From: Podarcis muralis
Lineage: Eukaryota
NCBI RefSeq assembly: GCF_964188315.1
Contig: NC_135658.1
Coordinates: 62,496,001 to 62,560,000 of the forward strand
DNA: 64,000 nt
Direction of reading: 5' to 3'
In this document: positions 1-64,000 of the stretch, one piece after another
Layout: each line of letters begins with the position of its first letter
Numbering within the stretch: position 1 is the stretch's first letter
Position numbers and translations under genes: made by a program
Notes under the pieces: generated by a model
The model's input: only the letters and a program-made list of their open reading frames with translations
What the model was told of the DNA's origin: nothing
The model's database searches: none

Positions 1-3000
1 GTCCTTTTATAATGTTGAACTGTTTGCATGTATTCTTTGCAGTGTACTTATTAATGACAAACAGAGCATTTCCATAATAACCTCCTTTTTTTACAGTTGT
101 GGCAATTTCAAAACAGAAGATGACAGAATAAAACATGTTAGTTTTATGAAACATAGAATGTATGTTCCAAATCTGTAAGTGTTCGGTTTGTTTTGAATAA
201 TCATTTGGAAAGATTTCCCATGAGTTCAAGGCCAAACCCCAAAATGACTTATAACTGGGGCAGAAACATAACAACATGTCAAGCTTTCAATACAAAAATT
301 AAGATAATGGCACAAATCCCTTACCAGTTAATTGGGGTGTGTGTGTGATTATGGGGGTAGGAATACAGAAATTTTATTATTAGCACAGCTCTGTGCTATC
401 CCCTTCTAGTGCTGCTGTGAAGGGTAGCTTTGCTATAGGGGAGACAGCTGTTCTGCAGCTGCATTTTATTTTTTACTTGATTCAATTATCAACAACCATT
501 TTGGTTTGGTTTAACATGTTGTGTTACAGGATCTCAGTTTTCACACAAGCTACAAAATACTGGGGAATTACAGCCCTTAAGAGAGATCCCCATAACAGCA
601 GCGTTATTTAGGCAATATTGATACTGTATGGTATCCTATCCTTTTGCTACTTACAGCTTCACCAGTTCTTTGGAGATGGGTGGCTGTTGGTGGCAAAGTG
701 CTGGACCAGTGTCCCAGATTTGCCTGTTCACTGGAATAGACACATGGAGTCTACGCAACTGAAGCTAACTTTCCATGTTAACTCGAAGAGTTAATAATTA
801 CGGTGCTAATATTACCTAATAATATTTGGTGTATACACTAAATACAATTGAATATTGTTGTTGTGTGGAAGTTGAAAATCATGTTTCAAAGATAAGAATG
901 TGGGGGGAGTCTGGGTTTAAGTTCTTGAAACTGCTGATCTGGAAAATGAAGAGATTTTACTTCAGTCTCCAGTTACAATATTGATTCCCCTCCCCCCATT
1001 TCCTAAAAGTCATGCAATCTTGTTGTTAGACCCTTTTGATACTTCAGTGCTTTGAAAACAACCTTACAGCCTTTGCTATTTAAAAACCTGCAAGAATTGT
1101 TTCATTGTTGATGTGAGACAATTCTATCAGTCAAGCTATTATTAAATAAGATACATCTTGCTCATTTAGCCGAGATGCTCCCATCATGCCATTTTATAAG
1201 CAATTAGCTGGCAAAGGCAGGGAGCCATCACCAGTGACAGACTAGCAGGCAAGATGTGTCACTATGGTAGCAGGTGTGCAAAAATTAATCAGAATTTGTG
1301 AGGCAAGAGGGACAGTGGAGCCAACAGCAAAATAACAAAAACCACAGTGACGGCAGCTACTCTTTTATAGCAAAGGGATACTTCAGATGTCATGGCCATC
1401 ACATGTAGATCCACCATGAAATGCTTCGAAATGGCAGCAGGTTTATATGCACACCTTTTAAGGTTGTTCACAACATGCATCTTACCCGTCAGATTGGGGA
1501 TTTTCACACCAGGGCTATGTAGGTGTGGTGCTGCCTTATATACAAACCTTTTCTTTGATAGAACAGCACACACAGTGGTAGTGCCTGCAGCCAGTAAGAT
1601 TCTTTCTCTCAGATTGTGGAGCCAAAAGACTCAGGTCTCTGCATCTCAGTCAAAAAGTGCAGTTTGCCCCCTTTGTTTCCCTTTTCAGACACACGAAGAC
1701 CAGGATTATACTACACTTAGCTTGAGTGATGGGAAGCATGCTCCCTAGCCACCTCTGTGACAATCTTTTCCTGTTCAGAACATCCCAAAGAAGTCCTGTG
1801 CCGAGAAGCAATAATCCCAACTATAAGCTTCCATGGAGGCACATCACCTGAATATCCAGGGCTGTTAATACTCCTTTGTCAACTTCAAGATTCTGGTCAG
1901 GCATTGCCTTATCAGAGCAACCCACAATGATAGGCTTCCTATTGGATTTCTATAAATAGTACTATCACAATATTTATTCTTCAATTCCTTCTTTACACTT
2001 GGCAAATACAGCACATTACTGAAGTCTTTTCATCCACATATTCTGGGAACAAACAAGTTTAAACACAACCAAAAAAATGAGCATTGGTTGACTTTGATTA
2101 TTTGCCACAGATGGGTAAGTGCATCATAGCAACTTCAGTGCAGCCTATGGTACCCAAAGTGGGCATTCCAGTGAATAAGAGCTTGATAGGAAAACACTAT
2201 ATTGTCCAGTCAGCCTGACTTTCCTTGCACAACCTTTATCTCCTATCTCCAACTGAAAAGAAGAAACAAGGATGGTCCTTGGGGTACATGGTTTTTTAAA
2301 CCCATATTTTAAAACCCTCCTCATTTTGCCCACAGACTAAATCAGTCTGGGATTAGAACCAGTCTCTGTGTTAGTCAGCTTTGAGCCTGCTAATAATGGT
2401 GAAATACTTTGTACAAGTGGAGCTTTAGCTGCCTGTCGCTTATAGGAGCAAGTGAAATGTGTCATGGGGTAAATACGACATCAACGCTGGGTCACAAGCA
2501 ACATAACAGATCAACAGGGCACTTGAATCCAAAGTAAGAATGGCTTCCCTTTGGAGAAAGCTGTCAAAAGTAGCCAGCCATAATCACAAATAGAATGGTG
2601 AATTATAGAATGAAAAATTCCCTAAACTGCCCTGAAAAATCAGAGCATTTATATACAGGTCACAAGATATCCCATTCTTCCTATTTCAGCCTCTGAATCT
2701 TTTAACCTTGTTTTCCACTGGGGTTTTGTCATGACTCTGCATATTATTTTCGCCTCCAATCACAGATAATCACTTTATGCATTCTTCTTGCTCCCTTGTA
2801 GCTTGAAGTTCTTCATTGATCCCCCACCTCCTTTCCACTGTGCTTGTATCCATGCCAACAACAAAAATGAATGAGCCTGTCTAGGACTGTTGCTATAGTG
2901 GCAGCCAACAACTCCATCATTGCACACCGAAGCCATGGCAGGCAGCATTTCATGTCAACGGTGCTTGTGTATCTGTGTAATTTTGATTCTGCCCTGTAAT

Positions 3001-3851
3001 TAAGAGCCATTTTGTTAACATAACAGAAATGAGGGGAAGGTCTGTTTTATGTTTGCTAGTGCACTGATCGCATAATAACTCAACAAAGGCACATAGTATA
3101 GCAGAAGCTTACTACAGAACCAATCTCCAGGGACCTGCTTGTTTCATTCCTATCAAGGTTTACATGTCACTGCAGATGAACTTTCCATATGTTACCTGAC
3201 TGCCGGGTGGCAACTGCTCAGTTTAGCTTTCCAAAAACCTCCATATTAAATTAAAACTAATATCATATATAATATGGTAGTTTAAATAAATGGTCAGGTT
3301 GGTTTCAGTACTCTGGCTTAAAAAACAACAACCCCAATTTTTATTATTATAAATAAAATAATTATTTTGAAAGAAACTACTTGATTCTTTCTCCTGAGCC
3401 ACATGGAATAAGCTGAGGTTAAAAAGTAAACATGTGAAGGTTCAGATTTTCCACAGAAAGAAACACCCTCGCCTTTTAACGGCAGCATATATTATATTTA
3501 AATAACCTCCTCTCCCATGACAAAGCAAATGAAATCCTATGATTGCAGTGTCACTTTCAGAGTTCCTCATAGTAATCAAGTAGACTATTTCCTTGAGGCA
3601 TGTGTGAATAAATCTGCTAACAGACACAATGATTGCCCTGGGATGTAAAATAAGACTGCTTCTGAGATCTCACACTTCAATATATATATATATATAAACT
3701 GCACCTTAGGAATTGGCGCTTTTAACAAACTTACGTATTTTGCATTCTGTAACTTTTAACTCAGGGTCAGTAGGCCCTAAATAAAATACAGTCATTTGAA
3801 ACTAATGCTAGTTTCAAAAGACCGATATCCATTTACACTAACTGAGAATAA

Positions 3852-3933
3852 GAATCCTACAAATCTTTTGTCATATATAAGCCCCACTGTGTGCAATAGT
3901 GCTTACTCACAGGTATGCCTGCATAGGATTGCA
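3852..3933. mobile_element. Short degenerate palindromic element (old MITE-like)
   Basis: AATCCTA...TAGGATT inverted ends with an AAGCCCCACTG core; similar to 40022-40111 and 54771-54860. Confidence 0.4.
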
Positions 3934-4057
3934 GTACAATAATACGATTCAGGGTCTGGATTGTTTTTCATTCCTCAGTAATCATTTAGGTGAATAAAGC
4001 AATGAATGAACTTTTATGAATATGGGTCGTTAGTAATATAATATTTTTATCTATCTG

Positions 4058-4410
4058 CAGGGGCGGCCCATCCCATTAGGCCACCTGAAGTGACACATGA
4101 AGTTGCCACCTTCCATGCCCCTGCTGAAGTCAGGGTCCCACTGCTGCTGCCTGCTCCTCTCATGGCAAGGGGATGGGACATGCCCATGGAATCCATTGCT
4201 GGTGTAGCTGCCTCCCATCCCCGCCCCCAAAGTGAGGATGAGCAGCAAGAGCTTGCTGAAATTTCTGCTCGCTCTAACAGGGGCAGTGGCAGGAAGTGGA
4301 CTTGGTGGCAGACAGGCACAGTGGCAAGATCTGCCATCTCTGAATCCCAGCAGGATCCCACCATTTGAGGCAATTGCCTCGGTGTGCCTAATGGTAATAC
4401 TGGCTCCATC
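4058..4410. mobile_element. Degraded GC-rich hAT-like non-autonomous element
   Basis: Left end CAGGGGCGGCCC..CCATTAGGC and inverted GCCTAATGG near 4387; left end resembles the element at 21747. No clean TSD. Confidence 0.35.
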
Positions 4411-4443
4411 CATGCCCACTTTGAGCTGTGATTTACCGAACTA

Positions 4444-4671
4444 CAGTGGTACCTTGGGTTACATATGCTTCAGGTTACAGACTCCGCTAACCCAGAAATA
4501 GTATCTCAGGTTAAGAACTTTGCTTCAGGATGAGGATAGAAATCGTGTGGCGGCAGCGCGCCTGCAGCGGGAGGCCCCATTAGCAAAAGTGGCTTCAGGT
4601 TAAGAACAGTTTCAGGTTAAGAACGGATCTCTGGAACGAATTATGGTAAGTACGAACCAGAGGTACCACTG
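4444..4671 (+). mobile_element. pogo/Tigger-like (Tc1/mariner) MITE, GGTTAAGAAC subfamily
   Basis: TIRs CAGTGGTACC / GGTACCACTG, TA duplicated at 4442-4443 and 4672-4673; homologous to 49177-49404 and, inverted, 55513-55725. Confidence 0.9.
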
Positions 4672-7600
4672 TATATATTTTGTACAGCTAGAAGATCCAA
4701 AAAGAAAAATTCATACCACCACCTTATTGCTGCCACATCAGGCTCACAAATTCTTAGCCTTATTTTCCTCCAGATCCCGCATCTCACATCTTCTCTACTA
4801 AACCTCTAACCCCCAGTTCTCTCCACTTTGAGCTCAGCTACATTATTTTATCCTCTCTGCAATTCTGTCTGCCCCTTCCCAACATGAAGCCTTGTCTTTA
4901 AATTCGTATCTTTCTGTATCTTCTTTTGGTCTTCAGAACCTAAACACTAATTTATGTATAAATCCCCACCCTCTTAATACTGCTTATTTCTTCACTTCCT
5001 CATTTCTTTCTTTCTCCATTGTAGGGCCAGAAGATTACTGAAGGCAGCAAATGTAATTTGATACCTCCTGCCTGCAAAACACAGCAGCTCTGCACATTAT
5101 GTAGACGCGCTGAAAAGGGATGTGCAAGTAATGATTGTTATTGTCCAGGATAATGTCTGGTCACTTTGGGAATGATATGTCTGGCAGCACATGAATAAGA
5201 GGAAGAAAGGCTGTTTAAAGTAATATGCAAAACCATTTGAGATACATTTCTTGCATTGTTTAAACTCTTTTGACTTCTCTCTGAAATAATCAGATGGTTG
5301 GCTTAATGAGAATTGCCCAAATTCACTATGAATTCTGCTTTAGATTAAGATTCAGTATGGACCTGAGGATAAACCTTCTTGCACATTCCCCAAGTTGTTT
5401 TGCTATTGCTACTGTTTGGGCTTCTGTCACAATCATTCAGTACAACATTTCACCTACAGAAAGACCCACTCTCAAATTACCTTTAGAAATGTTTACTATA
5501 TACTGGGTCTTGAAATATTTCTATAGAAGAACAAAGGTTGGGTAGCATTTTGCTGTTTTGAGGGCCACATTTCTTCAGGGATAATCTCTCAGGTGGCAGG
5601 TGAGTCCAGAGCAGCCACCATCTTCTGCAACTCAAGGAAACTTAGTTTTGTTTCATAGCTGCACAGCTTTCATCTCCCACCCCCTTTCAAGACAACTTTA
5701 CTAACAGGCAGACATGGCTGTCATTCTCTAGAGTGCTGCTTGTATCTGTGCTTTTGCCTGCAAAAAAAGAACAAAACCATGGTATTTCCACATGTTTACA
5801 GGTGTGACACTAGTGGCAGGTCCTGCCAGTCTAGGATTCAACTTTTAGAAGAAAGAGAATTATAATAAATCCAAGTCACTAGAAAGGATGCTGGAAGTCT
5901 CTTGTATTTTGAAGACTGATGCACAATATGGAGCATGGGTTTGTCTACGAAAATATGGAATGCTTGTGATTCTCAGTGGGGAGAAGCTATCAAGCATCAG
6001 GATAGTATCTTGTATTAATATCACTGGTGTGAACTCATTAAACTGCTTTGAAAAATCCATTGGGTTCTGAATTTCCCAATTCAACACTTCCGTATTTCTA
6101 TCAGCTTCCAACTCACTACAGTACAGGCATATTGAAGTCAACATGCTCAGACATGCCCCTCAAGATTAATTGAAGTGTAAAACATGGAAATAAAAGACTT
6201 CACGGATGTATTCTAAAAACCAGCTAAAGAAGGTGAAACAATATAAGGAATCTAAATGAAATTCAAACTTAATGGAGAGTGGTGGCTGCAGAAGAAACAA
6301 AAATGGAAACTTTTCTTTCATCTCTGGTGGTTTATACATGGTGCACACTTGATAAGTCAAGTGAGGATATAGAATTTCATGTGTTCATTATGAACTGTTA
6401 TTATGGCTATTTATTAAATTTCTATACAACACCCAAAGATCATAGAGTGGTTTACAACATAAAAACACAAAAATGCAAAGCACATCTACACCCAGCTGCC
6501 TGTATCCTCCTCATGTACATAATATCTAATTCATACATCACAGTCACTGCCATATATACAAAGAAGCAACAGAGAAAGGCAAAGAATCTTTGAAAAACTG
6601 TAACAAGAAATTATGGGTGCTCCATATGTGGTCATAAAGAATAAGACCAGTGGCACACTTGAATAAAAATTATGTTCAATTTTCTTAGTATATTTATCAC
6701 CAGCATAGTCAACTAATTTTTCAAAGCAAAGTTGTCCTCTGATAAACCTTATAATGTCAGGAAGAGAAAGTGATATTATCATGAATAATGATAACGTGCA
6801 CATCCCACAATATATCATATATTAAGACAGTGGCATTACATCATTAACATCTAGTGTTCAGGTGTGATTGCACTTGATCCATTGTGTGGTCATAGGTTTG
6901 GATGAAATTTAATCAACTTAATTAAAAGTGTTTTGGCCTGCCCGCTTAATGGACCACTCAGAAGACTATGTGCTTCTGAGAAAGGTATTAACGCAAATTA
7001 TTTTTTGATTAGTTGTAGATACTTGATAGTACACCTAAACATTTGTGTTTTTTGAATCAAAATATGAGAAGACATGTTGCACATATCTGTTATGCGAGGG
7101 ATGAACACCTCACTAAGATATGAAAGTCATTTATATTATTCCACAAAATTTATACACTGCTTGATTGCCTCAGAATGATTTGCAAAAAGATTAATACAAT
7201 AAAATTATCAGCAAAAACAGTGAAACGCAACTATTTTAAAACTATTTACTTTGTATTAATGCCACTGACATTAATAACACTGACCTGATCCACAAGTTAT
7301 CGTCACACTCATAGTCAAGAACAAGCTATATGGCTTGCAGTAAACAAGGAGTTGCCTTGATCTTTGCTTATTTCTCATGGTTTGTTCTGGAGAAACAAAC
7401 TACAATTGCTGGTTCACACATAGCGCTAAGGCTTAGCACATAGCACTGGGGCTTGTTTCCTCCTGGCTCGGCAAAGGGAAGAGCTGAGGAGGTGCTATTA
7501 GAGCAGCATGCACTTACACACTACTTGTTCATGATAATCCATAATTTGTTTCATACAATGATTTATCCATCTTATGAATGAGGCCACCCATGGAATGCTT

Positions 7601-8056
7601 ATTGAGTATGGCAATATTTAACTACACATATATGCAAAGGCAAAATATAGTTACTTTTGCTGTTTGTCCATGCAGAGATTCCCGTATCAGCTAAGCTGGA
7701 GGCAGTTAGAAGTAACCTAATTTTAAAGGCAAATTCTTTCCAAATCTATTAAACTAAGTTGACATTGTTTCTTCTAATCTGAACTCTATTACTTAGATGT
7801 TCTCATTCGAAACAAAGGAATTAAAAAGAGCAATATTTTTTTAAACAACAACAATCCGAATCAATTGAAAACCTGTATCTAAAACAATTTATAAACAAAG
7901 AAGTGTGATCTGTGCATTTAAACAAACAATATTTTACTCCCTAGCACAACTCTTTCTGCCAAAAAATGTGGCTGAAAAATCAAGTATTCACACTGCATTT
8001 GTTTTCGCTTCTATCCATGAGGGCAGTGATTTGAAGCAATTACACACAACAGTTTA

Positions 8057-8403
8057 CAGGGACGCGGACTTATAAAAAATATTGGGGGGGCCCGGGAAAG
8101 CTCATGAATAATAAATAAGCTCATGAATATGCAAATAAAGTGGCGCCGCCTCCTCGTGAGCGAATAGGGGAGAGCGTGCTGCGCCTATTAATCAGCTCCA
8201 AAGGAAATTGGGTGGAGCTTTTGCTCGGGAGGGAGGGCAGGAGGCATGCAGCCCGCCCCTCCCTGTGCATTTTGGGCTAGGGGAGGGGCGGCGATGGTGC
8301 TCTGCTGGAGGGGCGCCGGAGATTATTGGGGGGGCGGAGCCCCCCCAAACGAAGTTTTGAGGGGGCTCGGGCCCCCTCAAGCCCCATGGAGTCGGCGCCT
8401 ATG
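8057..8403. mobile_element. hAT-superfamily MITE
   Basis: Perfect 8-bp TSD ACAGTTTA (8049-8056, 8404-8411); imperfect TIRs CAGGGACGCGGACT / AGTCGGCGCCTATG; GC/CpG-rich interior. Confidence 0.85.
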
Positions 8404-9609
8404 ACAGTTTATCTAAATGAAAAACCACAGTATGAGAGGGCAAGATTGTCTGCTGCCTTTAAATAAACATTAAACATTACAGACATGATCTAGTCAAAAG
8501 CAAACACTTTTAAGGCACACAATCACAATATTGGAAATTTAAGCATGTGTTTAACTTTCGCATTAAAATCAGTAAGACTTAAAACATGCTGAATTTTGGC
8601 TTGATTGCGCCCTGAAAGTGCTTGGTACAATCAATACTGAACATTTTTAGTATAGTCTATATGCTCCTGTGCATGAAATCCAGCTCACAAAGTATTTCTC
8701 TTCATTTCTCAGATGCTCAAATGTGGACAAGCCCTTTTGTATAAGGGTCAGAAAACCAATGGCCTTCCAAAACTGTAATTCTAATAAATTTGGATAAGTA
8801 TAGGGGAAAATATGTTAAAATGAGGAGTAGATGATCAAGAACAGTGTCATTTAAATAAGCAGATGATCACCAATTTCATTAAAATTGTTACACAGTATCA
8901 ATGGAATTTACCTATGTAAAAATTAAGGTAAATGTTGATATCAAGTGTTGGAGGTATAAATGTAAATCAAATGAAGCAGGGATGTTTGATGCTAGTGTAA
9001 AAAGATTCAGTGCTTTTTGTTGACTGTTGAACAAATGTTTTGACACCGAAACATCTAATGAATGATGTTTGGGGGTTGCATGAAAAAAGAGGTAAGCTGT
9101 GTATTAATATGCTTTCAGCAACTAAAATGTTAATAACTAAATGAATAGTGCAAGGCAAGAAAACTTCCTTTTATAGGAGAACAGTACCATAAAGTTTGGT
9201 TTTGTTGTGGTGATGCAAAGCATTATAGCTATGTTTTATTTGGGTATGGATAATTTATGTGCACTTAATTCATATATCAAAGAGTAGGATCTGTTTTCAA
9301 GATATTAGGAATCTAGATCCTCTCATTCCCCTTTGCTGAAGTTTGTAAACAAGCCTTAATCTTATTATAAATTATTTTTTCCTCTCTGCTTTTGGTGTGT
9401 TTGTGATTAAAGTGATTAAAGACATTAATAAGCAGAATCAGAAAATTGCTAGTGGATAGAAGGCTAAGATAAAAGGTTTAGATCTGATTGGTACAAGTTG
9501 TTTTTCTTGGGGATTGCGCATGGGTGTATCTATCGTATATGTGCAATTTTATCTTATTATTCTTTTCTTTATTATATATGTTGTTCTAAATAACATAATT
9601 TCATTTGCA

Positions 9610-10371
9610 TGACCAGGCGGTGACCACCCCAGCCCCCAGGGACCACCAGTAAGTAATAATGACACATGACCATGTGTTATGGATTAAAATTTGGCCACAA
9701 CTTTATTAAACTTTCAAATGTAGAAGACCTTGGCTTAAGCATTGGGCGTATATCCATCCCAGTCCCCCCATTTACCTCAGGGTAAATGGGATATAGGGGT
9801 TCTCTGCAAGACGTATGTGTACTCAGGCAGCCCACCCCATATCCCCTCACGCAGGGTAGTTCACTGACGACCTTTCAGTGTATGTCCAGTGACACCCATA
9901 TTACAACCCCTTTAAGAGGGGAACCTGGAATCCCTGCCACGGGGGTGGGGTGAGTTACCACTTCACCCCCCCCCCCCCATTTTAGGAAAGAAAAGACTAC
10001 AGGATTATGCCCAATGCCTTAAACCACCAAAGCTGTGATGAATTGCTACAGGGAAGACAAAACCTGCCAATGCAGGAAAATTTCTTCCCGGCTCTTCAAC
10101 AGCAACCAGTCAAAGACCATAGCAGCGCCCGCTAAACAGGAAGAAAAAGCTTAACCTGTAAACATGAAACATTCAACAAAGGGAGGGTTGGGTGGGTAGG
10201 TGAAGCTCCTGAGCCGACTGCCTGACTATTGTCGGCTCCACCTCCTATTTATAAATGGGGCTGGCCCCACCTCCCAGCAGTGTAACTTGCCTACTGACGC
10301 TAGGCATGAGCCTCCAAAGAATAAGCCAGCCCATACAAACTGGTAAGTTCCCCGGGGTCCGATGCATCACA
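9610..10371 (-). mobile_element. Solo LTR-like terminal repeat (family uncertain: Gypsy/ERV-type or DIRS/Ngaro-type)
   Basis: On the minus strand: TGT..TCA termini, TATA-like TTTATAAATA (10246-10255), AATAAAGTTGTGGCCAAA (9690-9707) identical to the motif in 18926-19663. Confidence 0.7.
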
Positions 10372-11662
10372 CGAGATCCCCCAAAGTGCTCATTCTTTTT
10401 TTAAAAATCACTTGAAACTGGAGTTCTACACCCTCCCTCCCTCCACCTACCTTCACAATCCAATAGTATTTGGATCTGATTTATGTAAAAAGAAGTCTCT
10501 GCTCCCCCCCCACCAAAAAAACACCCTCTAACCAAGTTGAATTAGGAGAAGTTATCTGAGATAATTGGTTCCAGCTCTAGTCTACAGCAAGCATATGCTA
10601 CAGATATTAATTCTTTCTTCCCATTTTAGCCATATGTTTTGTTGTTCTGACTAAAGCCATTGAATTAAAATATACCCTGGAGGCTAATTTTTCCCCTTTG
10701 TAGGCAACTGCAGAAATCACCACAATTATGCATGTTCTTCAGTACAATACATTTCTCAGCCTATCTTCTCTAGAGAGATGTAAGGCTGAAGAGGCATGCA
10801 AATACAATTGCTTCTCTGCAATGAGTGCAACATATGTGTGCCTTTTGTCGGAGACACTGATCACAAGAGGAAAGCTCAAAGATGCAGGCCCTTAACCAAA
10901 CTTAAGTAAACTATAAAACAGGACATTATTTTTGCCTATGGAATACCTAATCTTCTGCAACAAAAATAATGCAGCACAGAAATCTTGATGGCAGTGAAGC
11001 AGCTGTAGTTCCATTGTTATTTTCCATTTCCATTCATGAAAATGAATGGCAAATGTTCAGAATCCTGGAAGGATAACGTTGCTCATAGAGAAGATGTGCC
11101 CCAAGCACAGTAGCTTGCACAGCAATCCCATGCTTGTGGTAAGTTTATGGGTGTGATAGGATCAGTGCTAGACTTGCCAGCAATGGAAAGGCCTAAGTTT
11201 CCACAGAAAGGTCTGACTGTAAGGGAGCACACTGCCTGAAAGTTAGCTGTGTGCAAAGCTTCGCAAAAAGTCTTTGTCAGCAAGTCAGGGCTTAAATTGG
11301 GATGGACACCTGCTGAAGTAGATGGCAGGAAGTGAGGATTCCCAGGTAAGATCCTCCCTCTATTGTGTGGGCAGGTAATCCCTCCCCTACCTGGCCTGGT
11401 CTCCTTGGCAACGCTTCCCCCAGGTGGGATTGGACAACTGACTGAGGTAGGTGGAGACCTCCAGGTATCCCACCTGACGGAAGGCAAAGCCAAGCCTATG
11501 CTGATGGGGCCGCTCCAGATCTAGGGCTGTGTGCGTCCATGCAAAGGGCGCCCCCCGTTTTAAGCGGGGAGCGGTCATTGCTGATGACATGACCATAGAC
11601 ATGAGCATGATGAGAGTGCTTGAAGAACACAACCCGGAAAAGAGAATGTGAAATAAGACATT

Positions 11663-12009
11663 AAAGGTAAAGGTACCCCTGCCCGTATGGGCCAGTCTTG
11701 ACAGACTCTGGGGTTGTGCGCCCATCTCACTGAAGAGGCCAGGGGCCAGCGCTGTCCGGAGACACTTCTGGGTCACGTGGCCAGCGTGACAAAGCTGCAT
11801 CTGGCGAGCCAGCGCAGCACACGGAACGCCGTTTACCTTCCCGCTGGTAAGCGATCCCTATTTATCTACTTGCACCCGGGGGTGCTTTCGAACTGCTAGG
11901 TTGGCAGGCGCTGGGACCGAGCAGCGGGAGCGCACCCCGCTGCGGGGATTCGAACCACCAACCTTTCGATCGGCAAGCCCTAGGCGCTGAGGCTTTTACC
12001 CACAGCGCC
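11663..12009 (-). mobile_element. Sauria SINE (Squam1), younger subfamily
   Basis: Reverse complement about 94% identical to 29259-29615; tRNA-derived head with B box, (ACCTTT)n-type tail. Confidence 0.92.
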
Positions 12010-13581
12010 GGCTAAAGGTGGCTTAACATGTTGCTTGAGACTTAAATACCATTGTAGACACAAGACATGTTGCTGAACATTTGCTCAGAATGATTCAGGC
12101 TTATGAGGAATTATGCGGAATTTACTGTAGAGTATGACTTTGCTACATGACCTTACTCTTAAAGGATACTGCAGAGAGTGGATTGCATCTATGTATCCTG
12201 GCTTTGTTGAAAATACTATAAGGGAGAAACAGCTAGTAGAAGGGGATGGGAACGGGGGGCTCTGAGCATAAACTATTCAGCACAATAAAACTGCTAATGT
12301 GTTGATGAAGAAAATCTGACATTAAGGTGACACTAAGGCACCCAGCAGAGACCAGTTGTTCAAGGGTGCAATCGTTTAGTCTATCTGTTCCATCAATTGA
12401 GCCTTCCACTAGTCCTGACCAGAAAAGTTCTAGATTCTATGTGCATCTGAGAAGGAGGCAGGCATTCTACTGCCCAGAAGAAGTGAACCCATGAGGAAAG
12501 AGCTATTGTTGTTTGATGCCTCTTCTCTTAACCCTTGGCTCAGTTGGGCTCCTGGCTTGTCTCTGTTGTGCAAGGTGCCTTTCATCTGCATTCTCTAATA
12601 TGCATGGGGAACCTTTAGCTCAGAGCTTTCCAGTCGGTGTGACATGGCACGTTAGTGTGTCTGCTGCAGTGTCCAGGTGTGTCACACAGATGTTCCTTGT
12701 GTTCCTCCTGGGACTGAAAAGAGGTTAGTTTAACCTCCAGTTTGCTAGTAAAACTGAATTACTGTGCTGCGAAATGATGTATGTCCAAAAAAGAGTGTCA
12801 TCAACATGAAAAGTTTGGAAAGCTCTGTCTCTGTTTTTAATTAACTGCATTTTTAATTGTTGTAACCCACCCTGGGACCTTAGGGTGAAGCACAAGTAAA
12901 AAATTAAAATTATACTCCTAAACAAACAAACAAAAACGAGGTGCAACAGAAAGGAAAGATATGCATTCTCATATAATTCACAACAATCCATAAATCAAAG
13001 TTCATATAAGTAATCAAGGACATCATAGCTCCATTCCTTCACACTACTCCATTGAATGCTAGTGCTTATCAAAAAAAAATCATGACTCATTTTTCCTCGC
13101 AAGAATTAGCCATAGCAACAATCATTCAGCAAAACAGAAAGTGCAGACAGAACTCCATTGCAACTCCCTACAAAGAATTGTGAGCATTGTGTCAATTACT
13201 ACATTATCTTCCTCAACAGGTGAACCCCCAAATATAGATACCAGAGTTACTGTAGTTCCCTGATTTCAGAAGTTACAGTGAGTCTTGTAGTATGCAAAAG
13301 CACCTAGGTAATATAACACTTTTATTCATCCCAAAGTCCAGAATCCATCCCTATTAGACTTATTTGTTGCAAGTCCAGCACCCATTATTCACTTTCATCC
13401 CAATGTTTTTTCTTGTCTGTCCACAGGTAAGCAGGATGCCATTCAACATACCCAGTAGGAAAGATGTTCTCCACTCCACTGTCCACAAGCAAGTTAGCTG
13501 TGACCAAATGGAATCTTACTTCTGTGCTCCTGTGATGTTTCTGTCTTTGGCCTGCTACGGTTTTTGATCCTTTGCAAAGTA

Positions 13582-13609
13582 CAGTGGTGCCTCGCAAGAT
13601 GAAATTAAT
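13582..13609 (+). mobile_element. Isolated left TIR of a pogo/Tigger-like MITE (left end of a composite element)
   Basis: CAGTGGTGCCTCGCAAGATGAAATTAAT matches 14037-14064 at 27/28; preceded by TA at 13580-13581. Confidence 0.85.
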
Positions 13610-13613
13610 ATGG

Positions 13614-13806
13614 ACCACCATATTCAATTGATCTAGGAAGACAAACTTATTAGAAACCATAAGTTCTGAACAAAAAGAGAACAATTCATTCTCTTTCTTT
13701 TGTTAACCCATCCATGATAAAAGAATGGAATACTTCTACTTCCACATAGGGATTTTGAATACAGCAATCCTTTGATAAACAACTTAGCCCTCTGCATTTA
13801 CCAACT
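13614..13806 (+). repeat. 193-bp dispersed duplication of 20091-20283
   Basis: Line-by-line comparison shows no mismatch; constant offset 6477. Confidence 0.95.
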
Positions 13807-14352
13807 GGCAGCATGGGGAGTTATTACAGTGCCAACATATGAATAAGAAACTGTTCACTGTTTTTGTGTCCTGCACTTCAAGCTAAACAATAAATCATTG
13901 CTCTAGCAGCATGGTAAGCTGCCCCTTAGGTGCAGCCTAATCTAAAGCATGTATTTTTTCCAGGTATGCAACTTTTGAATTTTTATGAGGCAAATGTGAG
14001 AATATTATGATGTGAACAATATCTGGTATGAAAATACAGTGGTGCCTCGCAAGACGAAATTAATTCGTTCCGCGAGTTTTTTCGTCTTGCCATTTTTTTC
14101 GTCTTGCGAAGCACGGTGTTGGAAAAGTTTTGGAAAAGCTTCAAAAATCACCAAAGTCTTCAAAAACCTCAAAAAAGGCTACCACACCGCGTGCTATGAG
14201 TTGCTCCTCGAAGTCAAGTCGCAACTGTATTAACGGTGTTAAGAAAAAGGAAACAAACTTGCAAGACATTTCCGTCTTGCGAAGCAAGCCCATAGGGAAA
14301 ATCGTCTTGCGAAGCAGCTCAAAAAACAAAAAACCCTTTCGTCTAGCGAGTT
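13801..14352 (+). repeat. 552-bp dispersed duplication of 52454-53005 (unique flank plus MITE)
   Basis: Colinear, constant offset 38653, about 15 substitutions, many at CpG. Confidence 0.95.
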
Positions 14353-14391
14353 TTTTGTCTTGCGAGGCATTCGTCTTGCGAGGTACCATTG
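14037..14391 (+). mobile_element. pogo/Tigger-like MITE, TCGCAAGACG subfamily
   Basis: TIRs CAGTGGTGCCTCGCAAGACGAA / TTCGTCTTGCGAGGTACCATTG (20/22), TA on both sides, internal CGTCTTGCGA repeats. Confidence 0.92.
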
Positions 14392-17220
14392 TATATAACA
14401 GATAGTAATGTAACAGATACCATGCAGTGATGAAAAAAAACCTTGTTGCTCTGCACATGTGTATTTGGTTTGGTGATGTTATAGAATCATTCACCTATTG
14501 TCATGTATTGATCGGAGCCTTCCATGCACACATAAGTTGGGGGTATTTGTAATGCAGTGTTATGGCACAGATGATATGGAAATATCTCTTGGTGCTGCTG
14601 CCCCTGGGACAATGTTGTGCTATTCATTCTGCAACTAGCTGAGCAGAGGGTTGCAAATATTTTACGCCAGCATTAATCCTGCCATAGCAGCAACCATGCA
14701 TGCATGGACTATAAGATTCTATGTTAAATTTTAGGCTTTCCCCATTTTACTATCTTCTACTGTTGATTTTTCCCTACAGTGAATAGTGTTACCGCACTCA
14801 TAAAACTGAATTATCTGAAAGCTTCTTGGCATAAGACAAATATTTGGATGTAAGAAAAAGATACTAACAATGAAATAGTTCAGATGTCACCCCTCCTCCC
14901 AGATTATTCAGGTGAACAGAAATGTCACCAAAGGATTTTCTTTTTATGTGTATGAAGAATGCTTTTCTAAGGCATAAATCTCATATATTGACATCAGCTG
15001 CAATTTTTCAAGTTTCTGTCTAATTTATCTTGTGCTGATTATACATCCCTCTGGTAGAGTAAATAACAACCATTAAATTGTTCTACAATATAATGGCATT
15101 GCTATGTCCTCAGTGCAAATCCGTAATACCTTCAAGCATGTAGATTTGATGGATCTTGCTGAGAAGTTAGTCCAGTGCCCATACATATCTATGGTAACAA
15201 TGGTAACGTTTATCAAGCAAGCAGATTCAAAATTAGAATTGCGTGTCGAGATTCCAAAACCACCCCCTCGTTGATGAATAAGACACAAGGAGACAGATAT
15301 TAGGTTAATGTTACTGGGCAGAAGAGATTATCTTCTATTGAGGCAGTGTAAGATAAAATAAAATGAGGGAAGGGGGGGGTAGTGTGTTTCTTTCCTCAAG
15401 ACCACTTGCATTTCCAGACAGCTCCTTATAACACATTATCATTGAAACCATTTCAATTGCTGAGTGGTCTAAGTATGGATGCCAAAGGCACACATCTCTT
15501 GCTGTTCAACACAAATGTGTGACATGGAGGTGGAGGCATTCTCTTCATGCTGGACCTAAATCATTTCAGCTTTTACACAGGACTTCATTTGTGTGATACT
15601 GCAAGTAAGTAAATGAAAACTTGCATTCTCTCTGCCCAGGTTAGTATCTTACAAAGGCACAATTTTACACGGGATGGCAAGTGCCCACCATGTAAAAATG
15701 AAGTTTTCTGTTACATCAGAACTATAGTCCAGCAACATCTGGAGGACCAGAGGTTCCCCACACCTAGTACACACCTTGAACCAGAATTTTGTTCCTGACC
15801 CCCCGCCCCCCAAGCCGCTGTGTGCTCCTGCTGTTAGACAGATTTGTACAACAACCTGAATCCCTTATGTAGCATTAAACTAAAGACAACAGGGCTGCTT
15901 GATGCTGAATATTCCATGTATGCTGCTTACTCTTGGAACACAACACTGAGATTGAAGACAGCACAGCAGGACTGACAGAAGATTAAAGGAAGTACAAAGA
16001 TGTTAAACCAGCTGAATATTCAGTCTGTTTAAACTATGCTTTTGTATCAATTTTGCAGAGGCCATATAGGCATTTCTGTTTCTCCTCCCTTCTCTCAAAT
16101 GAATCAAGAAACCATTCATATACCCTTTTATTCATAGGCCTCAGTGAGTGAAATGTAGCACAAAGCACAGCCTTAAGTCTTTGCACTCTGTGTTTGCTAT
16201 TGATCATTAAGAGAGAGAGAGAGATCTTACATACCCACCGCAGTGTGATTAGTTTGTACTTCTCTGACTTTATTGATCATGTGTCAGTAGAAATTTTTAG
16301 TAACAAAGTATGTTCTGACAACACACTTTAAATGAAATAGTTGACGGAAAATCTCTTTTAAAACTCAAATGTCAAAATACAGTTCAAGCATCCAGAAGAC
16401 ACATGTGCTAAAGCAAAAAATGGGAAAAGATAAGCATCTAAATAAGAGGGAAAGGATGCTGGAAACTAAGAGGAAAGTTTCAAAAGGCAAATTTAATCCC
16501 CCCCAAAGTAAAGTGCTGTTCTTTACATTCTTTTCCCCTCTCTCTCCCCACCCCAGAAGCTAGCTACAGTGAAAACTGTTCACCTTTCCTGTGCTACAAG
16601 GTCAGATCTGCTCATTACTTTATGCCTGAGCAGTGAGTGTATGGAACTATTGCAAAGAGAAGGTGAGCTGAGAATATGAAAAGGAAAGTGGAATCGGAAC
16701 AAAACGATAGGGCAGGTGTCTTAATGTTAAATCCAATGTAAATTAAACAGCTACAGGGCAGAGCCAAAATTTCCTCAGAAAATAATTTTCTATCCTTGTT
16801 TTAGAAGTTCTATCCTAGAGATTATTTGGTGAAATGGCCTCCCAAATCCATGAATTTTGGGTGCATCTGTGATATTGTTTGATAGTATTCTAATATTGTT
16901 GAAGGAATCAATGAGCTCATCTGCTTCTGCTTGTCGCTCTCCTCTCTTAGCCACCAGTATTAACTAACAATAGGGATTAATTAAATATGGTGTGGCCCAA
17001 CATTTATTGGAAGAGAGCATTCTCTTCCAACCCAGCCAGAAAATTCCACACACACCCAAATATTGACAAATTGCCCCTCTTAATTTTTGCTCCCCAAATA
17101 GCATGGACAGGTTGGGACAGCCACATTCACACAACCCTGTGGGGCAAATGCTTGGGAAAAACAATAGCTATTTTGATATGAACATGGTACCAAGGTATGC
17201 ACAGAAAGGTGAGGAAAGTA

Positions 17221-17842
17221 CTGTATTTTTCGCCCCATAGGGCACACCGCCCCATAGGACGCACCTAGTTTTTTTTTGGGGGGGGGAATAAAGGAAAAAA
17301 AATTCCCCCCCCCAGGCGCGGGGCTGGCGTGGGGGAAGCCTGAGCTTCCCCCCAAACCCAGCCCCGAGAACAGCCTGCTACCCGCAAGCCTAGGGAGGCC
17401 AGCGGTAAGTCGTACCGGTCTCCCCAGGCTTCGGAATGCAGGCAGCTCTGCGCAGCCATCGGGAGGTGGGCGCGACTTCGTGCCCGGCTCCGGATGGCTG
17501 CGCAGAGCTGCACTCACCCCGGGACAGCAGGCAGCTCTGCGCAGCCATCGGGAGGCGGGCGCGACTTCGCACCCCGCTCCGGATGGCTGCGCAGAGCTGT
17601 GCTCGCCTCGGGACTGCAGGCAGCTCTGCGCAGCCATCGGGAGGCGGGCGCGAAGTGGCGCCGGTCTCCCGAGGGTTGCACAGAGCTTCCTGAAGCCTGG
17701 AGAGTGAGAGGGGTCGGTGCGCACCGACCCCTCTCGCTCTCCAGGCTTCAGCAAAAGCCTGCATTCACCCCATAGGACACACACACATTTCCCCTTCGTT
17801 TTTGGAGGGGGAAAAGTGCGTCCTATAGGGCGAAAAATACGA
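17221..17842. mobile_element. Non-autonomous Tc1/mariner (Tc2/pogo-like) DNA transposon with internal 89-bp tandem hairpin units
   Basis: TIRs CTGTATTTTTCGCCCCATAGG / CCTATAGGGCGAAAAATACGA, TA at 17219-17220 and 17843-17844; units start at 17438, 17527, 17616. Confidence 0.85.
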
Positions 17843-18202
17843 TATTTGTGCAGATGATCTAAACAGTCGGGGGAAGTGGCAACAGAGGGACAGTAAAATA
17901 TAAAACCAAGTTTCTTAGGGAACATGCAGCCTGAAATATATTATAGCTGTTGTGGTGCCAGAAGCATCTACAATCTAGTTTAGTGCCAAAGGGCACAATC
18001 AAAACCCCTGACCCATCACACTGAGAGGTTTGGGTGGAGGTCTCCCTCTGCCCAGTCCAGAACAGCTCTGCTGCTCTCTGCTTTTGGACAGCCTATCCTC
18101 TGGTGGTAGCTCATGCAAAATCCTGAAACAAGATGTTTGAGGGCAGGGAGGGGCTGAGCCATTGTGGGATCTGCTGGATTCCAAGCCAGACCCACTGATG
18201 TC

Positions 18203-18547
18203 ACTTAATGGCATTGGGTCCAGTTTGGTTCGTATCACTAAGCAAGTCCTGGTTTTTGCCTGCCCCAGCCCCAATATGGGTGAATACTGCTCCTTGCTAT
18301 GGTACGAGTGCAAGAAGAAAGCACAGAATCACACCATCCATTGGTTCTAGTTTACACATGGGAGTAATATATGACTTAATGGCATTGGGTCCAGTTTGGT
18401 TCGTATCACTAAGCAAGTCCTGGTTTTTGCCTGCCCCAGCCCCAATATGGGTGAATACTGCTCCTTGCTATGGTACAAGTACAAGAAGAAAGCACAGAAT
18501 CACACCATCCATTGGTTCTAGTTTACACATGGGAGTAATATATGACT
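18203..18547. repeat. Tandem duplication of a 171-bp unit (2 copies)
   Basis: 18203-18373 and 18374-18544 differ at 2 positions; ACT at 18203, 18374 and 18545. Confidence 0.95.
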
Positions 18548-18925
18548 GGATGTTTTGGAAGCATCTTCCATGCTTCAGTCTTTGAACCACATCTTTTTCT
18601 TTGCCAGTGAAATGTGTGATTGGGTATGATATTTGTATCCGGGTAGGATGATAATAACATATATTCTGAAATGCTTCCCTTTCATAGATTACTTGCTAAT
18701 GGCTTCTTCTTATAAACTGTCTGGGTCTGGTTACCATCCTTTGTATGTGCGTAACTGGCCTAAGGCTGTGATCTTTCATATATGCACCTTCTTGGAAGTA
18801 AGCCCCAAGGGAATAACTTTTGATTGCACACTTATAAGATGGTGCAATAAGATTACAGCCCTGTGCACTTTGACTACAATGGCACTTGTATCTCAGAAAG
18901 CGTGTTCTCCTTCATGGAGAGCACG

Positions 18926-19663
18926 TGTTGCGGTGGGGTCTGCCGAGCCACCCCTCTGTTACCAGGCAGGGTCTCTAAAGATGGCCTGGGGCAGCGATTG
19001 GTTCACTGGGTTGCTGGGGTAAAAGTTATGTTGCAGTTTTGGTGGGAGGGGTAAAATGTTTAAATACTCTGCACGCAGCCTGGAGCTTTCTCTTTGCTGC
19101 GTGCAACGGATCACCCGCCCACCCGCCCTTGAGTAAGGGGTTGTTGCATTGACCTTGCTATGCCTGTCATGGGGTCGTCTGCCGTTGGGGCAGGGGCCTG
19201 GTAGGAATTTTGTCCATCTGGCTGATTGGCTGGGCCATTTGGTTTTTGCCTACTGCGTAGCAAATCGTCACAACTTGTAAGGTTGTGGTTAGGCATTGGT
19301 TATAAATTGGTGGAGGAGGGGTTAGGATAGGCTGGGCCTGCCCCTCCATGGTTGCTGCGGAAAGGGAATTCCGTTAAAGGAATCCTGGGGCCGGCAAGCC
19401 TTCGGGGAGCAGGCGGGTGAGAATTGAGGGTCTGCGACTCAGCTCCATTTCTCCCCGACTTGTTTTCCCGCACTGGCTTTCGGTGGTGCTCGGAAGTCAG
19501 TTCTGTCCCCAGGCGGGGGGACAGATAGTCTTAACCAATGCCTAAACAACCACTCACGGTTTTGTATTTAAATAAAGTTGTGGCCAAAATTATGCCAAAA
19601 ACCTTAAACAAAAATTAAGTGTGCGTTGTGAGTTATTTGGGGGGTGGCTTGGGGACCTCGACA
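18926..19663 (+). mobile_element. Solo LTR-like terminal repeat, same architecture as 9610-10371
   Basis: TGT..ACA termini, TTTAAATA at 19059-19066, AATAAAGTTGTGGCCAAA at 19571-19588, GC-richer than flanks. Confidence 0.7.
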
Positions 19664-20090
19664 CGCAAAACACTAATAGGGTAAGGCTGTAAAACACTTT
19701 CGCTTCTCAAGTACTGTTCTTTTTCTTTTCTTGTTCTTCTTTTAACTGGAAAAGGGATAATTCAGACATGTTTCTGTAGCCCTGAGTGCAAACACCATTT
19801 CAAATGCTTGATTCCCACACTACCATGGGTTATGATTTTTATTTTATTCGTAACAGCTTGGGGAAAAAACATGCTTTGAAAATGTGGAAATGTAAAGCAG
19901 AGGCTTTGAAAAGGCCCAACCAGTTATAACAAGAGAGAGAGAGAAATAAATACAATGGAATATAATACTTTACACAGCCATCTCTTTCTAAGCAGCTCAG
20001 CCAAGTTGAACATACATACATATCTTAATTTATATTTATTGTTCAGAAAGCATTATAATTTTATTGCACATAGGAAGTTTAAAAGTGCAA

Positions 20091-20283
20091 ACCACCATAT
20101 TCAATTGATCTAGGAAGACAAACTTATTAGAAACCATAAGTTCTGAACAAAAAGAGAACAATTCATTCTCTTTCTTTTGTTAACCCATCCATGATAAAAG
20201 AATGGAATACTTCTACTTCCACATAGGGATTTTGAATACAGCAATCCTTTGATAAACAACTTAGCCCTCTGCATTTACCAACT
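20091..20283 (+). repeat. Probable donor copy of the 193-bp segment at 13614-13806
   Basis: Exact match; ends in CCAACT (20278-20283); embedded in unique sequence on both sides. Confidence 0.93.
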
Positions 20284-20376
20284 CAGACTCCTTCCAAGAT
20301 ATCTTCCAAGACGCTAACACACTATTCATCCGAAAGCTGTTTTCTTCTATGAAGTGAATTAATAGAGATAAAAACT
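20279..20376 (-). other. Candidate internal exon (98 nt), gene unknown
   Basis: Acceptor TTTTCTCTTTTTTAAAGTCATTTCAG, donor TTG/GTAAAT; one open frame FLSLLIHFIEENSFRMNSVLASWKISWKESEL, no recognised homology. Confidence 0.25.
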
Positions 20377-21082
20377 CTGAAATGACTTTAAAAAAGAGAA
20401 AATGCTTCAGGAGCTGCAGTGAGCCAATTATGTATTCAGAACATATAAAACATAATTCTCACAATTTCCAGTAGTCATATCTACATATTAATAATATTTT
20501 TGATCTTAATAAAAACAACATAAATTTAAGAAGGAACTATAATGGGGGGGAAGATGGTCTTTTCACATCACAATGAACACATTGTCTGGGATGTCTTTCC
20601 ATAAGACATTCTACAATTCAGTTTCATTTGTTTCCCCCACTGACCTCAGAAATTTAAATTACAATTCTCTACGCTTACCTGACAATCCTAGGCCATATCT
20701 GTGTAGCAGAATCAAATTACTACCCACCTGGGAGATAACATTAAAAGAAAAGAGAAAACTTATCCCATGAAAAACCTCTCTGCCACTGGAAAACTAGCAG
20801 GTGATTCAGTCTGGTTCTAGCCTAGCTCTTTCCCTGCTATTTTAGTTTTCTGATTTCGGGGCAGAAGGGGGCAGTGAAAAACAACAACAAACCCTCCCAA
20901 CTTAATAACTTTACTACTTAAATATCCAACCACTATAATTCATATTATTTGCTGGGTGCTTCTGTTTGTGCACAAGAGCTTTTTGCATGAAGGTGTTGCC
21001 CATATTCTCTTCTATGAGTTGGGTAGGACCTCACTTAAACCTGAAGAAAATGATGCACATAGAAGCAACTAGATTTTTTCAG

Positions 21083-21282
21083 AGTCTCCTCCTGTCCGTT
21101 CAGAGCACTGCTTCATTCCTATGATTATTTGCCACACACTGGTGGATCTGGGTACTTCTTAGATGTGCTTCAGAGTGCACATGACAAATTTGACACGATG
21201 TATGGTGCAGCTGCACATATAAATGATAAACCTGACTTCCAATGTCCTTCCTTCTCAAAAGTGGAGGGAGGAGAAAAATTAG
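21083..21282 (+). other. Candidate internal exon (200 nt), gene unknown
   Basis: Acceptor ATTTTTTCAG, donor TAG/GTGAAT; open frame VSSCPFRALLHSYDYLPHTGGSGYFLDVLQSAHDKFDTMYGAAAHINDKPDFQCPSFSKVEGGEKL, no recognised homology. Confidence 0.22.
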
Positions 21283-21746
21283 GTGAATTGTGCATATATG
21301 CACATTCATATACCCATGTCACATGGCTGTATTGTATATGAAGGATACATGATTAGGTGAATTCCAGTTTTAATGCTAAGCTATTTCTTAGACCAATAGG
21401 AATGCTATATTTATTTTACCACCTCCCTTCTTTCCTTGTTATATTATGCGTATAAGCCCACAGAGTGCAATTAAAATGTTTTATTTAAATATGGAGATTT
21501 TGAAAAGGTGCTGCCCTGAAGCCTAATATATAATAATCTGATGTCTCTATTATGGCACAAAATGCAAAAATGGGGGGAAATACAATTTTTAGTTTTAGTC
21601 ATTAGTCTCTGCAGACTTCCACCTCTTCTATACATGAATTCAGGCAATATTGGCTTCATATCTTGTATTAAACTGCAGCATAAGATATTTGGAATCAGTA
21701 GTGTATAGTATGAGGCTCACAAACCTTTAGTGTACCTAACCATGTT

Positions 21747-22003
21747 GAGGACTTGTCCTACCATTAGGCAGACTGAGGCAGCTGCTTCAGGCAGCAAGGG
21801 GGGACAGCGGAAACAGCTGAGTGTACAACATTGCCTACCCTGCTCTCCCTAAGCTAGCCTGCTGCCCTCAGGAGGATGCACTGCTTGTTGTGGCCAAGTA
21901 AGATTTAACAACCAGTCTGGTTTGCTTTTCTACACGGAATGTGGCCAGGCAGACACAATTTTGTCCTTCACCTCAGGCAGCAAAATGTCTTGGAACGCCC
22001 TTG
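21747..22003. mobile_element. Degraded hAT-like MITE
   Basis: Left CCTACCATTAGGCAG..GAGGCAGC, right CCTCAGGCAGCAAAATGTCTTGG..CCCTTG; flanks ACCATGTT / AACATGAT (6/8). Confidence 0.5.
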
Positions 22004-22749
22004 AACATGATTGCTTGAGGAATTCAGGCTGAAATCCTGTCTACACTTCATTAGAGTTAAGTCTGCATTGATGCAGTTCCTACACCATGGAAGGTAAATA
22101 TGACTGTTTGAAGCATTCAGGGAAGGCACAGTGCATGCGGACATGCTCATTCACTTGACAAAAAACGCACACAGAGCTGCAATACATCCAATTTAGTAGG
22201 ACCAACTGAAAGGGAGAGAGATTTTAATTTCTTAAAACTCTTCCTCAGCTTGGATATTGAATTTTAAAAATGTGGGAGAGAAGCAGAAAGAAAATTACTG
22301 CTGATAAAAGGCCATGGAATGTAACTTTAGTCCAACATTATAAACCTGACACAATGGATCTTGGTGGAAGCTCTTTTCACCATGCCTGCGCTTTCACCAG
22401 AAACAGTCCCCTTTCTTCTCTCCCCTCCTCCATTTTTTTGTTCAACATCTAACCTGAGAAGAAGTTATACGAAACTCAAAAGCTACTTCGTTAGATTGCT
22501 AATGCCCTAATAAATTGGATATTTTGCTACAGGCAGTCAAAAATTTGTGAAGCCCATCTCTTCTTTTTAGCGTTTGAGGAAACCAATAATTTGGATAAAT
22601 TCCCAGTATTTTTCATAAGCATTCCAGAGCTATACCAGAATGCTGGGGTTGCTTTAAAACACATTTAGTAAGTGAGCCATGATTGAGGAATGGTTTACTG
22701 TTTAGCCACTATTCCCCTTCTGTGTGTTGCATGTGGAGTAAAAAAAGTA

Positions 22750-23118
22750 AGGTAAAAGGTAAAGGACCCCTGGAGGGTTAAGTCCAGTCAAAGGCGACTA
22801 TGGGGCTGCAGTGCTCAACTCGCTTTCAGGCCGAGGGAGTGGCATTTGTCCACAGACAGCTTTCTGGGTCCTGTGACCAGCATGACTAAACCGCTTCTGG
22901 TGCAACGGAACATTGTGACAGAAACCAGAGTGCACGGAAATGCGATCTACCTTCCTGTCTACCTATTTATCTACTCACACTGGTATGCTTTTGAATTGCT
23001 AGGTTGGCAGGAGCTGGGACAGAGCAATGGGAGCTCACCCCATCACATGGATTCAAACCGCCAACCTTCTGACTGGCAAGCCCAGGAGGCTCAGTGGTTT
23101 AGACCACAGCGCCACCTG
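22750..23118 (-). mobile_element. Sauria SINE (Squam1), older subfamily
   Basis: AAGGTAAAGGACCCC tail, CTGCTAGGTTGGCAGG-type core, GACCACAGCGCCACC head on the reverse strand. Confidence 0.9.
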
Positions 23119-25847
23119 CACATGTGGAGTACTCCAGCTTCACAATGCTGGACAGAGGTTGGAGTGATGCAGAGAGGTAAAGAAAAGCTTGTGGACTCAA
23201 CTGCCCCTGTGCACCCCTACCTGAGAAGTCTGCACTCACATCTGTGTGCCCAGGTCCCAGCATAACAATCATGTATTGTGATTGCTGCAGTGAACAGCCT
23301 TTCATTTCACAGCCCTAAAATGTCCCTGGGACTCTTGAAAGCTAGAAACCAAGAGAGAAAACATACTCTGACTCTTGATTGCTTTGCTGGGTTAGAGAGC
23401 TCTGTGCCCTGGGCGGCAGCTGCTACGCTCTCTGACCCAGTAAAGTATCTCAGAGCTGCTGTTACTGCTGCATTTGTAGTGCCACCTTCTTTTGGCAACA
23501 GCAGTGGCTGGATGTGAAATAGGATGGCTGTGCTGTGCTGCTTTGGCATCATTAACTACCAGAAATTGGAAGGCTATTGCTTAGCAGCACTGCTAGCGTG
23601 AACTCAGAGCAGCAGTTTGGGTTCACCTGGAGTTAAAAAGACCATCTCAACTGCATGATCCCCCTTATCCCCCTTAACCCACAGTGTTGGCTAAAAGGGG
23701 ACAACAATAGAGGCACAAGCCTTCCTCGCATGTACAACAGGTGTGCAAAGCCAATAAAAGGTGGCATTGCTCTCAGTGCTGGCTGCACTAGAGGCTCCCT
23801 ACCTAGGCCATGGTAGCTTCCCTTCTGTTCTAACCTCTGCTGGCAGCCCCGGTTCTCTATCCTCAAGTGCATCTTTGCATTCCTCCACTACAAATTTAGA
23901 ATGAAGGCCTGGTGAAGTTTGGGCTGAATGTAGCTACTCCACAATGCAAGGCTCACTGAGTTGGTCTGCCCTTGGAGTCTAATGGAATTGGATGGATTCC
24001 TGAATGCTTTGGGGGATTTTCTGGTTGACATGGCTGGTGCTCCTATTGAGATCCTTGTCTCACTGCAGAATGGAGAGATGCATAGAGTGATTGGCAGGAT
24101 TGCTCCTGCGTGCACTGGCCATTGCAGTGGAGCATTTACGTCACTTTGGTATTCCAGTGACCTTCATGTGATAAAGCAGGAGGGCCAGTAGCTAGAGTTC
24201 AGGTGGTGTAAAACTCAGTCCAGCCTCACCAAACATGGGTGAGGCTGCACCACCATGCCTACCACAGAGTGGTACTGGCAGTGAAGAAAGCTTACATTCC
24301 CTCAAGTAGTCATCTGGCAGAGCTCTGCTGAGTGTAGAGGCTATCTTGACACACTGCATCTTGACTGTGGCCTAGAAAAATAGCTGATCTTCTCAGGAAA
24401 GGAAAGGAAAGTGTAGCTGGTGGCAGTGGGCAGAAAAGCAGACAGAGATATAGAAGATGCTGCAGGCTGGATGCAATTCTTGTGAGGGCTGTTGAAGCAG
24501 CAGAAGACTCCAAGAGCTGGAATGAATGATCACTATTAGCACATTGAACACAAAGGCACTTCTGGGATTGTTAGATAAACTATATTAGGAAATCCCTGCA
24601 ACAGTAAGGTCCAATATACTGCCAAACCTGTGTGAGTCTACTGCTAAATTGGCAGCCACAGAAGCCTAGTTAAAGATATGAATTATTACACTTTGAAACT
24701 ACATATTATATTCTTTCCCCAAGGTTCCTTTAAATATCCCTGTTTATCTATGTGATTAAACGGCCCGTTGTTTGTTGCCTACACGTCAGTATGATTGGCT
24801 GGAACTCACCAGGGCTTAGACAGAAGTTCCTAATGCAGACATGCTTTCGGCACTTTCCTTTTAATTTTGGTTGCGCAAGTGCACTGTTGATTTACATTGC
24901 AATTACAACTGCAAAGACAACATGATTTAAAAGAAGGGACGGGTCTTGGAGTATGCTTTATTTCTAAACTGAGTCGCATCCTTTGACCTGCAACCCCTCT
25001 AGCTATATTTTCAAATGTGTGCATGTGGGTGGTGCTTACTCAGCGGTAAGAAGATCCCATACTCATGCTTTCGTTTTCAGATTTTTCAGCAGTTCCCCTT
25101 CTCTAACTGATTCATGAGGGAGGGCGTGAAAAAGGAGCCACTGCCCATGTGAAAACAAAAGAAAAACAATAGCCTGCTTTTGCAAGAAGCAAACAATTTT
25201 GCAAAATGGAGGAGTGGGTTTCAGCACAGCAGTACCCGACATTACATTCGTGAGGGGAAACAGCCCACATGTTCCAGGACTGAGAATGAATACCCCAGAA
25301 AAAAAGCATTGCTGCTAATTCCTTGAACATTTTTATGAAGCCTGCCTCCCCAAAGTACCATTTCAGGTTGGGTGGAGATTCCTTCCTTTTCCAGCTGTGA
25401 ATTCTTGAGAGCTTTCATTTCATTCCCATCAAAAATAGCTTTCATGAATATAGTTCTTTAGCTTTGCAAGTTTCAGATTTTATATTAGGCTGCACGGTGC
25501 TGGCAATTCCTCGCACAGGGACAGCCAAAGAGTGGAAATCAAACTCAAGTTACGTAAAACAAAGCTGGTTCTCCATACTATGACAGGCGGTATTATCACG
25601 GTGACTCGTTATAAATCAAAGTCGGCTAATTAGGGAATAAGTAAGTAAGTGCAATTCATGGAAATTTCATTCTATGTAAACAGCAGGGTGCGTGTGGTCA
25701 GACTGCTAGCAGGCAAAGCATCATTCTAGAGGGATGTATTCTTGAAGGTGTCATTACAAAATCTTAGAAAGGCATCCTGAATAGTTGAATTTAGCACACC
25801 ATTTGCAGTTATCCTGATGGTAATTATTAGTCACTGTACTTTAAAAA

Positions 25848-26197
25848 AAGGTAAAGGACCCCTGACAGTTGCAGATGACTCTGGGGTTGCGGCGCTCATC
25901 TCGCTTTACAGGCCGAGGGAGCCGGCATTTGTCCGCAGACAGTTTTTCCGGGTCATGTGCATAGCATGACTAAGCCGCTTCTGGTGCAACGGAACACCAA
26001 AACCAGAGCAGCGCACGGAAATGCCGTTTACCTTCCCGCCAGAGATACCTATTTATCTACTTGCACTTTTTGGCGTGCTTTCGAACTGCTAGGTTGGCAG
26101 GAGCTGGGACTGAGCAACGGGAGCTCACCCCGTTGCGGGGATTCGAACCGCAAACCTTCTGATCGGCAAGCCCAAGAGGCTCAGTCGTTTAGACCAC
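25848..26197 (-). mobile_element. Sauria SINE (Squam1), older subfamily, slightly 5'-truncated
   Basis: Same diagnostic blocks as 22750-23118, including B box (GGATTCGAACC on plus). Confidence 0.9.
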
Positions 26198-28592
26198 TTA
26201 CTGTTAAATGTGTTTCCTATTATGACACAGAGAGATATACATAAACATTTGTGCATGTGTCCAGCCTTAAAATGTGCTGCTACTATAGTGGTTTGAGAAG
26301 TAGTTGGCCTGCTAGGACAATACTTGTTTTCTACAGTACAAAAGGCATCCCAGATCCCTTGCATCCCTTGCATCCCAGATGGAGTAGGACTGCCCATCAG
26401 CTACATGGAAGTAGTCCCATATACCTAGCTCCAGCATAAACATGGCTAATGAAAGGAGAAGCAGAGGGGATTTGAATGGGAGGTGGAGAATTGCTATACA
26501 GCTTCCATAAGATGGTGTTGTTGCACAAACAGAAGCTTGTGCTGCAACAGCTACAGTTGAGGGAGGTTCATACTGTAAGGGAATTTGGCGAAATAGCTGC
26601 ACTGACTGATAGAAAAGACTTTCTACTCCGCCAGGATACAAAGAGCAGAGAAATAATGATGCAAAATTAAAACCGTAGCATATGGGTTCGAGGCTTTATC
26701 TTAGTTTAGCATTCTACCCTGATCTCAGTTTGCCTTGGCTTCACAGTGTTATTGTTTGTGGGTAAAACAATACCAACTCAGGGAAGAAGATTATTGCTGT
26801 ACAACAAGGCTTTTAATCATCAGGATTGCAGTGAATTGGAACTAAGTTGATTAAAGAGATATATGACATGAGAAATGTAGTAGGAACGTAATAAAGAGAG
26901 AGAGTGTGAGAGCGCAATGCACATCTCCTTCCACTGTCCTCGTTTCTATGATTTCTTCTAACCGCTGCAAGGCAATTACAAGGAGCTGTATTTCCCCCCT
27001 ATAATAACAATTCCTATTACTGTTCTGTTAAGCATTTAGAAAAGTAAAAATACTTTCAAACAGCAGAGCACTAAGATTACAAAAAATAATAATAAATACA
27101 ATTTGACCTTCAGCAATCTCAGGAGTAGAACTCTATAGAACATAACCTATATGAAGGTTCTTAGAAGAAATCCCTGTTAAATCCGAGCAGCAAGACACAC
27201 ACATCATTTCAAAAAGCAATCTCATTAGGAAAGCATAGGGAGGACAGAAGTTTGCTCAAAGGATGAAGGAAAAACCTTGCATCTTCAGAGATTTGGGTGA
27301 GCAAGTCATTTTACCTGCTATGTGTTCTTGGAGAAGCATTGCTTTCTGCAACGAGATGAATCCCTTAAGGGGAGCCAGAGATGCTTATATTTTTCTGGTC
27401 ACAAAGATGTCAAGTGCTGGGAGTTGAAAGAAACAGGAATTGACACGAAGAAAAGCTTTATTGGTTGTATAAACAATAATGAGTGCTCTCCAAAACACGG
27501 TGTGTGCAGCTCTACTTTATCCATTAGAAAAGAAGAAGAGGAATAGGGCTAGCTGCAGATAAGACTACATTGGTGGGAAAGACAGGATACTCTGTGTCTT
27601 GGGTCAACCCCTTAGGGCCATCTAGGGCTTCAATGCTGTGCTCCACCTTGTTCTACCCAATTCTGCACTCTGCTGGTTTTTCCCCTCAGAACCTAAATAA
27701 CTACTTGATACCTAGTTCCTCATCCCTTGCCCAGCTTTTCTTGTTGAATATTCACAGGGATAATTCCAATACAGGTTCTGCTCACTCCCTCTAATACTGA
27801 ACTCAGTAACACTGCTCAACAGGACAGAAGCCCAAAAGGGATTTGCTGAGAATTAACATACTTGGATGACTCCCCAAGTAAGCAGAGATTCAGAAAACCT
27901 GGAAAACCCAAGAGGGGTGGGTGGGGTGGAATTCCCACATAAGGCTTAGAACACAATTGCATGTCCCTGTGATGTATGCAAGCTTCCCCCATTCTCTGTA
28001 GCAATCTATTTGGACCAGGACTCACACAACTGACTTTCCAAAGGCCCCTGACTGTGTATAGGGGTATATGGAAGAATGGGGAAAGAGAGTACTAGGGCTC
28101 AGAACAAAAGATGAGGAATGGTAAGAGCTGAAAGAGAAATAGTGGAGAAGGCATGGACAGAGGCAAGGAGGTGGGAGTGGCAGGAATAACAGAAAAAGAA
28201 GAGCCATGTAAAACAAGGGGCACAGTAGGAAGTGAGAAAGATGGAGTCAAACAGAGTGATAGTGGGTGGTAGGCAAGCAGGTGAGGAGTTGGCCACTAAA
28301 CTCTTTAAATCAAGGATAACCTTTGGTCCCAAGGGTCACATTCTCCCTTGGCCAATCTTCAGGGGCTGCATGTGTGTGGCCAAAAGTCCCAGACCCCATT
28401 CCCCAGTTGATCCATGCAGGTCAGCTGAGAAGAGGGAGTTATTCGCTCCTCTGTCCTCCCCAAATGATCAATGTGCTACTGGGAAGGGAGCGATCTGCAT
28501 CTCCATCAGGGCACTGGGCTTCATCCATCCACAGCTGTGTCTGTTTTCTTTTTATGTCACTGGTTGGGTTAGGGGTGGGATAGAACAAAATT

Positions 28593-29096
28593 TAGACAGC
28601 ATCTTAAAAAGTAGAGACATCACCTTGCCAACAAAGGTCCGTATAGTAAAAGCTATGGTTTTCCCAGTAGTGATGTATGGAAGTGAAAGCTGGACCATAA
28701 AGAAGGCTGATCGCCGAAGAATTTATGCTTTTGAATTATGGTGCTGGAGGAGACTCTTGAGAGTCCCATGGACTGCAAGAAGATCAAGCCTATCCATTCT
28801 TAAGGAAATCAGCCCTGAGTGCTCACTAGAAGGACAGATCGTGAAGCTGCGGCTCCAATACTTTGGCCACCTCATGAGAAGAGTAGACTCCCTGGAAAAG
28901 ACCCTGATGTTGGGAAAGATGGAGGGCACAAGGAGAAGGGGACAACAGAGGATGAGATGGTTGGATAGTGTTCGCAAAGCTACCAGCATGAGTTTGACCA
29001 AACTGTGGGAGGCAGTGGAAGATAGAAGTGCCTGGCGTGCTCTGGTCCATGGGGTCACGAAGAGTCGGACATGACTAAACGACTAAAAAACAACAA
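28593..29096 (+). mobile_element. Bov-B (RTE clade) LINE, 5'-truncated 3' fragment
   Basis: Translates to LDSILKSRDITLPTKVRIVKAMVFPVVMYGSESWTIKK..LVHGVTKSRT; ACTAAACGACT tail; possible TSD AGAACWAAATT (28582-28592, 29097-29107). Confidence 0.95.
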
Positions 29097-29258
29097 AGAA
29101 CTAAATTGTTTGGGGGACTGGATCAGATGCTCAAATTGGGCTTTAGCCACCCCTGCTTTAGTTAATCCAACCTGCAACATTTTGTTTGTTCTCTGCTTGT
29201 TCTGATCTGTGTCTCAAAGGCCAAGCAATACTTTTTTGGCTCCCGGTATATCGCTAAC

Positions 29259-29615
29259 GTGGGACGCGGGTGGCGCTGTGGGTAAAAGTCTCAGCGCCTA
29301 GGGCTTGCCGATCGAAAGGTCGGCGGTTCGAATCCCCACGGCGGGGTGCGCTCCCGTTGTTCGGTCCCAGCGCCTGCCAACCTAGCAGTTCGAAAGCACC
29401 CCCGGGTGTAAGTAGATAAATAGGGACCGCTTACTAGCGGGAAGGTAAACGGCGTTTCCGTGTGCGGCTCTGGCTCGCCAGATGCAGCTTGTCACGCTGG
29501 CCACATGACCCGGAAGTGTCTCTGGACAGCGCTGGCCCCCGGCCTCTTGAGTGAGATGGGCGCACAACCCTAGAGTCTGTCAAGACTGGCCCGTACGGGC
29601 AGGGGTACCTTTACT
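29259..29615 (+). mobile_element. Full-length Sauria SINE (Squam1), younger subfamily
   Basis: Head GGGACGCGGGTGGCGCTGTGG, B box GGTTCGAATCC (29325-29335), perfect 12-bp TSD TATATCGCTAAC (29247-29258, 29616-29627). Confidence 0.95.
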
Positions 29616-31328
29616 TATATCGCTAACAGCACAATATTTGTCAGTTAGTTAGTAGTATACTGCTAGGAAACACTGAATGAGTCAGGATCCTGATCAATAC
29701 ACTTCTGATTGGCACCACTAAAGTAGCTGTAAGCTGTACTTTTTGGAATTTGCAAGAATTAGATTGCAGACTTAAAAAGGATGTCCCTTGTTTTTATAAT
29801 CCCTCCAATTTTTTTTCATGCATAGGAACAATCTTTTCAGAGGCAAACTACCAAAATTTGCTTACAAGTCTGCAAATAGTGTGATTTGCTTTTTAATATT
29901 TGGTTAACAATAATTGTGTGGCTTTCAGAATAAAATGGAATAAACTTCACAGAAATGCTAAGATCAAAAATAGCAGCATTTTGTCTAGCCAGTTTCTTGC
30001 CTCTCAGACAGAACTGCCATGAGATGTTGGATAACTGCTTTTATCTACATGCCAATATTCTAGGTTCTAAATAAAATATCCTCGTTAATCTCTTGCTAAT
30101 CAGTCTAGCAAGTCCACCACCTTCCATTATCTGTGTGCTTTGAGGTGCATATGTACATATGAGGTTTCCTACACCTCAGCAGACAGTATCTCTGTCATGC
30201 AGATCCTAACCGACCTACATAAATCTGGGCCAAAAATACAGTTTAATTACTTACTGACATTTCACCATTGACAAGCCATATGTGATGGAGATTAGCTAGC
30301 GTAATGTTTTGAAAAGGTTCTAAAGAGTCCACTGGAACGTGTAATTCATCTGCTTTAATATGCACATTTTGCTGAACCAGCACAGTTAGTTATCTTCAGA
30401 GAAGGATACAATTTAAACAGCAGAATCTACTTTTGATCACCACTTTGAAAGCTTCATTAGCACATTGCTATTCAGCACTACAGCTGCTTCTCTTTAATGG
30501 CTTAAAGTAATCAAACTGTAAGACCATCCTTCAGGAGTCCTCAAAGCAGCAGAGTATTTATATAGATATATTACTGTGGCTATAAAGGCATATTCAGAAT
30601 ACAGCACTTCTTTTCCAGTGCACACTGTTGCTAAACACAGGAAAGGAAAACCAGCTCTCTCTAAGGGGTTTTTATTTTTATTTTTAATCCCCAAAGATCT
30701 ATTACAAAAATGAAACAGAAACACTCACATCCCAAGTCTTCCATGAAACTTTTAGCCAACTTTGTAGTAAGATGGCATCAATTTATAATAGCATCCCCAT
30801 AATTTAAATTATCTGCAGTGATCAAAAGTACTATATGCACATTTCAAATCACAAATTCATTTTTAAAATATGAAATATAAGTAATATTACACTTATTATA
30901 AGAGCTTATAATTGCCTGAGTGTTTCTAAATATGCTTCTATCACTATTGAGAATTATTTCAGTCTTTGGACAAATGGGTATTATGAACAGAAAAACATGA
31001 GATACATGTCTCAAGTCCTACAAAGTGCCTACCATAATGCTGCTCAGAAGCATGGTGGTTTTGACATCAGTGAAACTAACATGCTTTGCCCTATTTGCCT
31101 CTAAATATACGAGGAAACATGTATGCTATGAGTACAGGCTAGTGCAAGATTGCCCTGGTATTAGTTTATGTCTGCTTCTTAACTCATAAAATCCATTTGT
31201 GTTCATGTTTACCAAATGGAATTCTATTCAGAGTCTCATTTGTAGCAACTCCATTTGGGCCTCGCTTCATTTAAGGCATGTTGAGACTACTCATAAGTGC
31301 AGCATACTGTCACAAGTCTCCATTTTCA

Positions 31329-31579
31329 CACTGGTGGATAAAGGTGGGAGTGGGTGTGGGGTGGCTCGCCCCGGGTGCCATCCCGGGGCCGGGGGTGACA
31401 TCGCAGTTGCCCCCGCCCCTAGGATGCTCGTCGTTTGCCGCACACCCCCAACGCGCGCCACGCCTCCCAGGATGCATGCCACACCCCCTGGGATGTACGT
31501 CACGCCCCCTGGGGTGCACGCCAGCCACGCCCCCAGATGTTCACCACTCCCGGTGCTGGAGCCGATAGCTCGGCCACTG
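31329..31579. mobile_element. hAT-like MITE related to 55969-56200
   Basis: Right end TAGCTCGGCCACTG resembles TAGCTCCGCCGCTG; left part aligns (GCCCCGG..CATCCC..GGTGACA); TSD not recovered. Confidence 0.55.
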
Positions 31580-31659
31580 CACCCAGGTTGTACTTCATCT
31601 TCTTAAACATGCAGAAATGTGCACATTTAGCACAAATCCAGCTAAGGTCAGTGAATGTA

Positions 31660-31910
31660 CAGTGGTACCTTGGTTTACGAACTTAATCCGTTCTGGAAGT
31701 CCGTTGTTAAACCAAAGCGTTCTTAAACTAAGGTGTACTTTCCCATAGCAGCGGGGACTCAATTTACAAATGGAACACACTCAACAGGAAGTGGAATATG
31801 TTCTGCTTCCAAGGCAAAGCTCACAAACCAAAACACCTACTTCCGGGTTTGCAGTGTTCTTAATCCAAGTTGTTCATAAACTAAGCTGTTCTTAAACCAA
31901 GGTACTGCTG
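31660..31910. mobile_element. pogo/Tigger-like MITE (distinct interior)
   Basis: TIRs CAGTGGTACCTTGGTTTA / TAAACCAAGGTACTGCTG, TA on both sides. Confidence 0.88.
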
Positions 31911-32784
31911 TACTAATTTAAATGAACAGCAAGACAATATAGCACACTTTGACCTCTTTACTGCTGTTCCTTTGAGAAAATGATAAGTAATGGATGGGAG
32001 CTATTTAATTAAAAAAACAACTCCTCGTGGTTATGCATGATTAAATTCACAGGCCAATAAAGATTAACATATAACACTTGCTTGTTTTTACAATGCTCCA
32101 TGGGCATATAGAGCTCTGAAAGGACAACAGTTATCCCTGTGACGAAGAGTTAATATTGTTAGAACAGTAGATTTGCTTTGAGTGCGGCATTTTTCTGGCA
32201 GATTAACACACAATCGGGGGGGGGGGGTGTCAATTCATAAATGCAAGAAGTTCTGTATTATATTATATTCATAAAGCGATTTGACCTATTTTTGATTATT
32301 TCCTTTGATGAAGTAACTAAAACTGTTGAATTTCAAAAATGCCTTTTTTATATAATTGATGCACAGGAACACAGCACCAGATTGAAAGGAACTATTCCGA
32401 GCCATAGTGAGTAGGCCTGCTGTGGACTGATTAATTGAGTTTTCCAATAGAAGAGCATGCATATTCTAACCATTGGATTCAACTTCTGAGGAATTGCTTG
32501 AAATTCAGAACTGAAAGCCTACTCGATTTTTTCTGACCTATAAGGCCTTTCCTAATTTAGCCACACATGACACATCATAAATATTGTGATCAATGAGACA
32601 GATCAGCACTCTGTCTGCACCTTTTTTTAAATTAAAGGTGTTGGAACTGTGATCTGCTTGTGTATTACATCTTCTGAACCAAAATTTCTGCCTTTTAGCA
32701 GGCATGTATGAGGAATGGTGAAAGAGAGAGTGCCTTTCAGGGCCCTGGTGGTTACACCATGGGACACTCTATTATCTTCAATGA

Positions 32785-33322
32785 TGTCAGTGAAGTTAAC
32801 TCTTTATTCAAAGAAACTAAAACCACACAGGCCTAGTGATCACGGCAACTCACCCCAGTCTTGCCCCAGTGAAGCAGTTACAATGACTGAAGGTCCCTAC
32901 CTTCCCACCACTCTCTAAGGCTCCTCCCCCAATTCCTAAGGCTCTGTTGCCTTGTATCTTGTTGCTCTGCCCTCTCCATTTCTCTGCATGTTCTAGGAGA
33001 CATGGGGGTAGGGGAGCTGGTTGCAGCAGGAGAGGGAGACTCCCTTGATTCTTCAGCGGCAAGCCTCATTGCTGCCTCTTTGCCTCACCTCCTCTTCTTC
33101 CTCTGAGCCTGGACTGCTCTCTGCGTCAGACTCTTCCCACTCACTAAACCCTGTTGCCTCTTAGCTTCCTCCTCCCAGTCTGCTCCCTCTTCTCCCTACG
33201 ACAACACATCATCATCCCACGACCAACCCCCTGGCTCTGAACCTTCTTCACCTGGGGGGTTCCTTGGGGGGTTCCCCAGCTGGTGCCCTCACCACTCTTC
33301 TGCATCTATCCAGCCAATGACA
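32785..33322 (-). mobile_element. Solo LTR-like element (Gypsy-like)
   Basis: TGTCA..TGACA ends, AATAAAGAGTTAAC on the minus strand near one end, purine-rich U3-like body; no TSD found, so the left boundary is uncertain. Confidence 0.55.
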
Positions 33323-33486
33323 TTAACATGGGTCTTTCTTTGCGCTTGATCCAGAAATTGCAGTTAGTTCAGAATACTGTGGGATGGTAGCTCACAGGAG
33401 TGAGAGCTTGTTGGTATATAACCTTTGCTTAGAGACCTGCAGTAACTGCTGATTTGCTACCAGACCAAGGTGTTACTATTAGTATA

Positions 33487-34028
33487 TCATAGAATTGTAA
33501 AGTTGGAAGGGACCCTGAAGGTCATCTGGTACAACCCCCTGCAATGCAGGAATCCCAGATAAAGCATCCATCACAAATGGGCATCCAAGCTCTGATTAAA
33601 AACCTCCAAGAAAGGAAAGTCAACCACCTTCTGAAGGAGTCCGTTCCACTGTTGAACAGTCCTTACTGCTAGAAAGTTTTTCCTGCTGTTTAAACCTTTC
33701 TTGCAACTTCAATCCATTGGTATTTGTCCAATCCTCCAGAGCAGGAGAAAGCAAGTTTGCTCCATTTTCCATGTGGAAGACCTCATATATCCTCTCCGTC
33801 TCCTCTTTCCCAGGCTAAACAAACTCAGTAGTTGTTTCCAGACCCTTGATCACCTTGGTTGCCCTCCACTGTATACTTTCCAGCTTGTTAATATCCTTCT
33901 TAAATTGTGGTGTCCAGAACTGGACACAGTGCCCCAGGTGTGGTCCAACGAAGGCAGAATATAGTGGAACTTTTACTTCCCTTAATTTGGACACTATGCC
34001 TCTGTTGATATAGTATAGAATAGCCCTT
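33487..34028 (-). mobile_element. CR1 LINE 3' fragment
   Basis: CATAGAATTGTAAAGTTGGAAGGGACC..GTCATCT tail and CCAGAACTGGACACAG / CAGGTGTGGTC CR1 ORF2 blocks on the reverse strand. Confidence 0.85.
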
Positions 34029-35801
34029 AAGAGTTTGGGAGCAGTTTACTTAATGAGATCACCTTACACCATATATGCCAACAATAATCCAGACTTTTTG
34101 AATGTTGACATGCATTTTAATCTGTTTTACAATTTATCGTTTATTTTAATTATTTTTGTCTGTTTTAACCCTGTTGGGGGGTTACTGATAATTTCATTGT
34201 TTTATTCTTTTTGTAAACTGCTTTGTTGTTTCATTACAGTCAAGAGATATAACATTTTGTTTTTGTTTTTGTAAAAAATAAACCTAATGGCAAAGGAATA
34301 TTGCTACTATATTCCTCCCTGCAACAAACCCAGGAAGTCTTATTATTCTAGAACCATTCAGACTTTCAATCAACAGCTAGAAGAGTAGTATTTCCCTTTG
34401 TCTGAGGTGCTATGTCAAGAAATGCCAACACTCATAAGCCATCCTGCTACTAGACAGACTTAGAAAGTTCATGAAAAGTGAATTTTTGGAAGCCAGCAAA
34501 AACCAGAGACTTCAGTTGTCAGTCAGAATTTAAACAAGAAAAAAAATCAACGTTACACATTTCCTTCACTCAACTGACACAGAATGTGGTCTCTGACTAT
34601 CTTTGAATGATCCTACCCCCTAAGGTTAGAAGGAAATTCATATATTTTTTTTAATCCAAAGCATGTGGCACTGGAAACCAAATCCTCATTGTGACATTGG
34701 CTTAATAATTAACTGGATTTCCTATGATACAACAGATGTTAACTTGGAAAAGTGTTCCATGCACAGCGGCATTGGTTTTTGGTATTTAATTTTGTATATT
34801 TTCCATTCTTTGAATTTTAAATTCTTTGCCACACCAAGAAAGGTGACTATTGCTTTCATTTTTAAAATCACTTTTTACAGCTATAGGCAGTATTGGCCAA
34901 TGAAGTAAGACTGACGAAGTCTCTTACAATGGCAAGAATGATTTTATTATTCTTTCTGATAGATGATGGCATGGTTTGAATGATACTGATTCTACAACTT
35001 TAGCCCCCCTTCAGCAAATCATTGTTGAACTTTACTCACTGGGTATAAATTTTAAAATATTTATGTCCACCTTGCACAGCTTTAAATCCATTATTTGTAA
35101 TTATTTGTATTTGTAATTTGTATTGGGATGTTGAATAATGTTCAATTGCCTTTTCATTATACTGTGAATTTGTTGACATATGTAAAAACAGTCTTCCCAA
35201 TATATATCTATATGATCCAATGCTATACACCCTAGTTTTTCAGCAAGACTGACTTTTACAAAATATCAAGTTCTGCTCCAAGGAAAATTGAATAGTTTAA
35301 AAAAACAAACACGTTTGCCCTTGGCTTATTAAAGTTCACCATTACAATACTGTACTAGAATATAAGAGATATATAGAATTAAAATGGCTGTTACATATTG
35401 GTGCAATAACATGTATTGTTAACACTGCTTTAATTTTATACACTTTTATGTGTTAGGGCCCTTCCAGACATCCTCACATTGTTGACGGTGAAACTGAGTT
35501 AACAGGAAGGTGAGCCTGAGACCTGTTAAGTCAGTTTCACCCTCAACAGTGTCCAAGACAAACACAAAAAGAGAGGGAATGGTGTGTCATAGAGTTTCCC
35601 CCCATTCACAATCATATCTATCCGCAGAATTATTTCCATAAGAAATATTTCGGGGGGGGGGGGGGATGCAGCTGTGATTTACAACCCGCACCCCACTACC
35701 AATGGGGCCATTTCACCAACCATTTTTCTGAGCAACAATGGTATTTTTGTTTGTGTAACAGCACCCATTTCTACTGCCTACTGCCTTGGAATTATGTTCA
35801 G

Positions 35802-35868
35802 GGCATTGAGGAGTGTACAAAATGGCAGCTGGTCTGCCAACACAGGAGAGCTCTTTTCTTTTAAGAAG
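35802..35868 (+). other. Candidate exon (67 nt) upstream of a 130-nt canonical intron
   Basis: TTATGTTCAG acceptor, AAG/GTGAGT donor, long pyrimidine tract plus CAG at 35997-35998. Confidence 0.25.
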
Positions 35869-36534
35869 GTGAGTAAAACAGAATAGACCAGTTATAAAAT
35901 ATATTTACTGACAGGAGGATAACAATAAGCTGGCCAAGCTTCTTCAAACATTGAAGCTCTGTATCTGTTGTCATCTTTCTCTCCCCCCCCCCCCCCAGGG
36001 CCTCAAACTGCTGTTATCTGAGACACTGAAATATGGAGTGTCTGCAATCTGTCCAAAAAATCGCATCTGACATTTGTACTCCTTCACTGTACTGCAGGGA
36101 ATGTATAAACCATTCCTTCTCATGGCATTTATTTAGGATGAGAGTGGATAGGAGAATGTGTGAAGGGATACCTACAGTTATTCTCACAGGGGAAAACAGT
36201 GGCACAATGTTACTGAGGCACCACAAATACTAGCTTTGCCTCCATCGTGTTGAGTAGGGTTAAGTAAACTTTACTGCAGAAAGGCAATCTGAGCTGGGGC
36301 AGCTAACATTGAAATCCTCAGCAAACACTGACTGAAAACAGACTGGAAGGGGGGAAGTTTGGGGTGTGACGGGTTGGTACCTCCCCCAGGGCATCAGAAC
36401 CCAAAGCAGCAGCCTGAACTCTTACCTTGATATGTATGAGCTGACCAGATCTGTTGAACCAGTAGCTCTGGAGGGTGAGGTTCTGCAAATCAATCCAGGC
36501 TCCATCATCATGTCAATTGAACTCTGGGTTCTTA

Positions 36535-37065
36535 AGAATATAAGAACCTAAGAAGAACATTGCTGAATCAGGCCAAAGGCCCATCTAATCCAATACTTTG
36601 TGAACCAGGTGCCTGTAGGAAGCCCAAGCAGAAGCTGAATGCTACAGCTTTCCCTCCACTTGCAATTCCCAGAAAGTGGCACTCAGAGGCATGCTGCCTC
36701 CAACAGTGGAAACAGGACATAGCCATTGTGACAAGAAGAAGAAGAGTTTGTATTTGATATCCTGCTTTATCACTATCCTAAGTAGACTCAAAGCAGCTAA
36801 CATTCTCCTTTCCCTTCCTCCCCCACAACAAACAAACACTCTGTGAGGTGAGTGAGGCTGAGAGACTTCAGACAAGTGTGACTAGCCCAAGGTCACCCAG
36901 CAGCTGCATGCGGAGGAGCGGGGATGCAAACCCGGTTCACCAGATTACGAGACTACCACTCTTAACCACTACACCACACTGACAGCCTTACCTTCCATGA
37001 ATTTGTCTAGTTTCTCTTTAAAGTCATCCAACTTTGTGGCCATTGCTACCTCAGGGGACAGAAAA
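36535..37065 (-). mobile_element. CR1-type LINE 3' end interrupted by a SINE
   Basis: TAAGAACCTAAGAAGAAC..GAATCAGGCCAAAGGCCCATCTAATCCA tail; resumes after the SINE as AGCCTTACCTTCCATGAATTTGTCTA. Confidence 0.7.
36733..36983 (-). mobile_element. Squam3-like tRNA/CORE SINE
   Basis: CTCTTAACCACTACACCACACTG head, CCCAAGGTCACCCAGC CORE block, (AAG)n tail on the reverse strand. Confidence 0.8.
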
Positions 37066-37623
37066 TTTTACTTCCAGCACTTCACAATTACATTTCTGCA
37101 TGTCTTTGGCACCAATGTGCACCACAATTACTGACTCCTCCCCAGCACCATCTGCCAGACTGTCTAGATACTTTTTGTTTTGGAAATTTGGCTTTGACGG
37201 ATGCATTTAAACAAACGAAGCCTTTTTGATTAATTGTAAGGCAACAATGTTATGCATTAGTTTGCCAAACTTAGAAGATTAAGCTTTACTTAATGCCCAC
37301 CATTTTATCCCTCCAATTTTCCCAGCTTTCCAGCAAAAAAATGGCCAAGTAGGCATTTTATTACCCACATTAACATGTAATGTTTAGTTTTATTTCAGTT
37401 TCTTGTAGTAACCACACATGGGAAAGCTGAAATGATTTGAATTAGGAGCAGATGGATTTGAAGCTTTTCAGGTGAATCTGAGATAAGACAACTTATTTGA
37501 AAATGGCTCCTAATATGTTTAAAAATACACTCAAGTTGAGACAAGTTTGGGAAGTTAATGCATGTGTTAGTACAAGTATTGGCAAATCACAATTCTTGTA
37601 TACGTGCTTAGCATTAATTTACA

Positions 37624-37627
<4 letters not shown>

Positions 37628-37683
<56 letters not shown>

Positions 37684-37686
37684 ACA
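37628..37686. repeat. Compound microsatellite (CT)n(CA)n
   Basis: Directly visible. Confidence 0.97.
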
Positions 37687-38401
37687 TTGCCCTTGTAAAG
37701 AGATTCATGTTTTCTCAATGTAGGGGGGAATACCTAAATCTCAGTTTGAAGGCAAAGTGCTCAAGATTCACACTTCTCATATTAGCGCATCACAGTCACA
37801 TGAAAATGCACTGAGAGTTTCAGTATTGTAATCACCATCATGAATGAATTACAATTCAATGGAGAAGTCAAATGGCAAGGTCAAAGTCAAAGAAAAAACA
37901 CACACCATACAAACCAATCTAGATTTCATCCATGTATGGAAATGGATATGGAATAATGCACTGGAAGAAAGTAAATCTGTTAATCCAACTTTGATTAATT
38001 CTAGCAGAGGCCTTAGAGATGTATTAATGAGCAAAAATATTATGAAGATATTAATAAGTGCATTTCATTAAAGATTTCTACCACATACAGGAATTAGTAT
38101 ATAACTGCTTTTTATTATTATCATCTTCAATAATACATAGGGAAGAGTCTGTCCAAGAATGACTACAGCTTTTATCCATTCCTCAAAGAGCTGAAGCCTA
38201 GACACAGACCTTACAACATATTTTGTCAGTGGTATTTACTTTAAAGTAAAATAGACTCCACTTCAGCTTACAGCCATTGAAAGCTCCCAAACTGCGGCCC
38301 TGAATGTAGCAGCCTGCAGACATTGTCCATGTGAGATATGCACGGGTTATTTGTTGCATTCCCTGTATCTTTCTTTCACCAAGGAGGAGTTGCACTGCCC
38401 C

Positions 38402-38413
38402 ATAATAATAATG

Positions 38414-38463
<50 letters not shown>
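38402..38463. repeat. (AAT)n microsatellite, probably a LINE/SINE tail
   Basis: About 20 units followed by TTATTTATACCCCGCCCAT, as at the L2 end at 59912. Confidence 0.95.
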
Positions 38464-38959
38464 TTATTTATACCCCGCCCATTTTACAAATGGCAGTAAA
38501 AAAGTTTACTGCAATACAAGAACAGAAGTAAATACATATGTTAGAGCAGCATTCATTGATTGTCACTCTAGAATTCAGTGTTGGGAGTTAGGTCATAAAA
38601 AAAGAGCAGAGAGTGAACTACCTTTAAATGCATGTAACTGCACATGGGACTAAAGTCTTGATTAATTCCACTATATGAAAGTGTTCAAATACGTTTTGAA
38701 TGCATCAACTGCAGAATTCATTTCCAAACAGAAATGAAAGGTCTAGTAGATATCAAACAGAAGCTCTCTTCCAGGAGCTGCTCTACATCCATTCAGGAGA
38801 TGGACATCAATGAGTTGCTTTTTTCCAAAGATAAATCACACATCTTTCTATTTCAAGCTGCGTTTTCCTCAGACTAATTTGTCTGCAAGCTATCAGTTTA
38901 GGCCTCTGGCAAGAGTGACTGACCCTCATCCCCGTGCAGCTGGAGTGGGGAGGAAGATG

Positions 38960-39124
38960 NNNNNNNNNNNNNNNNNNNNNNNNNNNNNNNNNNNNNNNNN
39001 NNNNNNNNNNNNNNNNNNNNNNNNNNNNNNNNNNNNNNNNNNNNNNNNNNNNNNNNNNNNNNNNNNNNNNNNNNNNNNNNNNNNNNNNNNNNNNNNNNNN
39101 NNNNNNNNNNNNNNNNNNNNNNNN
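38960..39124. other. Assembly gap (165 N)
   Basis: Run of N. Confidence 1.
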
Positions 39125-40021
39125 GCTCTTACCCCACATGCCACCAGCATGTTCCCAAGAAATTACCCCAGAGGGAATACAGCACTTGAGAGTCAGACAG
39201 CTGCCCTTCTCTGCATTAAACTATACAAATAGGAGACTATAGAATGTTACAAGAGCATTTATCTGAAAGTACATGCCATTAATGCTCACTTTTATTACCA
39301 TTTAAATCAAAGATCTTATCAATAAATGAACAATTAAATGCCAGATGTTTTTCTTGCCTATGAAATGTACAATTATTTACCCATGACAGTGGAGGGCATT
39401 GGCTAGGTAGTACATCCAATTAACTGACCCGAAGAGAATCTGCATTACTTATGAACTAACTTATTTAGTTTTCAGGTACTAAGTACATTGCAGTAATTTA
39501 AAGGATACTAATAAGACATTGGCTTCTGTGTATTTTACTCCCATAAAGAAGAAAATTCTCTGCAAACACTGCTGTAGAAAATTGTTAGCGTCTTCATCTG
39601 AGATAACATTAATTTCCATAACAGGGTTCAATGAACTAAATATTAGCCCATCCAATGTACAAGGCCCATTAATGTAAACCACCAGGACTAACACTCAAGC
39701 TGGATGTTGCTGGTGCAATGCAATTATCACCAGCAATCAATTTCCATTTTCACTTGTTTTAAGATAAGCAATGGAATTGTTAATGATACGACAGGCAGAA
39801 TGGATTTTACAGCAGAAAAATAGTCAAGAAAATATAGCACAAGAAATAGCATATATCACACCTAAAGCAAAGTAACGTAGAAATAAAACCAGGCACTATT
39901 AATTTATTCTCTATTCATCATTTGTTTTGTATTTTTTTACTTGTTTCATGAGATAATCCAGCTAATACCAAGTATTTTAAAATCCCTTTTATTGTAATTG
40001 TGGAGTTATGCACTTGCTTAG

Positions 40022-40111
40022 GGCTGCAATCCTAAACATGCTTGCTATAGAGTAAGCTCCACTGGATGCTGTGAGGCTTGCTTCTAAGTCAACATGCATG
40101 CGATTGCAATG
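40022..40111. mobile_element. Short degenerate palindromic element (old MITE-like)
   Basis: TGCAATC..GATTGCA inverted ends with a GAGTAAGCTCCA core. Confidence 0.55.
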
Positions 40112-43100
40112 TAAGTCACTCCTATTGAAATGAATATAATTTAATAGGGCTTCATTGTAGGGAGAACATGAGCATTGCTTTTATAGACAGTCACCTTGAA
40201 TTGTTATAAAATACCATACCATACCATGCCATATAATAACATGTAAATAAAATGAGCAATTAGCCATAAAATCAGCCTACAGTATTCCCCCCCCCCCCTA
40301 TTTGTTTGTCTTCATCCTGCACTTCAATGCTCTCAGAAACTGGGTGGCAGCCTTACTAGGATCTAATGGTAAGGAGAGGTGTCATCTGCATATTGATATC
40401 AAACCCCACGTGTCTGGACACCCAACCACCTGTCAATCACCTGGCATCATTATTACATTACGTTACAACTTCAAAAGAGGTTGTTGTCAGCATCAATCAG
40501 CTGACTGGCACTGAGAAGAGGTGTGATTTTGCTTCAACCCACACCTACAAATGGACATATTTCCTCTGCAGAGTGGCAAAGCTGCCTGTAAATGGGGGGA
40601 AATGTCTGTTTCCAGGTCCAGTTTGAAACCAAACCATGCCAGCAAACAGGCTACTTTGAAGTAGCTTGGTGTCAGCACCAATCAGCTGTTGGCCCTGTCA
40701 GCAAGCCCCACTTGCCAATGAACAATTGAGAGTATACTTGCTCCCAATTGCTTCTTTGCCACTGTACCTTTAACCACAACAGGTGGTTTGGGTGAGGCAA
40801 CAGCCCTGCATGCCAAATTAGGACTCCCGTGGGAACTACATAACTCTGTGGGGTGGAAGTTTTGCGCCATGGTGGTATTCAACTAAATAATTGCACAAGT
40901 GGAATGACTTCTGCTTGTACAATGGGATTTCCCCCCTTTCCTTCCCCTGCACATGCCTTAAACCACTCCCAGACCTGCTCCAGAGATTTGGGGAATCCCC
41001 GTAGAGCAGATGTAGACAGTGCACAAGTGGAGAACATTTGCCACTATGTTGAATATTACTCCATTGTTTTAGCAGCAGCTGAAGATCTATAGGACCTCAC
41101 CCTGGAACCTTATGATATAGTGGGGATAATGTATCCTATGAATAAATATTTAGATCAATAGGAACCATCATTTCAGAGGTCAACCTGGGCTTTTACAGGA
41201 CTATCAAACAAGGCAACTGGGAACTCATACACAGGTATGGGTAAGTAAGTATCACTTGAGAAGCAGCAATGCTTGCCAATGTAGCAACCAAAACATGACA
41301 TTCCAGAACAAGTAATCTGAAGGCCTCCAATTCCATCACCAAACCACTCCTGTCATCTCAGGCACACAGACTGTTGGGCAATGAGATAGGCAGCACTCCA
41401 ACAGAATCCCTGTGCTTTCTTTCTCAGCACAAGATGCATATAGTCAGAATCAGCAGACCTGAGCAGAGGGGGAAAGAACCCCTTAGACCACAGCATCTAG
41501 TCTTAAATCAGAAAACAAAACAATTAACAGGAAGGATTTACAGAGGTATGTTACTAAAATAAATCAGCAGTCTATTGAATGGGACTATTCTAGTACTTTG
41601 TGATTAATTCCAACAGTTAATATACCAATATTTATCTATGTAGTTAAACCTCCAGAAATATCTAGCTTTTGTTAAAGGAAAAAAAGGAATTACAGTATGC
41701 ATTAATCATTTTATGTAGGGAATAATAAACCTTATTCAAATTGATAAAACATAGTATAAAAAGCTGTTTGAATACCAAGTTTCTCTAAAATATTTATAAT
41801 TAGCAGCTGCAAAAACGGCAGCTGTATGCTAGCTGTAGTTCTGAAGAAGCATATGGATAAGTAGGCTCTCCAAATGTGGAGAAAAAATATGATGCTAAAA
41901 ATTATTTGCAAATGCAATATTTAATTGCAATGAACACAATTAAGCAAAGTTAAGCATTCTAAATCCTATTGATTTGAACAGAAGTGCTTATGAACATCTA
42001 GAAATCATTCTCATTAGAATCTTTGAGACTTTAAATCCCCAGAAGTCCACCGTAATACAAATGCATTCATTTATATCAATCCCTTGTTATCTTTCATTCT
42101 CTGCCCACTGTCAGGCTTTCAGATGTTAAGTTCCTTGGCACAAGTGATGTGGCACCTACATTTTTGTTTATGCAGTAAAGTAGCAACCCATCTGATCAGC
42201 AGATGTATGTTCTGGCTGCCAAGTGAGGTTGCTTAAACAGCACTGAGCAGAGCCTGGCGCTCTGGATGCCCAGCCTTCACAAGTGGAAAGCACTTTTGGT
42301 CTGAGAGGGCAATGAAGTTGACAGGTGTTCCTTTTAGGCATCTGACTGCTCTTGTATTTTTCCCTGAACACTGCAGGTTTAAAATAGGTCACTTATTAGG
42401 TTTTGTGTGTCCACTACTCTCAGCTGTTCCCCAGTCAGCAGAGCAGGCCAATGAGAACTGCAGGGAGAGGAAGGTTTTCAACCTTCCCTAACCCTCCCGT
42501 GATTCTGATGAATATTACCTCTCCCCAGCTGCTCTTAAGCTTGTTCCTAAATGGGAATTGCAGGGGAGGGGGATATTTAGCCAGCCGAGAAGGGTTACCT
42601 AGTAGGGAAAAGACAGCTGGGAGAGACAGTGCGTGAAATACCTCTGATCCTAACCCACTGCCATTTCCGGCGCACCCATTGCTGAAAGTTTATTCAAGAA
42701 AATCCTGTTCTTCATGGAAGAATAAATAAATATTTCTCTTATTGCTGCAGTCTTCTCAAGGCTTTAGGGCTGGGTACTGTCAGTTCAGAAACACAGCATA
42801 CATGCACAGTCAAACACCAGCTAGGGAACATAATGTCATAACAGAGCATTTGCTGCCCTGCTACTCACACCAACCTCTGCAGAAGGGGGGGGGGCAGTAG
42901 CACTTTCTCAACTGATTGAGAAGCTTCCAACAGCTCATCCGATTTTCCCTGATGAAAGAGAGCTAGGGGAAAATAGTGAACTATTAAGTGACTTTGAAAG
43001 ATGACTTGATCCCACAGCTTGTATATTGTAAGCTCAAAGGTATATATTATAATTGACATTGCATTTTTATTGCTTGGTATATCAAGTGTGCTTTGCATTA

Positions 43101-43276
43101 TATCCATAATGCTGACATAGGCCTTATGAATTCCTGGTATGAAAGCATTATTTATTAACTGCAACTGAGTTTTGTTCACAGTCAACACAACAGTGTTTGT
43201 CAATCAATGTTGGTTTTTAAAAGGAAAGCTCAGTCAGTGTGACTTCCCCTGCTGAAAACCTACTGATAACCTATGA

Positions 43277-43332
43277 CTTGGGGCTCGAACCCATGGCCCT
43301 GAGATTAAGAGTCTCATGCATTACCAACTGAA
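43277..43332 (-). mobile_element. tRNA-Lys(CTT)-derived SINE head or tRNA pseudogene fragment
   Basis: Reverse complement CATGAGACTCTTAATCTCAGGGCCATGGGTTCGAGCCCCA resembles vertebrate tRNA-Lys-CTT; acceptor stem not intact. Confidence 0.65.
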
Positions 43333-43699
43333 TGGTATACCTGCAGTACCAACCTCCCCTTTCTGAACTTACCCCACAGAAGCAGCACTGTAGTGGACTG
43401 AGAGCTGAGTGCCTGTGGTGCTTCCGGTCCAGTGGGTAAACCCATGGCCAAGTAGGAGGGAAGAGTGGGACAGCCATCAGTCTTCCTTACCCAGTTATAA
43501 TGGACCAGAATTGCTGGTCTGCTCCTGTTCCATCACAGCCCTGCTACCACTAGAACCACCACCTGATAAGCCCACAAGCAAGTGAGTGAGCAAGCATGTG
43601 AGCCTTCATTGCAAAATAGAACCAAGTGAATAGCAATTTTCCATTGCCCAGCATCCCCCAGCCCAATTTCCGAGTTTAGAATACAGAATATTTGGTATA

Positions 43700-43938
43700 C
43701 AGTGGCACCTCAGTTTAAGAACAGCCCTGTTTACGAACTAGTCCGTTTACAAACTCTGCAAAACTGGAGTGTGTCCCGGTTTGCAAACTTTACCTCAGTC
43801 TAAGAATGGAATCCAAACGGTGGGAGGGCACCAGCGGCAGGAGGCCTCATTAGGGAAAGCGCGCCTCGGTTTAAGAACGGTTTCGGTTTAAGAACAGACT
43901 TCTGGAATGGATTAAGTTCGTAAACTGAGGTACCACTG
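43700..43938 (+). mobile_element. pogo/Tigger-like MITE, GTTTAAGAAC subfamily
   Basis: TIRs CAGTGGCACCTCAGTTTA / TAAACTGAGGTACCACTG, TA on both sides. Confidence 0.9.
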
Positions 43939-43976
43939 TATAGTATATTAAGCATATGGTGTTGTCTGTCTTCAGA

Positions 43977-44350
43977 TTTGTTGGTGCTGACCTTTAAAGT
44001 GCTAAACAGCCTCGGCCCTGTATACTTGAAGGAGTGTCTCCACCCCCATCATTCAACCCGGACACTGAGGTCCAGTCCCGAGGGCCTTCTGGCGGTTCCC
44101 TCACTGTGAGAAGTGAGGTTGCAGGGAACCAGGTAGAGGGCCTTCTTGGTAGTGGCACCCGCACTGTGGAACGCCCTCCCATCATATGTCAAGGAAATAA
44201 ACAACTATCTGAATTTAGAAGACATCTGAAGGCAGCCCTGTTTAGGGAAGTTTTTAATGTTTCATGTTTTATCGTGTTTTTAATATTCTTTTGGGAGCTG
44301 CCTAGAGTGGCTGGGGTATAAATAATAAATTATTATTATTAAATTATTAT
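43977..44350 (+). mobile_element. L2-clade LINE 3' fragment
   Basis: LVLTFKVLNSLGPVYLKE..VAPALWNALPS..FRRHLKAALFREVF C-terminus, 3' UTR and (ATT)n tail. Confidence 0.85.
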
Positions 44351-46114
44351 AAGGTTCAAAGAGAATGGCAAAATATTGCAGCTGACTCTTAACAAAAATG
44401 AGAATCCAAAGGACATACATGCAATCTCATCCACTATATAATAGTGTTCAGACAGAATCTGGAATAACACCCACAGATACAATATTTGTCCTATTTTGAT
44501 TATTAATGAACTACTAGTTCCAGATTTTGCACATATATGTTTCTAAACTTTGCTTTGAGATAAGGAATAGATATGAGTTAACTACACCCATCAAATGCAT
44601 GTAACATATTAGCTGGAGTTCTTTCTGAAAGCCTATCCCAAATTCTGCAGCATCAGCCACAGCAAGCTTCCACCCAGTAACCTGGACTGCAGGTGTGAAA
44701 GTGTTTTAAGGCTAAGATATTCTGCTGTTTAGCTATTTCCATCACTATACTTTGTCAAGTTGTTTGCCTATAATAAAAGAAACACTGAATCGCCATTTTT
44801 AGTATAAAACCCACTTTAGCACCCCTGAATTTTTACTAGAAAGGAGGAATAGAATACAATCACTCGTGTTTATGAATGCATTCTAGAAAGCATATTACAG
44901 TGCTAACACCTACCAGGGAAAATGTAAGGAAAAAGCAGAAAACAGATAACAGGATGCATTATTGTTAGCTAAAAAGGAATGTGGTTTTGCTTTCTACCTG
45001 TTCTCAAAGCTGGAGGAAGCCAAACTGACAAAAGGCAAATCATGTTTTTTATTGAAAAGAGAAATGCCATTACTATTTGGATAGTAATTCCAGCCTGACT
45101 GCTCACACTGCCTTCCTGTCATAGCAAGACTGGGTTCCATTCTAAGTCAATAACTATTGCTTATTTATCCCTTAAACAAGCAAATTCTCTCCTGTTCCTG
45201 TACTGCTTTTCTTTTATGTCTGTCCATAAACATCTCCAACATGGTGTGTGGCTAAAAATAAGCATTAAAAATATCACAGAAGGCGAGCAAATGTTCCTGT
45301 TTCTTCTACAACAGTTAATTTATTTTATTTTGCAGTATTTGTTGAATTATTAATAACAAATATTGTATTAAAACTAACATGTTAATTCATATATACTAGG
45401 ACAGATTAAGAAATAATAGAACATTTTAATTTGTGCTAGAAAGGGATTTTGGGAAATGAAGGAAGGTTGAATATTGGAAGAAAATATTAGGTAGCTCAAT
45501 CTTCCTGACTTTTGAAATCTGTTCCAAATGAATGAACTGTGACTGTATAGTCCACAATATTCTTTAAGAGATTTTTAAAGATGTCACCTTTAAACTATGG
45601 CATTCATCTTAATGTGGAGAACAGAACATGACCCATTCATCATTTACACAACCAATCCTTTTGTAAAGGAGTTCAAACAAAAAACTATTTGCTCGGTAGC
45701 TAGGATGTCAGCAGAGCAACTAGGATGTCAAGAAGAGGATTCCTTATAGATCCCAGATGCAACCTTACGAACATCTCTTTGTTTTTGGACTTTGGTGCAA
45801 GATGCAGTTTTCAGTGGTGTATGACTGGCAAAGCCAGCTGCAATTATCAGGCAAGGGAATTTCTGTTTTGTGTATTAGGAAGGGGGCAGACCTGTGGGAA
45901 ACATTTAAATCTGATTACACACTCTTTTGTGTACTGTTATGTTGGGGCTGTAACACCAAATCAAATTACGTTTGCTCACATGCCCAAATTGCCTTTTTCA
46001 ACATTTTTGGGATATAGTGGTAAGCTGGTCCCTCCCATTGGGGGCACAACCATGCACATCCAAACAGCTGCTGGGATACTCCCCACAAACTGGATGACTC
46101 CCCCCCCCCCGGCT

Positions 46115-46520
46115 TTTTAATATACCACTTAAGCATCAAAGCTTTTAAGTGGTTAACACAAAATATACATTAAAAATACCAAACAGGCATTATAAAATAA
46201 AATTACATATTAAAGTGTACATCAAAGGAACATGTCTTGGTAGGATTTCCTAAACAAAAAGGGTTTTTAGCAAGTGCCAAAAACAATACAGCGAAGGGAG
46301 CTTCCTAAATCAATGGGCAGGGAGTTCCAGTGTATAGATGCTGCCACAGTGAAGGGTCGAATCCTTACAAGTCCAGAATGAACATTATGTGGTACAAATT
46401 GCAAAAGGGCAGAAAGGAGTAAGGTAAACTGGTCCCAAGCTGTTATGTGCTTTATATATTAACACAATGAATTTGGCTTGGCAAACTACTACAGATCTCT
46501 GAGCAGGGGTATAATATGTT
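46115..46520 (-). mobile_element. Old L2-like LINE 3' fragment
   Basis: GGCAGGGAGTTCCA..GCTGCCACAGTGAAGG and GGTCCCAAGCTGTT..GCTTTA blocks, heavily diverged. Confidence 0.45.
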
Positions 46521-46688
46521 GACAGGGATATGTGAGCACTTGTGCTGCAACATTATGCAAGGGAGATTGCAGCTGGGTTTCTGAAATGTGCATATCAGGC
46601 TAAAGGGTTCTAGGTTTGAGAATATGGTGCACGGAATAAAATAACATGCAACCTACATGCAAGTCCCTATCAATTTGAACAGGTGGTC

Positions 46689-47319
46689 TGTGATGGCCTG
46701 GGATTCAGACTCAGATGCTGAACCTGAGGGATCCCAGTCTGCACAGGATTCCCCGCCTCCAGAACCAGCTGAGCCGGGGCTGGGGCATGAGCCTGAAGGG
46801 TCCTCACCTGTGCTGGATCCTCAGGTACAGGCATCAGCTGAGTCTGCTCTGGCTCCTGAGGTGATGGAGGACCCATTCTCCACTCTCAGCCCCATCAGAG
46901 GAAGCTGAGGTTGCCTCTGGGTCCGGTAACCCTCCATCCTCTCCTGGGCATCCTCTCAGGGCAGAGAGGCGGAGGGAACTAAGTTCCCGCAGGAGGAGTG
47001 CTCGCCTCCAGGCCTGGAGAGGCGAGTCTCCAGAGGATCGGCGCCGCCCTATGCCTCGGGGGAGATAAAAGCCAGCCAGCCCCAGTCCCAAGTTGCGGGA
47101 GCAACATTGTTGGTTGCTAGTTCCTGTCTGAACCCTGTCCTGCTTTTCTGCCAGAGCTCCTGACCTGCCTTGGCTCCCTGCTTCCATGCCTGTTCCTGAC
47201 TTCACCTGACTCCCTGCCCTGCACCCAGCTTCAGCTATTACAGACTGCCTCCACGTTGCACCTTTGACCACAGACTGCACTTGGACCTCACCTTTTGGGT
47301 AACCCACAGGACCAGCACA
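46689..47319 (+). mobile_element. Solo LTR (Gypsy/ERV-type)
   Basis: TGT..ACA termini with a perfect 5-bp TSD TGGTC (46684-46688, 47320-47324); GATAAAA TATA-like box; orientation inferred. Confidence 0.85.
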
Positions 47320-47904
47320 TGGTCAAAGAAACAGATCAATAAAGTTCATGGATGAAGGATGAAGAACAGACATCTTTACTCTAGGGAATTCTATTAGGTA
47401 TTTGTCTTTTAAAATACATGTTCATGCATTGTGAAAAAGCATCAACATTTGACTAAGACAGACATATGATACTTTTTGATATAAATGGTTCCAGTTCACA
47501 GAGAACATTAGTGGTATTAAATTCATTTGTGCTTTCCCTATCATCTTTAAGCAGAAGGATTATAGTGAAAGAAATATTTTTATGCCTTATCTACAGGCTC
47601 ACAGGGAGATGACTATGGCAGACCTAATTACATTCACAATGAACTCTCAGAAAAGTGGTGCAGAGGTGAAATTTTCATTAAAACAATTACTCATATCTTC
47701 ATACACTAATTCATAAACAGATCCTAAACTGCAGAGTGGGGAGTTTTAAAACTGTATCAACTACATTTCAGCAGCAATGAACATTCTCCACGCTTGGCAT
47801 GAGAAGGTGTGTACTCAGAGCCTTTTCAGGGAGAAGAGAAACAAATTGAAAGAAGAAGAATGGATTCAGCCTCCAAATTAAACTGAGGGTGTAATATTCA
47901 TCTT

Positions 47905-48030
47905 AGCATGTGACTCTTAATATCAGGGTTGTGGATTCAAGCTCCACATTGGGCAAAAGATTCCCAATTGCATTGCAGGGGTTGCACTAAGGGCCCTTGT
48001 GGTCCCTTCCAACTCTACAATTTTCCATGA
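47905..48030 (+). mobile_element. tRNA-Lys-derived SINE with CR1-type tail
   Basis: AGCATGTGACTCTTAATATCAGGGTTGTGGATTCAAGCTCCACATTGGGC followed by GGTCCCTTCCAACTCTACAATT. Confidence 0.7.
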
Positions 48031-48320
48031 ATACATGAGTAAAATTTAAGAGCACATTGGGCTGAATATATGTCATAAGTCTATGTCATTACCTTGTTAG
48101 TGTTCAGCATTAATACTCCATGAGATAACAAACACATAAGTTTACAGTCAAAAGTTATATGTATCCTTGTTGAAGACTCTTCAGACAGACGTTTTCTATG
48201 TGCATGAACTGATGTTTTATTTAGATTGTACAGTCTCATAGGGGAACTACTCCTTCAAGGGTTCCAGTGAGCACAGTGGTGTTTTGGACAAACACTCCTG
48301 CACTTCACTCCAGCTTCACT

Positions 48321-48529
48321 TAGGGTTGTCATATTTCAAACAGTGAAAAGTTGTAGAGCTTTTTTGACAAATTTGCAAAAAGAAGAATTTTTTGAGCTTT
48401 TTAAAAGAAAAATTGCCAAAAGCAACACTACCGACATGGGTTGCCATTTTCACAATTTCTGCCCAGACACTGCTTCTGACTGCAGTATTCCAGATGCGTC
48501 CAGGAAATTCCGGATGAATGGCAACCCTA
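48321..48529. mobile_element. hAT MITE (Blackjack-like termini)
   Basis: TIRs TAGGGTTGTCAT / ATGGCAACCCTA; perfect 8-bp TSD GCTTCACT (48313-48320, 48530-48537). Confidence 0.88.
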
Positions 48530-48939
48530 GCTTCACTGCAATTTTGCAGCACCATGATTCAGAAATATATTTATTTTTTGTTACATTTGTGTACTGCCCT
48601 TCATCTGAAGATCGCAGGGTTTTTCACAACATTAAAATACAAAATGAAAACGCAAAATGCATAATAAAACAGAAACAAAACAAACAAAGAACCCCTCTCC
48701 CACAAACATGGTAATCATTCAAATGCCAGGTTGAAGAGAAACATTTTCACCTGGCGCCTAAAGATATGTAATGAAGGCACTTGGCGAGAGCCCATTCCCG
48801 TGTTGCCACCCTGTGGATCTCTCATGTGGAAGGCACCTGAAGATGGTCCTAGTTCAACACCATATACTTGTGATTTACTTCTTCTTTATTTGCTCGGGGA
48901 CTGGTACACAATGCCAAGGGATCTATTTACATCATGAAA

Positions 48940-49431
48940 CCCCGTTGCTCTGTCCCAGCTGCTGCCAACCTAGCAGTTCGAAAGCCTACCAGCACAAGTA
49001 AATAGGTGCCCCTGCGGCGGGAAGGCGAACAGTGTTTCCATGTGCTCTGGCTTCTGTCACGGTGTTCCGTTGTGCCAGAAGCAGTTTAGTCATGCTGGCC
49101 ACATGACCCGGAAAGCTGTCTGTAGACAAACACTGGCTCTCTCAGCCTGAAAGTGGAGAGGAGTGCCCACCCTATACAGTGGTACCTCGGGTTACAAACA
49201 CTTTGGGCTACAAACTCCGCTAACCCAGAAGTAGTACGTTGGGTTAAGAACTTTACCTCAGGATGAGAACAGAAATCGTGTGATGGCAGCGCGGCGGCGG
49301 CAGGAGAGGCACCATTAGCTAAAGTGGTACCTCAGGTTAAGAACAGTTTCAGGTTAAGAACGGACCTGCAGAACAAATTAAGTTCATAACCAGAGGTACC
49401 ACTGTAGTCAAATTTGACTGGACTTAACTGA
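48940..49431 (+). mobile_element. 5'-truncated Sauria SINE split by a MITE
   Basis: CCCAGCTGCTGCCAACCTAGCAGTTCGAAAGC core; tail GTCAAATTTGACTGGACTTAAC resumes after 49406. Confidence 0.85.
49177..49404 (+). mobile_element. pogo/Tigger-like MITE, GGTTAAGAAC subfamily, nested in the SINE
   Basis: TIRs CAGTGGTACCTC / GAGGTACCACTG, TA at 49175-49176 and 49405-49406. Confidence 0.9.
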
Positions 49432-49759
49432 AGGAAATAATTGGAGTGACTTGGTATTCTTTCTCCATCTCTTCTGTAACTTATAATGGTCTGGTGGAGT
49501 CACAGATTTTACCATTATGAGCTCCAGAGATCAGGTAGCCACATTTCATATACTACAAAATACGTAGAGAGATGAGGAGTGTTAACCACTTGCAATTGTT
49601 TCTTCTCCCAGGCCTATGTAATGTTCAAAACATTTCATGAAAGAGACAACATGGAAACTGTTATTGTGAATAGGTCCAATTGCACATTTTGGTTAAAAAT
49701 CCCAGAACTGCCATCTTTTGTTCGCACACTTTTTTTTACAGATGATCACACTGTCAGCC

Positions 49760-50000
49760 CAGAGCAGAGGCACCCCTTGTACATCGCCTTCATAAACCTG
49801 ACAAAGACCTTATCAGCTGAAAATTACTCTTCACACTATTCAACAAGATAGGATGTCCACCTAAGCTTCACAATATGATTGTGTCCTTCCACAGGAACAT
49901 GCCAGGCACTATCCAAAATGATGGCTCATCCTTAGACGCTTTCTCTATAATGAGCTGTGTGAAACAGGACTGTGTTCTTGCCCCAACTCTCTTTGGCATA
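49760..50000 (+). pseudogene. Decayed RTE-clade LINE reverse-transcriptase fragment
   Basis: EQRHPLYIAFINLTK then, after a shift, KIGCPPKLHNMIVSFH..VKQDCVLAPTLFGI, matching the RTE RT motif GVKQGCVLAPTLF. Confidence 0.75.
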
Positions 50001-51129
50001 TAGACAGAGAGAGAGATCTATATAGTGAAAGGTTATATCTACAAAATATCTACGATGAAGTGGGTTTTTGTTACAATAAAAAGTATTAGCCTTCAAGGAG
50101 TTTTTACTGGCATTTCTGTTATAAACAAGGACAGATTTTTAAAGAAAGCTCCCCCTTTACAAGTTATTAATTCTCTCAGTAACAAAAAACCCATTCAAGA
50201 GAATAAAAATATTTTTACGGTCACTTACAGGCTTACACATTTTCTTAGGGTTCTTACATATTTATATGGCATAAATCGTATTCTTTTATATACAGCAGTT
50301 AAAGGGCATTTATTCACCTTCTGATACCATAGATGGTTGATGGTTTTGGTTGAAATGGGTTTGTCTGTAACTCAGCAGAAAATAAATGAAGTAGCTTGGA
50401 TCTTCTCGGTTGATAAATTTCAGAGCAGAAATGTTCTGGGGAGACTGCATGCATTTCATTTTGTACTTTAAACTTCCTTAACTTAGTAACAGGGCAAAGC
50501 ACCTCTTTTAGCCATGAGTGTCTGATATAATTTAAATCTGGAGCTGATTCATGGATTTCACAATTGCACTCTAGTCTCCATGGACATATTCAGAGTAGCC
50601 CATTATGGGGTTGATCATAGGTCTGGTTTTAAGGTTTATTTGCTGCTGAATTTAGTTAAAAGGTGAATTAGGTTTGAAATTGGAATTTCCATTAGAATAC
50701 TGTTCTGAAATAGCTGTCAATCTTCAATTTTAGTTGAATCTACAGCACAATAAATTATGTAAAAGATGCATCATTAAACATTCAGTATCCTTATGATACC
50801 TTTCAATACAAGTAAAACACATAAAATTTGACTTATATTTCATATCTACTTAAAGTCTATTCATATCTTCCTCCTTTCCTCCCTCCCTTTCTCTCACCCA
50901 CACCCACACATGTGCATGGTATGGCTGAACACTCATTTGTTTGCCTCGAAAGCCACTAGGGAACTGTAGGCATTCTTTATACAGTTGAGTTTATATTTGC
51001 TCCCTACCAGCAACTTTCAGGGCATGCAGCTGGATGTATTCTTGCTGTTAAAATATACAATGCAGATGAAACAGGTTTGGAATTATATGCTCTGATGATT
51101 TGGTCCCAGATAAAGTCTGACTGCTGCAT

Positions 51130-51340
51130 TTTAGACCAATGGAAGTTTATAAAATCGTGTAGATAGAACTGCAGTAGTCCAGTCTTGCATAGATAATTTA
51201 TACTGATTCGGTCTTCTCTAAGAAAAGCTATTTTATAAATTGGAGCGGATAAAAGGCACTCCTAGCAACTGCTGCCACCTAGGCACCCATAAGCATTGGA
51301 TCGAGGAGATCTCCCAAGTTGCATACCTATGTTTTAGAGA
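51130..51340 (-). mobile_element. Old L2-like LINE fragment
   Basis: CAGTAGTCCAGTCT, AAAAGGCACTCCT and GGATCGAGGAGATCTCCCAAG blocks resembling L2 ORF2, diverged. Confidence 0.4.
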
Positions 51341-51744
51341 TAGTGCAACCTCTCCCATGACCTTTACATACTTATCCTTTATAGTGGAATAGTTTTATGT
51401 TTTGCGGGGGGGGGGGGGGGACATGTTGCCACATGACATCAGCATCCTTCAGCTAATATTCCGGAATAATGCACTTAAAAACCTGCATTTTCTTATACCA
51501 CGAAAAAACTGACTTTTGTGAACAATACAGAATGGATCCTAAATATTTTCAGTTGTGCAGCGTGTGTACAAGAATCATCCTGCTTTTGGTGTGTAGGGGG
51601 TGGGTGGGAGCTGGGTGGGTGTGTTTTGCTCTTCACTGGCACTACCACTCTGTTGGAGCAGCTTTCTTTCATGTCCAGAAAGAACTCTGTGGTAAGACCA
51701 ATAGCTGCGTACTTTGTGTACTTTATTTGTGTGCAAATAATTAC

Positions 51745-51861
51745 CATCTGCGGCTTAGTTTGTAGGTAATGTGAAAAAGTGAAAGGCTTGATAGGCTGAG
51801 ACAAAGAATACTTTGGAGAAAACATCTGGTGCTCTTTTTCAGTAAATCGTGTCAGCCTGTC
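51745..51861 (-). other. Candidate internal exon (117 nt, phase 0-0), gene unknown
   Basis: Acceptor CATCTTTTGTTTCCATGTGTGCAG, donor ATG/GTAATT; only frame 0 is open: DRLTRFTEKEHQMFSPKYSLSQPIKPFTFSHYLQTKPQM. Confidence 0.3.
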
Positions 51862-52166
51862 CTGCACACATGGAAACAAAAGATGCAGTGGTGCAGAACA
51901 GGATCAGTGTGTGCATTTGTTCTTCCTTCTGCTTTGGCTATTTTCATCGAGGGCTGTGATAAGAGCAGACAGATAGGCTAGGCCACAAAAAGATTTCAAA
52001 TTCATGGTGTGGAACAGTTGTTTCAACAGGTAAAATGAAAAGGGCGGGGGGAAGAAACCCTACAGGAGATCTCTTGAGGTTTAGGAATCCCACAAGAAAT
52101 CACTTGAGGCTGACAAGTAGAAAAGTGGACACGAAGCACAAACGTGAAATCCATTTCCTAGACCTT

Positions 52167-52169
<3 letters not shown>

Positions 52170-52219
<50 letters not shown>
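52170..52219. repeat. (CA)n microsatellite
   Basis: About 25 units. Confidence 0.97.
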
Positions 52220-52222
<3 letters not shown>

Positions 52223-52453
52223 GCAGTGTCACCAATGGCATTTATATACACCTACCCATGTCAACAGAACTATGCCAATCTAGACACAGTAAAAAAAAAA
52301 TGGTGATATTTGTCACGATGGGTATTTGCTAAGACTTCTAGCAGATATTTCCTGACAGATTATTTATTGAGCATCAGGCACACTGACACAGTGTGCCCGA
52401 AACTCACAAGCTACAGGAAGACTGTGCCAAGCCCTATGTTCATTCCTGCTTGT

Positions 52454-53005
52454 CCAACTGGCAGCATGGGGAGTTATTACAGTGCCAACATATGAATAAG
52501 AAACTCTTCACTGTTTTTGTGTCCTGCACTTCAAGCTAAACAATAAATCATTGCTCTAGCAGCATGGTAAGCTGCCCCTTAGGTGCAGCCTAATCTAAAG
52601 CATGTATTTTTTCCAGGTATGCAACTTTTGAACTTTTACAAGGCAAATGTGAGAATATTATGATGTGAACAATATCTGGTATGAAAATACAGTGGTGCCT
52701 CGCAAGACAAAATTAATTCGTTCCGCGAGTTTTTTCGTCTTGCGATTTTTTTCGTCTTGCGAAGCACGGTGTCGGAAAAGTTTTGGAAAAGCTTCAAAAA
52801 TCACCAAAGTCTTCAAAAACCTCAAAAAAGGCTACCACACCGCGTGCTATGAGTTGCTCCTCGAAGTCAAGTCGCAACTGTATTAACGGTTTTAAGAAAA
52901 AGGAAACAAACTTGCAAGATGTTTCCATCTTGCAAAGCAAGCCCATAGGGAAAATCGTCTTGCGAAGCAACTCAAAAAACCAAAAACCCTTTCGTCTTGC
53001 GAGTT
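52454..53005 (+). repeat. Probable donor copy of the segment at 13801-14352
   Basis: About 97% identical, starts at CCAACT (52454-52459). Confidence 0.93.
52690..53005 (+). mobile_element. pogo/Tigger-like MITE, TCGCAAGACG subfamily, lacking the right TIR
   Basis: Left TIR after TA at 52688-52689; homology to 14037-14391 stops about 39 bp before the right end. Confidence 0.9.
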
Positions 53006-53238
53006 GAACTTAAATGACATCGGTGTTTATTAGAAAACCTAGAAGAACCATTTATACATGTGTTAAGTCCTGCAAATTTAACATCATTTGTATGACAAGC
53101 ACAACTTCAAAGACTGGGAAATATTTTTTTTAGCATTACAGATTTTGGAGTGTGGAGAAATACTCTCATTTTAAAATAAGACAGAAGATAGGTAGGAAAG
53201 TAGGTAGATATGATATGATATGGGGGAAATAGGCTGTA

Positions 53239-53713
53239 TGTTGAGACCCTTCCAACCCCTGGATCCAGCAGGTGTTGAAAGTTAGGCTGACTTCTTGAGG
53301 AGGTGATTGCCTGGGTGATGGACCATTAAGGGGGGGGTAGGAAAGGGGTCTGTGTGAGATGGCAACTGGGTGGTGAAATGGCAAGTTGTGGTTAGATAGA
53401 AGGACAATACCAGAGCTGCGGGCAGAGAGTTTTCAATGATGTGAGCTACAAGCAAGAGCAGTAAGCTGGAGAGACAGTGAGTGCGATGTTTGATTTCTGT
53501 TTGAATGCAAGGCTGTGGCTATGGAAGAAGCAAGGTCCTTTGGGTATGTTAAGGTTGTGAACCCCTCCATTGTAGGCTCAGGTTGTATATATGTGTAAAT
53601 AAACCACATGTCATAAAGACACTTCAGTCTCCACTATGCCTTATTAACGCTGTGTAAGCAACCTGGAGCCCCTGGAATCTCGCACCGCTCAGAGATTGGG
53701 GTGGCATGCAACA
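53239..53713 (+). mobile_element. Solo LTR-like element
   Basis: TGTTG..CAACA termini, AATAAA near 53598 followed by a U5-like segment; no TSD found. Confidence 0.6.
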
Positions 53714-54401
53714 ATATGTACATATATGTTCAAGTTTTCACTGAATTTGAACCACTCTCATGCAATGTTAAGTCTAGTGAAAAAAGTGAAAAATGAAATT
53801 CTAAACCTTTTCCTGACTGGTACTAAAAATAACCGCAGACTGTGAACTCAAAGTTCTTTCAAAAATCAAGTTAGTTCAGTCTGATCTAGGCAAACTCCAT
53901 ATTTAGGGACTTTCCCCAATTGTCAACTGTTTGTTCTTTCTTGTGTTACAGGATCTATTTTGAATTCTGTTTCTCATGCACACACCTTCAGTCATTTTCT
54001 ATGTGGCTTCTATCTTTATATTGTTCTTAACAGCACAACGAAGAGTAGAATCATTTAATATCAACCATGCCAAAGAGGGTTGTCCAGTCTAACATATTGT
54101 ACTTTGTTTTGCTGACGCAGGTGGGGAGCTGTACCACACACCAATCCTTTTCAGCTACGTGCTTTTAAAAAGGAGCACAAAGATTGTGATAAAACAAACA
54201 TTAGCAATATTGCTGAAACAGAAGGCAACAACATGGCCAGGATGGTGGGTAGAAACTCTCCTTCTCTCCTGAAAATTCAGGAACAGATACAGCCACCCGC
54301 CTACCATCCAACTGTGCTGTTATCATATTTGCTGCTTTAGCATTTCAGACAAAATCAGCCTCAGGAGATCCTAAACTCAGCCAGTCTGTAGAATATAGAG
54401 G

Positions 54402-54566
54402 CATAGGAAGCTGCCATATAATGAATCAGGCTATTGGTATAACTAGCTTAGTACTGTCAACACTGACTGGTAGGTTTCTAGGCAGGGGATATTCCCTGCC
54501 CTACCTGGAGATGCCGGGGACTGAACCTGAGGCCTTCCATGTGAAAAAAACCCACTGAGCTACAGC
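54402..54566 (-). mobile_element. Squam2-like tRNA-derived SINE
   Basis: Reverse complement GCTGTAGCTCAGTGG..GGTTCAGTCCCCGGCATCTCCAGGTAGGGC..GCAGCTTCCTATG. Confidence 0.75.
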
Positions 54567-54770
54567 TGTTCCTGGGACCGCATCAGTCTGTGCTGGTTAT
54601 GTGATCATTGCACTACTTTTTGATATCTCAAAATCAGTTTTAACTTTTTACAGATTACTCCAATGTCCTTTATATATTATTTTAACAATTAGCCATTGTG
54701 TCTTAATTTTAAATATGCTTACACTGATGGTAAAAGGATGATCAATAATAAGAATCATAGACAACTAAGT

Positions 54771-54860
54771 CTGCAATCTAGTACATATTCTTTCTTGCTT
54801 GAGAGTAAGTACCGTTGAACTCAGTGGGAATTATGAGTAGACAAGCATAGGATTGTGCTG
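54771..54860. mobile_element. Short degenerate palindromic element (old MITE-like)
   Basis: CTGCAATC..AGGATTGTG ends, GAGTAAGT..GTTGAACTCAGTGGG core. Confidence 0.5.
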
Positions 54861-55512
54861 CAAAGCAATTTCCCACTCAATAGTGGTAATACATTTCTGT
54901 CATTCTAAAACTGCTGCCAGAGTAATTAAATATGATATTTTGCATGTATCCTTCACTAAAACATGCGTGCACCCACCCACCCACCCACATACCCACACAC
55001 AGTTTAAATTAAAATTGGTGCCAATTACTCATGGAAAAGCCTGGCATAGCAGCCTACTTAGAAAGTAGTTCTTCATTGTCAAGCTTTGTTTGATTGTTAT
55101 GAACAGCGCTGTATAATTTTAAAAAGCCTTAATATCTTGCACATATATCTCCACCATCAAATCAATATTTATACGCATAATTCATTTTGGAAAGATTTAG
55201 ACATATTCATTGACCAAATCATTTTCTGATTCCATGCAGAGGGAGGGTAAAGTTGCCTCAAACATAATTTGTTTTAACATGCCAATTCATTTAAATGCTG
55301 ATTAATATGAATTTTTCAATAATGTAGGCAGAACTAATTGGGTAAGAAAGACTCACATAAATGGCCTACCTCCATAGTTCCAGTATTAATATACACTATT
55401 TGACATGCTGCTGGGTGCATGCATGTGAATTGGAACTCAATATGGAGAGGATGCAGCAGCATTTTTGATACCAAGAGCAAGTGCAGAAATTGTTAGCAGA
55501 GCCATTTGAATA

Positions 55513-55725
55513 CAGTGGTACCTTGGGTTAAGTACTTAATTCGTTCTGGAGCTGAAACTGTTCTTAACCTGAAGCACCACTTTAGCTAATGGGGCCTCCT
55601 GCTGCTGCCGCGCCACCGGAGCACAATTTCTGTTCTCATCCTGAAGCAAAGTTCTTAACCTGAAGCACTATTTCTGGGTTAGCGGAGTGTGTAACCTGAA
55701 GCGTATGTAACCCGAGGTACCACTG
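55513..55725 (-). mobile_element. pogo/Tigger-like MITE, GGTTAAGAAC subfamily, inverted
   Basis: TIRs CAGTGGTACC / GGTACCACTG, TA on both sides; reverse complement of the 4444-4671 type. Confidence 0.9.
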
Positions 55726-55968
55726 TAATGCAAGTCCCATATCAGAGGGAAAACAAAATGATAATATTTAAGAATAAATAAACCAGAGGGGTTCTGTCTT
55801 TTAGTTAGATCATGCTTTGCTCATAGCAGGGATATTCAACAACTAAACCTTCAGAGGAAAACGCCCTCAAAACAGCACAGCTAATCAGAACTTGAGTTAT
55901 CTCAGGAAAGATAATACCCTTCTGACCGGTTGGCAGTCGATACCTCTCCCACCCCCGTCCTCTGCATT

Positions 55969-56200
55969 CAGGGGTGTAGGAAAGGGGGGCAGCGGGGGAG
56001 ATCTGCCCCGGTTGTCATCCCTGGGGTGGTGGTGACAAAATCCCCCCAGGCTCAATGGTCACCATGCCGAATGGAACCCCGGCATGATCACGGACGTGCC
56101 AGATTGTGTCCCTCGTGTGATCATGGCTGCGATTGCCTCTGCCCCCCGGTGCATGGCATGTGCACCACCCTGGGTGTCGGAGCGGCTAGCTCCGCCGCTG
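55969..56200. mobile_element. hAT MITE
   Basis: Perfect 8-bp TSD TCTGCATT (55961-55968, 56201-56208); imperfect TIRs CAGGGGTGTAG / CTCCGCCGCTG. Confidence 0.85.
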
Positions 56201-56499
56201 TCTGCATTGGCTGATTGTCAACAGAATTAACCCTTAGGTTACTAACTAGTCCTTAGGTTACTAACCCTAAGGACCCCTCTGTTGCACCTCAAGCAGAAAC
56301 TGAGAGCCTGTTGGTTCCCATTAAGGATTTGGAATGGCATGTGAGAATGTGTTGCCTCTCCCCAGCAAGAATTGCCCTGCTTGCCTTAACCATGGTTAAG
56401 GCTTACATCCAATTAGAATCTAGGGTTTGAAAACCAGGTTCAACTCCTGGTTAACAGCAAACACAGATCAATTATGGTTATTTTCTTTACACTTCCACT

Positions 56500-56670
56500 G
56501 ACCCAGAAAGAGAATGGAAAGATGAAATTCCGACTAAACAGCAGGAAGAACTTTGTGACCGTAGCAGCTGTGTGACAGTGGAACAGACTCCCACGAGAGG
56601 TGGTGGACTCTCCTTCCTTGGAGGTTCTGAAGCAGACGGTGAATTGCCTTTTCTCATGTATGATTTAATT
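56500..56670 (+). mobile_element. CR1 LINE 3' end
   Basis: RKNFVTVAAV*QWNRLPREVVDSPSLEVLKQ, the typical CR1 ORF2 C-terminus. Confidence 0.8.
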
Positions 56671-57556
56671 CATTTAAAGGCTTCTTGCTTCTTTCATTTG
56701 GGGAATATCTTTTAAAAATTCATTTGTTTTTAAATACATATCTTAGTCTGAAAGTACCTTAATGAAGGTAAGAAGGAAGCGACATTTAGATTCAAAGAGG
56801 GTTGACATATTTTATATCAGCTCAATTTGAAAACATGTCCAAAATGAGTTACATAAAGAAGTCCTTAATCATATTGATAGAGCCTCCACAGCAAGGAGCA
56901 TAGTTTATGTGAGGCAACAAGCCTGATAATATCTGGCTTTCAGTTTAAGCAAGATGCGGAGTCTTTATTGAAGTAAATTAAGCTCAAGAGTTGGCAGACA
57001 CAACCTATCAAGGGTACTTCATAGGATTGTTGATTTAAACTAATAATAACTGTTATACAGCTGTACCTTAAGAACTGGATAAGTTATTGTTACAGCACAT
57101 CTATTTTTTTCAGCTTATTACAGTATGATTTAAATTCAAAGGAAATAGTAAAGAAGACACAATCACTTGCTATTCCAAAAACATCTTTAACTGCTTTCCC
57201 ACTTATGCAGAAATCACTTACTTTTTCACACCTATGTATAAGAAAATTAGTGTCTGATCATCAAGCATCATAAGCATCCTCATCAGGCCATCCGCTGGAT
57301 GTTTAAATACATACAAGAAATAATATGCAATCTTGCACAATGGAATACAATTGTATGAATCTTTCTATCATCTCAGTAAAGTGATTCAAGGTATGACTCT
57401 TGGAACTAACATGAGTGTTGTTGCCTTCATCATTTGTATGTCACAGAGTGACTTAACAGGGCCACCGTTTAACAAGCATCATTTCCCCACCTGACTCTTC
57501 CATCCTTCCACTCATCAACAGGTGTGAAGTAAGACAACTTTTCACAAATAACAGTA

Positions 57557-57807
57557 CAGTCATAACTTGGATCTCAAATGCCTTGGCTTCCAAACAAATT
57601 GACTCCCGAACGATCAAAACCCAGAGGTGAGTGTTCCAGTTTTTTAACATTCTTTTGGAAGTCAAACATCTGATAGGGCTTCATTGGCTTCCGACGGGCT
57701 GCAGGAGCTTCCTGCAGCCAATCAGAAGCCAAGCTATGGTTTCCGAAGGTTTTGGAAGTCGAATGGACTTCCAGAACGGATTCCAATCAACTTCCAAGTT
57801 ATGGCTG
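57557..57807. mobile_element. pogo/Tigger-like MITE (CAGTCATAACTTGG type)
   Basis: TIRs CAGTCATAACTTGGA / TCCAAGTTATGGCTG, TA at 57555-57556 and 57808-57809. Confidence 0.85.
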
Positions 57808-59545
57808 TATTCAGTATATTTTTTATAAAGAAGTGATAGATTTATTTATCTATGGAGCACAGATAGCAATAAAGCAAAGTTCCTTGGATATTTCTACCAA
57901 TATACTTCAGGGATCATTTGTAAGCGCCAAACTGGTAGCTTGCCCTCTGTTACCTATTCCACATTCATTTTCCCTATGGAGATTACCAACCAGGTCACCA
58001 GTTAGTGCTAACTGTAACAGTGCTCTTTTTTTTTTTTAATAGTCTGGACATTTGTCATCCTGGAATTAGAAAAGAGCAGCAAAGTGGATTTTTAAAGAGC
58101 ATACTGCCATTTGAGATTAGTATCGTTTGGTCACTATCAACCAGGATCAGTTTTGAACTGATGACCTAATGTTGAAAAGCTATTTTTCCTATTAATCAAA
58201 GAGTTTTCTCTGATTCTGTTTCAGAGCTGGCTAGCCTGCAGGATGTACAACAATCTATGAGACTAAAGGTTAAAAACAAAATGGAGATTTGAGCAAATAC
58301 CATTTATGAGACGTATGTATAATCCTGGACACAATGCATTGTAATTCTATAATAATGAAAAATTCCCATAATTATCCACCTATTACAGCTCCCCATAGTT
58401 GTAATAGTACCCAGTCTCTGTCATACATTCCACTAATAAAAGAAAATAAGGTATTACTCTCCAATATTTTTATGCAATGACAATAAAACATTATAATCAA
58501 TAATAATTCACAATCTTATATTTTTCTTGCACTGCAAATGGAATAGAGTATTATTTTTATTGTTTTGGCATTTTTTTCTTAAATAATATGATAGTGAAGA
58601 TTACATTTTTTGAATCCTTCGCTTCCCTATCAATGATAAGTTAATGATAAGCTATATATGACTTAAAGCAATAGACTTATTTTGCTTCACTACAAGAACA
58701 TCTTTGGCTGTTATCCATTTTCATGCATAGTTGTTGTTAGAGATGGACAAAACAAACATAATCTGGTACTTGTGCCTCACACACAAGTAGATCAGTGAGT
58801 CTATTCCTACAGTCTGCATATGCGGGCAGCCATCTTTGCCCCCATGAAATGTCCCTGGTGGTCATTAGTCATTTAATATCCAGTTTAATATAATGTTTGG
58901 AATGTAGATTCTTATTTCTATAAATAGAAATTAGCAAGTGGCATAAGGCTCTCTTTACATATTCCCATCAGCTATACTTCTCAGTGAGACTCAATAAAGT
59001 AAGCAGTGACTCCTTTCATAATTTCAGATAAATTTCTACCCCCTCCCCAAGAAAGCAGCAGAATATTGGGGGGGGGGGTATTTTGAAGACTTTCGGGAGT
59101 GGGGGTGGCCCAGCCTTAATTTACATTGCTTTTGGGTTTTGTTTTTTTAGAAAAATGCAATTTAGCAAGCACATTAAAGCAAACAATAATCTTTCTTTCC
59201 CTCTTGTTTACACAGAATGAACAATTTCATTTTTTCTGCTCATGTTAGCAAGGCCAAGGTATTATTATGATCCTCTAGTAGCTGTATAATATCTCTTGTC
59301 TGAGCTAAAAGCATACACAGGATGTTTAGAATTCAACGAACATGTTATTTTTCTGTCTCCACTGAATACTCCATAAATATATGTAAAAAGAAAACAAAGA
59401 TCCATGAAAACAAACCTTCATGCTACACTGCCATGGCCGTCACCAATTACTGCCATCCTTAGTATTTCAGGCCATCTTCACATGTCACAAATCTGTAACA
59501 ATTCTGAGGGCTTGAGCATATGAGGATTCTGTGAAGGATGTTGTA

Positions 59546-59625
59546 CAGGGTGAGTCTTTTAAAATAGGCCCAGTGGAACATGTGTACTCTGTATCCACGG
59601 GGCCTCTTTTAAAGGATTCACCCTG
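59546..59625. mobile_element. 80-bp mariner-type MITE (MADE1-sized)
   Basis: 26-bp TIRs matching 23/26, 28-bp spacer, TA at 59544-59545 and 59626-59627. Confidence 0.88.
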
Positions 59626-59911
59626 TATAATTCTATGCATATGAAATCTTAAATGTAAACTATTTGTTTCATCTTGAATAGTAGATTATGCCAGAGAGGA
59701 TAAATAGGTTTGGTATTTCTATCTTTTATTTCATTTTAGCGAAATCACTGATATAGTGTATACGTAATTATCATGTCGCATAGGGGTTACATTCCTGAAC
59801 TGTGTGCGTCAGCCCACCCCATCCCCATCCCACCCCCAATTCTGGCCACTTCTGGGTTGTGGCAATCTGCATGTGCACAGTCACACACATACTGAATGCA
59901 CATACAATTAG

Positions 59912-60470
59912 TCATCATCATCATCATTTATTTATACCCCGCCCATCTGGCTGGGTTTCCCCAGCCACTCTGGGTGGCTTCCAACCGAATATTAAAAACA
60001 ATACAGCGTTAGACATTAAAAACTTCCCTAAACAGGGCACCTTCAGTTGTCTTTTAAAAGTAAAATAGTTGTCTATTGCCTTGACATCTGCTGGGAGGAC
60101 GTTCCACAGGGCAGGCGCCACTACCGAGAAGGCCCTCTGCCTGGTTCCCTGTAACTTGGCTTCTCGCAGCTAGGGAACTGCCAGAAGGCCCTCGGCACTG
60201 GACCTCAGTGTCCGGGCTGGATGATGGGGGTGGAGACGCTCCTTCAGGTACACAGGACCGAGGCCGTTTAGGGCCTTAAAGGTCAGCACCAACACTTTGA
60301 ATTGTACTTGGAAACATCTGGGAGCCAATGAAGATCTTTCAGGACTGGTGTTATATGGTCTCAGCGGCCACTCCCAGTCACCAGTTTAGCTGCCGCATTC
60401 TGGATTAATTGCAGTTTCCAAGTCACCTTCAAAGGTAGCTCCACATAGAGCGCTTTACAGTAGTCCAATT
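59912..60470 (-). mobile_element. L2-clade LINE 3' fragment
   Basis: Reverse complement of the family at 43977-44350, extending further 5'; (CAT)n/(TTTA) tail. Confidence 0.88.
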
Positions 60471-61878
60471 GTTGTTTCCTGTATATGCATGTGTAATGCA
60501 GTCATGATAACTGAAGCATGAGCTGAAAGATTTTAACCAAATTCAGTGTGTACTGTGCAGGGCTTTTGCAGTACCAGTGTTGGGCTAGAAATTATTATTT
60601 GTTTATTATTTTGGAATTTTGTCACATATGTCTTCAACAAACTGCTTGACTGAGGTGAAATTTCAAACACAAGAGCTTAACTTCTGTACTGGTGTTGTGA
60701 CATAAAAATACGTATATGAATATTATGTACTTGAAAACGCTCAATATGACCCCTGTACAGTGGGAGGCCTTGTAGTGTCCAGTCTCTGCAGCACTGTGTT
60801 CTGTGCACAGCCAGGCTTCCTGGTCCAAGCTAAATGTTCTATTGACAGCATAGCATTGAATTACATGTACTGGTTGACTGATATAGTCAAAAGCCTGATA
60901 ACTGTAAATGCAAAACATTGCAAAACTTGCACCACAATCTTTGTATTGCTATGCAGGAGCTTACTTTAAAAAGAAAAAGCCACTGTTTCTGTGTCTTAAA
61001 ACAGGGGTTTTTTTGGTATTTATTTTCCTCCAGAACCAATTTAGAAATTCCATGCTTAAAAGAGGTAAGCAGTGAGCAGTATCAGGGAAGGAAGAAGGGA
61101 GGAAGGTGCTGACAAAAAGAAAATTGATAGACATTTTTATATTTCAGATTTCCATTTTTACTCATATAAAAAAGGCAGAATATGAAGGAAATCCATCGAT
61201 TTCTATCAGTCCTCAGTCTTATTTTCATGAATTCATATCTCTCATTTTAAAATTAATCCAGTTCTTGATATGAATTAAATGCACCAAATAGAGAAAAACT
61301 ATACAAAAGGAATGAAAAATGTCACTGCTGGTTCCAATCTCTTTTCTGTATTCAAACAATTACCATGTATTATCAACCTCCCAACAGAAGAGCAAACTAA
61401 TATGTGATATTGTTTTGCTATCCTATACCCAGGAGAAGTAAAAGTGAATACTGGGAGAAACACATAAAAGGTATTATTTTAAATATTATAATACATTTTA
61501 GATATCTTCTCTCTTTAATAAGAAAGTGTGGGGGAAATTTCCCAATATTTTGGGAAATTAGAACTAAAGAAAGGGGATTAAAAACATAAAGTTTGCTGAG
61601 AGTAAATCAATTAAATGATTTTTGTTTATTATGATTTTAAATGCAACTAAATTAAGGAATGTACAGGATATGCTTTATATCCCTCCTTTATTAGCACTGT
61701 AGGTATAATTTAAAAGTTTACAGTATTCTACTGTTTCAGAAAATAAAAACTACCAAGCCATATCAGAGCAAAGGGCAGTGAAGTTTACACTATCTACAGA
61801 CCAGGCGTTCCACCCTGTTTCTGCATTAATTTATCAAAATAAAATAAAAACGGCATATAAATAAAATTAAAAATTGCA

Positions 61879-62828
61879 TATAACTGGATATGGAACAACT
61901 GATTCGTTCAAAATTGGGAAAGGAGTACGGCAAGGCTGTATATTGTCCCCCTGCTTATTTAACTTATATGCAAAATTCATCATGCAAAAGGCTGGGCTGG
62001 ATGAATCCCAAGCTGGAATTAAGATCGCCAGAAGAAATATCAACAACCTCAGATATGCAGATGACACAACCTTGATGGCAGAAAGTGAGGAGGAATTAAA
62101 GAACCTTTTAATGAGGGTGAAAGAAGAGAGCGCAAAATATGGTCTGAAGCTCAACATCAAAAAAACGAAGATCATGGCCACTGGTCCCATCACCTCCTGG
62201 CAAATAGAAGGGGAAGAAATGGAGGCAGTGAGAGATTTTACTTTCTTGGGCTCCATGATCACTGCAGATGGTGACAGCAGTCACAAAATTAAAAGACGCC
62301 TGCTCCTTGGGAGAAAGGCGATGGCAAACTTACGACAGCATCTTAAAAAGCAGAGACATCACCTTACCAACAAAGGCCCGTATAGTTAAAGCCATGGTTT
62401 TCCCAGTAGTGATGTATGGAAGTGAGAGCTGGACCATAAAGAAGGCTGATCGCCGAAGAATTGATGCTTTTGAATTATGGTGCTGGAGGAGACTCTTGAG
62501 AGTCCCATGGACTGCAAGAAGATCAAATGGATCCATTCTGAAGGAAATCAGCCCTGAGTGCTCACTGGAAGGACAGATTGTGAAGCTGAGGCTCCAATAC
62601 TTTGGCCACCTCATGAGAAGAGAAGACTCCCTGGAAAAGACCCTGATGCTGGGAAAGATGGAGGGCACAAGGAGAAGGGGACGACAGAGGACGAGATGGC
62701 TGGACAGTGTTCTCAAAGCTACAAACATGAGTCTGACCAAACTGTGGAAGGCAGTGGAAGACAGGAGTGCCTGGCGTGCTCTGGTCCATGGGGTCACGAA
62801 GAGTCGGACACGACTAAACGACTAAACA
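61879..62828 (+). mobile_element. Bov-B (RTE clade) LINE, 5'-truncated, with RT domain
   Basis: GVRQGCILSPCLFNLY and NNLRYADDTTL motifs; one frameshift near 62330; ends HGVTKSRTRLND with ACTAAAC tail. Confidence 0.96.
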
Positions 62829-63111
62829 AAAAAACACAAACATATTTAAATAACTAGGTTTAAATGCATTTTCTTTCAAACTAAGACTTTCTCAATGTAT
62901 TTTTCTTTAAAATGTTCTAATGTATTTTGGCACTTTTTAAAAGCTGAGATATATGGTGGCATATTCAGGCAGTGCAAAAGCAAGTGGATAACTAAGTGCT
63001 CTTGTGCATGTTAGTCTGGGACCTGTGGATACGTTTATGGTGGAATTCACAAAGATGAAATTCCTCAAGTATCCCTAAGGTCTGTCAAGATAAGTTCACA
63101 AGCATAACACA

Positions 63112-63148
63112 AGAGAGAGAGAGAGAGAGAGAAAGCAAGAAACACACA

Positions 63149-63186
<38 letters not shown>
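63112..63186. repeat. Compound microsatellite (GA)n-(CA)n-(GA)n
   Basis: Directly visible. Confidence 0.95.
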
Positions 63187-64000
63187 ATATCTTATGGTTT
63201 ACTCCAAGAATCTCATAATCACAGCAGTGTCTTTCTCAGCTTTCAGAGAGCTGAAGCCAATGTCAGCAGACAGAACTTTCACAATCTTTTTTTAAAAAAA
63301 TATCTTACGACTATCATTATGTATTGTGCCAATTGATTTCACAGGTCAATTTTAGCATTCAGACTAACTTAATAAAATACTAGTTTATTCACAATTAACT
63401 CCAATATTTATTAAAAAGAGGAACATATAAATAAATCCTCTTCAGATGTTCTTGGTTCTGGGTTAAGTAAATTTGTGTGTTGTGGTATATGGGCAGAAGG
63501 ATGAGCGTAATAGTTCCCCTCAATCACTGTTCTGATCACATTTAATAAGTTGGAATACAATCTTCTGAAATGGGAAGCCTTCAGCACTTTAAGAAAATGA
63601 AGTTTCTAAAATATGTGCAGTCCTCTATTACCTACTTCAGATGGTCATCGTCCGGTTTGTATAGAGTAACAAGAACAACAATGATGATTGGAAGTGGATC
63701 TAACATGTTCATCCATAAAGCACTCCCTCACACGTGATTACTTAACACAGAAACAGAGTACCTGCAGAGATATTCTGGTTACAATCTAGTGAAAAAGCTC
63801 CATGTCTTCAGTGATGGTTTGTTACTCTGACTTTGCATTATAATTTTCTTTTTCTTTTTCAAAATCATTGTACTAATATTCATCAGTTCAGAGAAACCAC
63901 TATTATCGTCTTACTACGGTTTTTTTGCGTTAAGCATATTGTGTGTGTGTGTGTATTGTGACAAAGTGTCATTGAAAAACCTAAGTAATTCACTTAATCA

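What the first reader, a model, noticed from the sequence alone, without database searches (positions are those of the whole stretch)
13582..14391. TIR-bounded mosaic element that captured two pieces of local DNA via microhomology template switching
Seen, in order: TA; 28-bp MITE left end (13582-13609); 4-bp filler ATGG; exact 193-bp copy of 20091-20283; switch at CCAACT (13801-13806), the hexamer that ends the first donor and begins the second; 552-bp copy of 52454-53005 (236 bp unique flank plus a MITE); the right MITE end (14353-14391) that the 52.7-kb copy lacks; TA. Known: gap repair (SDSA) after Tc1/mariner excision, and FoSTeS/MMBIR, produce filler DNA with microhomology junctions. Inference: a break at a resident MITE was repaired by invading the homologous MITE 38.7 kb away, copying out into its flank, jumping to 20.28 kb, and rejoining the left TIR. 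The result is an 810-bp Pack-type pogo element with both TIRs and TA ends, which in principle could be mobilised with host DNA. The two donors are 32 kb apart, so the join may record a chromatin contact.
Basis: partly seen in the sequence, partly recalled or inferred. Interest (0 to 1): 0.82.

Follow-up and report, generated by a model that had tools for sequence, protein, structure and literature searches.

The report
Small transposon patched with nearby DNA
A tiny jumping-DNA element in a wall lizard had most of its left part replaced with copies of two stretches lying 6.5 and 38.7 kb away on the same chromosome, a clean example of a repair process already described in many animals.

Summary
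13582-14391 is a TA-flanked unit. In order it holds a 28-bp left MITE end, ATGG, an exact 193-bp copy of 20091-20283, and a 552-bp, 97.3% copy of 52454-53005. The last is 236 bp of unique flank plus 316 bp of a MITE. A 39-bp right MITE end follows, which the 52.7-kb copy lacks. The two copied pieces overlap by CCAACT.

Contigs of public runs settle the polarity. A related species (organism B) has a precise empty site here, with 812 bases missing and a single TA. It carries both donor stretches inside long contigs. In three samples of the window's species, contigs break exactly at 13801 and 13806, as expected if both contexts exist. Depth gives two genomic copies of each cargo piece, so the chimera has not spread.

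The best reading is repair of a break in, or excision of, a resident MITE. Synthesis started on the homologous MITE 38.7 kb away, ran into its flank, switched at a 6-bp microhomology to the 20-kb site, and was end-joined to the left stub.

This matches the single-copy, cis-biased, gap-filling Pack-TIRs that Tan et al. 2021 described in 100 animal genomes, so it is a new member of a known kind. Three things are not shown: a simple resident MITE stage, pogo membership, and independent bridging of the left junction. Earlier first-reader notes of this scan report other Pack-TIR-like elements in this genome.

The parts
13580..13581 (+). Left TA target-site duplication
   Evidence: Sequence. The organism B contig joins 13578 to 14391 with 3 ambiguous letters, skipping 812 bases = 810-bp element + one TA.
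13582..13609 (+). 28-bp stub of the left MITE end (22-nt TIR plus 6 nt)
   Evidence: Matches the TIR pattern with 1 mismatch, a CpG-type C>T at 13600. BLAST matches it to 14031-14064 and 52684-52717.
13610..13613 (+). ATGG filler, untemplated or of unknown template
   Evidence: Differs from both the MITE continuation (TCGT) and the bases before donor 1 (GCAA).
13614..13806 (+). Exact 193-bp copy of 20091-20283
   Evidence: 100% over 193 bp. Word depth 88 against 42 for single-copy flank in X15.
13801..13806 (+). CCAACT microhomology at the switch between the two donors
   Evidence: Present at the end of donor 1 (20278-20283) and the start of donor 2 (52454-52459). Contigs of X15, X1 and X9 end at 13806 and begin at 13801.
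13807..14036 (+). Copy of the unique flank left of the 52.7-kb MITE (with the CCAACT: 13801-14036 = 52454-52689), including that MITE's TA at 14035-36
   Evidence: 4 mismatches in 236 bp. Depth 72 against 42 in X15.
14037..14391 (+). Complete 355-bp MITE. 14037-14352 is alike to 52690-53005; 14353-14391 is the right end that the 52.7-kb copy lacks
   Evidence: TIRs at 14037-14058 (+) and 14370-14391 (-) match in 20/22 positions. 11 mismatches in 316 bp. Eight CGTCTTGCGA-like motifs. Summed depth 1-3 million.
14392..14393 (+). Right TA target-site duplication
   Evidence: Sequence; empty site in organism B.
20091..20283 (+). Donor 1, 6.5 kb to the right of the chimera
   Evidence: In organism B the stretch lies at 1754-1946 of a 4566-nt contig with 0 differences, so it is ancestral in its own context.
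52454..52689 (+). Donor 2: unique flank of the 52.7-kb MITE
   Evidence: In organism B the stretch lies at 786-1021 of a 1284-nt contig that runs on at both sides.
52690..53005 (+). MITE copy lacking its last 39 bp; proposed homologous entry point for repair synthesis

Best explanation
A MITE with TA target duplication, from a family of tens of thousands of copies, inserted at the TA at 13580 after the split from the related species sampled here. A double-strand break then removed most of its left part. The cause was either transposase excision followed by interrupted gap repair, or a break inside the element. The right-hand broken end still carried the right part of the MITE. It invaded the homologous MITE copy 38.7 kb away on the same chromosome and was extended leftwards through that copy. 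Because the template was ectopic, extension continued 236 bp into that copy's unique flank. The nascent strand came off, re-annealed through the 6-nt microhomology CCAACT at 20278-20283, and was extended another 193 bp. It came off again and was end-joined, with four extra bases (ATGG), to the 28 bp left of the element's left end. The product is a single-copy Pack-type element: left TIR stub, 429 bp of host cargo from two donors, then a whole MITE. Shown: the anatomy, the polarity (the chimera is derived and the donors are ancestral), the canonical TA insertion site, and two copies of the cargo in the genome. Inferred: the order of the template switches, the kind of initial break, and the existence of a simple resident MITE before the event.
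For: Exact anatomy and the 6-bp overlap at the donor switch. Two separate donor-to-target copies ending at the same hexamer would be a coincidence, so 13.6 kb is the junction-bearing, derived locus. Organism B: one 1403-nt contig joins 13578 to 14391 (a precise empty site with one TA). The 193-bp and 236-bp stretches lie inside 4566-nt and 1284-nt contigs that continue on both sides. In X15, X1 and X9 (organism A, three studies) the contigs stop at 13806 and start at 13801. That branch pattern is absent from organism B. In X15 the extra depth in bins 13746-13833 fits a junction unitig plus the two donor contexts. Depth 88 and 72 against 42 means two copies of each cargo piece. Derived changes on the chimera's side are few: 13853 G, 14091 C, 14120 T and 14268 A. 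Against them, 0/193 versus 4/236 mismatches is not significantly different (p=0.13), so one event suffices. At sites where the family is polymorphic, the chimera and the 52.7-kb copy agree at 14081, 14161, 14193 and 14272 but differ at 14317, 14328 and 14345. That is as expected if the copied tract ends near 14282-14316 and the rest is the resident element's own right end. The mechanism and its cis bias are established for animals: Tan et al. 2021, PMC8277862.
Against: No sample shows the simple-MITE stage; the only outgroup seen has an empty site. A change-point in mismatch density is not significant (p about 0.06). The 193-bp piece has 0 mismatches against 2.7% for the whole 552 bp (p=0.016), although most of the excess is CpG decay inside the MITE. 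No listed contig bridges the left junction. In X1 and X9 the 193-bp contig runs on into the 20-kb context without a branch at 13614. Only 1 of 3 sampled junction words was found, in two runs. All read evidence comes from short de Bruijn contigs, not long reads.
Confidence: 0.6

Rival explanations
1. The chimera was formed in the same way but at another MITE, or during replication-fork stalling (the FoSTeST model). It was then cut out and pasted into the TA at 13580 as a unit, leaving no copy at its birthplace.
For: Organism B has a clean empty site and no simple MITE. The unit has both TIRs and a TA duplication. Tan et al. propose this route for Pack-TIRs that lack an orthologous plain TE.
Against: Cargo depth is two copies only, so there is no sign of any transposition of the chimera. 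Both donors lie within 40 kb in cis, as expected for in-place gap filling. It requires an extra step.
Confidence: 0.17
2. Two separate repair events took place. An older one brought in the 552-bp piece. A later break at its left edge was filled from 20 kb, using CCAACT for annealing.
For: 0/193 mismatches against 15/552 (p=0.016).
Against: Comparing unique DNA only gives 0/193 against 4/236 (p=0.13). Three of those four differences are derived in the 52-kb copy, because organism B has the chimera's letters at 13980, 13986 and 13987. So the chimera's own lineage shows 1 change in 236 bp against 0 in 193 bp.
Confidence: 0.15
3. Assembly artefact: a chimeric join of reads from three loci through the high-copy MITE.
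For: No listed contig bridges the left junction, and junction words were found in few runs.
Against: The contig branch pattern at 13801/13806 appears in three independent samples and is absent from organism B. The depth bumps in X15 fit junction unitigs at both junctions. Flank contigs in X15, X1 and X9 all run into a MITE end at 13582 and, in X15 and X1, at 14391. A junction inside unique DNA (193 bp to 236 bp, at CCAACT) is not what a repeat-driven misjoin gives.
Confidence: 0.04
4. Reverse polarity: 13.6-14.4 kb is the original, and pieces of it were copied to 20 kb and 52 kb.
For: The MITE at 14037 is complete, while the one at 52.7 kb is truncated.
Against: Organism B lacks the 13.6-kb unit precisely and has both other stretches in long contigs. 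It also needs two independent copies that share one boundary.
Confidence: 0.02

Closest known systems
Single-copy Pack-TIRs of animals formed by gap filling (Tan et al. 2021, Nat Commun 12:4280, PMC8277862)
   Same: A TIR element whose interior is replaced by non-TE DNA copied from the same chromosome. It shows cis bias, microhomology at a breakpoint, a short de novo insertion at the other, a single copy, and a TcMariner host element, as in their gibbon Pack-Tigger1 example.
   Different: The filler comes from two donors joined to each other, and one donor was reached through a second copy of the same MITE, so the cargo includes a whole MITE. The microhomology is 6 bp against their median of 2 bp. 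The donors are at 6.5 and 38.7 kb, while most of their cases are under 15 kb. The left breakpoint is near the terminus (28 of 355 bp), which in their scheme points to excision-induced rather than internal-break repair. The outgroup has no plain TE, unlike 94% of their primate cases.
Interrupted (abortive) gap repair with filler DNA after excision of cut-and-paste transposons such as P element, Ac/Ds and Mu (from my own knowledge, not checked here; Tan et al. cite P-element gap repair for the cis bias)
   Same: Repair synthesis from a homologous or ectopic template, dissociation, re-annealing at short homologies, and an end-joined finish. The products are internally deleted elements carrying foreign filler.
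   Different: Those cases were seen experimentally. Here the process is inferred from one fixed product in a lizard, and excision as the trigger is not shown.
FoSTeS / MMBIR complex rearrangements
   Same: Serial template switches guided by microhomology among sites tens of kb apart.
   Different: Here the first switch used about 300 bp of true homology between two MITE copies. The product is a small insertion bounded by transposon ends, not a large copy-number change.
Pack-MULEs and multicopy Pack-TIRs
   Same: TIR-bounded host DNA with a target-site duplication.
   Different: There is no amplification: depth gives two genomic copies of each cargo piece, the donor and this one. No coding cargo was seen.

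Membership tests
Pack-TIR (Tan et al. 2021 sense) | Both ends are the TIRs of one TIR transposon family | tested here: met
   13582-13603 (+) and 14370-14391 (-) match the 22-nt TIR with 1 and 2 mismatches; 0 matches expected by chance.
Pack-TIR (Tan et al. 2021 sense) | Target-site duplication flanking the whole unit | tested here: met
   TA at 13580-81 and 14392-93. The organism B contig has the site with one TA and 812 bases fewer.
Pack-TIR (Tan et al. 2021 sense) | The interior is non-TE DNA with a parental copy elsewhere in the genome, and the parent is the older one | tested here: met
   193 bp at 100% and 236 bp at 98.3% identity to 20091-20283 and 52454-52689. Both lie in long contigs of organism B, which lacks the chimera. 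That the two stretches are not themselves repeats follows from 2x depth.
Gap-filling (transposition-independent) subtype | Plain TE without cargo at the orthologous site of an outgroup | tested here: not met
   Organism B has an empty site. Only one outgroup was laid, so a closer one may still show the plain TE.
Gap-filling (transposition-independent) subtype | Cis bias and microhomology at breakpoints | tested here: met
   The donors are 6.5 and 38.7 kb away in the same window. There is 6-bp microhomology at the donor-donor switch, and none at the left join, which has a 4-bp insertion instead.
Multicopy (mobilised) Pack-TIR | Further copies of the chimera at other sites | tested here: not met
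   Word depth in X15 is 88 and 72 for the cargo against 42 for the flank. X1 is similar: 18 and 17 against about 10 for the left flank.
Tc1/mariner superfamily, pogo/Tigger group, non-autonomous (MITE) | TA target-site duplication | tested here: met
Tc1/mariner superfamily, pogo/Tigger group, non-autonomous (MITE) | TIRs shared with an autonomous element that encodes a pogo-type DDE transposase | not testable with these tools
   There is no autonomous copy in the window and no eukaryotic repeat library or genome to search. The likeness of CAGTGGTGCCTCG to Tigger ends is recalled from memory only.
Tc1/mariner superfamily, pogo/Tigger group, non-autonomous (MITE) | Short, non-coding, high copy number | tested here: met
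   355 bp. The summed depth of 1-3 million against 42 implies tens of thousands of copies at 90% likeness or more, although the tool warns that summed depth is no exact copy number.

The most novel reading that the evidence does not exclude
In a genome with tens of thousands of near-identical MITEs, broken MITEs may routinely use other nearby MITE copies as ectopic repair templates and read out into their flanks. MITE-to-MITE repair would then be a regular source of short-range duplications of host DNA, and its chimeras would record which loci were in contact at the time of repair. This element and the first-reader note s1-153013 (a MITE duplicated with 49 bp of host flank and an extra TIR, unchecked) would be two instances of it.
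Probability: 0.25. Interest if true: 0.55.

Novelty: new member of a known kind. Interest (0 to 1): 0.36.

Why it matters
This is an unusually legible natural record of multi-step break repair in a vertebrate. Every junction can be read to the base, both donors are still in place within 40 kb, and a related species keeps the empty site. It shows that a second copy of the same MITE can serve as the entry point that drags unrelated host DNA into a transposon. That adds a route to Pack-TIR formation beyond plain microhomology capture. It does not change the known picture, because gap-filling Pack-TIRs with cis bias and microhomology are documented across animals. There is no sign that this one carries a gene, is expressed, or has moved.

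Tried and rejected
(1) Change-point test for a conversion-tract boundary within the 552 bp. The best split is at 14267, with permutation p about 0.06, which is not significant. Only the pattern at family-polymorphic sites hints at a boundary near 14282-14316.
(2) A first version of that script timed out.
(3) Difference in age between the two cargo pieces. It is not significant once only unique DNA is compared (p=0.13).
(4) Search for more MITE copies in the window, to build a family consensus. There are none beyond the three ends listed. Majority letters were taken from the laid contigs instead.
(5) Direct test of the left junction with a 60-nt query. It yielded only 3 sampled words, and two runs hold one of them, so the result is weak.
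(6) Gene context. Four long ORFs have no Pfam match, and no gene was identified in the window.
(7) Earlier notes of this scan at this place: none. Searching them by words on filler or template switching also gave none.
(8) ATGG as a snap-back copy of CCAT at 13620-13623. A 4-mer match that near is expected by chance about one time in four, so it was dropped.
(9) Macro-transposon origin at the 52-kb locus. Rejected because nothing like the stub or the 193-bp piece lies left of 52454, and the organism B contig runs on there.

Full report
**What is there**

In order:

| Coordinates | Feature |
|---|---|
| 13580-81 | TA |
| 13582-13609 | 28-bp copy of the left MITE end, with one CpG-type change at 13600 |
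| 13610-13613 | ATGG, which matches neither neighbour's source |
| 13614-13806 | Exact copy of 20091-20283 (193/193) |
| 13801-14352 | Copy of 52454-53005 (552 bp, 15 mismatches, no gaps) |
| 14353-14391 | MITE right end, which the 52.7-kb copy lacks |
| 14392-93 | TA |

- The two copied stretches overlap by CCAACT, which ends one donor and begins the other.
- The 552-bp piece consists of 236 bp of unique flank (4 mismatches) plus 316 bp of MITE (11 mismatches).
- The unit therefore holds a complete 355-bp MITE (14037-14391, TIRs matching in 20/22 positions) preceded by 429 bp of host cargo and a solitary left TIR.
- The 22-nt TIR occurs nowhere else in the window, against 0 matches expected by chance.
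- The MITE carries eight copies of a CGTCTTGCGA-like motif. One lies in each TIR and six more are in direct orientation.

**Is it real, and which copy is derived?**

I laid Logan contigs of four public runs on 13350-14650. Three runs were from the window's species (organism A; X15, X1 and X9, from three studies). One was from a relative (organism B, X13).

In organism B:
- A single 1403-nt contig joins 13578 to 14391. The 812 missing bases are the 810-bp unit plus one TA, so this is a precise empty site.
- The 193-bp stretch lies inside a 4566-nt contig with no differences.
- The 236-bp stretch lies inside a 1284-nt contig that continues on both sides.
- So both donors are older than the chimera.

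In organism A:
- In all three samples the contig for the 193-bp piece ends at 13806 and the next one starts at 13801. This is the branch pattern expected when both the donor contexts and the chimeric junction exist.
- In X15 the extra depth in bins 13746-13833 and 13614-13657 agrees, by my arithmetic, with short junction unitigs plus the donor contexts.
- Word depth in X15 is 42 for the flanks, 88 for the 193-bp piece and 72 for the 236-bp piece. That means two genomic copies of each, so the chimera has not been amplified.
- The MITE part collects a summed depth of 1-3 million, which implies tens of thousands of family copies.

The left junction (stub/ATGG/193 bp) is the weak point:
- No listed contig bridges it.
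- The left-flank contigs stop at 13599-13602.
- In X1 and X9 the 193-bp contig runs on into the 20-kb context without a branch at 13614.
- A plausible technical reason is that 31-mers holding under about nine flank bases plus the TIR collide with other copies of a family this large. The 64-nt unique junction path would then be clipped as a tip.
- A 60-nt query across the junction had only three sampled words. Two runs of organism A from two studies (X25 and X6) hold one of them.
- This is weak support, so long reads are needed.

**One event or two?**

- The 193-bp piece has no mismatch, while the 552-bp piece has 2.7% (p=0.016). In unique DNA alone the contrast is 0/193 against 4/236 (p=0.13).
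- Organism B polarises the four flank differences. It has C at 13853, like the 52-kb copy. It has the chimera's letters at 13980, 13986 and 13987.
- So the chimera's own lineage has 1 change in 236 bp. One event is enough.

**Where does the copied tract end?**

- A change-point test is not significant (best split at 14267, p about 0.06).
- The majority letters of the family come from the contigs laid on the MITE (table 3). Most differences prove to be private CpG decay in one copy or the other.
- At sites where the family itself is polymorphic, the two copies agree at 14081, 14161, 14193 and 14272 but differ at 14317, 14328 and 14345.
- This suggests, without proving, that the tract copied from 52.7 kb ends between about 14282 and 14316. 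On that reading the rest, including the 39-bp right end, is the resident element's own.

**Mechanism**

The best reading has these steps:
1. A MITE inserted at the TA at 13580 after the split from organism B.
2. A double-strand break removed most of its left part. The left breakpoint lies at 28 of 355 bp. In the scheme of Tan et al. 2021, a near-terminal breakpoint points to excision followed by interrupted gap repair rather than an internal break.
3. The right-hand end invaded the homologous MITE 38.7 kb away. It was extended through that copy's left end and 236 bp into its flank.
4. The strand dissociated, re-annealed at CCAACT at 20278-20283, and was extended 193 bp.
5. It was end-joined to the 28-bp stub with ATGG added.

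The anatomy, the polarity, the TA site and the copy number are shown. The order of steps, the trigger and the plain-MITE stage are inferred.

**Rivals**

- The same chemistry happened elsewhere and the chimera was then transposed as a unit. The empty site in organism B allows this. The two-copy depth and the cis donors argue against it.
- Two successive events.
- Misassembly.
- Reverse polarity, which organism B excludes.

**Comparison with what is known**

Tan et al. 2021 (PMC8277862) identified 370 Pack-TIRs in 100 animal genomes. They concluded that single-copy ones arise mostly by gap filling. Their evidence was a cis bias (57% within 15 kb), microhomology at breakpoints (median 2 bp), short de novo insertions at other breakpoints, and TcMariner hosts among the examples. 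This element fits that class.

It differs in these particulars:
- It has a two-donor filler.
- Entry was through a second copy of the same MITE, so a whole MITE is part of the product.
- The microhomology is 6 bp.
- The left breakpoint is near the terminus.
- The outgroup has an empty site rather than a plain TE.

'Pogo' membership could not be tested, because there is no autonomous element and no repeat library. Only the TA duplication, the TIRs, the short non-coding body and the high copy number were met.

Earlier first-reader notes of this scan list other Pack-TIR-like elements in this genome, a wall lizard. One of them is a MITE duplicated with host flank and an extra TIR. I did not check those notes.

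**Verdict**

This is a clean, datable new member of a known kind, of moderate interest.

Noticed in passing
window 52690-53005 and 53006 onward: The 52.7-kb MITE lacks its last 39 bp and stops right after an internal CGTCTTGCGAGTT motif. In organism B the contig holding the 236-bp flank runs on for 785 nt of unlike sequence past the MITE start. The MITE therefore seems to be absent there too, which would make it a second young insertion in this window.
   Followed up: partly
window 14037-14391: The MITE family is enormous: summed contig depth is 1-3 million against 42 for single-copy DNA. It shows many internal-deletion variants, seen as joints from 14114-14117 to 14161-14261 in both species. 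It carries eight CGTCTTGCGA-like motifs, which could be transposase binding sites or slippage-prone repeats.
   Followed up: partly
window 28586-29093 and 62325-62832: A 508-bp direct repeat pair at 93% identity, 34 kb apart. It overlaps ORFs of 280 and 185 aa that have no Pfam match, so it is probably another interspersed repeat.
   Followed up: partly
window 11667-12009 and 29272-29614 (inverted); also 22754-23107, 25846-26197: A repeat family with copies at 75-94% identity in both orientations.
   Followed up: no
window 17438-17687 and 18203-18547: Two tandem arrays. Their units are about 89 bp (88% alike) and about 171 bp (99% alike). The first lies inside a 281-aa ORF with no Pfam match.
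   Followed up: no
window 38960-39124: A run of 165 N (assembly gap or mask).
   Followed up: no
window 13600 and 13853: Possible polymorphism within organism A. X1 and X9 flank contigs carry three unaligned letters after 13599, possibly C instead of T at 13600. X9 shows C at 13853 and G at 13867 across the full depth.
   Followed up: no
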